Assembly: GCA_038087875.1 (NCBI GenBank)
Contig: CM075995.1
Span: 5,706,001-5,770,000 of the forward strand
Direction of reading: 5' to 3'
Length of the DNA: 64,000 bases
From: Malacoraja senta
Taxonomy: Eukaryota
Below, in pieces: positions 1-64,000 of the stretch. The position numbers and the translations under genes were made by a program. The number at the start of each line of letters is the position of its first letter. Position 1 is the stretch's first letter. The notes beneath the pieces were generated by a model that was not told where the DNA came from, did no database searches, and saw nothing but the letters and a program-made list of their open reading frames with translations.

Positions 1-897
1 CACTGGCCAACAATGTCCCAACTACACTAGTCCCACTTGCCTGCGCTTGGTCCCTATCCCTCCAAACCTGTCCTTTCCATGTACCTGTCTGTTTCTTAAA
101 CGATGGGATAGTCCCAGCCTCAACTACCTCCTCTGGCTGCTTGTTCCATACACCCACCACCCTTTATGTGAAAATGTTACCCCTCAGATTCCTACTAAAT
201 CTTTTCCCCTTCACCTTGAACCTATGTCCTCTGTTCCTCGATTTCCCTACTCTGGGCAAAAGACTCTGTGCATCTACCCGATCTATTCCTTTCATGATTT
301 TGCATACCTCTATAAGATCCCCCCTCATCCTCTTACGCTCCATGGAATAGAGACCCAGCCTACTGAACCTCTCCCTATAGCTCACACCCTCTAGTCCTGG
401 CAACATCCTCGTAAATCTTTTCTGAACCCTTTCAAGCTTGACAATATCTTTCCTATAACATGGTGCCCAGAACTGAACAATATTCTAAATGTGGTCTCAC
501 CAACGTCTTATACAACTGTAACATGACCTCCCAACTTCAATACTCAATACTCTGACTGATGAAGGCCAAAGTGCCAAAAGACCTTTTGACCACCTTATCT
601 ACCTGTGACTCGACCTTCAAGGAACTATGCACCTGTACTCCCTGATCCCTCTGCTCTACAACACTACCCAGAGGCCTAACATTTACTGTGTAGGTCCTGC
701 CCTAGTTCGATGTCCCAAAATGCAACATCTCACACTTCTCTGTATTAAATTCCATCAACCATTCCTCCGCCCACCTGGCCAATCGATCCAGATCCTGCTG
801 CGATCCTTCACAACCATCTTCACTATCTGCAAAACCACTAACTTTTGTATCATCAGCAAACTTGCTAATCTTGCCCTGTATGTTCTCATCCAAATCA
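1..897 (-). mobile_element. CR1 LINE 3' fragment
   Basis: ISKFADDTK, WLMEFNTEKC, RGDLIEV, SRNRGHRFK motifs. Confidence 0.9.
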
Positions 898-2689
898 ACG
901 TGGTTTGCCATAACTTATCTACCTGATAACGAGTTTCACATTCTCACATTCTTGATATATCTGCAGTTACAATTAGGTCTGAAGAAGGGTCCCGATCCGA
1001 ATCATGCCTATCCATCTCCGCCAGTGATGCTGCCCGACCCGCTGAGCTACTCTAGCATTTGTGTCTTGTATTATCAGCAACAGTGCTTGCAAAGAATGGC
1101 CGTAACAAAGTAGATTTATATATTTTCATCAATACTATGTCCAGAGTGCTGATCATTCAGATTATTTTTTTAATTTGGTGCACATATTTGTGCTTAAAAT
1201 TATCCTTCATTGTGCCCTCATCCTCCAGTGCTTAGATACTAGTTTACTTAATTTACACTACTTTACTAAGCTTACTTGTTTACTAAACTTACACTACGTA
1301 GTTTAAAGCAGCCCCAGAGGTCACAGGAACACCAGGTTGAAAGAGAAGATAGCACAGTTTTGCATTTGCTCTTGATTACTCCTTTGAAAAGGTGTTGGTA
1401 GATGGATCTTCAGGGAGGTTACAGTGGCACAGCTGGTAGAGCTTCTGCCTCAAGGCACCAGAGACCAAGGTTGGATCCTGACTTCGGGTGTTGCCGGTGT
1501 GGAGTTCACATGTCCTCCCTGTGACCGCGTGAGATTCCTCCTGTTGATCCCGTTTCCTCCCACATCCCAAAGACGTGCAGGTTTGTGGGTTAATTGGCCT
1601 CTATAAATTCCCCCTAAATGTGTAGAAAGTGGTTAAGAAAGTGGGATAACATAAAACGAGTGTGAATGGGTGATGGTCAGCATTGACGGTTTGGGCCGAA
1701 GGGCCTGTTTCTACGCTGTGTCTCCAAACTAAGCGAAAACTACATGTGTAGCCCCTGTGGCTCGCCATACTGTATATTATCTTCGTCTAGCGCTTGTTGT
1801 GAAGGATGGGATAAGCATCAGTGAGCTTCAGGTAACAAGATTCAGTCCTTTCATGGGAGAAAGGAGAAAAACAATTTAATAAAACTGCACTTCATGCACA
1901 AGTGAGGAATGTGCGCCATTCAAAAAGTAAAAGTTCAAAAATGCAGCGCATCGAGCATCACCACCGATTCCCACCGAATCATTACGATTTTATGAATAAT
2001 CCATCCTTGCATGGTCTTGCATCTCGAAGGAGCTTTAACAAGTTCTAACCCAGAATGGGCTCAGGCACAAGGCAAGTTGCTGCACATGGCTGGACTTTAC
2101 GTAACCAATTCAACATGGCACGGATTCAGTGAGAATAGTTCTCCAGCATTCAACAACTCTACCCCCAACCTCTCTCTCCCCACAGCAAATGAACAAGCAG
2201 CAACACCAGAAATCCCATCCTTGCTAATCCATCCATCTGATCATCTTATTGTGTCTTCTGATTGGGTACCAAAACAACATGGATTTGTTTAAAAAAAATC
2301 AAATCACATTATAAATGCAAGATACAATAAATGAACTATTTTCCATTCAACCATGGAGCAGTAAGTTTTCAACAAGCAATGTGACATGATTTCATTGGGG
2401 ATACCAGTTGGACAGGAAGCCACCTTGCTTTCTGTTCCTGTTTAAACTCCAGCTGCCACCCCTGCACAATGCATGAATGCCATGTTCAAGGAGCAAAATT
2501 AGGCCATTCGGCCCATCAAATCTACTCCACCATTCAATCATGGCTGATCTATTTTTCCATCCTAACCCCATTCTCCTGTCTTCACCCCATAACCCCTGAC
2601 ACCCTTACTAATCTATAATCTGTCTACCTCCATCTTAATAATGTCCACTGTAGGATCAGACTGGCAACTCGTATTAGAATATTCTTAAA

Positions 2690-4098
2690 CATAGAAACAT
2701 GGAAAATAGATGCAGGAGCATTCGAACGTTCGAGCCAGCACCGTCATTCAATATGATCATGGCTGATCATCCAAAATCAGTACCCCGTTCCTGCTTTCTC
2801 CCTTTATCCCTTGATTCCTTTAGGCCTAAGAGCTAAATCTAACTCTCTCTTGAAAACATCCAGTGAATCGGCCTCCACTACCTTCTGTGGCAGAGAATTC
2901 CACAGATTCACAATTCTCTGGGTGAAAAAGTTTTTCCTCATCTCAGTCCTAAATGGCCGACCACTTATTCTTAAACTGTGAACCCTGGTTCTAGACTCCC
3001 CCAACATCGGGACAATTTTTCCTGCATCTAGTTCTGAAAATATTAATGAGAAGCTTGATTTCAAAGCATTGTGCAAGATTACAGAGGGATTTGAACAACG
3101 ATCATCAAACCTGCAGTTCCTGTTCCAGCCATGTTGCAAATATTAACCACGTAGAGGTGCAGGACCATCACACGAGCTGTGCAAACTCACGCTTGCTGCT
3201 CCAATTACATTTCTTAGCTTTTATAGGCTTCCAGGATCAACAATGAGTCATCGAGAAACAGGCCTTTCGGCCCACCTCCTCCATACCACCATGTTGGCAT
3301 ATTGGTCTAGAACCATAACCCAGCCTATCCTTATATCTGTCCGACTGTCTTTTAAAAGTCATAATTGCATCTGCTTCTATAGGCTCCTCTGGCACTTCAT
3401 TCCAGATACGGACTACTCTCCAAGTGAAAGGATGCACCTGAGGCCCCACCTTAAATCTCTCCCTCCTCACCATAAGCCTCTAGTTTTAAAATCCATTATT
3501 CTGGGAAAAAGATTGAGAGTCTTTTATCCGTGCCCCTCATCATCTTGTACACCTCAATTAGGTCCACGTTCACAAGTAATAGGAGTATAATTGGGCTATT
3601 TGGTCCATCGAGTCTACTCCGCCATTCAATCATGGCTGATCTCTGCCTCCTAATCCCATTTTCTTGCCTTCCACCCCATAACCCTTGACTCCCATTCTAA
3701 TCAAGAGTTTGTCCATTACTGCCTTAAAAATATCCACTGACTTGGCCTCCACAGCCCTCTGTAGCAATGCGTTCCACAGATTAACTACCCTCTGACTAAA
3801 GAAGTTCCTCCTCACCTCTTTTCTAAAAGAGCGCCCTTTAATTCTGAGGCTCTGACCTCTGGTCCTGGACTCTCCCACCATTGGAAACATCCTTTCCACA
3901 TCCACTCTATCTATGCCTTTCATTGTTCTGTAAGTTTCAATGAGGTCCCCCCTCAATCTTCTAAACTCCAGCGAGTGGAGGCTCAGTGCAGTCAAATGCT
4001 CATCATATTCTAACCCACTCATTCCTGGAATCATTCTTGTAAACCTCCTCTGGGTCCTCTCCAGAGCCAGCACATCCTTCCTCAGATATCAGGCCCAC
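2690..4098 (-). mobile_element. Cluster of CR1 LINE 3' fragments (~2690-3031, ~3250-3560, ~3577-4098)
   Basis: SRTRGH/FFTQRVVNLWN CR1 ORF2 C-terminal motifs and 3'UTR tails. Confidence 0.85.
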
Positions 4099-4099
4099 A

Positions 4100-4490
4100 T
4101 TTGAATTGAATACATTTTATTCGCCAAGTATGTATACATACAATGAATTTGCCTTGGTGCTCTGCTCGTAAGTAACAACACGATATACAGTAAACAATTA
4201 AGAATCAAATATTATAATTTAAACATGTGAAGAATGAAATAAAATACCAGAACAAAAGGAGGCTACAGACTCTTGATTGTTGAGTAGAGCTACAGCTCGT
4301 GGAAAAAAGCTGTTTTTATGTCTGGCCGAGGCGGCTTTGTCAGTCCGGAGTCGCCTTCCAGAGGGAAGCGCTTCAAAGAGTTTGTGGCCAAGGTGAGAGG
4401 GGTCAGAGATGATCTTACCCGCTCGCTTCATGGCCCTTGCAGTGTACAATTTGTCAATGGGGGGGGGCGAAGGTTGCAGCCAACAACTTT
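4100..4490 (-). mobile_element. Rex1/Babar LINE 3' fragment
   Basis: IISDPSHLGHKLFEALPSGRRLR...NSFFPRAVALLN. Confidence 0.82.
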
Positions 4491-6268
4491 CTCGGTTTTG
4501 CTCACAGTACTCCAATTGTGGCCTGACCAGCGCCTTATCGAGCCTCAGCATTACATCTCTTTGTATTCCAGTCCTCTTGATATAAATGCTAGCATTGAAT
4601 TTGCCTTCCGATTCGACTTGCAAATTAACTTTTTGGGAGTCCTGCACCAGTACTCCCAAGTCCCTTTGCACCTGCAATTTCTCTATTACATCTCTTACAA
4701 TAAGGTTATCCCTCAGCCTCCAATAGTCCAAAGAAACAAAAAAGTCCCAGCCCTATTCAACCTTTTCTTCTAACTCAGTGAGTTGCGTTCACCACTGTGT
4801 CTGGTTGGAATGATCACGTCACACAGAAGATGACATTCATAGAATCAAAAGCATGCAAGAAAAGAACAGGTGTTAAAATGGAGCCAAGAGATTACTCTAC
4901 AAACCTTAATAATTTAACTCGCTTGCCTCACCTCCTTCTGCACTTAGTTCAGTTCAGTTTAGAGTTTCAGCATGGAAGCAGGCCCTTCGGCCCACCGACC
5001 AGCAATCACACCAGTTCTATCCTATACACCAGCGACAATTTACAGATGCCAATTAACCTACACGTCTTTGTGACGTGGGAGGAAACCGGAGCAGCCAGAG
5101 AAAACCCACGCAGTCACAGGGAGAAGGTACAAACTCAGACTGTACTCAGAATGTAGACTGAACCCAAGGTTAGGATCAAACCCGGGTATCTAGCGCAAAA
5201 AGGCAGCAACTCTACCGCTGCGCCGATGTGCCGCCCTTAAAAATCCAGCCAGATTTGGAAGTTCACTTCTCTAATCTTGTGCATTACTTTCCACAGCTGC
5301 GGGAGTCCACAAGCTAATCAGCAAATAACCTAGTGCTAGTTAGCCCATGCCCCTTAAACTATCAGCAAAGAAACAAATACTGCCCACACTACAGACCAGG
5401 CTTCATCTGGCAAAGAGGAAATTACTCTGCCCTATTTTGGAAATGTTACTTCTCCTTCTCAGTGGAATATAATCACAAGGGTGTCTCATCAAATCACATG
5501 GCCTTATTTCCTCTGTGCTGGGATAAGATCAGTTAACTTGAAGGAGCGCTTAGCTACAATCAGAGATTGGATCATTTTCTCTGTCAGAGTGTCTTCCACC
5601 ACAGAGAAGAATGTTGATTCTACTGTGGTGGATGTTCATGTTATATTCTATTGTGTATTGTGCTCTTTTATTTGTATGGCTGCATGGTAAGTCAAATTCC
5701 ATTGTACCTTAATTAGTGCATGTGGCAATAAATGTGAACTTGAACTTGAACTTTAGAAGGATATCAAATTATGAGAGGCATTGATAGGGTAGACATTCAG
5801 AACCCTTTCCCCCCTGAGTGGAAATGTCAAAGACTAGAGGGTATATCTTCAAGGTAGGAGGGGCAAAGTTTAAAATGAATATGCGAGGAAATGCAGGGAA
5901 TGGGGGGAGACAGTTGATGTGCAGGCAGATGGGATTAGTTTATCTTGGCATCAAGTTCGGCACAGACTTTGTGGGCCGAAGGGCTTGTTCCAATACCTTT
6001 CTTTTCTATGCTCTCGGGCTCAGAGGTTAAAGAAAAATTGATCAGAAAGTATGTTATAAGTTAATCATAAAAAGGCAATAAGATCACCTACTCAACAGCG
6101 GGTAAAATGTAAAGGAAGGAATGTACTGTTTAAATGGACGGACGGACACAATTCTAAACTCTCAGTGTACTATGACTACTCCCCTGCAAACAAGTATTGC
6201 TGCCATACAGCTCCAGAGACCTGGGTTCAATCTTGACTGCGGGTGTTGTCGGTATGGAGTTTGTATGT

Positions 6269-6496
6269 GTAGGAAAGAACTGCAGATGCTGGTTTAAACC
6301 GAAGATAGACACAAAATGCTGGAGGAACTCAGCAGGACAGGCAGCATCACTGGAGAGAATGAATGGGTGACGTTTCAGGTTGAGACCCCTCTTCAGAAGG
6401 GTCTCGACCAGAAACGTCACCTATTCCTTCGCTCCATAGATGCTGCCTCACCCGCAGAGTTTCTCCAGCATTTTGTGTCTATCTTCGGTTTAAACC
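6269..6496. mobile_element. Penelope pLTR fold-back unit nested in a SINE
   Basis: About 100-bp inverted arms meeting at the CTTCAGAAG apex. Confidence 0.8.
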
Positions 6497-6872
6497 CCGA
6501 ATCTCTGAATTAACCGTGTCACTCTCCTTGGGTTTTGTCTGTGTGGTTTTGCTCCGGGTGCTCCGATTTCCTCCAATGCCCCAAAGATTTGCAGGGTTTG
6601 TAGGTTAACTGGCCTCTGTAAAAATTGCCTCTCGCATGTATCGCGAAGTGGATGAGAAATTAGAATAGCATAGAACTAGTGCAAACGGGTGATTTATGCT
6701 TGCTGTGAACTCAGTGGGCCGAAAGGCCTGATTCGATGCTGTATCTCTAAACTAAAAAAGACAAGAGGTTGGAGCTAAATGACAAAGAGGGAGGATCAGC
6801 TCTGCCTAGACGACTGCGAGAAGTGTGCACTCTAGTATCCTTGAGTGCACATTACCAGTGTTCAGTACGGCA

Positions 6873-7195
6873 GGGCGGCACGGTGGCGCAGCGGTAGAGT
6901 TGCTGCCTTACAGCGCTTGCAAGGCCGGAGACCCGGGTTCAATCCTGACTACGGAGCGCTGTCTGTACGCGGAGTTTGTACGTTCTCCCCCGTGACCTGC
7001 GTGGGTTTTCTCCGAGATCTTCGGTTTCCTCCCACACTCTAAAGACGTACAGGTTTGTAGGTAAATTTGCTTGGTATATGTGTAAATCGTCCGGTAGGAT
7101 AGTGTTAATGTGCAGGGATCACTGGTCAGCGTGGACCCGGTGGGCCGAAGGTCCTGTTTCCGCGCTGTATCTCTAAACCAAATTAAACTGAACTA
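6873..7195 (+). mobile_element. tRNA-derived V-SINE (HE1-like), full length
   Basis: A box TGGCGCAGCGG, B box GGTTCAATCC, V-domain GGTTTCCTCCCACA, CR1-like tail ending in TAAAC-type repeats. Confidence 0.88.
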
Positions 7196-7220
7196 ATTTC
7201 TCACTCCGATGCTGACAGTA

Positions 7221-7580
7221 CAGTAAACCCTTGCTGTAACGGACCTCTATATAGCGGATGTCGGTTAAAGCGGACAGAGGCTTTAAACAGTTACACAATG
7301 GCTGCAAGAAGCAGAGAGAGCGAGCAGCATGAAGGTGGTGTGAGTACCAGGCCAGTTCCCGGTGCACCGTGTGTGGGGCCTGGAGCTCTGCTGCTCCCCG
7401 GCCTGTGAATTCCTGCTCGTTTAAACCCCCCTCTCCCAACTGTGTTTCTTCCCTCCCGGCCTTGGGTTAAACGTTACACACCCCCCCCCCCCCACTCGGT
7501 TATAGCGTACAATCGGCAATAACAGACACCATCCCTCCCCCCCCCCCCCCCCCCCGGACTGTTATTGTGAGGGTTTACTG
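7221..7580. mobile_element. Tc1/mariner (pogo/Tigger-like) MITE
   Basis: TA|CAGTAAACCC ... GGGTTTACTG|TA, i.e. terminal inverted repeats with a TA TSD. Confidence 0.85.
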
Positions 7581-7967
7581 TATTTACGAATCCTAAAAGA
7601 ACGTGGCATTTGTTTAATGTGTTGGAAGGAACTGCAGATGCTGGTTTACCACCGAAGATAGACTCAAAATGCTGGAGTAACTCAGCGGGACTGGCAGCAT
7701 CTCTGGAGAGAAGGAATGGGACTTATATCGCATGGGAAAATTAATTCAGTGGGACAGAAGTAGGCAGAAACAATGTGTCTGCCAGGGCAGTTCTGCTTAT
7801 GGATTTTGGAGAGAAGGTAAAATAAGGCTGTGCGGGGCTGGGGAACGATAAGGTTGGAAGCTGTGGAGGGGAGACAGCCGAAAGTTATTAAATCAGAAAT
7901 GGGCTGTGAGATTGTGGCCTGGTACTCATCTGTGGGTTCATTCTTTCTCTCCAGAAATACTGCCTGA

Positions 7968-8020
7968 AGGGCCTGTCCCACTTGGGCGTTATTTGGGCAT
8001 TATTTACGCGACATCATTTA
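7968..8020. mobile_element. Single end of the same Harbinger-like MITE family
   Basis: AGGGCCTGTCCCACTTGGGCG; no partner TIR seen. Confidence 0.6.
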
Positions 8021-10161
8021 TTTAACATTTGTTTAACTCACTTTCAACCGTGTCAGGTTACAGAGCCAAATCTGATGTACCTTTGTCCTCTCCATCCCAC
8101 AAACCCCTTGACCGACTTTAGCAGCCGAACAGTGAATCGAACAAGAAAGATTCACGCGTTGCTCTTAGCTGCTGACAAAAGATGCGCACCCTTGGCACTG
8201 ACAAACTTCCTGCAGTTCACATAAATATCTCATGGATAGAAGCTCGGGTCCAAGTTGGCAGCAGATAGGAGGACACTTCTGCACAAATGGGTCCCCCTAT
8301 GCTTTTTACAAGTAAATTACACGATAATAAAGGATTCTTGCTGCTGTGGTATGGTTCTATTCAGTGGCGTTTGCGGGTCATGCTGATATCTGTGTGCTCA
8401 CCATCCATGAAGTTGTGAGCATTTCCACTCTAATCCCATTATAACAAGCAGCAGCATCAAGGAACCCACACGGAGGAGGCTGCTGCTACCCTCGTACCTG
8501 TAGGACTGATACTCATCCACACTGTGAGGTGCCAAAAAAACCTTGGAAACTCAAGAGTGTTGGATTGAAGTGTTGAACAGTGCGACCATGCTTCATGTTA
8601 GCTGAAGCACGCATGGCAACCAGCTTGCACTAACTGGGTTGGAAAGTCACAGAATCAACTATTTTGATTTTACAAGGCACAAGAGGTTGCCATTCGGCCC
8701 ATTGTGTCCATTCTGGCTCCTTGTGGAGCAATCCCGTCAGACTCCCTGGCGTAGGAAGGAGCTGCAGATGCTGCTTTACACCGAAGGTAGACACAAAGTG
8801 CTGGAGTAACTCAGCAGAGCAGGCAGCATCTCTGGAGAGAAGATAGAGAAATCCCTTTCTCTTTCTCTGCAGACTTGCAAATTATTCCCTCTTACATGCC
8901 TTTCTAATTCAGGACACCAGACTATACTTCTGGTCTCAATGTGGTGTCAGAGATTATGTCAATGTTAGGATTAGCAGGTTAGGAATATTAACTCCTGGAT
9001 CCAGAGGGTCCAGAATTCAGTGGAAATTGCTGAGCAGCAGCATTCCTCTTTGGAACGGATGATCATGGCCCTGGAGAGTCTGCTCGCTGAGTTTTTACAG
9101 TGTAATTAGAAACTGACTTGAGGTTATTTAAAGCACAGGAGAGACTGGACTGTGAATTTATGAATGGTACAAACAGAAGACCTGGTTGCCCATCAGTAGT
9201 AAGCTGTTCATTCACTGATGGAAGTAGGAAAGCTGGTGTCCTCACCTGGTCTGACCAGTTGACAATTCACTGCCTTGCTTGATTCTAAATTGCCATCTGA
9301 AATGCCTAAGAAGCTCTGCTATGGTATTAGGACTGGATTATAAAGCCTGGTGCTGAGGGAATGCTGCCCCTTAAGTATTGCCTATCATAGGTTCATAAGT
9401 ACTAAGAGCAGAATTAGGCCATTCGGCCCATCGTCTACTCCGCCATTTCAATCATGGCCAATCTATCTCTCCCTCCTAACCGTATTCTCCTGCCTTCTCC
9501 CCATAACCCCCTGACACCCGTACTGATCAAAAATCTATCTGTCTCTGCCTTAAAAATATCCATTGACGGCCTCCACGGCCTTCTGCGGCAATGAATTCCT
9601 TACAACCTTTACAACATTAAACCAACATTTTGTTTGGCCTCGTTAGGTGATTATAAAAGACCCTAGGGCATTTTGCTCGAACCTCATAATCCCAAGAAAC
9701 AATTGAAAAAAAAATGTATATTTCAAACTGTAGAACTGAAATCCAAGTGCATGGATTATTCTGGGTGAATTCATAACTTTAATCAGTAGAAACAGGGAAC
9801 TGCAGATGCTGGTTTACCAAAAAAAAGGCACAAAGTGCTGGAGTAACTTACGGGACAAGCAGCATCTCTGGAGAAAATTGATAAGGTGACATTTCAGGAT
9901 TGCGACGCTTCTTGAAGAGTGTCGACCCGAAACGTCACCTATCCATGTTCTGCTGAGATGCTGCCTGACCCACAGAGTTACTTCAGCACTTTGTGTATTT
10001 TTTTTAATAACTTTATTCCCCGTGCACTGCAGACTGTTCCCCATCCCAATATTGGCATTGTAATCACTAACACTTTCATTACCCACTGGACTTCATTCTT
10101 CCCATCCAGCCGTTCACTACAACCAGACCCTAGGGCTAGACCAGGATGTGCAAACACTTAC

Positions 10162-10331
10162 TCAGATCCACTTTCCACCATCTGCGTTAGGAGGGAGATG
10201 CCGTCAAGGTTAATGAACTCCTGGGCAAAGGTGACGTCGAGGGAATGATTAGCCAAGTCTTTCAGTGCTTCTAATTTAGCATCCATGCTGGAAGACTGGA
10301 TTCTCTCATGGATCGCCTGTGCAATTTGCGT
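10162..10331 (-). CDS. ELMO1: ELMO1 coding exon 5, TQIAQAIHERIQSSSMDAKLEALKDLANHSLDVTFAQEFINLDGISLLTQMVESGS; gene continues beyond the left edge
   Basis: 170 bp, acceptor TATCCAG, donor GA|GTAAGT. HERIQSSSMDAKLEALKDLA and DVTFAQEFINLDGISLLTQMVESG fit ELMO1 rather than ELMO2 or ELMO3. Confidence 0.97.
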
Positions 10332-11129
10332 CTGGATAAGTAATTAAGAGACAAGAACAAAAGATAGGCAGAAAATATACTCAGGGCATAAGCTTGCTTT
10401 GATCGTCCTCCCACTCAAATGAACCTGTTCCAAAACAGAGCACAATTCCATGGAAAGTACATAAATCAGCCAGACATTATTCTAAAGGGCCAATCCACAG
10501 TGTAAAGGGTCTGCAGATTATTCAGGTTTACACCAAGTTCTACGTAGACTTCACAAAATGGGTAACTCGTAATAGGAAGCCCAGTTAATATCCTCCGCAC
10601 CAGCTGAGATGGTGACCAATGGTCCAATGGGAATCTCAGGGGAAACAGCATTTTAAAAGAATTATCATGCGGTGAATTGAAAGCTCAGGCTCATTTCTTT
10701 ATACCAAGTGCAAAAAGCTGCAACTGGACTGAACCTTGGGGTTGATCTGCTTCAGTTGAAGATTCTCATGATCCTGATTCATTCACAAGGAAAAAGTGTT
10801 GAAAATTACTAACCTTCCCTCTCTTAAATATCTACTCCCTCCCCACAAAAATAAGAAACTCAAAAGGTTTTCTTTTAGTCAGCATTATGCTGTTTAAAAC
10901 TCCCGTCTACTTACTCTCTATGAGTTTTTTACTCTCCACCAAATTCACATGATCACAGTCAGATAAAGCATGACTTGCTGAGAAAATGCCTTTTGTGACC
11001 TTTATGTAAGCCAGAGTGCTTTGTATCCCAATGAAATGCTTTTGCACCACTGTCACTCTTGTAGAGTAACCAATGTATGCATTGCAAGATTACACAAATA
11101 ACAGTGTGATAATGACCAAGCTCACTTTA

Positions 11130-12840
11130 TTTAGAGAATTATGTTCAGTTCTGGGCACCAAGTTATAGGAAAGACGTTAAGTTGGAAAGGGCACAGAGTA
11201 GATTTACGAGGATGTCGTCAGGACTAGACGGATTGAGCTACAGGGAGAGGTTAGGCAGGCTAGGAATTTATTCCTTGGACTGCAGGAGGATGAGGGGTGA
11301 ACTTACAGAGGTGTATAGACCATGAGAGGAATAGATAGGGTAAACGAACAATCTTTTACCCAGAGTACAGGAATCTAGAACCAGAGGACATAGGTTTACG
11401 GAGAGATGGGAAAGATTTAATAGGAACCGAGGGGCAACATTTTCACAGGGTGGAATGAGCTGCCAGAGGAGGTTATATAACAACATTTAAAAGACATTTG
11501 ATTATGTACATGGATAGGAAAAGGTTTAGAGAGATATGGGCCAAATACAGGCTGGCGGGACTTGTGTAGATGGAGCATCTTCGGTCATCATGGGCAAGTT
11601 GGGCCAAAGGATCTGTTTCCATGCTGGATGTCTCTATGACTCTAACATGTGTTTTTTTGCTAAGTAACGCTGTGCACTCAAGGCAGCAGCTTCTACGTTG
11701 TAGCACTCCCTCAATCCAGTACTGCAGCCTGGATGGTGCGATACAATGTTCAGAGTAAGATTTGACCCAGGGCTGAATAATGAATCATTCATGTACCTTT
11801 AATGAAAGGGACGAATAGCCTTTAGCTCCAGTTCAACCATTGCAATTAGTTTTTTTTAAGGCTGTCAGTGAGTTATTCTAATACAAGAAAGTTTTGTACC
11901 ACATCATGTGAAATTATATGAAATAAATAACGAGAGTCAAAAAAGAAATAGGAACATCACATGAACTACTTACTGGTGACGATGCCAAGCGAAGGATTGC
12001 ACCATTTTTTATTTCATTACGGTTCTGCGGAGGAATAAAAATCCAACATAGGTTATAGAGGAACAGGTTTAATTTTACATCAAGTACCTCACCCATCAAA
12101 TTGTTATTTCTTGTTTCTTTCAGTGGTAATGATCCAACAGTATGATCTTTTCTCGATCGTAATCCAATTAGAACAGAAACCTAAACAAATCCAAGGTCTC
12201 CAGTAATTAATCCCCAGAATGATTCCATGTACAATGTCAACATCTTGCTAATGCCTGGTACACAGAAGCTCATAATAACAGTTAATATGGAATTCTTTGC
12301 CACAGAAGGGTGTGGAGGCCAAGTCAGTGGATATTTTTAAGGCAGAGATAGATAAATTCTTGATTAGTACAGGTGTCAGAGGTTATGGGGAAAAGGCAGG
12401 AGACGCCCAGAGTCTTAACAGAGTCTAATGATCTTGCACAGAGAGGGGAATCGAGCACCAGAGGAAATAGGTTCAAGGTGAAGAGTAAAAGATTTAAAAG
12501 GAATCCGAGGGGTAACTTTTTCACACAGAGGGTGGTGGGTGTATGGAACAAGCTGCCAGAGGTAGTTGAGGCTGGGACTATCCCATCGTTTAAGAAACAT
12601 TTGGACAGGTACATGGATAGGACAGGTTTGGAGGGTTATGGACCAAGCGCAGGCAAGTAGGACTAGGGTAGCTGGTACATTGTTGGCCGGTGTGGGCGTT
12701 GGGCCCGAAGGGCCTGTTTCCACACTGTATCAATATGACTCCAATGGGGTTATGAGGGAGAGGGAGATCAGCCATGGTTGAATGGCAGAGTAGACTTGTT
12801 TGGGCCAAATGGCCTAATTCTACTCCTATACCATATGACC
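11130..12840 (+). mobile_element. CR1 fragments on both sides of ELMO1 exon 4 (~11130-11640 and ~12290-12840)
   Basis: RGNFFTQRVVGVWNKLP motif and CR1 3'UTR. Confidence 0.8.
11974..12024 (-). CDS. ELMO1: ELMO1 coding exon 4, NRNEIKNGAILRLASSP
   Basis: 51 bp, acceptor TTCCTCCGCAG, donor CCA|GTAAGT; matches ELMO1 NRNEIKNGTILRLTTSP. Confidence 0.95.
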
Positions 12841-13864
12841 TTAATTATAATAAGAAACTGCTTTCATCCAAAGTTTTCCCCTTCAGTGTCCACATCATTT
12901 CACTCTGAGGTTGGGGCGGCAGTCAGTGGGGAAAGATTACAGAGGTCCCCATCTTAGCTATATTTGCATATTGCCTAATTCTGAGAGATCTATTGCCATG
13001 GTGAGTGAGTTCCTCATTTAGTTTAGTTTAGTTGGAGATACAGCATGGAATCAGACCCTTCGGCCCACCGGGTCCACGCTGACCACTGATCACTCGTTCA
13101 CACTGGTTCTATGTTATCCACATATCCCTACTCAGTGGGGGCAATTTACAAAACCCAATTAACCTACTACCCCCTCTTTGGGATGTGGGAGGAAACCGGA
13201 GCAGCCGGAGGAAATGCATGCGGTCTCTGGGAGAATGTGCAAACTACACACAATCAGCACCCGAGGTCAGGATCGAACCTGGGTCTCTAGCACCATGAGG
13301 CAGCAGCTCTACTATAGTACCATGCAGGGGCAATCGCGAACACCTTCCTTCCTTAACTTGTCTATCACCGTTGCAGGACTGCATTAGCAACCGGTATCCA
13401 ACCGGTAACCCAACAATATTTTATCCAAATCACCATTTCATTGGTCTTCTTCACTAAAACATTTTTTTCTTCATCTCTTGAAGTTCTATTTCACCACTTG
13501 AGGGCAGCCTTCTATCAGCCTAAACCTCATTGTACAAAATATGCATACACGCACACAAAAGGTATTCACTTTAAATTGCACAGAGACATTTCAACAGATA
13601 ACAAGGAGATACAAACTTTAATGCCAAGAGGTCATAAGGTCATAAGTGATAGGAGCAGAATTAAACCATTCGGCCCATCAAGTCTACTCCGCCATTCAAT
13701 CATGGCTGATCTATCTCTCCCTCCAAACCCCATTCTCCTGCCTTTTCCCCATAACCCCTGATACCTGTACTAATCTACAATCTGTCTATCTCTGCTTTAA
13801 AATACCCATTGACTTGGCCTCCACAGCCTTCTGTGGCAGGGAATTCCACAGCTCTTCCACAGAG

Positions 13865-14428
13865 ACAATAGACAATAGACAATAGGTACAGGAGAAGGCC
13901 ATTCGGCCCTTCGAGCCAGCTGATCATCCCCAATCAGTACCCCATTCCTGCCTTCCCCCCTTATCCACTGACTCCCCTATCTTTAAGAGCCCTATCTAGC
14001 TCTCTCTTGAAAGTATCCAGAGAACCGGCCTCCACCACCCTCTGAGGCAGAGAATTCCACAGACTCACAACTCTCTGTGAGAAAAAGTGTTTCCTCGTCT
14101 CCGTTCTAAATGGCTTACCCCTTATTCCTAAACTGTGGCCCCTGGTTCTGGACTCCCCCAACATCGGGAACATGTTTTCTGCCTCTAGCGTGTCCAAACC
14201 CTTAACAATCTTATATCTTTCAATAAGATACCCTCTCATCCTTCTAAACTCCAGAGTGTAAAAGCCCAGCCGCTCCATTCTCTCAGCATATGATGGTCCC
14301 GCCATCCCGGGAATTAACCTTGTAAACCTACGCTGCATTCCCTCAATAGCAAGAACGCCCTTCCTCAAATTAGGGGACCAAAACTGCACACAATACTCCA
14401 GGTGTGGTCTCACTAGGGCTCTGTACAA
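13865..14428 (-). mobile_element. CR1 LINE 3' fragment
   Basis: LYRALVRPHLEYCVQFWSP...FFSQRVVSLWNSLP; (CTATTGT)n tail. Confidence 0.9.
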
Positions 14429-16328
14429 CAGAGAGATCATATTAAGTTGTGGGCTGAGCACAACAGAAAGTAAATCTCTCATCAGCATCTCAGTGAGTCA
14501 GCAAATTGCATTTACGGTTCCCAGATGGAATTAAATCTCCTAACCAAAGCACAAGGAAGGCTGTCAAGGAGGAAAGCTGAGACAGAGGGGGAAAATTGCT
14601 TAATCCACAGTGGGCTGAATGTGCATTTTTTTAACCACATGGAGTGATTAAAATGAAATGGCATTGAATAACTAACGGAAACACAGAGAAATGTAGAAAC
14701 AAGGAACTGCAGATGCTGGTTTTAAAAAGAAAGACACACAAAGTGCTGGAGTAACTCAGAGGGTCAGGCAGCATCTTTGGAAAACATGGAGGTGTGAAGC
14801 TACTTCAGAAAGCCCCGACTCAAAACATCACGTATCCATGTTCTCCAGAAATGCTGCTTGACCCTCTGAGTTAGTTTAGTTTCAAGATACAGCGTGGAAA
14901 CAGTCCCCCTAGTGCGCGTCAACTAACGATCACTCGCGCACTCGTTCTGTGTTAGCCCCGTTTTGTGTCCTACACACCACGGGCCACTTACAGAAGCCAA
15001 TTCATCTACAAACTCACACGTCTTTGGAAAGTGGGAAGAAACCAGAGCACCCAGAGAAAATCTATGCGGTCACAGGGAGAATGCATGAACTCCGCACAGA
15101 TAGCACCCATAGTCCGGTTCGAACCCGGGTCCCCAGTGCTGCAAGACAGCATCTCTACCACTGTCTCATGCATGCTTTCAAATCCCTTCAAGTGTTCATC
15201 CAGTGCAAAGACCTGTGGGTACTAAATGTGTCCCCTTTGCACAACCCTTCTTTAAATATAGAAAAATAGTTGCAGGAATAGGCCATTCAGCCCATCGAGC
15301 CAGAACAGCCATTCAATATTATCATGGCTAATCATCTAAAATCAGTACCCCGTTCCTGCTTTCTCCCCGTATCCCTTGATTCCTTTAGCCCTCAGAGCTA
15401 AATCTAACTCTCTCTTGCAAACATCCAGTGAATTGGCCTCCACTGCCTTCCGTGGCAGAGAATTCAACAGATTCACATCTATCTGGGAGAAAATGTTTTC
15501 CCTCATCTCAGTCCTACATGGCCTTCCCCTTATTCTTAAATTGTGACCCCTGGTTCTGGACTCCCCCAACTTGGGGAACATGTCTAAAGAATATATACTT
15601 TAGAAATACAGCGTGGAAACAGGCCCTTGGGCCCACCGAGTCCATGCCAACCAGTACACTAGCACTATCCTACACACTAGGGACAATTAACAACTTCCAG
15701 AAGGCAAAGGAACCTACAAACCTCTGTGTCTTTGGAGTGTGGGAGGAAACTAGAGCACCCGGAAAAAACCCACGCAGTTACAGGAAGAACATGCAAACTC
15801 CATACAGACAGCATTGCAAATGCTACTGAAAACCTCAAACATCTCATCATCGTCCACTCACCCCACAGTTGTGCCCCTATTTGTACTGTATCAACCACAT
15901 TCTCAAAATCTGAATCCTCTCTCAAACATAGACATATACGGACTTCTATCTTTCCATCCATTTCTCATCCCTGCATCTCCCTCCCTCCTGTATGTTGCTT
16001 CACAAGTCCCCACACCCTCTGTGCATTTTGCTTTGTTGCAATAGCCAGCATGTTCATAAGTGATAGGAACAGAATTAGGCCATTCGGCCCATCAATCATG
16101 GCTGATCTATCTCTCCCTCCTTACCCCATGCTCCAGCCTTTTCCCCATAACCCCTGACACCTGTACTAATCTACAATCTATCTATCTCTACTCTGCATAG
16201 CACGGAAAATAACATACATCCTCCATTCAACTCTGTCCGTTTGTTATTTCAGTTCCCATGTTTTATTAAAGATCCTTTGATCGCAACCACATGCCCACAC
16301 AGGGAGCATTTTGAACGTGTAGACTTGC

Positions 16329-16401
16329 CTTCTCAGTAATGTAGAAGTTTCTGCTGTCCGCGTACTGCAAGGCATAGTTTTCTGGGGTCGGTAGAGACCA
16401 G
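16329..16401 (-). CDS. ELMO1: ELMO1 coding exon 3, WSLPTPENYALQYADSRNFYITEK
   Basis: 73 bp, pyrimidine tract plus AG acceptor, non-canonical donor AAG|GCAAGT. Phase fits exons 2 and 4; matches ELMO1 WSLANHEYFALQHADSSNFYITEK. Confidence 0.93.
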
Positions 16402-16501
16402 CTTAATTTAAAAAGAAAAACAAGTTAATTTCCAGAAACATTACATCAGCAAAAGAAAAAATAAAAGAATGTTCCGATCACAGAGCTTTTTCACACACCA
16501 A

Positions 16502-16737
16502 AGGGTCTGTCCCACTTGCCGATTTTTTCGGCGACTGCCGGTGTCATATCAGGGTCGCCAAAAGATTTTGAACATTTCAAAATCCAGCAGCGACAAAAAA
16601 AATGTTGCGACACTTGAAAAAACAGCGTGCGTCAATACCTCATCACGCCGTGTCTCAGCCGTGTCACGCCAGTCAATTATGACGTCAGTCAATGAAGACG
16701 GCAGTCGCCAAAAAAATCTCCAAGTGGGACAGGCCCT
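16502..16737. mobile_element. PIF/Harbinger-like MITE
   Basis: TIRs AGGGTCTGTCCCACTTG / CAAGTGGGACAGGCCCT with long internal symmetry; flanks CAA/TAA. Confidence 0.8.
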
Positions 16738-17516
16738 TAAATGTATTAGCCTGTCGTTTATTGACTCCTCTTCCCCAGCTCAGTCCTTCTGTTAGTAGAC
16801 ATGGACCTTCACCTCCCACCATCATGTGTTCTTGCATGTATAATGGTCAGATGACCTTCTTCCATAGCAGCACAATATGGCCCACAGCGGGCATCAGAAT
16901 TATACAGCAAAGAAACATGTCTTTTGACCCACCATTTCCCTGCCCACCATCAAATATTGGTTGTAGAATTCATTGGTGAGGCCGCACTTTGGACACGTAC
17001 GTAAATAGGAAATGTTTAGAGTGTTATGGGCCAAATGTAAGCAGTGGGGCTTAGAATAGTTGGGGTATTTTGGTCGGCAGCGACAAGCTGGGCCGAAAGG
17101 CCTGTTCCTGTGTGTAGGGTGCAGAATATGGGTTTGAGTTTAGTTTATTGTCACATGTACCGAGATATGAGTTTAGTTTATTGTCACATGCACACAAACC
17201 ATGCTGAATCTAAACCAAACTAAACAGCATCACAGGAACATGGGAAAATGCTGGCTCCGTGGTGTTTGCAGGTTCCTTGGCATGTGGGTTCCTGCCTCTG
17301 ATCGCTATCACCATAGTTTGAATATATTTCCAAGTAGGATTTGAACCGGACCTCTGTCAATAAAGTGCCAGCAGATATTTTTTTAATCAATAACTAAACT
17401 CTCCCAATTTCTTTGATCTAGTTCCTCAGTTAATGAATTTCGATTAGATAGTTTTTCTATCTCTAAACAATCTCTAGTAGAACCCAAAATTCTTATCTTC
17501 TCACGCACCCTCATTT

Positions 17517-18945
17517 AGAAACATAGAAAATAGGTGCAGGAGTAAGCCATTCGGCCCTTCGAGCATGGCTGATCACCCAACTCAGTATCCTGTACCTGCC
17601 TTCTCTCCATACCCCCTGATCCCTTTAGCCACAAGGGACACATCTAACTCCCTCTTAAATATAGCCAATGAACTGGCCTCAACTACCTCCTGTGGCAGAG
17701 AATTCCAGAGATTCACCACTCTCTGTGTGAAAAATGTTTTTCTCATCTCGGTCCTAAAAGACTTCCCCTTTATCCTTAAACTGTGACCCCTTGTTCTGGA
17801 CTTCTCCAACATCGGGAACAATCTTCCTGCATCTAGCCTGTCCAACCCCTTAAGAATTTTGTAAGTTTCTGTAAGATCCCCCCTCAATCTTCTAAATTCT
17901 AGCGAGTACAAGCCGAGTCTATCCAGTCTTTCTTCATATGAAAGTCCTGCCATCCCAGGAATCAGTCTGGTGAACCTTCTCTGTACTCCCTCTATGGCAG
18001 GAATGTCTTTCCTCAGATTAGGAGACCAAAACTGTACACAATACTCCAGGTGTGGTCTCATCAAGGCCCTGTACAACTGCAGTAGAACCTCCCTGCTCCT
18101 ATACTCAAATCCTTTTGCTATGAATGCTTACATACCATTCGCTTTCTTCACTGCCTGATGCACCTGCATGCCTACTTTCAATGACTGGTGTACCATGACA
18201 CCCAGGTCTCGTTGCATCTCCCCTTTTCCTAATCGGCCACCATTCAGATAATAGTCTACTTTCCTGTTCTTGCCACCAAAGTGGATAACCTCACATTTAT
18301 CCACATTATACTGCATCTGCCATGCATTTGCCCACTCACCCAGCCTATCCAAGTCACCTTGCAGCCTCCTAGCATCCTCCTCACAGCTAACACTGCCCCC
18401 CAGCTTCGTGTCTCCGCAAACTTGGAGATGTTGCATTCAATTCCCTCGTCCAAATCATTAATATATATTGTAAATAGCTGGGGTCCCAGCACTGAGCCTT
18501 GCGGTACCCCACTAGTCACTGCCTGCCATTCTGAAAAGGACCCGTTTACTCCTACTCTTTGCTTCCTGTCTGCCAGCTAGTTCTCTATCCACATCAACAC
18601 TGAACCCCCAATACCGTGTGCTTTAAGTTTGTATACTAATCTCTTATGTGGGACCTTGTCGAAAGCCTTCTGAAAGTCCAGATACACCACATCCACTGGT
18701 TCTCCCTTATCCACTCTACTAGTTACATCCTCGAAAAATTCTATAAGATTCGTCAGACGATTTACCTTTCATAAATCCATGCTGACTTTGTCCAATGATT
18801 TCACCACTTTCCAAATGTGCTGCTATCCCATCTTTAATAACTGACTCTAGCATTTTCCCCACTACCGATGTTAGACTAACTGGTCTGTAATTCCCCGTTT
18901 TCTCTCTCCCTCCCTTTTTAAAAAGTGGGGTTATATTAGCTACCC
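17517..18945 (-). mobile_element. CR1 LINE, ~1.4-kb 5'-truncated RT region
   Basis: [39 protein letters not shown] with frameshifts. Confidence 0.93.
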
Positions 18946-19056
18946 GTATTAAATGACCTCTCGAGTGGCATTCCTTGTCATAGCCAAATTATTTTCTTTC
19001 AGCGAGGGATGAACTGAGAGTCATAGATCAGACGATAAAATTGTTAAGGTACTTAC

Positions 19057-19097
19057 CCATCGCAAACTTCCCGTATGATCGAAGCCAGGGGCTTTTT
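19057..19097 (-). CDS. ELMO1: ELMO1 coding exon 2, KKPLASIIREVCDG
   Basis: 41 bp, acceptor TGCAG, donor GG|GTAAGT. In frame with exon 1 and matches ELMO1 KKPLSAIIKEVCDG. Confidence 0.95.
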
Positions 19098-19669
19098 CTG
19101 CAATGATAACAGGGAAAACGAAATCATAGTTTAAAATTTAAATGCAAATTTATGAAGTAATTACCCACACCCTCACCCTAACTTCAAACCCCATTATAGT
19201 GCATTCTAACCTCATCTTTGGCAAATTATTTCAAGCATTGTCGCCAACTTAACATTCAATAGCAATAACTCTTGAGGCTATTTGACCCACTTGAGTCGAA
19301 TTTAAAATGTTACAACAAGGAACTGCAGATGCCATGTTTATACCAAAACACAAAATGACACAAAATGCTGCAGTAACTCAGCGGGTCAGGCAGCATCTCA
19401 GGGAAAATAGATAGATGACGTTTCGGATGTGAACCTTCTACTCAAGATAGACACAAAAAGCTGGAGTAGTGCAGCGGTAGAGCTGCTGCCTTACATCGCC
19501 AGAGACCAGGGTTTGATGCTATCTACGGACGGTCTGTGCAGAGTTTGTACGTTCTCCCTGTGACCGCGTGGGTTTTCCCTGGATGCTCCGGTTTCCTCCC
19601 ACACTCCAAAGATGTAAAGGTTTGTAGGTTAATTGGCTTCAGTAAAAATTATAAATTGTCCCTAGTGTG

Positions 19670-20670
19670 TAGAAGCAATGTTACAAAATTTTGAGATCAC
19701 ATTTTTTTAAAGCATACAAAGAAGTTTAATTTGACACCTAATTCACTTTCATATCTTCAGTATTAAAAAAGTTATGGCCATTTTCATACTCGGAAATTAG
19801 CATCTTGTTCCCTATTGCTTTTCCATTGACTGAACACAAAAGCTGTGATCTAGGACAGTCAAAAGCCCATAACTTTCTTAAAAATTAAGAGAACTGAAAT
19901 AAATGTTCAGTTATTATAGATCGAAGCATTCTGAAACAAATATGAAAATCTTACTTGGATGACCTGAAATTAAAGCATATAAGTAGTTAGTTACCTAATT
20001 GTAGCTAATTACAAAATTCAATTACTAGATCTAAACATCCATCCATTTCTTAAGAAAAGATTAACATTTTTAAATAGCCTACGTGTCCAAATAACATTCA
20101 CACAAGAATTCACAATATAACATGATTTTTAAATCTCATTGTCATGAATTTATAGGCCAAATGGAAGGAATTTAGTGTTTAATTCCCGTAAATTAATGGC
20201 CATTTTAATCATCTTGCTAGTGGGATTTTGTGGAATGCGATCGATTGGAACGTTGCATTTGCGGTGAATTTAAACCCCATATCGGCAGGAAAAATACTGC
20301 CGGTTCGTATGGGGCCCAAGTCTCCTTTTCGCAACGTAAAATTTTGATTAAAGGCATCCTAAGAAGCACGTTTATATGTAAAATAAACGGCTTTCCTTTA
20401 CCTGTCCCGTACGTGAAATCCGTCCCCGTTGTCGGCGTTCACGGCATTAGAAGCTGATTTACATTTTACTCCAGCGCTGAAATTGTCCCGCAGTTAAAAA
20501 AAAAAATTCACAGGCCAGCAGTCCGAATAATTCCCGAGAAAATAAAACTCCGGCCGGCTGGAGAAAACCGCATTTTAACCCCGCCCTCCCCCCTCAAAGG
20601 GGCCAAAGTCGCGCACACGGCCAGTGACAGAACTGCAGCGCCGATGAAGGTAATTTTTCTAACATACCTA
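19670..20670. mobile_element. ~1-kb non-autonomous DNA transposon, Academ-like, nested in a SINE
   Basis: Termini TAG...CTA, imperfect TIR ATGTTACAAAATT / AATTTTTCTAACAT, 3-bp TSD GTG (19667-19669 and 20671-20673). The host SINE rejoins as CTAGTGTGCGTAGG. Confidence 0.65.
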
Positions 20671-21609
20671 GTGCGTAGGATAGTGTACGGGGATCGCTAT
20701 TTGGCATGGACTCGGTGAGCCGAAGGGCTTGTTTCCGCTCTGTTTCTCTAAATTAAACTAAAGTCAGCAGATCAGGGAATAAGGGGAGTCATGATCACAT
20801 TGAATGGCTGGCTCGAAGGGCCGAATGGCCTACTCCTGCACCTATTGTCTATTGTCAGGCAGCATCTCTAAAGAAAATGGATAGGTGACTTTTCAGGTGT
20901 CTGAACAAGGGTCCCGACCCATAACGTCATTTATTCATTTTCTCCAGATATTCCGCCTGAACCGCTGATTTACTCCAGCATTTTGTGTCTATCTTGAGTA
21001 GAAGTTAGTTCTGGGCAGTTAGCACAATCTTCATAGAAATATAGAAAAATAGGTTGAGGAGTAGGCCATTCAGCCCTTTGAGCCTGAACCGCCATTCAAT
21101 ATAATCATGGCTGATCATCTAAAATCAGTACCCCGTTCCTGCTTTTCCCCCATATCCCTTGATTCCTTTAGCCCTAAGAGCTAAATCTAACTCTCTCTTG
21201 AAAACATCCAGCGAATTGGCCTCCACTGCCTTCTGTGACAGAGAATTCCACAGATTCACAATTCTCTGGGTGAATAATTTTTCCTCATCTCAGTCCTAAA
21301 TGGCCCACCCCTTATTCTTAAACTGTGACCCTGCTTCTGGACTCCCCCAACATCGGGAACATTTTCCTGCATCTAGCCTATCCAATCCTTAAAGAATTTG
21401 ATATCTATATTACTAAAAGTCTCATCTTGACCACTTCCTGTTGCACTGTATATTGATTTTAGGAAAAACGCTGCCACTTACGGCTGTGATTTTCTGGCCA
21501 TCTTACTCAGAGTCCCCCTCCGCTGGTCAGGACAAGAGGATTTTCCCCATCGATGAAAAATAAAAGACTTATTAACGTTTAAAAAATGTTGAGATTCTAT
21601 CTCCTGAAG

Positions 21610-21748
21610 GCCACGCCCCTTCTGGAGGGACTATAAAACCCGGAAGTGTGGAGGTGCCTCAGTTCTCTACAAGATGGGGGAGCGAGAGGTCGCGATTCTC
21701 AGTCTGAGCTGTGAATAACACTGAACACATGTCTACTAAATTGTGAGT
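21610..21748 (+). promoter_or_regulatory. Pol II core-promoter-like cassette in the Helitron 5' module
   Basis: CCACGCCC (Sp/KLF), TATAAAA 21632-21638, CCGGAAGT (ETS), Inr TCAGTT with A at 21661 (29 nt from TATA), GTGAGT donor at 21743. TATA-Inr spacing is repeated at 22769/22798 and 47386/47416. Confidence 0.5.
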
Positions 21749-21789
21749 GGTTTTACTGACCTGTCAGTGCCCTTAATGTGGTTTAAAAA

Positions 21790-22515
21790 TGTAGTTTGAA
21801 AATGCAAAAGTGTGTTTTGGTTTGAAAATGCTAAAGCTGTGTTGCCTTTGGTTTGAAATGCTAAAGCTCTGTTGCCTTTGGTTTGAAAATGCTAAAGCTG
21901 CGTTGCCTTTGGTTTGAAAATGCTAAAGCTGCGTTGCCTTTGGTTTGAAAATGCTAAAGCTGCGTTGCCTTTGGTTTGAAAATGCTAAAGTTGCCTTGCC
22001 TAATTGAAAAGATGGTTTGAGAATGCTAAAGTTGCCTTGCCTAATTGAAAAGTTGGTTTGAGAATGCTAAAGTTGCCTTGCCTAATTGAAAAGTTGGTTT
22101 GAGAATGCAGAAGTTGCCTTGCCTAATTAAAAAGTTGGTTTGAGAATGCCTTGCCTAATTGAAAAGTTGGTTTGAGAATGCCTTGCCTAATTGAAAAGTT
22201 GGTTTGATAATGCTAAAGTTGCCTTGCCTAATTGAAAAGATGGTTTGGGAATGCTAAAGTTGCCTTGCCTAATTGAAAAGTTGGTTTGAGAATGCTAAAG
22301 TTGCCTTGCCTTATTGAAAAGTTGGTTTGAGAATGTTAAAGTTGCCCTGCCTAATTGAAAAGTTGGTTTGAGAATGCTAAAGTCACCTTGCCTAATTGAA
22401 AAGTTGGTTTGAGAATGCTAAAGTTGCCATGCCTAATTGAAAAGTTGGTTTGAGAATGCTAAAGTTGCCTTGCCTAATTGAAAAGTTGGTTTGAAAATGA
22501 AAAAGTTGCCTTGCC
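21790..22515 (+). repeat. Minisatellite inside the Helitron: ~31-bp units switching to ~41-bp units
   Basis: GGTTTGAAAATGCTAAAGCTGCGTTGCCTTT then GGTTTGAGAATGCTAAAGTTGCCTTGCCTAATTGAAAAGTT, with two 32-bp deletion variants. Confidence 0.95.
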
Positions 22516-22844
22516 GTCTATATAATTAAAAGTCTAATCTTGACCACTTCCTGTTTGCGCTGTATATTGATTTTAGGAAAAACGCTACCACGTACGGCTG
22601 TGATTTTTGGCCATCTTACTCAGAGCCCCCCCCCCCCTCCGCTCATCAGGTGCTGAGGATTTTTCCCATCGATGAAAAATATAAAAGTTATTAGTGTTTA
22701 AAAAATGTTGAGATTCTCTCTCCTGTCAATCACGCCACGAAGGCCATGCCCCTTCTGCTGGGAGGGACTATAAAACCTGGAAGTGTGGGCGTGGTTCAGT
22801 CTCTGCAAGAAGGGGGAGGGAGAGGTCACGACTCTCTGTCTTTA

Positions 22845-23000
22845 GTGGCCTTGCACCCTGCTATGAAACTGCATTTGAATTTGGTGGCCTTGCACCCTGC
22901 TCGAAATGGTAGGAAACTGCACTCGAATTTGGTGGCCTTGCACTCTGCTTGAAATGGTAGGAAACTGCACTCGAATTTGGTGGCCTTGCACCCTGCTCGA
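22845..23000 (+). repeat. ~48-bp tandem repeat inside the Helitron
   Basis: GTGGCCTTGCACCCTGCTCGAAATGGTAGGAAACTGCACTCGAATTTG, about 3 copies. Confidence 0.9.
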
Positions 23001-24097
23001 AGCGGCATTTCAAGGAATAGCCGTGAGTCAACAGCCAGCCCACCAGCCGTGAGTGAGTGAGCTGCCAGCACAACAGGCTTGAGTGACTGAGCCGCCAGCC
23101 CAAGAATCCATTCGGCCCACAATGTCCATACTAGCCCTCTGGAAACCAGTCCCTTCAGCCCACAACACCCATATTAGCACTCCAGAAAGCCCCCCCCCCC
23201 CCATCCCCACGGGTCGCCAATATTGGTATTGATGGAGAGGTGGAATATTGCGTTGGGGGACCAGCCCTCCCGTGTGAAGCTGGGACCCAACGGGTCCCAC
23301 TTAGTCTAGTGTTTCTATAAGATCTCCTCTCATCCTTCTAAATGCAAGTGAATACAAGCCCAGTCGACCCATTCTTTCATCATATGTCTTGATGAAAATT
23401 GTAAACTTGTAAAATTGTGACTTCAATCAGTCAGGCTGGCACTGAGGGATAGGGAGAACAAAGATATCTATCAAACATACAAGGTAGTGGCACTGATCCA
23501 CTGTGGGATGCCGTCAATTGCTTGTTTGCCTTGTTCCCTTGAGAGAGCCGTACTCTTGGGCAGCAGATAAACAGGAGTATGTGGAAAGCTCCCTGGTACT
23601 CAGGTCTTGGACACAACACATATTCCTTCTATCCGCTCCGAGATTTTGGCTCCCAACTTGGCCCAGCGAAGCTTTGGAGGAACCAAATCAAAAACATGAA
23701 ATCAGACACAAGAGACTGCAGACGCTGGAACAAAAATAAAACAAACTGCTGCAGGAACTCAAGTAGCATGGGTGGAGGCAGAGGGATGGCCAAGTTTTGG
23801 GTCGAGACTGCATCTGGACTCTCCAGCAGTTTGCCTTCAGTGTAAAATTAGTTTCACGCTTGACATCAACACTGACACCAAATCTTGTATACATTCATTT
23901 TTAAAAAAACATTATGTAAGCCACCTCAGAAGACAAGCTGTGGACAGTTCGTGAGTTCAAGCCACAGCCTAATCCACATATCCAAACATGAACACGTGCC
24001 AGGAAATAATCCTCACACAGAAATGCAAACAGAACGTTAGAATCAAGGTCGCAATCTCCCAGAGTGGCGCTGGGAACTCAGTGCGGCTTCCAGACAT

Positions 24098-24400
24098 GGG
24101 CGGCACAGTGGCGCAGGGGTAGAGTTGCTGCCTTACAGCGCCAGAGACCCAGATGCGATCCTGACTACGGGTCCTGTCTGTACGGAGTTTGTACGTTCTC
24201 CCCGTTACTTGCGTGAGTTTTCCCCTGGAGGGCCAGTTTCCTCCCACACTCCAAAGACGTACAGGTTTGTAGGTTAATTGGCTTGGTGACATTTTTAATT
24301 GTCCCTAGTGTGTGTAGGATAGTGTTAATGTGTGGGGATCGCAGGTCGGCACGGATTTGGTGGGCCGAAGGGCCTGTTTCTGCGCTGTTTCTCTATACTA
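24098..24400 (+). mobile_element. HE1-like V-SINE, listed as a representative of more than 20 copies
   Basis: Same architecture. Further copies at about 1423-1735+, 4946-5235-, 13020-13320-, 14870-15165-, 19465-20760+, 25056-25375-, 25930-26245+, 30648-30945+, 31236-31505+, 31775-32002-, 33046-33372+, 35526-36090+, 36860-37135+, 39135-39405+, 40168-40465+, 44372-44665+, 49370-50330+. Confidence 0.88.
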
Positions 24401-26662
24401 AAAAATAAACAAAACATATCCCGAAGGCTTCTCCCTTGGGCCTCCTCTGGCAGAGAGGAATTCAGCACAAAACAAATAACTCCCCATAACCTCTAATACG
24501 GCTGCCAGTGGTTATGGGGAGAAGGCAGGAGAATACGGTTAGGAGGGAGAGCTAGATCAGCCATGATTGAATGGCAGAGTAGACTTAATGGGCTGATTGG
24601 CCTAATTCTATTCCTATCACTTATAATCATGATCTTATGAAATGCCGCATAGTAATGATGAAGCCAAATGTTATTTTTATTCCCTGCAATATCAGTGCAA
24701 GGATTTGTTTTTAATGTGACATCCACGTCCCTTTAAAGCACTGCCAGCCAGTCACATAAATACCAGCGAGTTTAATCTGTACTACCCTCTGAATCATCTT
24801 GGCTGCCAAATTGCGTAAAAGGCAGGTTGAACACATTATCCATTACTTCTATTTGAGCATAGTCAACACACTCTTACGTGAAACTCCCTGAAAGATACCA
24901 ATGGGCGCAAGAACTCAACTGGTCATGTGTCAGATCAATCGTATGACCTCCTCAACTTGTTCTAATTACCTGAAGGAGTCAGAGGGAATTTTCCAGGGAA
25001 TCTGTTTAACCCTCAAGGTCAAAACTTGATATTTTTCGTCTGAAGACTTAGACGATTTAGTTTAGTTTAGTTTAGAGATACAGCATGGAAACAGGCCCTT
25101 CGGCCCACCTAGTCCACGCCGACCAGCAATCCCCACACACGAACACCATCATTTGCACACTAGGGACAATTTACAATTTTTACCAAAGCCAATTAACCTA
25201 CAAACCTGTACGTCTTTGGATTGTGGGGGGAACCGGATCACCCGGAGAAAACCCACGCGGTCATGGGGAGAACGTACAAACTCTGTCCAGACACCACCCA
25301 TAGGCAGGATCGGACCCGGGTTTCTGGCACTGTGGTATGTAAGGCAGCAACTCTACCAGTGGGCCACCGTTGCGCCCTTTATGTATGTAATTGGAACATA
25401 GAACATTACAGGGCAGGAACGGGCCTTTCGGCCCACTATGTTTGTGCCGAACATGATGCCAAATTAAACTGATCTCATCTGCATGTACATGATCAATCTC
25501 TCTAAATACCCTGCACTTCCATGTGCCTATCCTAAAGCCTCTTAAACACCAATGTCATACAGTATCTGCCTCCTCCACCACCATGCCTAGCAGTGTGTTC
25601 CTGGCCCATTCCACTTTCGGCATTAAAAAAAAACTTGCCCTGCACATCGCCATTAAACTTTCCCCCTTCTCCCTATATAGCCATGCCCTCTAGTATTGGA
25701 CATTTCAACCATGGGAAAATGGTTCTGACTGCCTACCCTATCTATGCCTCTCATAATGTTATATAGGTCTATCAAGTCGCCCCTCAACTTCCTATGTTCC
25801 AAGAGAAAAAAAATGGGATATCCTTCATTCAACTGATGTTTAATTTCAAACATCTGTAGTGAATGAGGCTTAACTCAAGGTTGGCAACAATTAAAAAAGG
25901 CACAATCCATTTGTGTTGCATGGTGCGACGGCGGCACGGTGGCGCAGTGGTAGAGTTGCTGCCTTACAGCGCCAGAGACCTGGGTCCGATCATGACTATT
26001 GATGCTGTCTGTACCACGTTTGTACGTTCTCCCTGTGAGCTGAGTGGGTTTTCTCTGGGTGCTCCGGTTTCATCCCACACTCCAAAGACGTGCAGGTTTG
26101 TAGGTTAATTGGCTTCGGTAAAATTGTAAATTGTCCCTAGTGTGTTGGATAGGTGTATGGGGTGATCGGCTGGTCGGCGGGAACTCAGTGGGCCGAAGGG
26201 CCTGTTTCCCCGCTGTATCTCTGAACTAAAACTAAACTAAAACTAATAGAAATATGTAGGAAGGAACTGCAGATGCTAGTTTTCCCCCCACAATCCAAAG
26301 CTGGAGTAACTCAGCGGGACAGGCAGCATCTCTGGAGAGAAGGGATGGGTGACGTTTTGGGTTGAGACCCTTCTTCAAGAGAGAGTTAGATATAGCTCTT
26401 CGGGCTAACGTAATCAAGAGATATGGGGCAAAAGCAGGAATGGGGTACTGATTTTGAATGATCAGCTGTGATCATACTGAATGGCGGAGCTGGCTCAAAG
26501 GGCCGAATTACTTACTCCTGCACCTATTTTCTATGTTGCTCTGTTTTAGACGTCTGAAGAAGCGTCTCGACCTGAAACGTCACCCATTCCTTCTCTCCAG
26601 AGATGCTGCCTGTCCCACTGAGTTACTCCAGCATTTTGTGTAAAACTAACAGAAGATCTCAC

Positions 26663-26996
26663 ACACTGACCTTTCTGTCCTGGGCCTCCTCCATTGTCAG
26701 AGTGAGGCCCAGTGCAAATTGGAGGAACAGCACCTCATATTTCGCTTTGGTAGCTTACACCCCAGCGGTATGAACATTGACTTCTCTATCTTCAAGTAGC
26801 CCTTGCTTTCCCTCTCCCTTCATCCCTCCCCCTTCCCAGTTCTCCGACCAGTCTTACTATCTCCGACTACATTTTATCTCTGTACCGCCCACTCCCCTGA
26901 CATCAGTCTGAAGAAGGGTCTCGACACGAAACGTCACCCATTCCTTCTCTCCAGAGATGCTGCCTGTCTCGTTGAGTTACTCCAGCAATTTTGTGC
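26663..26996 (+). mobile_element. Penelope-like 3' fragment inserted at the ELMO1 exon-1 donor
   Basis: KLEEQHLIFRFGSLHPSGMNIDFS coding remnant plus pLTR; flanked by duplicated ACAGAAGATCTCAC. Confidence 0.8.
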
Positions 26997-27016
26997 AAAA
27001 CGACAGAAGATCTCAC

Positions 27017-27094
27017 CTGATCGATCTCCATCAACTTGGGGAAGGCTCCAGGCCATTCGATGGCCACCTTCACGATGTCCGACGGGGGTGGCAT
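27017..27094 (-). CDS. ELMO1: ELMO1 coding exon 1 (ATG exon), [26 protein letters not shown]
   Basis: Translation matches the recalled ELMO1 N-terminus ([26 protein letters not shown]). 78 bp of coding sequence, followed by donor CAG|GTGAGA at 27016. Confidence 0.96.
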
Positions 27095-27172
27095 CTTAAT
27101 GATTTAGACGCTCACTGAAGGAAACAGAAGACGTTGCTTCGGTGTGGGAAGCAGCCAGAGTCTCATCCAACC
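27095..27172 (-). other. ELMO1: 5'UTR part of the ELMO1 ATG exon (acceptor at 27173 or 27115)
   Basis: Two good minus-strand acceptors upstream of the ATG: TGTGTCTGTTTCAG and CTTCTGTTTCCTTCAG. Confidence 0.55.
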
Positions 27173-28469
27173 CTGAAACAGACACAAGTGTGAGCAAAGC
27201 ATGAAGCAGATGAAAACTGCCTGAATAAATTCATTGAACCAGACCCCCAGCCACAAGCACCGGTACTCGTAATTACCAGGTACCAATCCAACCTGTGTGG
27301 ACATCATGGACTCCAGAAGCAGGGTTCCCAGAAAATAAGGGACCCCATCCTCAAAATACCTCCAGATTCAGGGACAGTTTCTTCCAAGCTGTTATCAGGC
27401 AACTGAACCATCCTACCAAAAACTGGAGAGCAGCCCTGAGCTACTATCTACCTCATTGGATTATCGTTGATCGGACGTTCCTGGACTTTATCTTGCATTA
27501 AACGTTATTCACATTATTCCCTTTATCAAGTATATTGTACACTGTGGATGGCTTGATTATAATCATGTATTCTTTGCGCTGACTGGTTAGCACACAACAA
27601 AGGCTTTTCACATGTGACAATAAATTAAACTCAATAAACTCAACCCTCTAAGCTCTGATATCCTCCAAAGCTGTGCACCAAGATTTTCCAACTTTACCAC
27701 CTACGAGCGAGTTTTAATAGCTTTTATTACATCGCTGACATTAAGACAGAGCCATAGAGGGTTGAGGCTCTTCAGCCCAACTTGCCCATGCCCAACACGT
27801 CCCATCTATACTAGTCCCACCTGCCTGCATTTCGCCCATATCCCTCTAAACTTTTCCTATCTAAGTACCTGTCCAAATATTATAAATGTTGTTATAATAA
27901 AGTCATAGTCACAGATTCACTTGAAAACTAGAAACCTGACATAATTCTATACAAAAATTAAATCATACAGTAGAAATACTTTATACCTTTCATGTGCTGT
28001 GGAGCAATTGGACATTAGACACTAATGATAATTTGGTGTCATCTGGAAGCAAAGTGCTATTTACCATCCACATTGCTTCAGCTCTACAACCTCCACTGAA
28101 AGCAGCAAGGTCTCAAATCCTGAATAGATTGTCCCCCAGAGTGTTCAATGGGAAATCTCAGCAAGACTGACATGTACTGCTGGACAGTGGGGGAGCACTG
28201 TCGAAGTGATTATTGTACATCTGGCATTGAGTCCAGGATTTATGTTTTTATGTTTTAATGTTAAATTTCTTCTTTAATGTTATGTTGTATTTTTATTAGT
28301 GTGCTGCAAGGACATCTGAATTTCCCTGAAAAGGGGATTAATAAAGTATTTATCTATCTATCTATCTGTCTATCTATCTACTGCCACTTGAACAACTAAC
28401 TGTCCCCAAGCTCCATTCAGAACAACCAGCCTAGGGCAGCGACATTGCTCTGCTGCGTTACCGACTGCA

Positions 28470-30600
28470 GTCATAAGTTCATAGGAGCAGAATTAGGCCA
28501 TTCGGCCCATTAAGTTTTCCCTGCCATTCAATCATGGCTGATGTATCTTCCCCTCTCAACCCCATTCTCTTGCCTGCTCCCCATAATGCCCGACGCCCGG
28601 ACTAACCAAGAATCTATCAATCTCTCTTAAAAATATCCATTGACGGTCTCCACAGCCTTCTGTGGCAAAGAATTCCACAGATTCACCACCCTCCGACTAA
28701 AGAAATTCCTCCTCATCTCCTTTCTAAAGGTACGTCCTTTTATTCTGAGGCCATAACCTCTGGACCTAGATTCTCCCACTAGTGGAATCATCTTCACCAC
28801 ATTCACTCTGTCCAGGCCTTTCACTACTTGGTACGTTTCAATGAGGTCTCCATTCATCCTTCTAAACTCCAACAAGTAGAGGCCCAGTGCCGTCAAAAGT
28901 TCTTCATGTGGTAACCTAAAGCTCAGGCACAACAACAGGCACAACAATGGCCAAAAGTAGTGCTAGTCATTGTCACTTTTTCAATACATTGTTTGGCAAC
29001 AATGAAACTTTACTAAAAAAAAGATACAAAGCGCTGGAGTAACTCAGCAGAACAGGCAGCATCTCTGGAGAACACAAAGATGTGACATTTCAGGTCGTAC
29101 CCGACCCCAAACCTCAGCCATCCCATGTTCTCCTGAGATGCTGCCTGACCTGCTGAGTTATTCCAGCACGTTGTGTCTTTTGGCAAGCCAGAATCCGCCA
29201 GAGAAGTGTGTTTGTGTGTGTGTGTGGACAGTTGCGGACAGTGAGGAAGCCTGTCAAAGGATAGAGCGGGATATAGATCAGATACAGAAATGGGTGGAGA
29301 AATGGCAGATGGAATAGTAATTCCGAGCATGTGTAAGGTGTTGCATTTTGGGAAGACAAATGCAAGTGAAAAGTACACAGTTAATGGCAAGAGCCTTAAC
29401 AGCATTGATTTACAGAGGGATCTTGGGGTCCATGTCCATGACTCCCTGACAGTAGCAACACAAGTAGATAGAGTGGTAAAAAAAAGGCTTATGGTATGCC
29501 TGCCTTCATTGGTCAGGGAATTGAATACAAGAATCAGGAAGTTGTGTTGCAGCTTATCAAACTTTGGTTGGACTGCATTTTGTGTATTGCACAAAAAGAC
29601 ACAAAGTGCTAGAGTAACTCAGCAGATCCGGCAGCATCTCTGGAGAATGTGGATAGGTGATGTTTTGGGTCTAGACATTTCTTGCGACTGGATTTGAGTA
29701 TTGTGTACAGTTTTGTTCACTCTAGGACAGGAGTCCTTACTTACAGGAAGGATGTGGAGACTTTGGAAAGGGTGAAGAAGAGGTTTACTAGAATAGTGCC
29801 TGAGGGTATCTGCTATAAAGAGAGGATGGACAAACTTGGATTATTTTCCCTGGAGAGTCAGAAGATGGTGTCAGGTCGGGGGGAGTTCCTCCCGCCACGG
29901 GTACCATGTAATCCCGTGCTACCTGCTTGGATAGTCGGCGACTAAACCGTCACCCCCACCTAGTTTGGCAGGTGAGGAGGGGGTTGTGGACCAGCAGGAC
30001 CAAAAACAAAACCTGTCAAAGGGCGTATAAGCCATCCGCAGTTCAGTAGAAGTTGCGATCACTGTCGTACACAGCATTGTAAGGAATGATGATAAAGCAC
30101 ACACACCAAAATCCTATACTTCCAGCGGCAGAAGTCCGCAGGAACTGGAGGACAGAGATGTGTGGTGCGTCCGTCACTGTTCCTGTCGGAAACCAGCACC
30201 ACTGCGTCGCTAATGTTTTCAACGATGATGAATGAATTACGATAGTAATATATAGTGATAAAAGGCATAGATAGATGAGACAATCAGAGCAATTTTTGCA
30301 GGGTGGAAATGTCAATGGCGAGAGAGTATAGCTTTAAGGTGAGAGGAGAAAAGTTTAAAGAAGATGTGCGGGGCAATTTTTTTTTTAACACAGTGGTGGG
30401 TGCCTGTAAAATGCTACAAGGGATGGTGCTGGAGGCAGATACAATGTGGCTTATAAGAGACTTTTAGAGCGGCACATATATATGCAGGGCATGGAAAGAT
30501 ATGTATCACGGGGAGGCAGAGGGGATTAGTTTAACGGCATCATTTTCAACACAGGCATTGTGGACCATAGGGCCTGTTCCTGTGCTGTACTGTTCTATGT
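28470..30600. mobile_element. CR1 fragments on both strands with nested Penelope ends and a structured ~370-bp insert
   Basis: ORFs 28627-28947 (-) and 29290-29945 (+) with CKVLHFG, QRDLGV and LERVKKRFTR motifs. Confidence 0.8.
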
Positions 30601-33419
30601 TCTACGTTCTGCGTTCTATATGTTCAAAGCAGCATCGGCAGAAAGAGGGCGGCACGGTGATGCAGCGGTAGAATTGCTGCCCCAGAGACCCGGGTTCGAT
30701 CCGACTACGGGTGCTGTCTGGACGGGGTTTGTACGTTCTCCCCGTGACCGCGTGGGTTTTCTCTGAGATCTTCGATTTCCTCCCACACTCCAAAGAAGTA
30801 CAGGTTCGTAGGTTAATTGGCATGGTCTAAGTGTAAATTGTCCCTAGTGTGTGTAGGATAGTGTAAGTGTGCGGGGATCGCTGGTCACTGTGGACTCAGT
30901 GGGCCGAAGGGCCTGTTTCGGCGCTATATCTCTAAACTAAACTAAAAGAAACAAAGTTGATATTTCAGGGTAAAGACCTGTTTGAACTGGGATAGAAAAA
31001 AATAGTTTTGAGTTGAAAAGGAAGTCCTCAATAGGACAGTAAAAATGCTTTTCATTGGCTGAGGTCGGGGTTGTCAAGGTGATCGATTGCTTGATTTAAT
31101 AGGTTTATAGAGAGCGGGGAAGGGCACATTGATGCTGTGAAGTACAGACGAGAACTGCTGCTGCAGCCAAAAGAAGGTTGGAAATGGCCAGCAGACCACA
31201 GTATCTGGAAAGAGGGAACAACTACAGGGCAGCAGGGTGCCACAGCGCCAGAGACCCAGGTTCAATCCTGACCCTCTATGGAATTTGTACGTTCTCCCCA
31301 TGACCTGCATGGAGTTTCTTCGGGTGCTCCGGTTTCCTCCCACACTCCAAAAAAATACAGGTTTGCAGGCTAATTGGCTCGGTATAATTGTAAATTGTCC
31401 CTAGTGTGCGTAGGATAGTGTTAGTGTGCAGGGATCACTGGTCGGCGTGACTCGGTGGGCCGAAAGGCCTGTTTCCACGCTGTATCTCTATGTTAAATTA
31501 AACTGAGCCACCTTAAGAGATTACTTCACAGCAGAACTGACCAGTTCTGATACAATTCTGATACAATTAGGTCAGTGAATGATCTAGTTTAGTTTAGTTT
31601 AGTTTATTGTCATGTGTAGCGAGGTACAGTGAAAAGCTTTTTGTCTAAAATTGCTGAATTCCACGTCATGTCCAGAAATCTGCAAGCTGGTAGATGGGGT
31701 GTTGTTCCTTTTGATCACATAGGCGTCAATTTCAGCTACCGATTTTTCTATGGCGTATAGACCCCAAAAATGTAGTTTTAGTTTTAGAGACACAGAGCGG
31801 AAACAGGCCCTTCGGCCCACCGAGTCCACACCGACCATCGATCCCCGCACATTAACACTATCCTACACACACTCGGAGAAAACCCATGCGGTCACGGGGA
31901 GAACGTAAAACTCCGTACAGACAGCACCCGTTGTTGGAATCGAACCCGGGTCTCCGGCGTTGCAAGCGCTGTAAGGCAACAACTCTACCGCTGCGCCACC
32001 GTGACCCCATGTAAATGAATATACGAAGTACTACAGTCACACCTATGACTGCACCATGCAGGCAGAAATAAGACAGCATCAATTTCAATGAGTTAATTCA
32101 CCCATTTATCTCCCAGAGCCAGCAGTGTTACCCACAGGAAATCAAATTTGCAGAAAGAGCATTAAATGCAAAGTTCCATCACAACACAAAGTTCACACAA
32201 GGTTTTTCTGCGCCTCGCTTGTTCTCAGCAATGGACTTAAACAACAACCAGAGGCTATAGTTAAGAGCCATTTATATACACCACAAAAAAAATGGCTGCT
32301 TCAGAACAGTTAATCTTCATACAATTCTTCAAAATTATGCAATAACCGAGATAATAAATAGTGAAAGATTGTTTTCACTTGTGGCAAATAATTAACTAGC
32401 TTAGTTATTACCTACTTGACATTTTACTGATGACACTCAAAATGTACTCCTTTAACTGTGAAGCACTTTAGATTACTGGGAACTTGAAAGGGGCTGTATA
32501 AATAGAGAATTTATCTTCTGTCATCTGACCATTGAGAGAGTGGATTGGCAGGTTGGACAAAATGATTTCCCAACAACAAGGTGGGTGGGGGGTTATTTGG
32601 AAGAACAGAATATTTTAACTCCCGTGACTAATCACCAAGTAATTAATCACTGTCTAAAATGGTAAATGGTTATCACTGCAGCGTCAGGCAGCTCTGAAAC
32701 AGCAAACCCGAGGCCTGCGGTTCAAAACCCACCGATGCGAAATCACATGAAAATAATGCTGCACGGCAAAACTATTCATTAATGCCCCCGAATGAAGAAA
32801 ACCAACCATCCCACTGCAGACACATGGAGCTGTAGACGCTGGTTTACACAAAAAAAGGCACAAAGTGTTGGAGTAACTCAGCAGATCATGCAGCAATGGT
32901 TCAATGGTGCATTATTATCATGTGTGATGAATTCTTATTTCCATAGCTCACACATGCAGGCACGATGGTGCAGCGATAGGGTTGCTGCCCACATCGAATG
33001 TGAGTCTCTGGAGCTGTGGGGCAGCACCTCTATCGCTGCGCTGTGAGGCGGCAAAGTGGCACAGCGGTAGAGTTGCTGCCTTACAGCGCCTTAGAACGGC
33101 AGAGACCCGGGCTCAATCCAGACTACGGGTGCTGTCTGTACGGAGTTTGTACGTTCTCCTAGTGACCGCGGAGTTTTCTCCGAGATCTTCGGTTTCATAG
33201 AAACATTTCCTCCCACACTTCAAAGACGTACAGCTTTGTAGGTTAATTGGCTTGGTTTAAATGTAAAGTGTCCAGAGTGTGAGTGGAATAGTGTTAATGT
33301 GCGGGGATTGCTGGAGGGTGCGGACTCAGTGGGCCGAAGGGCCTGATTCTGCGCTGTATCTCTAAACTAAACTGTGCACATTTGTCGAAGACATGGATTG
33401 GCAATGTTTCGGGTCAGGA

Positions 33420-33906
33420 CCCTTCTTCAGTCTGTTAAAGAAGGAACTGCAGATGCTGGAAAATCGAAGGTACACAAAAATGCTGGAGAAACTCAGCGGG
33501 TGCAGCAGCATCTATGGAGCGAAGGAAATAGGTAACGTTTCGGGCCGAAACCCTTCTTCAGACTGATAGGGGGTGGGGAGAAGAAAGGAAAAAAGGAAAA
33601 AGGCGGAGGAGCCCGAGGGCTGGGGGAGGGGAGGAGACAACCAGATGGCTGATGAAGGGGAGGGGACAGCAAGGGCTAGCAGAATTGGGAGAATTCAATG
33701 TTCAAACCCCCAGGATGTAGACTGCCCAAGCGGAATATGAGGTGCATTTCCTCCAATTTACGGTGTTGCTAGCCCTTGCTATCCCCTCCCCTTCATCAGC
33801 CATCTGGTTGTCTCCTCCCCTCCCCCAGCCCTCGGGCTCCTCCTCCGCCTTTTTCCTTTTTTCCTTTCTTCTCCCCACCCCCTATCAGTCTGAAGAAGGG
33901 TTTCGG
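33420..33906. mobile_element. Penelope-like inverted structure with long purine/pyrimidine arms
   Basis: ~33545-33680 is inverted relative to ~33770-33906; includes a GIY-YIG tail remnant and a hammerhead core. Confidence 0.75.
33534..33561 (-). ncRNA. Minimal type I hammerhead ribozyme core
   Basis: CUGAAGA-A-GGGUUUCGGCCC-GAAAC-GUU. Confidence 0.55.
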
Positions 33907-35956
33907 CTTTAAGAGCCCTATATAGCTCTCTCTTGAAAGTATCCAGAGAACCAGCCTCCACCGCCCTCTGAGGCAGAGAATTCCACAGACTCACAACTCT
34001 CTGTGAGAAAAAGTGTTTCCTCGTCTCCGTTCTAAATGGCTTACCCCTTATTCTTAAACTGAGGCCCCTGGTTCTGGACTCCCCCAACATCGGGAGGGGG
34101 GTTGATTGTCAGATGAGTGGATAAAGGAAAGAGATGAAATGAAGACCAAAGGCTGTGAGATAATGAGAGTAGATGCACGGAAATGTGAAGCCAGAATGTG
34201 GGATATAGGTCACAGAAGATAGGGGGAAAGGGGAATAGAGAGCAGGATAGTGGCAGAAAAGGGTAATTCCAGTACGTCAAGAAGTACCTTCATCAACCCT
34301 CGAAGTTGTCATACTTTGGATGGCTCCATACTCTGAACAAACGAGTAGACAGTTACAACTTAAATTTACCACTGTTTGAGTTGACGTAGGTTCAATGCCT
34401 GCCCTCCACTCTGTTCCTTACATATTATTTCTTTCCCTGCTCATGGTCCATTAAACAGATGAAAATGGCTGTGGTCACATACACTGGCGTGGACAATCCA
34501 TACCACAGAAAAGGAGAGATGACTTGCTCCAGAAGCATGGATAGGGGGAAAAAAGATGCCAAATAAAATGATGAATTTTCACCCACAGACTGCTGGAAGT
34601 GACATTGCACATCAATGACGACTAACGGCAATTAATGAACCAACTTTTGCGCAGGGAAAAAACAGCAAATTTCATTGAAGAAAGAAAAGATTGAAAGCTG
34701 CGAAATGTCGAAAATCAGGGACTCCATAAGAAATTCCTCTCTCCTTTCCTATTTCATTTTCTGTACAGAAATAAAGAGTCCCGACCCGAAACATCGGGAC
34801 TCTTTATTTGTTGGCCTTCACAACAAGAAGAGTTGGGTATTGTCCATTGTTTATTGTCTATTACCACCTATCCATTCCCACCACAGATACTGTTTGGCTC
34901 GCTGAGTTGAATCAGCACCTTGTGTTTTGATCCCAATCACATTTCCCGGTTTCCTGGAATATCCTTAAATCCGGCGGTGCAGGAGAGAGTTGGTCACAAT
35001 TTTCACAAAGGACACAAGTAGCCTATGCCCCTCACATCACTAGCTGTTTGCGCCACACACATCCAGCTCTCCAGATGGAGGTGATGCTTGGCGTTGGACG
35101 GCACCCCACGCTGTAAACTCTGCCAGTGGAATACCACAACTGGTCTCCGGTCGGCACTTCAGGAAAAGGTTGGAATGCAGAAATAGAACATCAGCATTCA
35201 GACTATCATGCAATGATTTCTCCCCCCCCCCCCCCCCCTCCCAAAGGTCAGATGGGTCAGACGGTGGATGCCCGAGGCCGCCAACAACAAAGAGGAACCC
35301 GGCGTGGGCAGGGGGCCACCGACAACAAAGAGGGACCACTGGGGACCACATTAAACATGTTGTAAGTTTGACGGTGCCTTACGCGTGGCGACTCTATGCA
35401 CACTTTGTGTGTGGTATGCAATACAAAGAATTTCACTGTGACATGTCATATGTGATTTTAAAAAAAAGTATCATTCATTCATTCATTCAGGAGGACAAAC
35501 ACAGGTTTGTATACCTAACACAAGGGGCTGCATGGTGGCGCAGCGGTAGAGTTGCTGCCTTACAGCGCCAGAGACCCGGGCTCGATCCTGACTACGGGTG
35601 CCATTTGTACGGAGTTTGTAGGTTCTCTCCGAGACTGTGTGGGCTCTCTCCAAGATCTTCGGTTTTCTCCCACACTCCAAAGACATACAGGTTTTTAGGT
35701 TAATTGGCTTGGTATAAGTGTACATTGTCCCTAGTACATTGTCCCCAGACATTAGATTTTATAGCACTGACCGCTAGGCTGTATGGGGATGCTTTGCATT
35801 TTTCATAGTTCATATAGGTCTTTTAAAGTATTTATTGCTTTTGTGTATTGTCCATATTGTATTTTATGTATTTTTTGTCTGCTTTCGTTCTGAATGTTTG
35901 GGTTTGTTGGTTGTTGGCTTCTGGACACCTGAATTTCCCTGAGGGGATCAATAAAA

Positions 35957-35959
<3 letters not shown>

Positions 35960-35992
<33 letters not shown>
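35960..35992 (+). repeat. (ATT)n microsatellite, tail of a small insert within a SINE
   Basis: Read directly from the sequence. Confidence 0.9.
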
Positions 35993-38900
35993 GTGTGTGT
36001 AGGATAGTGTTAATGTGCGGGGATCGCTGGTCGGTGCGGACTCGGTGGGCTGAAGGGCCTGTTTCTGCGCTGTATCTCTAAACTAAACTAACAGTAAGCC
36101 ACAAAATGAACTGTGATGCATCTTTCCCTTACTATCGCAGCTAACTTTTATCAGAGAAGGCTCATTTTAAACAAGATAACAACATCAACCCCTAACATCT
36201 CCCTCCTCAAGAAATGATAGAAGCCAACTTGGGGCATGGATGGGGGGGGTGGTTAGGAACAACGTCAGAATCAAAATTAGATGGAGATTGGATGAAAGAT
36301 ATTGTACAAATGTTTACGATCCACTTTCTTTATTCCGATACAATCAAAACGCCGCATACATTGGACATTTTACTCCTTTATGGTTCCTAACCACTTGCAG
36401 AAAACAGTGGGACCAGAGCAAAAGGAGTTGGTGTCCGATCTCAAGGAACCAGGGAGCATAGCAAATCCTTTGAACAAAATGGTTTCTGAACCATTATGAG
36501 CTCAGCATATTCTGGCTGTGATCGCTGTAGAACTCGTGCTTGTTGTTTTATCCAGTTCACCCAGAGAGATCAATAAGTGTGCAATGTGATGTCTCTTTGT
36601 GGCAATAGATTCTTTATGAAAGGACGGCAATGCGGATAACCAGAAACAAGTAGCAGCAGCTGAAACCTCTGAGAATTATATCAGGTCCCAAAGGATGTAA
36701 TGACACACACAAGTTACTAAAACAGAATTATGAAATACAATTATGAAATACAAAGCAAGCTACTTTATCCCTCTGATACCTGGTTGGACCAAAACTATTC
36801 ACCATCTTCGCAATGCACCATTTTCTTTCATCTAAATAGCATTACAATTTTGGTGTGCACTTGGTGGTGCAGTGGTAGAGTCGCTGCCTTACAGGCCCCA
36901 GACACCCAGGTTTGATCTGGACTATGGTTGCTGTCTGTACGGAGTTTGTACGTTCTCTCCACGACCATGTGGACTTTCCCCGCATGCTCCAGTTTGCTCC
37001 CACTCCAGAGATGATTAGGTTTGTAGGTTAATTTGGCTTTGGTAAATTGTACATTGTTCCTAGTTGGAAGGATAGTATTAGTGTATGGGGATCGCTGGTC
37101 GGCGCGGACTCGGTGGGCCGAAGGGCCTGTTTCCAGCACTTTGTGTCTGGCATGTTTGGTATGAACCAGCATCTGCAGCTCTTTGTTTCTAGCTCGGGTA
37201 AACATGAAATGCACCCTCTCCAAAGTAATCTTCCATTATAGGAAAACTCAGATCAATGCAATCTCTAATGGAACTGAAAAGGAATTGGAAAACGACAATC
37301 TCAGTTTTTGGGATAACAAAGTACATCTGAGTCTTAAAGTCAAATTTTGTAAGTGGAGCGATTCTATTTTGCCATTTTTCCGATACAAAAAAAGACTTTT
37401 ATATCGACCAGTGCACAGGTTGGGAAATTATGAAAACATATAGCAGAGATGGCCATCATTCAGCCCACCAGGCCTGTGCCAGTTCTGTTTTCAATCCAAT
37501 GTTCTTTACACAGACTTACAATTTTCTTCCTTTCAACTATAAATCCATGTTCTTTACTAAATTTACACGTGAAATTGTTTTCTGCGACTTCATTCGAGGC
37601 CATGACTTGCTCTGTAAAAAAACAACTCCCCTATGGAGCTTTTGCCCATTGCCTTAAATACATTGCATCTACTTCCCGACATATCTGTTCATAATTTTAA
37701 ATGCCTCCTCATTCAGACTGGCTCTTGGTTCCTGTTCGATATATTCTTTGGTGGATTAACAGAACGATGAGCTCGGCAGGTGAATACATTCTCTTTAGAT
37801 GTCAGACCTGTACATTTCCTGTACTGAAAGTTAGAAAATAAAACACACCTATGGAACATATTTTAAACACATCCTAATGTTTTAACTGGTGAAAGCACTT
37901 TGATCAGACCCGTGCAAGGATACACCCAGAGAGATGTACTAGAACAGCCAAATGCAAATCGATATAAGCAGAGAAATAAACTGACTCTGCCAGTTCAGAA
38001 AATGTAGTCGTGCAATCCGATCACTAATGACAAGTGTACAAAATCATGAGAGGAATAGATTAGGTGGACGCACAGAGTCTCTTGCCAGAGTAGGGGAATC
38101 GAGAACCAGAGGACACAAGGTTAAAGTGAGGGGGGATATATTTAATAGGAACCTAAGAGGTAACTTTTTCACGCAAAGGGTGGTGGGTGTATGAAACGAG
38201 CTGCCAGAGGAGGTAGTTGAGGCAGGTATTATTGCAACGTTTAAGAATTATTTAGACAGGCACTTGGATAGGACATGTTTACAGTTTAGTTTGTTGTCAC
38301 GTGCACTGAGATGCAGTGAAAAGCTTTTGTTGCATGCTATCCAGTCAGCAGAATGGTCATAAGAATATAAGGAATAGTAGAATTAGGCCATTCGGCTCAT
38401 CTAGTCTACTCCGCCATTCAATCATGGCTAATCGATCTCTCCCTCCTAACACAATTCTTCTGCCTTCTCCCCATAACCTCCGACACCTGTACTAATTAAG
38501 AAAGACAATACATGATTGCAATCAAGCCATTTACAGTGTATAGATACATGATAAGGGAATAACGTTAGTGCAAGGTAAAGCCAGCAAAGTCCGATCAAGG
38601 ATAGTCCGAGGGTCAACAAAGAGGTAGATAGTAGGTCAGCCCTGCTCTCTGGATCAGAGGGATATGAGCCAAATGCAGGCAGATGGGACTAGTGTAGATG
38701 GGACATGTTAGCTGGCATGGGCAAGTTAGGCCGAAGGGCCTGTTTCCACACCATAAGACTCTATGACTAACGGATTAAAATATGTGTTCACATGCTCCAA
38801 GATTCCTCAAAATGGTGCAGAAATATAAGCAAAGGTTTCACCGCCCTGTTCTTTGAGTTGTTAGTGTGACAGTTCTGAGAAATTCTAATGGGATACCAAT

Positions 38901-41627
38901 GCATTTCTGGGCGGGGAATTCCAAAGGTTAAAGTCAAACCAGCTGAAGACTTGGCCACCAACAGCACAGCAATAAAAGCTTGGAATGTACCAATATTCAG
39001 TAATGGAGGCATGTAGAGTAATGAGCAGGGTTGGAAAGTTCATAAGTAATAGGAGCAGAATTAGGCCATTCAGCCCATCAGCTGGAGGATGTTACAGGGA
39101 CAGGGAGGTTTGAAGGAGAATTGAACATGATCTGCACTGTGGCGCAGCGGTAGAGTTGCTGCCTTACAGCGCAAGAGTCCCGGGTTCGCTCCTGCCTACA
39201 GGTGCTGCCTGTAAGGAGTTTGTACGTTCTCCCCGTGACCGCGTGGGTTTTCCCGGGGTGCCCCAGTTTCCTCCCACACTCCAAAGACGTACAGGTTTGT
39301 AAGTTAATCGGGTGCGTAGAAATTGTAAATTGTTCCTGATGTACGGGGATCGATGTTTGCCGCGGATTCGCTGAGCCGAAGGGCCTGTTTCCGCACTGTA
39401 TCTATCTTGATTAGTAAGGGTGTCGAGGGTTATGGGGAGAAGGCAGAGGAATGAGGTCGAGAGGGAAAGGTAGATCAGCCATGATTTTCCAGCATCTGCA
39501 GTTCCTTCTTGAACATCAGCCATGATTGAATGGATGAGTAGAATTGATGGGCCAATTGGCCTAATTCAGCCCCTGCCACTAATGAACGTATGAACTAAAA
39601 CTGAAAACTAAACTGAGTTTGATCAGGACCAGTAGAGCTTTAGAAAGGCTCAAGTTTGCACAAAGTGAACATGTTGCTGCAGGTACTGAGAGAAGTATAA
39701 GCAATTTAAGGCAAGGACACACACATCCAGCATTGTTAATATTTATCTAACCCCTCCCTGCACTGAAAAGCCAGTTAACCGTACAAGCAACGGTTTGATT
39801 TCTATTCTCTGAAAACATCTGTGTTGCCTTGCTGATTCAATTGGATTGCAATTCTGTTCTTGTTGATGCAAACAAGATATTCTTTCTTAACCATGTGGAC
39901 AGCTGTGAGCAAGATATGTAATTCAACCTCTGCATCACAACAGTGGGTTATTGTGTTGCGCTAAACACAAAGTGCTGGAGGAACTGAGCGGGTCAAGCAT
40001 CATCTGCGGAGGAAATGGACAGATGATGTTTCGGGTCAGGGGGACCCTTCTTCGGATCGATGTAGTGGGGGGAGATAGGTGGGTGTGTGACAAAGCAATT
40101 CATAGGTGGATAGACAGATGAGAGGGGCTTTGGCTGACATATGGGTGGAGTAAGTAACAAAGGCTAGGGTGGCGCAGAGGTATAGTCGCTGCCTTATAGC
40201 GTCGGAGACCCAGGTTCGATCCTGACTACAGGTGCTGTCCGTACGGAGTCTGTACATTCTCCTCGTGACCTGTGTGGGTTTTACTCCGGGTGCTCCGGTT
40301 TCCTCCCACACTCCAACGACGTACAGTTTTGCAGGTTAAATGGCTTGGTAAAATTGTAAATTGTCCCGAGTATGCGTAGGATAGTGCTACATGCGGGGAT
40401 CGCTGGTCAGCACGAACTCAGTGGGCCGAGGGGCCTGTTTCCGCACTGCATCTCTGAACTAAACTAAAATAAACGAGAGACAAAAAGGAGACAACGTGTG
40501 TCAGATAAAGAGAGGAGTGAAATGTAATTAGAGGGATGGATACAGGTGGACGAGGATAGGGGAGAGCAGAAGAGGAGGGATGAAGGGGAAATGAGGGACT
40601 TGGATGTGACATGAGTATATGAAGGAGGGGAAAGGAACAGGGTGACTGGGAGGGTGCAAGATGGGAGAAACAGGTACACATCAGGTGGAGGGGTCACCTA
40701 GGAAAGAGAGGGGTTTGGGGGGATTACATGAAATTGGAGAATTCAATGTAAGCTAACCAAGCATGATATGAGATGCTGTTCCTTGAGTTTGTCTCCTTGT
40801 GTTACAGTCCTATGTTTATATTTTACAGATTATGAACAGTAAGAATCGGGTTTAGCAGCTGGATAAAAGAGACCAGTGCCTTAGGCTCATTAGAACCCAA
40901 ATGGCACGTCACAAGTATTATCAATGGACACACACAGTAATCATCCTGGTGACTGATATGACGAATCTCTTGAATGAATGCCAAAATCCTCCCAAACATT
41001 CGGCTGTGCTTGCTTGCATCATGTTTAAAATTCACCACACTTCCATCTGAACAGAATTTACTCGGGGATTAAAGAGGATGTATTCTTCCTCCACACATCC
41101 CAATGGCATTCCAGATGCCGAAGGAGGGGGACATACAGACTGCGCTCTGAACCAATACACTCAATGGCGCTTTATTTGTCACAAGTGTAACAGTACAGTG
41201 AAATTCTTTTGGCATATTTACACGTGCAGGTGCCGCCGCGTTTAGGCACCATTTCCGCAAGTCCTGTCCGCCCACGCGCTCGGTCTACTGGAGCGGTTCC
41301 CGATCCAGGCAAGCCCCAGGCTCCTGCAAGGCCTCCCTCCATCGCCTTCGACCGGATCGGCACGCAAACCCATGTCCCTCTCATTGCTTGGCCATCTTTG
41401 TGTGAAGGGAGCACATCCTCCAGCCAACCTTGAAGGCGCTGGAGGCATTAGCCCAGTTCACCCTCCTGCTGGCCGGCCCTTGCTCCTCGTCTCCACAGTC
41501 TTTAGACCACAGGAGTTAAGAGTGGGGAGAAATGCGTTTTGACAGATTTCACAGCTGATCTTGGACCCATTACATTCGTCCAATGCTATTTAATTAAATA
41601 ATGCCTTCCTTTTTTTTTGTTTTATAG

Positions 41628-41764
41628 GCTCAAAGCATACAGGCTCATCTTTGAACTACAGAGGATTGCTTTCAATGCAGAACCGGAACCAAGCAACAGC
41701 GGCAGCATTGAGAGATGGAAATCCATGTACATACACCAGGGATTATAAAAAAGTGGGCTTCATT
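41628..41764 (+). pseudogene. ELMO1: Inverted, frameshifted copy of a downstream ELMO1 exon (AQRDIIFELRRIAF...KSMYTRDYKKLGFI exon)
   Basis: Reads AQS[+4 nt]LIFELQRIAFNAEPEPSNSGSIERWKSMY[+4 nt ATAC]TRDYKKVGFI. Keeps the polypyrimidine tract, TAG acceptor and GTAAAT donor; opposite strand to the gene. Confidence 0.85.
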
Positions 41765-42009
41765 GTAAATTCACTCATTCATTGGGAATATACTGCAAGA
41801 GAGCGCTATGTAAGGTTGTTTCAAGAGATAGACACAAGTACTGCAGATGCCTGTTTACAAAAAGAGATACAAAGTGCTGGAGTAACTCAGCGGTGTCAGG
41901 CACCCTCTCTGGAGAACATGGATAGGCAGCATGAGAACGATGTCGGGTCCTCGCCTCGATCCGAATGTAATAAACACACTTCAAGGACACTGAACAGCTT
42001 CAAATTACC

Positions 42010-43020
42010 AGAGAGCATTCTGAGGGATAGGTTATACAGGCATTTGGATGGGCAAGGGCTGATTAGGGATAGTCAGCATGGTCATGTCCGTGGGAGGCCG
42101 TATCTCACAAATCTGATTGATTTTTTGAAGACGTGACCAAAAAGGTCAATGAGGGCAGAGCTGTAGATGTTGTGTACATGGATTTCAGTAAGGTATTCAA
42201 CAAGGTTCCGCATGGTAGGCTGCTCTGGAAGATTAGAAAGCTTGAGATCCAAGGAGAGATAGCTAAATGGATAGCAAATTGGCTTCATGGTAGGAAGGTG
42301 GAAGGTTGCTTCTCGGACTGGAGGCCTGTGACTAGTGCTGTGCGTCAGAGTTTGGTGTTGGGCCTGGTACTGATCTACATCAATGATTTGGAAGAGAACA
42401 TACAGGGCAAAATTAGCAAGTTTGCTGATGATACTAAAGTGGGTAATTTTGCAGATAGAGAAGACGGTTGTGAACGATTGCAGCAGGATCTTGATCGATT
42501 GGCCAGGTGGGCTGAGGAATGGTTGATTGAATTTAATACAGAGAAATGTGAGGTGTTGCATTTTGGGAAGTCTAACAAGGGCAGGACCTACACACTGAAT
42601 GGTAGGCCTCTGGGGAGTGTTGTAGAGCAGAGGGATCTAGGAGTATAGGTGCATGGTTCCTTGAAGGTCGAGTCGCAGGTAGATAAGGTGGTCAAAAAGC
42701 CATTTGGCACAATTGGCCTTCATCAGTCAAGAGTATTGAGTATAGAAGTTGGGAGGTCATGTTGCAATTGTATAAAAGGTTGGTGAGACCACATGAGTAT
42801 TGTGTTCAATTCTGGGCACCATGTTATAGGAAAAATATTGTCAAGCTTGAAAGGGTTCAGAGAAGATTTAGAAGGATGTTTCGTCCTCATCTCCTTCCTT
42901 AAAGAACCTCCTTTAATTCTGAGGCAATGACCTCTAGTCCTAGACACTCCCACTGGTGGAAACACCCTCTCCACATCCACTCTATTCAAGCCTTTCACTA
43001 GTCTGCATGTTTCAATGAGG
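42010..43020 (+). mobile_element. CR1 RT fragment (42010-42878, +) abutting an inverted CR1 piece (42880-43020)
   Basis: DSQHG, VDVVYMDFSK, ISKFADDTK, FNTEKCEVLHFG motifs. Confidence 0.9.
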
Positions 43021-43245
43021 TAATGTAACCGTGTACAATGTTCCCGCACTATACCTCTGAAGTAAATCTCTGGACAACATGGATAGTTGAGGTTTTGGGC
43101 CGGGATCCTTAACAAAGGTCTGCTTAAAATTTGAAAAATCCCCCACAGCACCAAACAAAATGGGGTCAAGGAAAGACCGTTCACGTCGCGGCCCTGTTTC
43201 CACTAATCTTTCCCCGACCACGCACAAGAAGCACAAGAAGCGTTA

Positions 43246-43994
43246 TGGGCCTGTCCCACTTAGGCAATTCTTCAGCGGACTGTCAAGTTGCCAGCAGTCG
43301 CCAGAAAAAATGGTAACTGGAACGGCGATGGTCAGAGTGGAACACACTCACACAAACACATCGCAAAGGCGGGGGCCAGGGCAAGCGGGGGGAGCGCTGT
43401 CTGAAATTCACACGGTGCAAAGCCAAGGTGATACAGACACACACAGGAAGGTTGGCGCTGTAATTAAGATGGCTAGCACAGTGTACGGTAAGTCCTTTAA
43501 TAGAGGGGGGGAGAAGGCGGGAGAAGGAGTGGAGACAACTTTTAACAAGCAGACAATTTTTAATAAGCCGGAGATACATGGCTGTGAAGCTCGGCAGACA
43601 TTTAACATTACAGGTCGGTTATCCTTGGTTCTGAAAACTACTGCTTACGTTTTTTTCCCCCAATGAGCCAATGAAATTCACCGGTCAGCACCGGCTACAA
43701 CCTACGAGAACCTAAGAGAACCTTCGACTTCCTGGCAACCCACTAAGACCTCCTTACGAACCACCTACGGCTCGAGAATTCTCGCTACTCTCCATTGCGG
43801 CTTCATTCTAGTCGCCGCTACTTTTTCAACATGTTGAAAAATTCTCGCCAACCATAATGAGCCCGCGACTAGTTCCCAGAATGTGGGAACTCCTCACGAC
43901 CATGAAGGCGACTCCCTGGCAACCATCGCGAACATGTGGCGACTGCATAGTCTCCTGCAGTCGTCTAAAAAGTTGCCTCAGTGGGACAGGCCCA
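43246..43994. mobile_element. PIF/Harbinger-like non-autonomous element (~750 bp)
   Basis: TIRs TGGGCCTGTCCCACT / AGTGGGACAGGCCCA; flanks TTA/TAA. Confidence 0.8.
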
Positions 43995-46960
43995 TAAGAC
44001 AGACACCATTGCATGCAGATGCCGAGAAGTGTGTTCAGCTCTAGCTGTATAACTCCTAATCTTGTGTGTGGAATCGACAAGAAGAAGAAGACCAAACAAA
44101 ATCTACTGGGCATATCTTTATTGGCTTTGAGATGGTACACAACTCCACTGCAGATTTTATTTACCAGAATATTGGCCATACAGCCCTTTAAAGACTGGCC
44201 TATAGTGGATGGCTAATGCTGTACCACAACTCCATCTATCTGCCTGCCTTATCTGGGATGTGAAACACAATCCAGACAAACTAATATTATTAATTTAGCT
44301 GTGAAAATTACCTATCCTGGTACCACACCTTTGATGCAGAAATACAACACCCCCCCCCCCCCCCTGGACAGCACAGTGGTGCTACGGTAGAGTTGCTGCC
44401 CTACAGCTCCAGGGATGCGGGTTCAACCCTGACCACGGGTGTTGTCCGCACAAAGTTTCTACATTCTCCACGTGACCACGTTGATTTTTTTCCAGGAGCT
44501 CCGGTTTCCTCTCACACTCCAAAGACGCACAAGTTTGTAGGTTAGTTGGCTTTGGTAAAGATTGTAAATTGTCGCAAGTGTTTTGGATAGTGCTCATGTT
44601 CAGGGTGTTCGGCGTGGACTTGGTGGGCCAAAGGGCCTGTTTCCACATTATATCTCTAAAACTAATCCAAATGCATAAGTTAAAAAAAATCCTGCCTTAA
44701 TTTGTAAATGACTTCTTTCTAATTTCAAGATTCCATCTACTTGTTCTCTATTTATCCATCACTGGAATCAGTTTGGCGAATCTTTTTACTATTCTCAGGA
44801 TCTCAATTTGAATTTGAAATCGCTCCTATACCAATTTGAATACAACCCAAAGCATATTGTATTAATGCTTATGCCTCAAATGATCCTCCAAGTCCAATAT
44901 ACCCTTGTAAACTGGATAAAGAGGCAAGCACAAAAATAACAAACTCTTGGGGGAAACTCAGGCCAGGAAGAATCTGTGGACGAAAATGGGAAATAGTAGC
45001 CAACCTTTCAGATCCCGAACCAAATATCCATTTCCCTCCACAGATGCTACCTGGCTTATGGAGTCCCAGCAGCACCTTGTTTTTGTTCCATTTACAAACT
45101 TTAGTGACTCATCAAGCACATAAATAAGACATTTTGTCTGCTGAGATTGTCCAGCAGTGGTATAATGCATCAATATGATAAAGCAGTGCAATCATTAACC
45201 ATTTTTACATTAACCGGTAAGATTGTTTCCAACATTGATCACCCTTTACATAAAATGGTCCTAATTTGAATCCATCCTTCAGAGTTAAATTGGATCCTAG
45301 TCTTTCCAACATCTTTTAAATATTATTGATTTAGCTCATCTTTTCACCTTTTGATAACCAACTGAAACCAACCAACTCCGCCTTTGTCATAGTTTTAAAT
45401 TCAAGTGGAAAATGACCAATTTAACGGATGTTTGGAACCGATAAAACTTGTTCCCAATGTGACAGCACGACTCACAAGTCACAACATACTGTCCACAGCC
45501 ACTGGTCATTAACGATGCCCCATTCAATTGTAAGGTTCAATAATGAAGGCTGTGAGAGGAATCATGACTACATTGTCTTCAAAGCAAGGGCTCACTTGTA
45601 AAGAAGACAGTAAGACTAGTGGGAGAACTGGGAATGGGAAGGGGATGGAGAGAAAGAAAGGGCTATCTGAAGATATAACTGGGAAGGGGAAGGGGAAGGG
45701 GATACATTCTATCTTTGTCCTCCCACTAGTCTTAATGTCTCTGACTTCATTCTATCTTTGTCCTGCCCCCTCCCCTGACAGCCTGAAGAAGGGTCTCGAC
45801 CCAAAACATCACCCATTCCTTCTCTCCAGAGATGCTGCCTCACCCGCTGAGTTACTCAGCATTTTGTGTCTAATTTCGGGTTTGTAGGTTAATTGGCCTC
45901 TGTAAATTCCCACTAATGTGTGGGGAGTGGATAGGAAAGTGGGATAACATAAAACTAAGAATTTGTATGTTCTCCCCGTGACCTGCGTGGGTTTTCTACG
46001 GAAGATAAGACACAAAAAGCTGGAGTAACTCAGCGGGACAGGCAGCATCACTGGAGAGAAGGAATGGGTGATGTTTCGGGTCGAGACCCTTCTTCCTCCA
46101 GGAGCTCCGGTTTTCCTCCCACACTCCAAAGATGTACAGGTTTGTAGGTTAATTGGCTTGGTAAAATTGTAAATTGTCCACAGTGAGTGTAGGATAGTGT
46201 TAGTGTGGGAGAGATCGCTGCTCGGCACGGACTCGGTGGGCCGAAGCGCCTGTTTCGTGCTGTATCTCTAAACTAAACTAAACTAGTGTACCTACAGTCT
46301 TTTTCTCTTTTTGAAGTTTGCACAATTTCACTGCCGCTGATTTTCATGAACCAACATGTTCCCATGCATTGGTAGACACAAAATGCTGGAGTAACTCAGC
46401 GGGCCAGGTGGCATCTCTGGAGAGAAGGAATGGGTGATGTTTCGGGTCGAGAATCTTCTTCAGACTGAGAGTCTGTTCCCATGCAAATGTCTCCACAAAT
46501 GACAGTTCCAGTCACATTAACCTACCGTGGTTAATGCTTTTAACACAATTTGACAATGACTCACCAGGCATCTCAATGAAGCACTTTACAAGCTAATTCT
46601 TCAATATTCAAAGCATTTAATGCTTCATACCAAAGAACAGATTGGTATTGTAGTATAGACTTCATAAATGCAACAATATAAAACTGCAACCTCTGTGGGC
46701 GTAGCCTTTGTGAAGAGGTAGCTAGCTATTCCTTTCTGCACAATGATGGTAGTGTAAATTCAGTCATTTGTTAAAGGCATACGAAAGAATAAACCTTACA
46801 AATGATTTTAGAACTTGTGCAAAGTTAACCCCAAACATTAAGTGATAAATTCAATCTCATTTATTCCCAAGGAGAATTTAAATTCCATCATAAAGTTAAG
46901 ACACAAAATGCTGGAGTAACTCAGTGGGACAGGCCGCATCTCTGAATAGAAGGAATGGGC

Positions 46961-46988
46961 GACGTTTCGGGTGGAGACCCTTCTTCAG
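46961..46988 (-). ncRNA. Minimal type I hammerhead ribozyme core (Penelope-associated)
   Basis: CUGAAGA-A-GGGUCUCCACCC-GAAAC-GUC, with palindromic ACGU stem III. Confidence 0.6.
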
Positions 46989-47120
46989 ACTGAGAGTCAG
47001 GGGAGAGGGAGACACAGAGATATGGAAGCGTAAGTTATGAAAAAAATACATCAAAGGGGATGAGATCGAGGAAAATGTAGAATAGATCATTGTTAGCTAT
47101 GGAAAGGTGACTACGGAGCA

Positions 47121-47913
47121 TCTATCTATATAACTAAAAGTCTCATCTTGACCACTTCCTGCCTGCACTGTATATTTATTTTAGAAAAAACGCTACCATA
47201 TATCGCTATGATTTTTGGCCATCTTACTCACAGTCCTCCTCCGCTGAGGCAGCCCCGAGGATTTTTCCGATCGATGAAAAATAAAAAAAGTTATGAGTAT
47301 TTAGAAAATCTTGAGATCAGCTGATTGGTCCTCCCGCCTGTCACCACGATGAAGGTAACGCCCCTACCGGGGGGGGGGGCAGGACTATAAGACCCCAGAT
47401 GCCTGGACGCGAGTCAGTCACTCTGGAAGATCGCGAGGGAGAGTCCACAACTGTGATTCTAAGCTGTGAATCAACTGAACTGTGAGTCTGCAATGTACTT
47501 GGAATAAATAATGTGTTAGCCTTTAATGACAATGCAATGAGTTGTTTGGCAAATTGGTGGCCTGCACTGCTTGAAATGCTATGAAATTGAATTTGGTGGC
47601 CTGCACTCTGCTTGAAATGCTATGAAATTGAATTTGGTGGCCTGCACTCTGCTTGAAATGGAATTTCAAGGAATAGCCATGAGTGGACTGCAAGCCCACC
47701 AGCCCCGAGTAACTGATCTGCCAGCCCACCAGCCCTGAGTGACTGAGCTGCCAGCCCACCAGCTCTGAGTGACTGAGCTGCCAGCCCACCAGCCCTGAGC
47801 TGCCAGCCCACCAGCCCTGAGTGACTGAGCTGTCAGCCCGCCAGGCCTGAGTGACTGAGCTGCCAGCCTACCAGGCCTGAGTGACTGAGCTGCCAGCCCT
47901 CCAGGCCTGAGTG
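47121..47913 (+). mobile_element. Helitron of the same family, 5' part; 3' end interrupted before the assembly gap
   Basis: A|TCTATCTATATAACTAAAAGTCTCATCTTGACCACTTCCTG start, homologous to 21404 and 22517; internal 41-bp and 30-bp tandem arrays. Confidence 0.8.
47690..47913 (+). repeat. 30-bp tandem repeat inside the Helitron
   Basis: GAGTGACTGAGCTGCCAGCCCACCAGCCCT, about 7 copies; degenerate copies also at ~23025-23100. Confidence 0.9.
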
Positions 47914-48315
47914 ACAGCAGCAGCGCAGCGTTGGCTATATCACGGGGCAGGCGATGCCTTACCGGGGATCGCCGTTTGGAGCTCTGGAGTGTTGGGCCTG
48001 CTGCACCGACATCGCGGAGCTGTGGTTCACGGAGCTCCCAATGCGGGCGGCGCTGACCAACATCGCGGAGTCCTGCGACTCTGCCCGGCTCGGCCTGTGG
48101 ACTTCGGGAGCCGCGGACTCCGGTGGGAGATGGCTGATTTGGAGGTCCGGGCCGCTGAGGATGTTCTCCGTCGGGGTTCGGCGTTGGGGTTCCATCGTTC
48201 CCAGCGAGAGGGCCTGAGCATCGGGCCGCCCGTGGCGGCGACTGCGGGTGCTCGGGAGGCCCCGACCATGGGTGAACATCTGGGAAGATCGGCGGGGAGG
48301 CTGGTTGGATTATGG

Positions 48316-48515
48316 NNNNNNNNNNNNNNNNNNNNNNNNNNNNNNNNNNNNNNNNNNNNNNNNNNNNNNNNNNNNNNNNNNNNNNNNNNNNNNNNNNNNN
48401 NNNNNNNNNNNNNNNNNNNNNNNNNNNNNNNNNNNNNNNNNNNNNNNNNNNNNNNNNNNNNNNNNNNNNNNNNNNNNNNNNNNNNNNNNNNNNNNNNNNN
48501 NNNNNNNNNNNNNNN
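48316..48515. other. Assembly gap (200 N)
   Basis: Run of N. Confidence 1.
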
Positions 48516-49136
48516 TTTTAATTCCCAATGTTATTATTTGTTTTAATCCATAAAGATGGATTAACTAAATTGTAAACACATGAAACATTAAAAACCGCAG
48601 TGTTCGATTGTCACTGCTGCCGTTGACACGTTATTACAGAATTCATTTTAACGGCAAAGCAATGCTCTTAATATGGAGTATCAGTACTGTAGTTATTTAA
48701 TGAGCAACATTCACAACCATACGTACGCATATATGTTACCATGGTCCAGGATTTATTGACACAGGTTGATCATACGATGAATAATCCAACCACATTTTTG
48801 TTTGGAAGTGGGAAGAACTAATAGAAATTGCATTAATTGCAATGTGTAAAAAGAGTTGAGATACTGTCTTATAATTTTGCTGCATGTCATTGTGGGATAT
48901 ATCATGTCTTGATTGGTGAATATGTTTAGTTTGTGACTTTATTTGAAGCAGAAATAATATATGAATGCTTCATTGAGTATAATTCCGACTGGTAACTACG
49001 CACTTCGTCCGAGCACATTATCGCACGCGTCATGCAAGCCATCTTAAATGACCACCTACACTGTCATTTGGCAACCTAAAAAGCTGCCAAGATTGCCCGG
49101 CTGGCAACAGGGAAAATAAGTTAAGCGAGAGCCCTG
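48516..49136. mobile_element. Probable hAT-type non-autonomous element; other end lost in the gap
   Basis: Ends GCGAGAGCCCTG, the reverse complement of a CAGGGCTCTC hAT-type terminus, with subterminal GGCAAC motifs. Confidence 0.5.
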
Positions 49137-49468
49137 AAACATCAAAGTCCAATAAAGTTTGATTAAAGATAGTTCAAAGGTTAGTTTGATTTGATGAAGA
49201 CTGACCAGGCTGCTCCATGAATCACTTTACAAGCTAATTTCTTGTACTGTGGTCTGAAAGGCCGGTTCCTGTACTGTATTGTGGTCCTGAACACCTATTC
49301 CTGCTCTGCACTGTTCTATGTTCTATTCCTTTTATCTTTATATTTAAGTTTTTTAAAAACTTAACTTGTGGGCGGCACAGTGGCGTAGCGCTACCGCACT
49401 AGAGGCCCGGGTTCGATCCCGACTATGGGTGCTGTCTGTACGGGTGCTGTTTGTACTTTCTCCCCGTG

Positions 49469-50178
49469 TACACACAGTCCCGTTTATATCAACGGGTCGA
49501 TGGTGGAGAGGGTCAAGAGCTTCAAATTCCTGGGCATGCATATTTCTGAAGATCTCTCCTGGTCCCAGAACACTGATGCAATTATAAAGAAAGCACATCA
49601 GCGCCTCTACTTCCTGAGAAGATTACGGAGAGTCGGTATGTCAAGGAGGATTCTCTCGAACTTCTACAGGTGCACAGTAGAGAGCATGCTGACCGGTTGC
49701 ATCGTGGCTTGGTTCGGCAACTTGAGCGCCCAGGAGCGGAAAAGACTGCAAAAAGTTGTAAACACTGCCCAGTCCATCATCGGCTCTGACCTCACTACCA
49801 TCGAGGGGATCTATCGCTGCCTCAAAAAGGCTGGCAGCATCATCAAGGACCCACACCATCCTGGCCACACACTCATCTCTCCACTGCCTTCATGTAGAAG
49901 GTACAGGAGCCTGAAATCTGCAACATCCAGGTTCAGGAACAGCTTCTTCCCCACAGCCATCAGACTATTGAACTCAACTCAAACAAAATCTGAACTTTAA
50001 TAGCCTATTCCACTTTATCTGATTATTTATGTGTGTATATATATATATATTCAATGGTATATGGACACACTGATCTATTCTGTATTTATTTATGCCTGCA
50101 ATATTCTGTTGTGCTGAAGCAAAGCAAGAATTTCATTGTCCTATCTGGGACACATGACAATAAACTCTCTTGAATCTT
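49469..50178 (+). mobile_element. Rex1/Babar LINE 3' fragment inserted in a SINE
   Basis: FKFLGMHISEDLSWS...KKAHQRLYFLRRL...NSFFPTAIRLLN plus 3'UTR; SINE halves on both sides. Confidence 0.9.
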
Positions 50179-51125
50179 CGAGATCTTTGGTTTCCTCCCA
50201 CATTCCAAGACGTACAAGTTTGTAGGTTAATTGGCTTGGTATAGATGTAAATTTTCCCTAGTGTGTGTAGGATAGTGTTAATGTACGGGAATCGCTGGTT
50301 GGTGCGGACTCGGTAGGCCAAGGGGCCTATTTTCAGGCAGGACCCTTAAGAGCATCGATGTACAGAGTGATCTTGGAGTGCATGTCCATAGCTCCCCAAA
50401 AGTGGTAGCTCAAATGGATATGATGGTAAAAAGGCATATGACATACTTGCCTTTACATTGAGTAAATAAAGGCTGTATGCCACAACATCATAAACTTTGA
50501 TTAGGCCACATTTGGGGCAGAGATCATAAGATCATGGCTGATCTAACTCTCCCTCTGAACCCCATTCTCCTGCCTCCTCCCATAACCCCTGACACCCGTA
50601 CTAATCAAGAATCTCTCTCTCTGCCTTAAAAAAAGTGTGCAATTCCTGTGGCCACACTATGGGAAGGAATTGGAGAGTGTGCAGAACAGGTTCACCGATC
50701 GGGATGAAGCTTGGTTTAGCATGTATTAGCTATGAGAAGAGTTTGGACAAACTTAGATTGCATCTCTGGGAAGCTTTGGAGGCTGAGGGGCGACCTGATA
50801 GAAATACTTAAAATTATGGGAGGCAGAAATAGGGTAGATAATCATAGTCTTTTTCCCAGGGTGGAAGTCAAATACCAGAGGACATATTGACAGGGGAGCG
50901 GAATTCAATTGGCAAAAAATACCTCCCAAGGACTTGAAGAGAAATACATTGCATAAAATACTAGTATTTCCATATTTGGGTAAATCAGAGGTCAACTACA
51001 TACATGTAGGAAGGAACGGCAGATGCTGGTTTAAACTGAAGATAGACACAAAAAGCTGGAGTAACTCAACAGGTCAGACCGCATCTCTGGAGAAAATGTG
51101 GTCTGAAGGTCTGAAAACAGGAGGT

Positions 51126-51153
51126 CTGAAGAAGGGTCTCGACTCGAAACGTC
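51126..51153 (+). ncRNA. Minimal type I hammerhead ribozyme core
   Basis: CUGAAGA-A-GGGUCUCGACUC-GAAAC-GUC. Confidence 0.55.
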
Positions 51154-52802
51154 AACTACATACACATCTTTTAATTAATCATCTAGGGTTAGCCCTCAAC
51201 TGCTATATACCATTTTAACCAGTATACAGTTTTTTTTTGTTGCAAAATCAATTTACCATCTTTTAAATACCTCACACTATACAGGATAATGAATCACTAG
51301 CTTTCAGGAATACAAGGTCAATATTTCAGTGCTTTTATTCGTGTTAACATAATTTCATCTGGAACGAGTATTAGATAACAATCAGTAAAACAACCTGATG
51401 GAATGTTTGATGTTTTCACTAGCTTTTTCTTTACTTTGTGTGTTTATTCATATGAATATGCAGGAGAATGGAGGGGTATTGATCACGTACAGGTAAAGGA
51501 GATTAGTTTAACGTGACATCATGTTCGGCACGGACATTGTGGGCCGAAAGGCCTGTTTTCCGGGCTGTACTGTTTTATATTTTATGTTTGTATTAATCTT
51601 GGCCCCTAAAAAACAATTAAAACTGCTCAACATCTACTAAAGTACCACTTTTTAGATCTTTCTGATAAAAATTCCCGTAGCTTATATTCCTATATTAATA
51701 GCCTTTTCCCATCAGGAAACATGAAAATTGTGAAAATGCACACCTCCAGGTTCAGGGACAGTTTCTTCCCAGCTGTTATCAGGAAAAAGAACCATCCAAC
51801 CACAACCAGAGAGCAGTCCTGAGCTACTATCTACCTCATTGGAGACCCTCTGACTATCTTTGATCGGACTTTACCTTGTACTAAATGTTATTAATGTTAT
51901 TCCCTTTATCATGTATCTGTGGGTGGCTCAATTGTAATCATGCACTGACTTTCCGATGACTGGCTAGCACATAACAAAAACTTTTCACTGTACCTCAGTA
52001 CAGGTGACAATAAATTAACTCCAACTCAATAGCTTATCCCTTCTCCCATATCCTAGTAGTATCTGGAAATGAGCATTTGCACCATTTGCGCTTGCAGCAT
52101 AATTTGCACCATTATCTGCACTGCAGTTCAATAGCACACAATTCCAAACTGTACTCAACATCAAAACAACATTAATATAACAACTTGAACGTCACAATGG
52201 TTGAGCATTAAAGAAGTGGGTCAATTGATAAGATTGCCATTTCCAGACAATTAACCAGCTATACTAAATAACTGAAACAAATGTTAACTTCTATTACGTT
52301 CAGTTACAGTTTGCTGCGATTTACTGATTTACTTCAGCGTCTTTCGATCAACTTTATCTCCCTCACTGACTTTATTATGTATCACATTATAATAACGAGG
52401 GACTCTTGTTTTGCGAAGACATCTTTCTGTGTTTAACATCAGGGAAAGCCAGACAATGTACAACACCAGGCCACACATGCATTTGCACAACAAGTGACTG
52501 GAAGGTTTGTCAAAGAGGTAGGTTATAAGGAGAGCTGCAAAGGATGCAGTGGAAACAAAAGTGACTTGGAAGAGAATTCCAAAGATTATGACCAAATTGA
52601 ATGCGTGGCCATTAAGAGTTGGAACAACAATGACATAAAGCTCCAGCGACACAGGTTCAATCCCGACCTCTGGTGCAGTCTGTGTGGAGTTCACACTCTC
52701 TCCTCGTGACCTCAGTGTGTTTCTTTGGGTTCTGCAATTTCCTCCCACATCCCAAAATCATGCATGTGTGAGTAGGTTAACTGGACACTGTAAATTGTCC
52801 TT

Positions 52803-54271
52803 AATTCAATTCAATTCAATTCAATTCAATTCAATTCAATTCAACTTTAATGTCATTGCACAAATACTGAGTATGGGTACAACGAAATGCAGTTTTGCGT
52901 CAGTCCGTAGTAGTAGTGCAATATAGAAATTAAAAAAAAAAAAAAAGAGGATACAGAATAATCAAAAATACAGAATAATTAACAATGGGGACGGAGGGAC
53001 CGGAGGAATCTATCGGCGGGACTGCGAGTTCAGCAATGCAACGGTATAATTGTAGAAGCTGTTCCTCATCCTACTGGTACGAGACCTGAGGCTCCTGTAC
53101 CGCCTCCCTGATGGGAGGAGGGCAAACAGTCCATGGTTGGGGTGGGAGGGGTCTTTAATGATCTTCCCGTTTCAGACACCGTTATCGGTGGAGGGCATCC
53201 ATGGCAGGGAACGGGGCACCGATGATGTGCTGCGCGGTTTTCACCACCCGTTGTAGTGCCTTCCTGTCTGCAACAGTGCAGCTGCTGTACCATACCGTGA
53301 AGCAGGTGGTCAGGATGCTCTCGATGGTACACCGGTAGAAGTTGGTCAGGATCTGGGGGGACAGGTGGGCTTTCTTGAGCCTCCTCAGGAAGTAAAGGCG
53401 CTGCTGTGCCTTTTTGATCAGCTTGGAGGTGTTGAGGGACCAGGACAAATCCTCCGAGATGTGTACCCCGAGGAATTTGTAGCTGGAGACGCGCTCCACC
53501 TCAGTCCCGTTTATATGGATGGGGGTATGTCTGCCCCCTCTGACCTTCCTGAAGTCGACAATAATTTCCTTCGTCTTCTTGGAGTTGAGGACGAGGTTAT
53601 TGTTGGCACACCAGGTTGTCAGGTGCTGGACCTCCTCTCTGTAGGCTGACTCATCGTTGTCACTGATCAGTCCTACCACCGTGGTGTCGTCAGCAAACTT
53701 AATGATGGCGTTGGATCCGTACTTAGGGATGCAGTCGTGGGTGAAGAGGGAGTAGAGGAGAGGGCTGAGCACACAGCCCTGTGGCACGCCTGTGTTCAGT
53801 GTTATAGTGGAGGAGGTGAGGTTGTTGACCCTAACAGACTGTGTCTGTTGGTGAGGAAATCCAGTGTCCAGTTGCAGAGGGAGGTGGAGATGCCAAGCCC
53901 GCTGAGTTTGGTGATCAAGCTAGCGGGGATGACAGTGTTAAAAGCGGAGCTGAAATCAATGAACAGCAACCTGATGTAGGAGTTGTTGTTGTCCAGGTGG
54001 GTCAGGGCAGAGTGTAGGGCCGCCGATATGGCGTCCTCTGTAGACCTGTTGGCCCGGTAGGCAAACTGATGGGGGTCCAGTGTGGGGGGGAGGCTGGCTT
54101 TGAGGTGAGCCAAGATCAGCCGCTCAAAGCACTTAGCAATGACAGGGGTGAGTGCCACTGGGCGGAAATCGTTGAGGCTCCCTGTGGCTGACTGTTTGGG
54201 CATTGGCACGATGGTTGATGTCTTGAGGCAAGTGGGGACAACACCCTGGGCCAGTGAGAGATTGAAAAAGC
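52803..54271 (-). mobile_element. Rex1/Babar LINE, 5'-truncated, RT region with frameshifts
   Basis: ORFs 53802-54275 and 53182-53787 contain [44 protein letters not shown] and KKAQQRLYFLRRL; (TTGAA)n tail at 52803-52845. Confidence 0.92.
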
Positions 54272-54869
54272 TCATGTTATAAGCACAAAATTAGGCCATT
54301 CGGCCCATCAAGTCTACTCCGCCATTCAATCATGGCTAATCTATCTTTCCTTCTCAACCTCATTCTCCTGCCTTCTCTTCGTAACCTTTGAAATTACTAT
54401 TCCAGAACCCCTACTAATCAAAACAATAGCAATCTCCGTTTTAAACATACCTAATCACTTGGCCTCCACAGCCGTCATGGCAATGAATTCCACGGGTGAG
54501 TATCAGGGACATGGAAGGGGCGGGTGGTTGACCGAAATGGATGTTCTTCAGGATCGTCTACACTTCATCAAATTCTGTATGCTGGGAAAACAGTTGCTCC
54601 TTATCATCTTGTACTAAAGTGACCAATCAAAGTCCAATACCAAAACAGTAATGCAACACCTAGGATTCTCTCAGGAATTCCATCATGGTAACACCAAAAG
54701 ATCCATAGCTGATTTGGCTATCCTTCCACCTTGACAACAAATTGGGCACCCAAGCGAAGCATGAACTTCAGTGCACTATTGGACTGCCATTCCTCAGAGG
54801 AAACTTTTAAGCTGAAAATTGTGCAGAGAAGATATACGAGGATGTTGCCAGGGCTTGAGGGAGCAAGAG

Positions 54870-56400
54870 TCCCCCTAGTCGCTTGCAACCCCTCCCCCCC
54901 AGTCGCAACAGGAACAGAATCCCCCTAGACACTTGCTCCCCCTCCTCTCCCTGCCACCCCCAGTCGCAACAGGGACAGAGTTCCCCTAGTCCTCACCTTT
55001 CACCCCATCAGCCGTCGCATACAATACATCATCGACCGACATTTTCACCACCTCCAAAGGAACTCTACCACTAGTCACAACTTCCCATCTCCACCCCTTT
55101 CTGCTTTCCGCAGAGACTGTTCCCTCCGCAACTCACTGGTTCATTCAGCCCTTCCCACCCAAATAGATGATAGACAATTGACAAAAGGTGCAGGAGTAGA
55201 CTATTCGAGCCAATGTGATCAATGTGATCATGGCTGATCATCCACAATCAGTATCCTGTTCCTGCCTTCTCCCCATATCCCCTGACTCCGCTATCTTTAA
55301 GAGCCCTATCTAGCTCTCTCTTGAAAGTATCCAGAGAACTGGCCTCCACTGCCCTCTGAGGCAGAGAATTCCACAGACTCACAACTCTCTGTGTGAAAAA
55401 GTGTTTCCTCATCTCTGTTCTAAATGGCTTACCCCTTATTCTTAAACTGTGGCCCCTGGTTCTGGACTCCCCCAACATCGGGAACATGTTTCCTGCCTCT
55501 AGCGTGTCCAAACCCTTAATAATCTTATATGTTTCAATAAGATCCCTTATTTTAAGATCCCTCAAACTCATCCTTCTAAATTCCAGAGTATACAAGCCCA
55601 GCCGCTCCATTCTCTCAGCATATGACAGTCCCGCCATCCCGGGAATTAACCTTGTGAACCTACGCTGCACTCCCTCATAGCAAGAATGTCCTTCCCCCTC
55701 CCCAGGAACTTTCCCTTGCAACCGTAGGAGATGCAACACCTGTCCTTGTACCTCCTCCCTCGACTCCATCCAGGGTCCCCGACAGTCCTTTCAGAAACTG
55801 AGATAGAGTTTCGTTTGCACCTCCTCCAACCTCATCTACTGTATCCATTGTTCTCGTTTTGGGCTCCTATATATTGGCAGACCAAGCGCAGACTGGCCGA
55901 TTGTTTCGCTGAACATCTATGCTCAGTCCGCTTTGGCCTACGCAATGTAACGGCTGCAAAATATTTTAGCTCACCTTCCCATACTGACCTTTCTGTCCTG
56001 GGCCTCCTCAACCGTGTGAGGCCACACGCAAATTGGAGGAACAGCACCTCATATTTTGCTTGGACCGCTTACAACCCAGCGGTATGAACGTTGATTTCTC
56101 TAATTTCAAAAAACCTTTGCATTCCTGCCTCCCCCTCCCCACCCTCGTCACCCTATTAGTTCCGCTGTTCGCATCCTTGAATCCTTTTGTTATCTCCTCT
56201 TCCCCAGCCAACAATGGGCCATTAAGGGCTCCACCCTTCCTTGGTCATCGGTTGCCGGCTCTGCTTTATTCTGGCCTTTTCTTACCTCCAGTTCCCTCCC
56301 CTATACTTTCAGTCTGAAGAGGGGTCCCGACCTGAAAGGTCAACCATCCATTTTCTCCAGAGATGCTGCCTGACCCGCTGAGTTATCCTGCACTTTGTGT
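54870..56400 (+). mobile_element. Penelope-like element 3' region (degenerate GIY-YIG endonuclease plus pLTR end)
   Basis: Frameshifted YIG/TKRRLADCFAEHLCSV and LEEQHLIF...LQPSGMN motifs, ending in CTGAAGA...GAAAGGTC and the shared tail. Confidence 0.8.
55165..55695 (-). mobile_element. CR1 3' fragment nested in a Penelope-like element
   Basis: QRRFTRLIPGM...FFTQRVVSLWNSLP. Confidence 0.88.
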
Positions 56401-56523
56401 TTATATCCAGTGCATTGAGTCATGCCTTGACCATGTAACTGAGCAGATTACAACTTGTGAGATCCAACTTTAAATGCCTACATAACAACTAGGATCCACT
56501 GATGAAGAAGTTAAGAAGACTTA

Positions 56524-56712
56524 GAGGCCTGTCCCACTTGGGCATCATTTGCGCGTCATGACGCGCGCATGGTGCGCATTACGCGCGCATGGTGCGTGGT
56601 GATGTAGGCAGTGACGCACAGTCGCGCACAGCGCCCCAGGATTTTGGGATGTACAAAATCTTCGCGTGCCATCTGCGTGATGCACAAATGACGCCCAACT
56701 GGGACAGGCCCT
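56524..56712. mobile_element. PIF/Harbinger-like MITE
   Basis: TIRs GGCCTGTCCCACTTGGGC / GCCCAACTGGGACAGGCC with TTA on both sides; CpG-rich interior. Confidence 0.82.
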
Positions 56713-57321
56713 TTATCTTTAACTTACGATGACGTACTCAAAAGAGTTAAACTTGTGTACCCTGCTGAAAATTAGATTGAGGGGGACACACGATCAGTTC
56801 ATCAAGGGCGATTACTCATTTTTATCCAGTGTTGAAGGATCTAGAATTTTACCTACTGCTGATGCCAAGCTAAACAGTCCTGCCTATGTTCAATTGTAGA
56901 GTCAAGGTTTTACATCGGTGGCCATCCAGTCAGTTGACACAATCTTCCACATCTGACAAGGCTTTGAAAGATTACATTCAGAGCACTCTACTACTTTCTC
57001 TCTGAAACCGTTTCATGTTCCAGACTATGGCCATCTGGGTTGGCTGCCCTTCACCATGTTCCACTGAACGCTGGCTGGTATTACTTCCTTTATCTGCAGT
57101 CGCGTCTCATATAAAGTTCAAATAGCAATCAAACGCGACTGCGAGCGGATTGCTCATATATATACCCTCAAAACCAGACATACATGTACAAATTAATTGT
57201 GCAACAAACCCGTGGAAACTGGACTGAGTAGTTACAGGCACAAAACCAAGCCTTACAATCTCTTAAACCTGTTGTACTATATTACAGCTCATCCATTTAA
57301 CCATCTTGGTGGTTAAAGAAT

Positions 57322-58218
57322 GGATCGACTGGGCTTGTATTCACTGGAATTTAGAAGGATGAGAGGGAATCTTATAGAAACATATAACATTCTTAAGGGA
57401 TTGGACCGGCTAGATGCAGGAAAAATGTTCCCGATGTTGGGGGAGTCCAGAACCAAGTTTAAGAATAAGGGGTAGGCCATTTAGGACTGAGATGAGAAAA
57501 AACATTTTCAGCCAGAGAGTTGTGAATCTGTGGAATTCTCTGTCACAGAAGGCAGTGGAGGCCAATTCACTGGGTGTATTCAAGAGAGTTAGATATAGCT
57601 CCTAGGGATGTAATGTTAAAATTGAAGTTGGGATGTAATGTTAAAATTGTACAAGGCATTGGTGAGGCCAATTCTGGAGTATGGTGTACAATTTTGGTCG
57701 CCAAATTAACGGAAAGATGTCAACAAAATAGAGAGAGTTCAGAGGAGATTTACTAGAATGTTGCCTGGGTTTCAGCAACTAAGTTACAGAGAAAGGTTGA
57801 AGAAGTTAGGTCTTTATTCTTTGGAGCGCAGAAGGTTAAGGGGGGACTTGATAGAGGTTGTTATATGGTTATGTGGCTAACGGGATCATGGGATATGGGG
57901 CGAAAGCAGGAACGGGTACTGATTCTGGATGGTAGACACAAAATGCTGGAGTAACTCAGCAGGTCAGGCAGCATCTCTGGAGAGAAGGAATGGGTTACAT
58001 TTCCGGTTGAGACCCTTCTTCAGACGTCACCTATTCCTTCTCTCCAGAGATGCTGCCTGACTCGCTGAGTTACTCCAACACTTTGTGTCTACCTTCAATT
58101 TAAACCAGCATCTGCAGTTCTTTCTTACATTCTGGATGATCAGCCATGATCATATTGAATGGCAGTGCTGGCTCGAAGGGTTGAAATGGCCTACTCCTGC
58201 GCCTATTTTCTATGTTTC
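57322..58218 (+). mobile_element. CR1 fragments with a nested Penelope fold-back
   Basis: CR1 ORF2 C-terminus and 3'UTR. Confidence 0.82.
57932..58128. mobile_element. Penelope pLTR fold-back unit with 10-bp TSD
   Basis: ATTCTGGATG at 57922-57931 and 58129-58138, inside a CR1 3'UTR. Confidence 0.83.
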
Positions 58219-59453
58219 TAAAACATTTACTTCCATCCGGGTACTGCTCATTTCTGCCATGTACACCATTTTCAACTTGCACTGTAGAAAGACTTCTTTA
58301 ACCTTTAAGTCAGGAAACTGGGGAATCGGACAGCATGCAGATGTGCTGAACAAAAAAACCACAAGATTCCATTGCATTCATTCACCACATGCAGATGTGA
58401 CCCTTCCCTGTTGCTGGGTCAGAATTGTGGAACTCTCCGTTCAATAGTGAAAGCACAATCGCCATTGTAGAGGCCAAAGTGGCAGCACGTTGCCACCCAC
58501 TCAAGGTCAAAGAGGATGTGCAAAAACCTGCAACCTTACCAGTGAAATTGACATCCTGTGAATGAGTGATTTCAAAAGATAAATTTAATAGTGAAGGATG
58601 CACAAAGTAATTATTCAACAAAGAAGTATTTTCCTTATTTCTATTGCAATGTTCTTCATTTCTGTTCTTAAAATGACTACAGAGAATTAATTGTGATTCT
58701 CTGCCGTTGACCCTGTTAGAGCTAGAAAATGCCAGCACCAACTGCAAAACATTTTCTGTATTTTAATGAACCTATAATTGCTTTTTTGTTTTGTTTTGTG
58801 GTTCCATTTCACTGTAACCTGTTTATTTGCACGGCGCAACTCGGGCACGATGTTTGGACAGGATGTTACTAATTACAAGCAAAAATAACTGCTGGAGGTA
58901 TTCAGAGGTTCAATGAACAGAGAACAGTACAGGAACAGGCCCTTTGGCCTGCAATGTCCACACACCGAACATAATGCCAAGTCAAACTAATCTCCTCTGC
59001 CTGCGTGTGTGATCTGTATCCCTCCACATTCATAAGTGCCAATGGAAAAGCCTCTTAAATGCCACTGCCATATTTACCTGCACCACCACCCCTGGCAGCA
59101 CATTCCAGGAACCCACCAATATCTGTGTAAAAAAATTGCCCCACATATCTCCTTTAAACTTTGTCTCTCTCACCTTAAAGTTATGCCCTCTAGTCAGTGA
59201 CATTTCCACCCCAGGAAAAAGGTTCTGACTGTCCACCCTATTTACGCCTCTCATGATTTTAAAAACATCTATTGGGGCTCCCCTCAGACTCCCAAAGAAT
59301 CAGGTGGCATCTGTGGAGGGAAATGGATACAATATGTTCGACCAGAAACGTCGCCTATTTCCTTCGCTCCATAGATGCTGCCTCACCCGCTGAGTTTCTC
59401 CAGCATTTCTGTCTACCTACAATATGTTCTGGATCTGGAGCCTTCTAATTATA

Positions 59454-59674
59454 TAGGAAAGAACTTCAGATGCTGGTTTAAATTGAAGGTAGACACAAAA
59501 TGCTGGAGTAACTCAGCAGGACAGGCAGCATCTCTGGTGTTTCTCTGGAGCATCTCAGCGTTTCGGGTCGAGACCCTTCTTCAGTCTGAAGAAGGGTCTC
59601 GACCCAAAACGCACCCATTCCTTCTCTCCAGAGATGCTGCCTGTCCCGCTGAGTTACTCCAGCATTTTGTATCT
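59454..59674. mobile_element. Penelope pLTR fold-back unit with 14-bp TSD
   Basis: Inverted pair meeting at CTTCTTCAGTCTGAAGAAG; GCCTTCTAATTATA at 59440-59453 and 59675-59688. Confidence 0.85.
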
Positions 59675-60173
59675 GCCTTCTAATTATACTTGCATTACAG
59701 ACAAAAGTCACAATTAGATCACCAAGTTCAAATTAAATCTTCACATTTGAAGGCAGGAAACCACTTGGAATGTTTTGTTGTCTAACTTAAGAGGTCAAAA
59801 GTGAGCAGCTTATGGTTATTTTAACCTTACTGATGTAACTTCTAGTTCCTACTTAATTTATGCCAAAGAGAACTAAAACTCGGAGGGGAAAACCTCAACA
59901 TCTGTTGATTAAAAAAGCTGCCACACAGCTTACACATTAATGTAGTGATAGCATGCATGCTCGATGGGACATCAAGCCCAATGCAAAAGACTGCCGTCCA
60001 CCCAGTTATACGATAGAAACCACAGAGGAAACTCCCCAACGTTTGAAATGCAAACCTCTTACGGAAGAAACGTCTAGGAAGGAACTGCAGATGCTGGTTT
60101 AAACCAAAGATAGACACAAAATGCTGGAGTAACTCTGTGGGACAGGCACCATCTCTGGAGAAACGGAATGGAT

Positions 60174-60201
60174 GACGTTTCGGGTTGAGACCCTTCTTCA
60201 G
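60174..60201 (-). ncRNA. Minimal type I hammerhead ribozyme core
   Basis: CUGAAGA-A-GGGUCUCAACCC-GAAAC-GUC. Confidence 0.6.
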
Positions 60202-60982
60202 ACTGAGGTAACGTTTCTTACCATGTGCACATAAGACACACACTCTCCCAAAATTTTAACAAAGGCTATTTCATCCACTTAAAAAATGGTGAGCTATGTA
60301 GCAGCAGCAGCAGCAAGTATTTTTTTAATCTCAATTCGACCTGATGCACATTATTTAAGGCCATGTGGTTTAGGACTTGATCAGACTGAAGCTTAATGCA
60401 AATTTACAACCATTTAAAGTAGCAAAAATACTCATTCTACTTGTGGAAATAACAAACCAGTGCTGGCTTTCTAGAATAAATGGACTGTTGCTTTGTGGAA
60501 TATAAAAGTTACTATTCATATGCCCTTCCACAATACTTTCATTTTTTGTACTCGCAGACCATACAAACTTAATCGTGCACTAGATACTCCCAAAATACTC
60601 AAACTGGCTCCTTACAGACCATTTTAAATTCTAATTACAACATGTTATTGTAGACGGAATAACCGCACCCTGTTACATTCAAGTGCAGTATTGCCTTAAT
60701 GGTGGAAATGAAGCGAATGTCTATGAAGTAACTACACCAGGAAATCCTGTCACAAACCCATTCTCCACAAGTCAAGTCCAAATAAACGTGGTAAAACTCA
60801 GGCGGATTCCATCAACACCGCCCAACACTTTGCACAGAGCAGTTCATCTTCTCGGTAACTTACGATTTCATATCCAGCCAACAAAGACCGTTTAATTTCT
60901 TTGCTCCACCACAGGAATTCAAGAAGCTGACACAGGCACGAAGGTTACGACTTCAGCAATTTGAAAAGGAAGTAGGACTTAC

Positions 60983-61106
60983 ATCACAGCACTGCTCAAA
61001 AGGAAGCTGCACAACAGAACACAACACAGGCGTGTTGCGTCCACAGCAATGGGCCTGAAATCACGATTCGCAGTTACGAGCAGGTGAGTCGGATTCGGAA
61101 GAATTC
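60983..61106 (-). other. Candidate non-coding 5'UTR exon of ELMO1
   Basis: 124-bp non-repeat, CpG-retaining segment bounded by TTTTATTTTTGTTTTCAG| and |GTAAGT on the ELMO1 strand. No recognisable protein similarity. Confidence 0.45.
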
Positions 61107-61269
61107 CTGAAAACAAAAATAAAATATATTAGAGCTCCATACAACATGTGCATTGATTCAGGTCTCAACCCGAAACGTCACCTATTCCTTCTCTACAGAG
61201 ATGCTGTCTGGCACGCTGAGTTACAACAGCATTTTGTGTCTATCTTCAAGTACATTGATTAAACATTTG

Positions 61270-62250
61270 CAAGAGGACATAGGTTTAAAGTGAACGGGGA
61301 AAGATTAATAGGAACCTGAGGGGTAACGTTTTCACGCAAAGGGTGGTAGGTTTCTGGAACGAGCTGCCGGAGGAGGTAGTTGGGGCAGCTAAGAAACATT
61401 TAGACAGGTACACAGATAGGACAGGTTTAGAGGGAAATGGGCCAAATGTAGGCAGGTGGGACTAGTATAGATGGGACATGTTGGCTGGTGTGGGCAAGTT
61501 GAACAGAAGGGCCCTATCAGAGGGGATAGGCCAAAATCCTTCATAACAAGAGGATTTCAGTATAGGAGTAAAGAGGTTCTTCTGCAGTTGTATAGGGCTC
61601 TGATGAGACCACATCTGGAGTATTGTGTACAGTTTTGGTCTCCTAATTTGAGGAAGGACATCCTTGTGATTGAGGCAGTGCAGCGTAGGTTCACGAGATT
61701 GGATGGCGGGACTGTCATATGAGGAAAGATTGAAAAGACTAGGCTTGTATTCATTGGATTTTGGAGGATGAGGGGATATCTTATAGAAACATATAAAATT
61801 ATAAATGGACTAGACAAGCTAGATGCAGGAAAAATGTTCCCAATGTTGGGCAAACTATTCACAGTCTTAGAATAAAGGGGGAGGTCATTTAAGTCTGAGG
61901 TGAGAAAATACTTTTTCATCCAGAGAGTTGTGAATTTATGGAATTCCCTGCCACAGAGGGCAGTGGAGGCCAAATCACTGGATGGATTTAAGAGAGAGTT
62001 AGATAGAGCTCTAGGGGCTAGTGGAATCAAGGGATATGGGGAGAAGGCAGGCACGGGTTATTGATAGGGGACGATCAGCCATGATCACAATGAATGGCGG
62101 TGCTGGATCGAAGGGCCGAATGGCCTTCTCCTTCACCTATTTTCTATGTTTCTATGTAAAATCAGAGGGGTATGGGCCAAATGCAGCCAAATGGGATTGA
62201 CTTAGTTGAGACATCTTGGTCAGCCTGTTTCCTTGTTATATCACTCTATA
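61270..62250 (+). mobile_element. CR1 3' fragments
   Basis: LYRALMRPHLEYCVQFWSP and 3'UTR ending TTTCTATGTTTCTATG. Confidence 0.88.
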
Positions 62251-62937
62251 AATGAAAAATGTACACGACCCTCTCTGCTAAGCAGAAACAAATATTTTGG
62301 AGCAGATTTGAATGAAGGGGTTCAAAGGGCTTCCTGCTTTCCACTTACACAGCTGGATGCTTTGGAAAGACAAGCAATTAATTTTCTTTTAAAAGAAGAA
62401 ATAACGTAAGAAAATAAATTGCCGAATCTGCTTAATAGGTCATCAAAGGAAGTCCGTAGGCACACAGATATACAACTGTACCAGTGATTACAATGCAAGA
62501 GAAGCAGGCTTGAATTGCCCGAGATTAAGTTATTGTAGCATTGGTGTAGATCACTGCTAAAAAACTCCAGGGCTTGGTCAACTAGTGCAGGATCTTCGAA
62601 TGTTATAAGATACAAATGCATCCGATCGTGAAGCAAGACTGTTCATATATTTATTGAATGTGAGTTTATTTGTTGAATGTGAGCTTCCATTATAATGGCC
62701 CATAGAGCAGAGCTGGAGAACACTTCCCTCAAGATGATCACTTTTCTACTGAGCGACTATGCTTTGAACACTGTGATCTTTCAAATCTGCCACTCTTCAT
62801 TTTCTAAGTCACTTTGGAGAAACAAGTAGACTAGAAATAGAAGGCCAAGTTATAAATAGATCATTTTCATCTTTTCCTGTTAACTATTATAATTAATTTT
62901 CCCTCGCATCTTCCTTCTCGCGGCCGCCTTCTAAGGA

Positions 62938-63026
62938 AGCATCGTCTGCATGTACATGAAACGATGTACATGAAGCATGTACATGAAACATGTACATGAA
63001 GCATCGTCTGCATGTACATGAAACAC
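62938..63026. repeat. Short tandem array of the palindrome CATGTACATG
   Basis: About 5 copies at 12-21 bp spacing. Confidence 0.85.
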
Positions 63027-63521
63027 AAAATGCTGGAGTAACTCAGCGGGACTGGCAGCATCTCTGGATAGAAGGAATGGGTGACATTTCGGGTCGAGAT
63101 CCATCTTCACATCCTGTACATGAAACACCCCAGAAGTCGAAAATATCACAAGCTATCAATGAGACTCTGATCGCCTGACACACACACATTGACAACAAGC
63201 ATACTCAGGAAAGAAATAATGAGGCATAAAACCACAGTCGTCACAGGATGAATGGATGAATGCAATGGTACAAGGCCAAAAATACAGTGAGAGGACCGGC
63301 AATCTGCTGCCTGATTCTCAGCAGGACACCTTTAAAAAGAAAATAGCTGGCCAACTATTGCAAATTAGTACAATTGTGGCACTCTGTCAAAGCGGACACA
63401 AGCTACATATTTCTTACTGTTTACCGGCAAATGGATGGAAAAATCAACTTATATTTATATAGCAAATCTTACAGATTTAAAATTTCTCAAAAGGCTCTGC
63501 AGACAACAAGTTGTTGTCATT

Positions 63522-63742
63522 ATAGACACAAAATGCTGGAGTAACTCAGTGGGACAGGCAGCATCTCTGGAGAGAAGGAATGGGTGACGTTTCAGATCAA
63601 GACCCTTCTTCAGACTAAAGAAGCGTCTTGATACAAAACGTCACCCATTCCTTCTCTCCAGAGATGCTGCATGTCCCGCTGAGTTACTCCAGCATTTTGT
63701 GTCTATCTTCGGTTTAAACAAGCATCTTCAATTCCTTCCTTC
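63522..63742. mobile_element. Penelope pLTR fold-back unit with 16-bp TSD
   Basis: Inverted pair of pLTR ends; ACAAGTTGTTGTCATT at 63506-63521 and 63743-63758. Confidence 0.85.
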
Positions 63743-64000
63743 ACAAGTTGTTGTCATTGTTTTGATGCAGGTAAATGTGGAACAGACAATTTGTCTCCAG
63801 CAGAACTTTCACCAGCATTTCATAACACTTAAACACTTAAGAGACAATTGGACAGGTACATGAATAGGACACGTTTAGATGGTTATGGGCCAAGGGCAGG
63901 CAGGTGGAACTAATGTAGATGGGGCATGTCGTTCAGCTTGGGCAACTTGGGCCTAAGCGACTGTTTCCAGGCTGTATGGCTCTAACAGTTTTATGATAAA

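Follow-up and report, generated by a model that had tools for sequence, protein, structure and literature searches.

The window analysed here, a 64-kb stretch of genomic DNA of which 46% is self-repeated, carries part of ELMO1 on its minus strand. Mapping the protein onto the window placed the ELMO1 coding exon 1, with the ATG, at 27094-27017, coding exon 2 at 19100-19056 and coding exon 3 at 16400-16329, with further coding exons at 12024-11974 and 10331-10161. On the minus strand, the exon at 10164-10331 shares 98% identity with the ELMO1 protein of Rhinoraja longicauda and 96% with that of Amblyraja radiata, against 91% for shark ELMO1, which bears out the chondrichthyan host proposed in an earlier note on this DNA and points to a skate. 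Coding exon 3 ends on a GC-type donor (AAG/GCAAGT at 16328, minus strand). Elsewhere in the window lie retroelement fragments with reverse-transcriptase and ALKBH8_N Pfam matches (53185-54290, 42121-42645 and 49389-49997), and a duplicated pseudo-exon, degenerate and frameshifted, that derives from an internal exon of ELMO1 (41628-41770, plus strand; residues 324-365, 75-80% identical). The latter is found on the strand opposite to ELMO1 and upstream of its ATG exon, is preceded by a polypyrimidine tract and an AG acceptor at 41627, and shares its orientation with the Helitron donor, which is situated 20 kb upstream of it. Because of the exon map, the Helitron at 21404-23309 can be placed in the intron that separates coding exon 1 from coding exon 2, antisense to the gene.

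This insertion (21404-23309, plus strand) is a genuine non-autonomous Helitron of the canonical (HLE1-type) kind. Both ends are as had been described: TC preceded by A at 21403/21404, and a hairpin at 23281-23299 followed by CTAG at 23306-23309 and then a T. The right terminus (23281-23309, plus strand), with its 8-bp stem, 3-nt loop and 6 nt before the CTAG, is the sole instance of a hairpin with CTRR/T on the plus strand of the window, and its folding energy is unremarkable (z -1.74; 12 of 200 shuffles were equally stable). Joining the flanks restores a host interspersed repeat, into which the element inserted between an A and a T, and copies of this repeat show an ungapped alignment over the restored junction, which confirms that a target duplication is absent. 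In the empty-site BLAST, with 13 rows, seven further copies of this repeat in the window span the junction gap-free, the remaining rows being two self halves, three matches ending before the junction and one starting just before it. We take the host repeat to be a LINE, to which Pfam gave no name. No Helitron Pfam domain was detected among 84 window ORFs (the 60 longest plus those from the elements and exon candidates), the only matches being reverse-transcriptase/ALKBH8_N in other repeats and one sub-threshold repeat match, and Rfam returned no matches on 21300-23400.

The view of 21404-23309 as one Helitron holds insofar as it was inserted as one unit, as seen from the empty-site alignment and empty-site contigs, but it is a composite of two elements, in which copy 1 is without a 3' end of its own. 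Module 1 (21404-21815, plus strand) opens with the left terminal sequence of element 1 (5'-TC, 21404-21596), which is 85-90% identical among three copies. It is followed by internal minisatellites (21816-22515; 31 bp x 6.0 and 41 bp x 13.7) and then by the 5' module of element 2 (22517-22841), with a TATA box at 22769 and an Inr A at 22798. This second module is 82% identical to module 1, and the A/TC start formerly assigned to it has to be dropped, as the preceding base is a G. The arrays of element 2 (22865-23103; 48 bp x 2.9 and 30 bp x 2.7) are homologous to those of copy 3. Since the sole 3' end belongs to element 2 and is directly followed by the host repeat, the whole of 21404-23309 must have moved together. 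Element 2 would have come to sit in or next to the array of element 1 at the donor locus, after which transposition from the TC of element 1, terminating at the hairpin-CTAG of element 2, would have given rise to the composite. Joined Helitron elements comparable to these have been described in Myotis bats (PMC4778049).

Three 5' modules of about 340 bp are indeed present, with 5'-TC termini at 21404, 22517 and 47125; the third aligns from 47125, and the start at 47121 given before adds an extra TCTA. This copy 3 (47125-47918, plus strand) represents a diverged subfamily, with a left terminus, TATAAGA at 47386, an Inr A at 47416, a donor at 47482, and 41-bp and 30-bp arrays, which it has in common with element 2. 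Its 3' end was not found in the window, where family similarity ends near 47918 and an N gap occupies about 48317-48516. The stretch after the arrays (47916-48316) has 67% GC and a CpG observed/expected ratio of 0.95, occurs nowhere else in the window and abuts the N gap; a young repeat nested here, or captured DNA, may account for it. The arrays of both elements (22852-23092 and 47526-47890, plus strand) hold 7 of the 15 window matches to RTGACNNNGC and 8 of the 36 to TGCRCNC, tandem and thus not independent, which we presume to be ARE-like and MRE-like motifs, respectively. In addition, a reverse ETS-like ACTTCCTG, about 30 bp from the TC end, is invariant in the three left termini (21433-21441, 22546-22554 and 47154-47162).

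With respect to ELMO1, copy 3 is 20 kb away from the ATG exon on its upstream side, and lies inside the gene only if spanned by a putative 5'-UTR intron. A unique stretch at 60864-60990 (minus strand) with a GTAAGT donor at its end is a candidate non-coding 5' exon of ELMO1, in which case copy 3 would fall inside the gene. A plus-strand host gene near 60.9 kb, which would make copy 3 sense, was discarded, the ORF having no protein match at E<=10. As such, the statement that all copies are antisense to ELMO1 stands for the composite in its intron, but it concerns just two insertions, one of them this far upstream, and with two insertions the orientation is uninformative.

Directly behind the left terminus of about 190 bp, and oriented inward, a core-promoter-like block is found at 21610-21664 (plus strand). 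It consists of a GC/KLF-like box (about 21611-21618), TATAAAA (21632-21638), CCGGAAGT (21640-21647) and an Inr TCAGTT with its A at 21661, where the motif names are our own assignments from consensus sequences and not from scored matrices. The A of the Inr would open a putative non-coding first exon of 82 nt, which together with the donor GTGAGT (21743-21748) spans 21661-21748 on the plus strand, splice use being predicted. The earlier note had listed such motifs copy by copy, and the inventory survives in part. TATA boxes are positioned at 21632, 22769 and 47386 as stated, although the TATAAGA of copy 3 is non-consensus, and the A of the Inr indeed lies 29, 29 and 30 nt downstream in copies 1, 2 and 3. 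A GC-box-like motif is found in copies 1 and 3, but the upstream GC box of copy 2 is degenerate (CATGCCC), and while the ETS site is present in copy 1 (CCGGAAG at 21640), there is none such in copy 3. The reverse CCAAT of copy 3 was recovered as ATTGG at 47324. The YY1-like GCCATCTT does occur in all three copies, but adds no information, being situated about 165 bp upstream in a generally conserved terminal region. GTGAGT follows the Inr at 82 nt in copy 1 and 66 nt in copy 3, as reported, and the donor segment is missing from copy 2. The exon holds no ATG common to the copies, and the block is common to subfamilies that are 10-45% diverged. A palindrome around the TATA box was set aside, with folding z-scores of -0.9 to +0.3.

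How readily could such an arrangement arise by chance? Of 20,000 dinucleotide-shuffled versions of module 1, 0.18% contained a TATAWAW paired with TCAKTY at a distance of 27-33 nt, and 0.01% had a downstream donor as well; a TATA box with a loose Inr definition was obtained in 1.1% of shuffles. Both strands of the window, with the TATA of copy 3 allowed, contain four TATA+Inr pairs, three of which are the modules. A GC box lies upstream in these three alone, the remaining pair, at 41744, being without GC box or donor. The spacer between TATA and Inr has diverged as had been noted, with 55-75% identity between copies compared to 85-90% for the left terminus. Whether the motifs are better conserved than the spacer had been put forward as a test. 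In the three window copies they are somewhat better conserved, 11 of 12 motif positions being invariant while the spacer has 10 invariant positions out of 20 (Fisher p=0.018), but this choice of motifs is post hoc, as they were picked after seeing those same copies, which moreover share descent. Furthermore, GTGAGT has been retained in copies 1 and 3 despite a difference of 16 nt in exon length and diverged bases right after it.

Part of the element was found in sequencing runs of eight organisms, and in one of these, the DNA run X3, 15,145 contigs match 21364-21815 at a likeness of at least 80%. Here, 243 contigs extend leftwards beyond 21403 into flanking sequence that is unrelated (agreement 0.35), and 129 represent empty sites. 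The family is therefore very large and made up of many independent insertions. Dividing the summed depth of about 1-2 million by the depth of 22-44 in seven of the eight longest contigs points to tens of thousands of copies, a figure meant as an order of magnitude and no more, as contig depth is not copy number. Pattern scans of viral contigs, metagenomes and GTDB genomes yielded no family copies; one 3'-end pattern match, in a 13.8-kb AT-rich, gene-dense contig, had only the 17-nt hairpin in common with the window and was rejected as chance. The donor segment reaches about the same depth in X3 as the terminus and is thus common in the family, its majority context being CT/GTGAGT as in copy 3 (21741 T>C in 98% of depth). 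At 21623 the majority base is C (90% of depth), which creates a second, inverted ETS-like site at 21619-21625. Copy 1 is near the family majority, with seven private changes in 412 bp among the changed positions listed.

Variants at 8-92% in X3 affect, among the changed positions listed, none of the 7 TATA, 6 Inr and 6 donor positions, as against 5 of 20 in the spacer, 4 of 78 in the exon and 9 of 197 in the terminus, counts which cover 28 of the 44 changed positions. It should be noted that X3 depth around the Inr (21652-21699) is 0.10-0.22 million, a five- to tenfold drop from about 1 million elsewhere. Most family copies hence differ from copy 1 there, and conservation of the Inr is poorly sampled. 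Altogether, the layout of GC box, TATA, Inr and donor supports a family-wide, non-random arrangement resembling a Pol II promoter with first exon, as predicted from the motifs.

So far there is no sign that family copies act as working start sites, and we refer to them as candidate promoters. Runs X17 and X18 are RNA by guess only, X15 is probably DNA, and all runs come as contigs; among the runs listed with the element none is RNA on record, which says nothing about expression. Three of the eight X17 pieces listed bridge the donor unspliced, with at least 31 letters on each side, and one listed piece runs from the flank through the terminus to past the TATA box. Among the same listed pieces none has a loose end at 21742, it being understood that contigs show neither starts nor strand. 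These unspliced pieces fit passive read-through or DNA carry-over, and are also compatible with tissue-restricted use. Compared to X3, runs X17 and X18 show a steeper fall in depth after the donor, and in the RNA-guess runs the module is scarcer when set against the host repeat, although contig depth cannot rank parts of the element and the organisms differ.

What, then, is the origin of this block? We would give about an even chance to the block being the element's own old RepHel promoter with a non-coding first exon, which we consider most likely over capture from the host. This reading draws on the block being placed behind the left terminus, pointing inward, lacking a common ATG and being present in all the diverged subfamilies, and on arrays that expand after the block, as an intron would tolerate. 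Position, orientation, absence of an ATG and spread over subfamilies fit a transposase promoter at least as well as a captured one. In an autonomous parent the block would have driven RepHel through a spliced non-coding first exon, would have been kept under selection while master lineages diverged, and would have been carried along in internally deleted derivatives, with minisatellites growing in the former 5'-UTR intron. Most copies, probably including the antisense intronic ones, would now be decaying neutrally and be silent or weak, and a minority may act as exon traps like HelibatN3. Such a 5' promoter is not without precedent in Helitrons: the first 966 bp of the wheat Feng8 Helitron are reported to drive a GUS reporter (PMC13286980), and ChIP peaks are reported at the 5' end of the autonomous Xenopus Heli1Xen1 (PMC12001565). 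However, no autonomous copy came out of the viral, metagenome and GTDB scans or the 84 window ORFs, copy 3 has its non-consensus TATA, copy 2 has lost the donor, and HelibatN3 arrived at a like layout by capture. Moreover, among vertebrate Helitrons a spliced exon in the 5'-UTR is not known to us.

Capture itself, whereby the promoter, first exon and donor of a skate gene were taken up early and then amplified, like NUBPL in HelibatN3, seems to us a rather unlikely origin of the block. The GC-box, ETS and YY1-like motifs do resemble, as far as we can judge, those of vertebrate host promoters. HelibatN3 provides the model, carrying the NUBPL promoter, exon and donor behind its terminus and driving chimeric transcripts, and bat Helitrons with promoters are reported to attain high copy numbers (PMC4224331, PMC4778049); captured promoters of 15 genes have been described in bats (PMC4224331). 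However, HelibatN3 brings along six NUBPL codons, whereas the skate exon is without a common ATG, and neutral decay would be expected of a passenger in non-autonomous masters, yet the motifs are better preserved than the spacer.

We think it unlikely that the block was never a promoter, its motifs having arisen once by chance in an ancestral element and been copied by descent. A single ancestral event among many repeat families scanned would suffice, an unrelated TATA+Inr pair does exist at 41744, and the loose Inr is met in shuffles at the rate given above. The unspliced bridging of the donor and the lack of a loose end at 21742 in the listed X17 pieces point the same way, as does the CpG of the ETS site, which is G>A in 22% of X3 depth. 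Conversely, the full arrangement with donor is this rare in shuffles, the spacing of 29-30 nt is maintained over a diverged spacer, and variant sequences in X17 and X18 retain GTGCCTCAG while adjoining bases differ.

It is quite improbable, in our estimation, that the block is kept in non-autonomous masters since transcription immediately inside the left end aids copying, for instance by opening the TC end, or supercoiling the DNA there, so that the HUH nuclease can act, with tens of thousands of TATA-Inr-exon-donor cassettes, many of them working alternative first exons, as a by-product. That transcription would aid mobilisation is something we infer; Helraiser is reported to require a donor that is double-stranded, even though single strands are what its nuclease cuts (PMC5876387). 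Exaptation of the window copies as ELMO1 regulators, through antisense start sites, can be considered highly improbable: the composite does lie antisense in intron 1-2 of the coding region, but there are just two insertions, a copy 1 near the family majority means that nothing marks an old, selected insertion, and purging of sense-oriented donors would equally leave antisense survivors.

The architecture is already known from HelibatN3 of Myotis, a phenomenon which the skate family, judged by its predicted features, repeats. Both are non-autonomous, with a 5'-TC and a CTAG-3', and in both the left terminus is followed by a promoter (predicted in the skate family), a first exon and a donor, by which the skate family could likewise trap exons lying downstream. 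In HelibatN3, as published, the fragment has a host gene as its traced source, encodes six residues and yields demonstrated chimeric transcripts, whereas the skate exon is a putative one without a common ATG. In Feng8 (PMC13286980) and Heli1Xen1 (PMC12001565) the 5' region likewise acts, or is presumed to act, as transposase promoter, but these elements are autonomous, and the accounts we drew on describe no TATA-Inr-exon-donor block in non-autonomous derivatives. Variable tandem arrays also fill much of the non-autonomous copies of minisatellite-rich Helitrons (Heli2Xen; DINE/HINE; PMC12001565), though Heli2Xen is a Helitron2 family, unlike the skate element with its canonical TC, hairpin-CTAG and A/T target. 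Caenorhabditis Helitrons similarly spread transcription-factor motifs in the form of heat-shock elements, for which binding and gene induction are reported (PMC6927752), the skate motifs being sequence matches.

Helitrons are mentioned nowhere in the little-skate genome papers searched and once each in the papers covering skate and shark, and the words shark, skate and chondrichthyan do not occur in the main text of HELIANO (PMC11417382). Skate Helitrons thus seem undescribed in the literature searched; supplements (of HELIANO and the bat papers), Repbase or Dfam may hold the family. The family would allow one to ask whether Helitrons spread a promoter of their own instead of captured ones. 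Should it be active, the family would supply new first exons throughout the genome of a lineage used as a developmental model, and if its cassettes work, they would constitute a Helitron counterpart of LTR promoters in cartilaginous fish.
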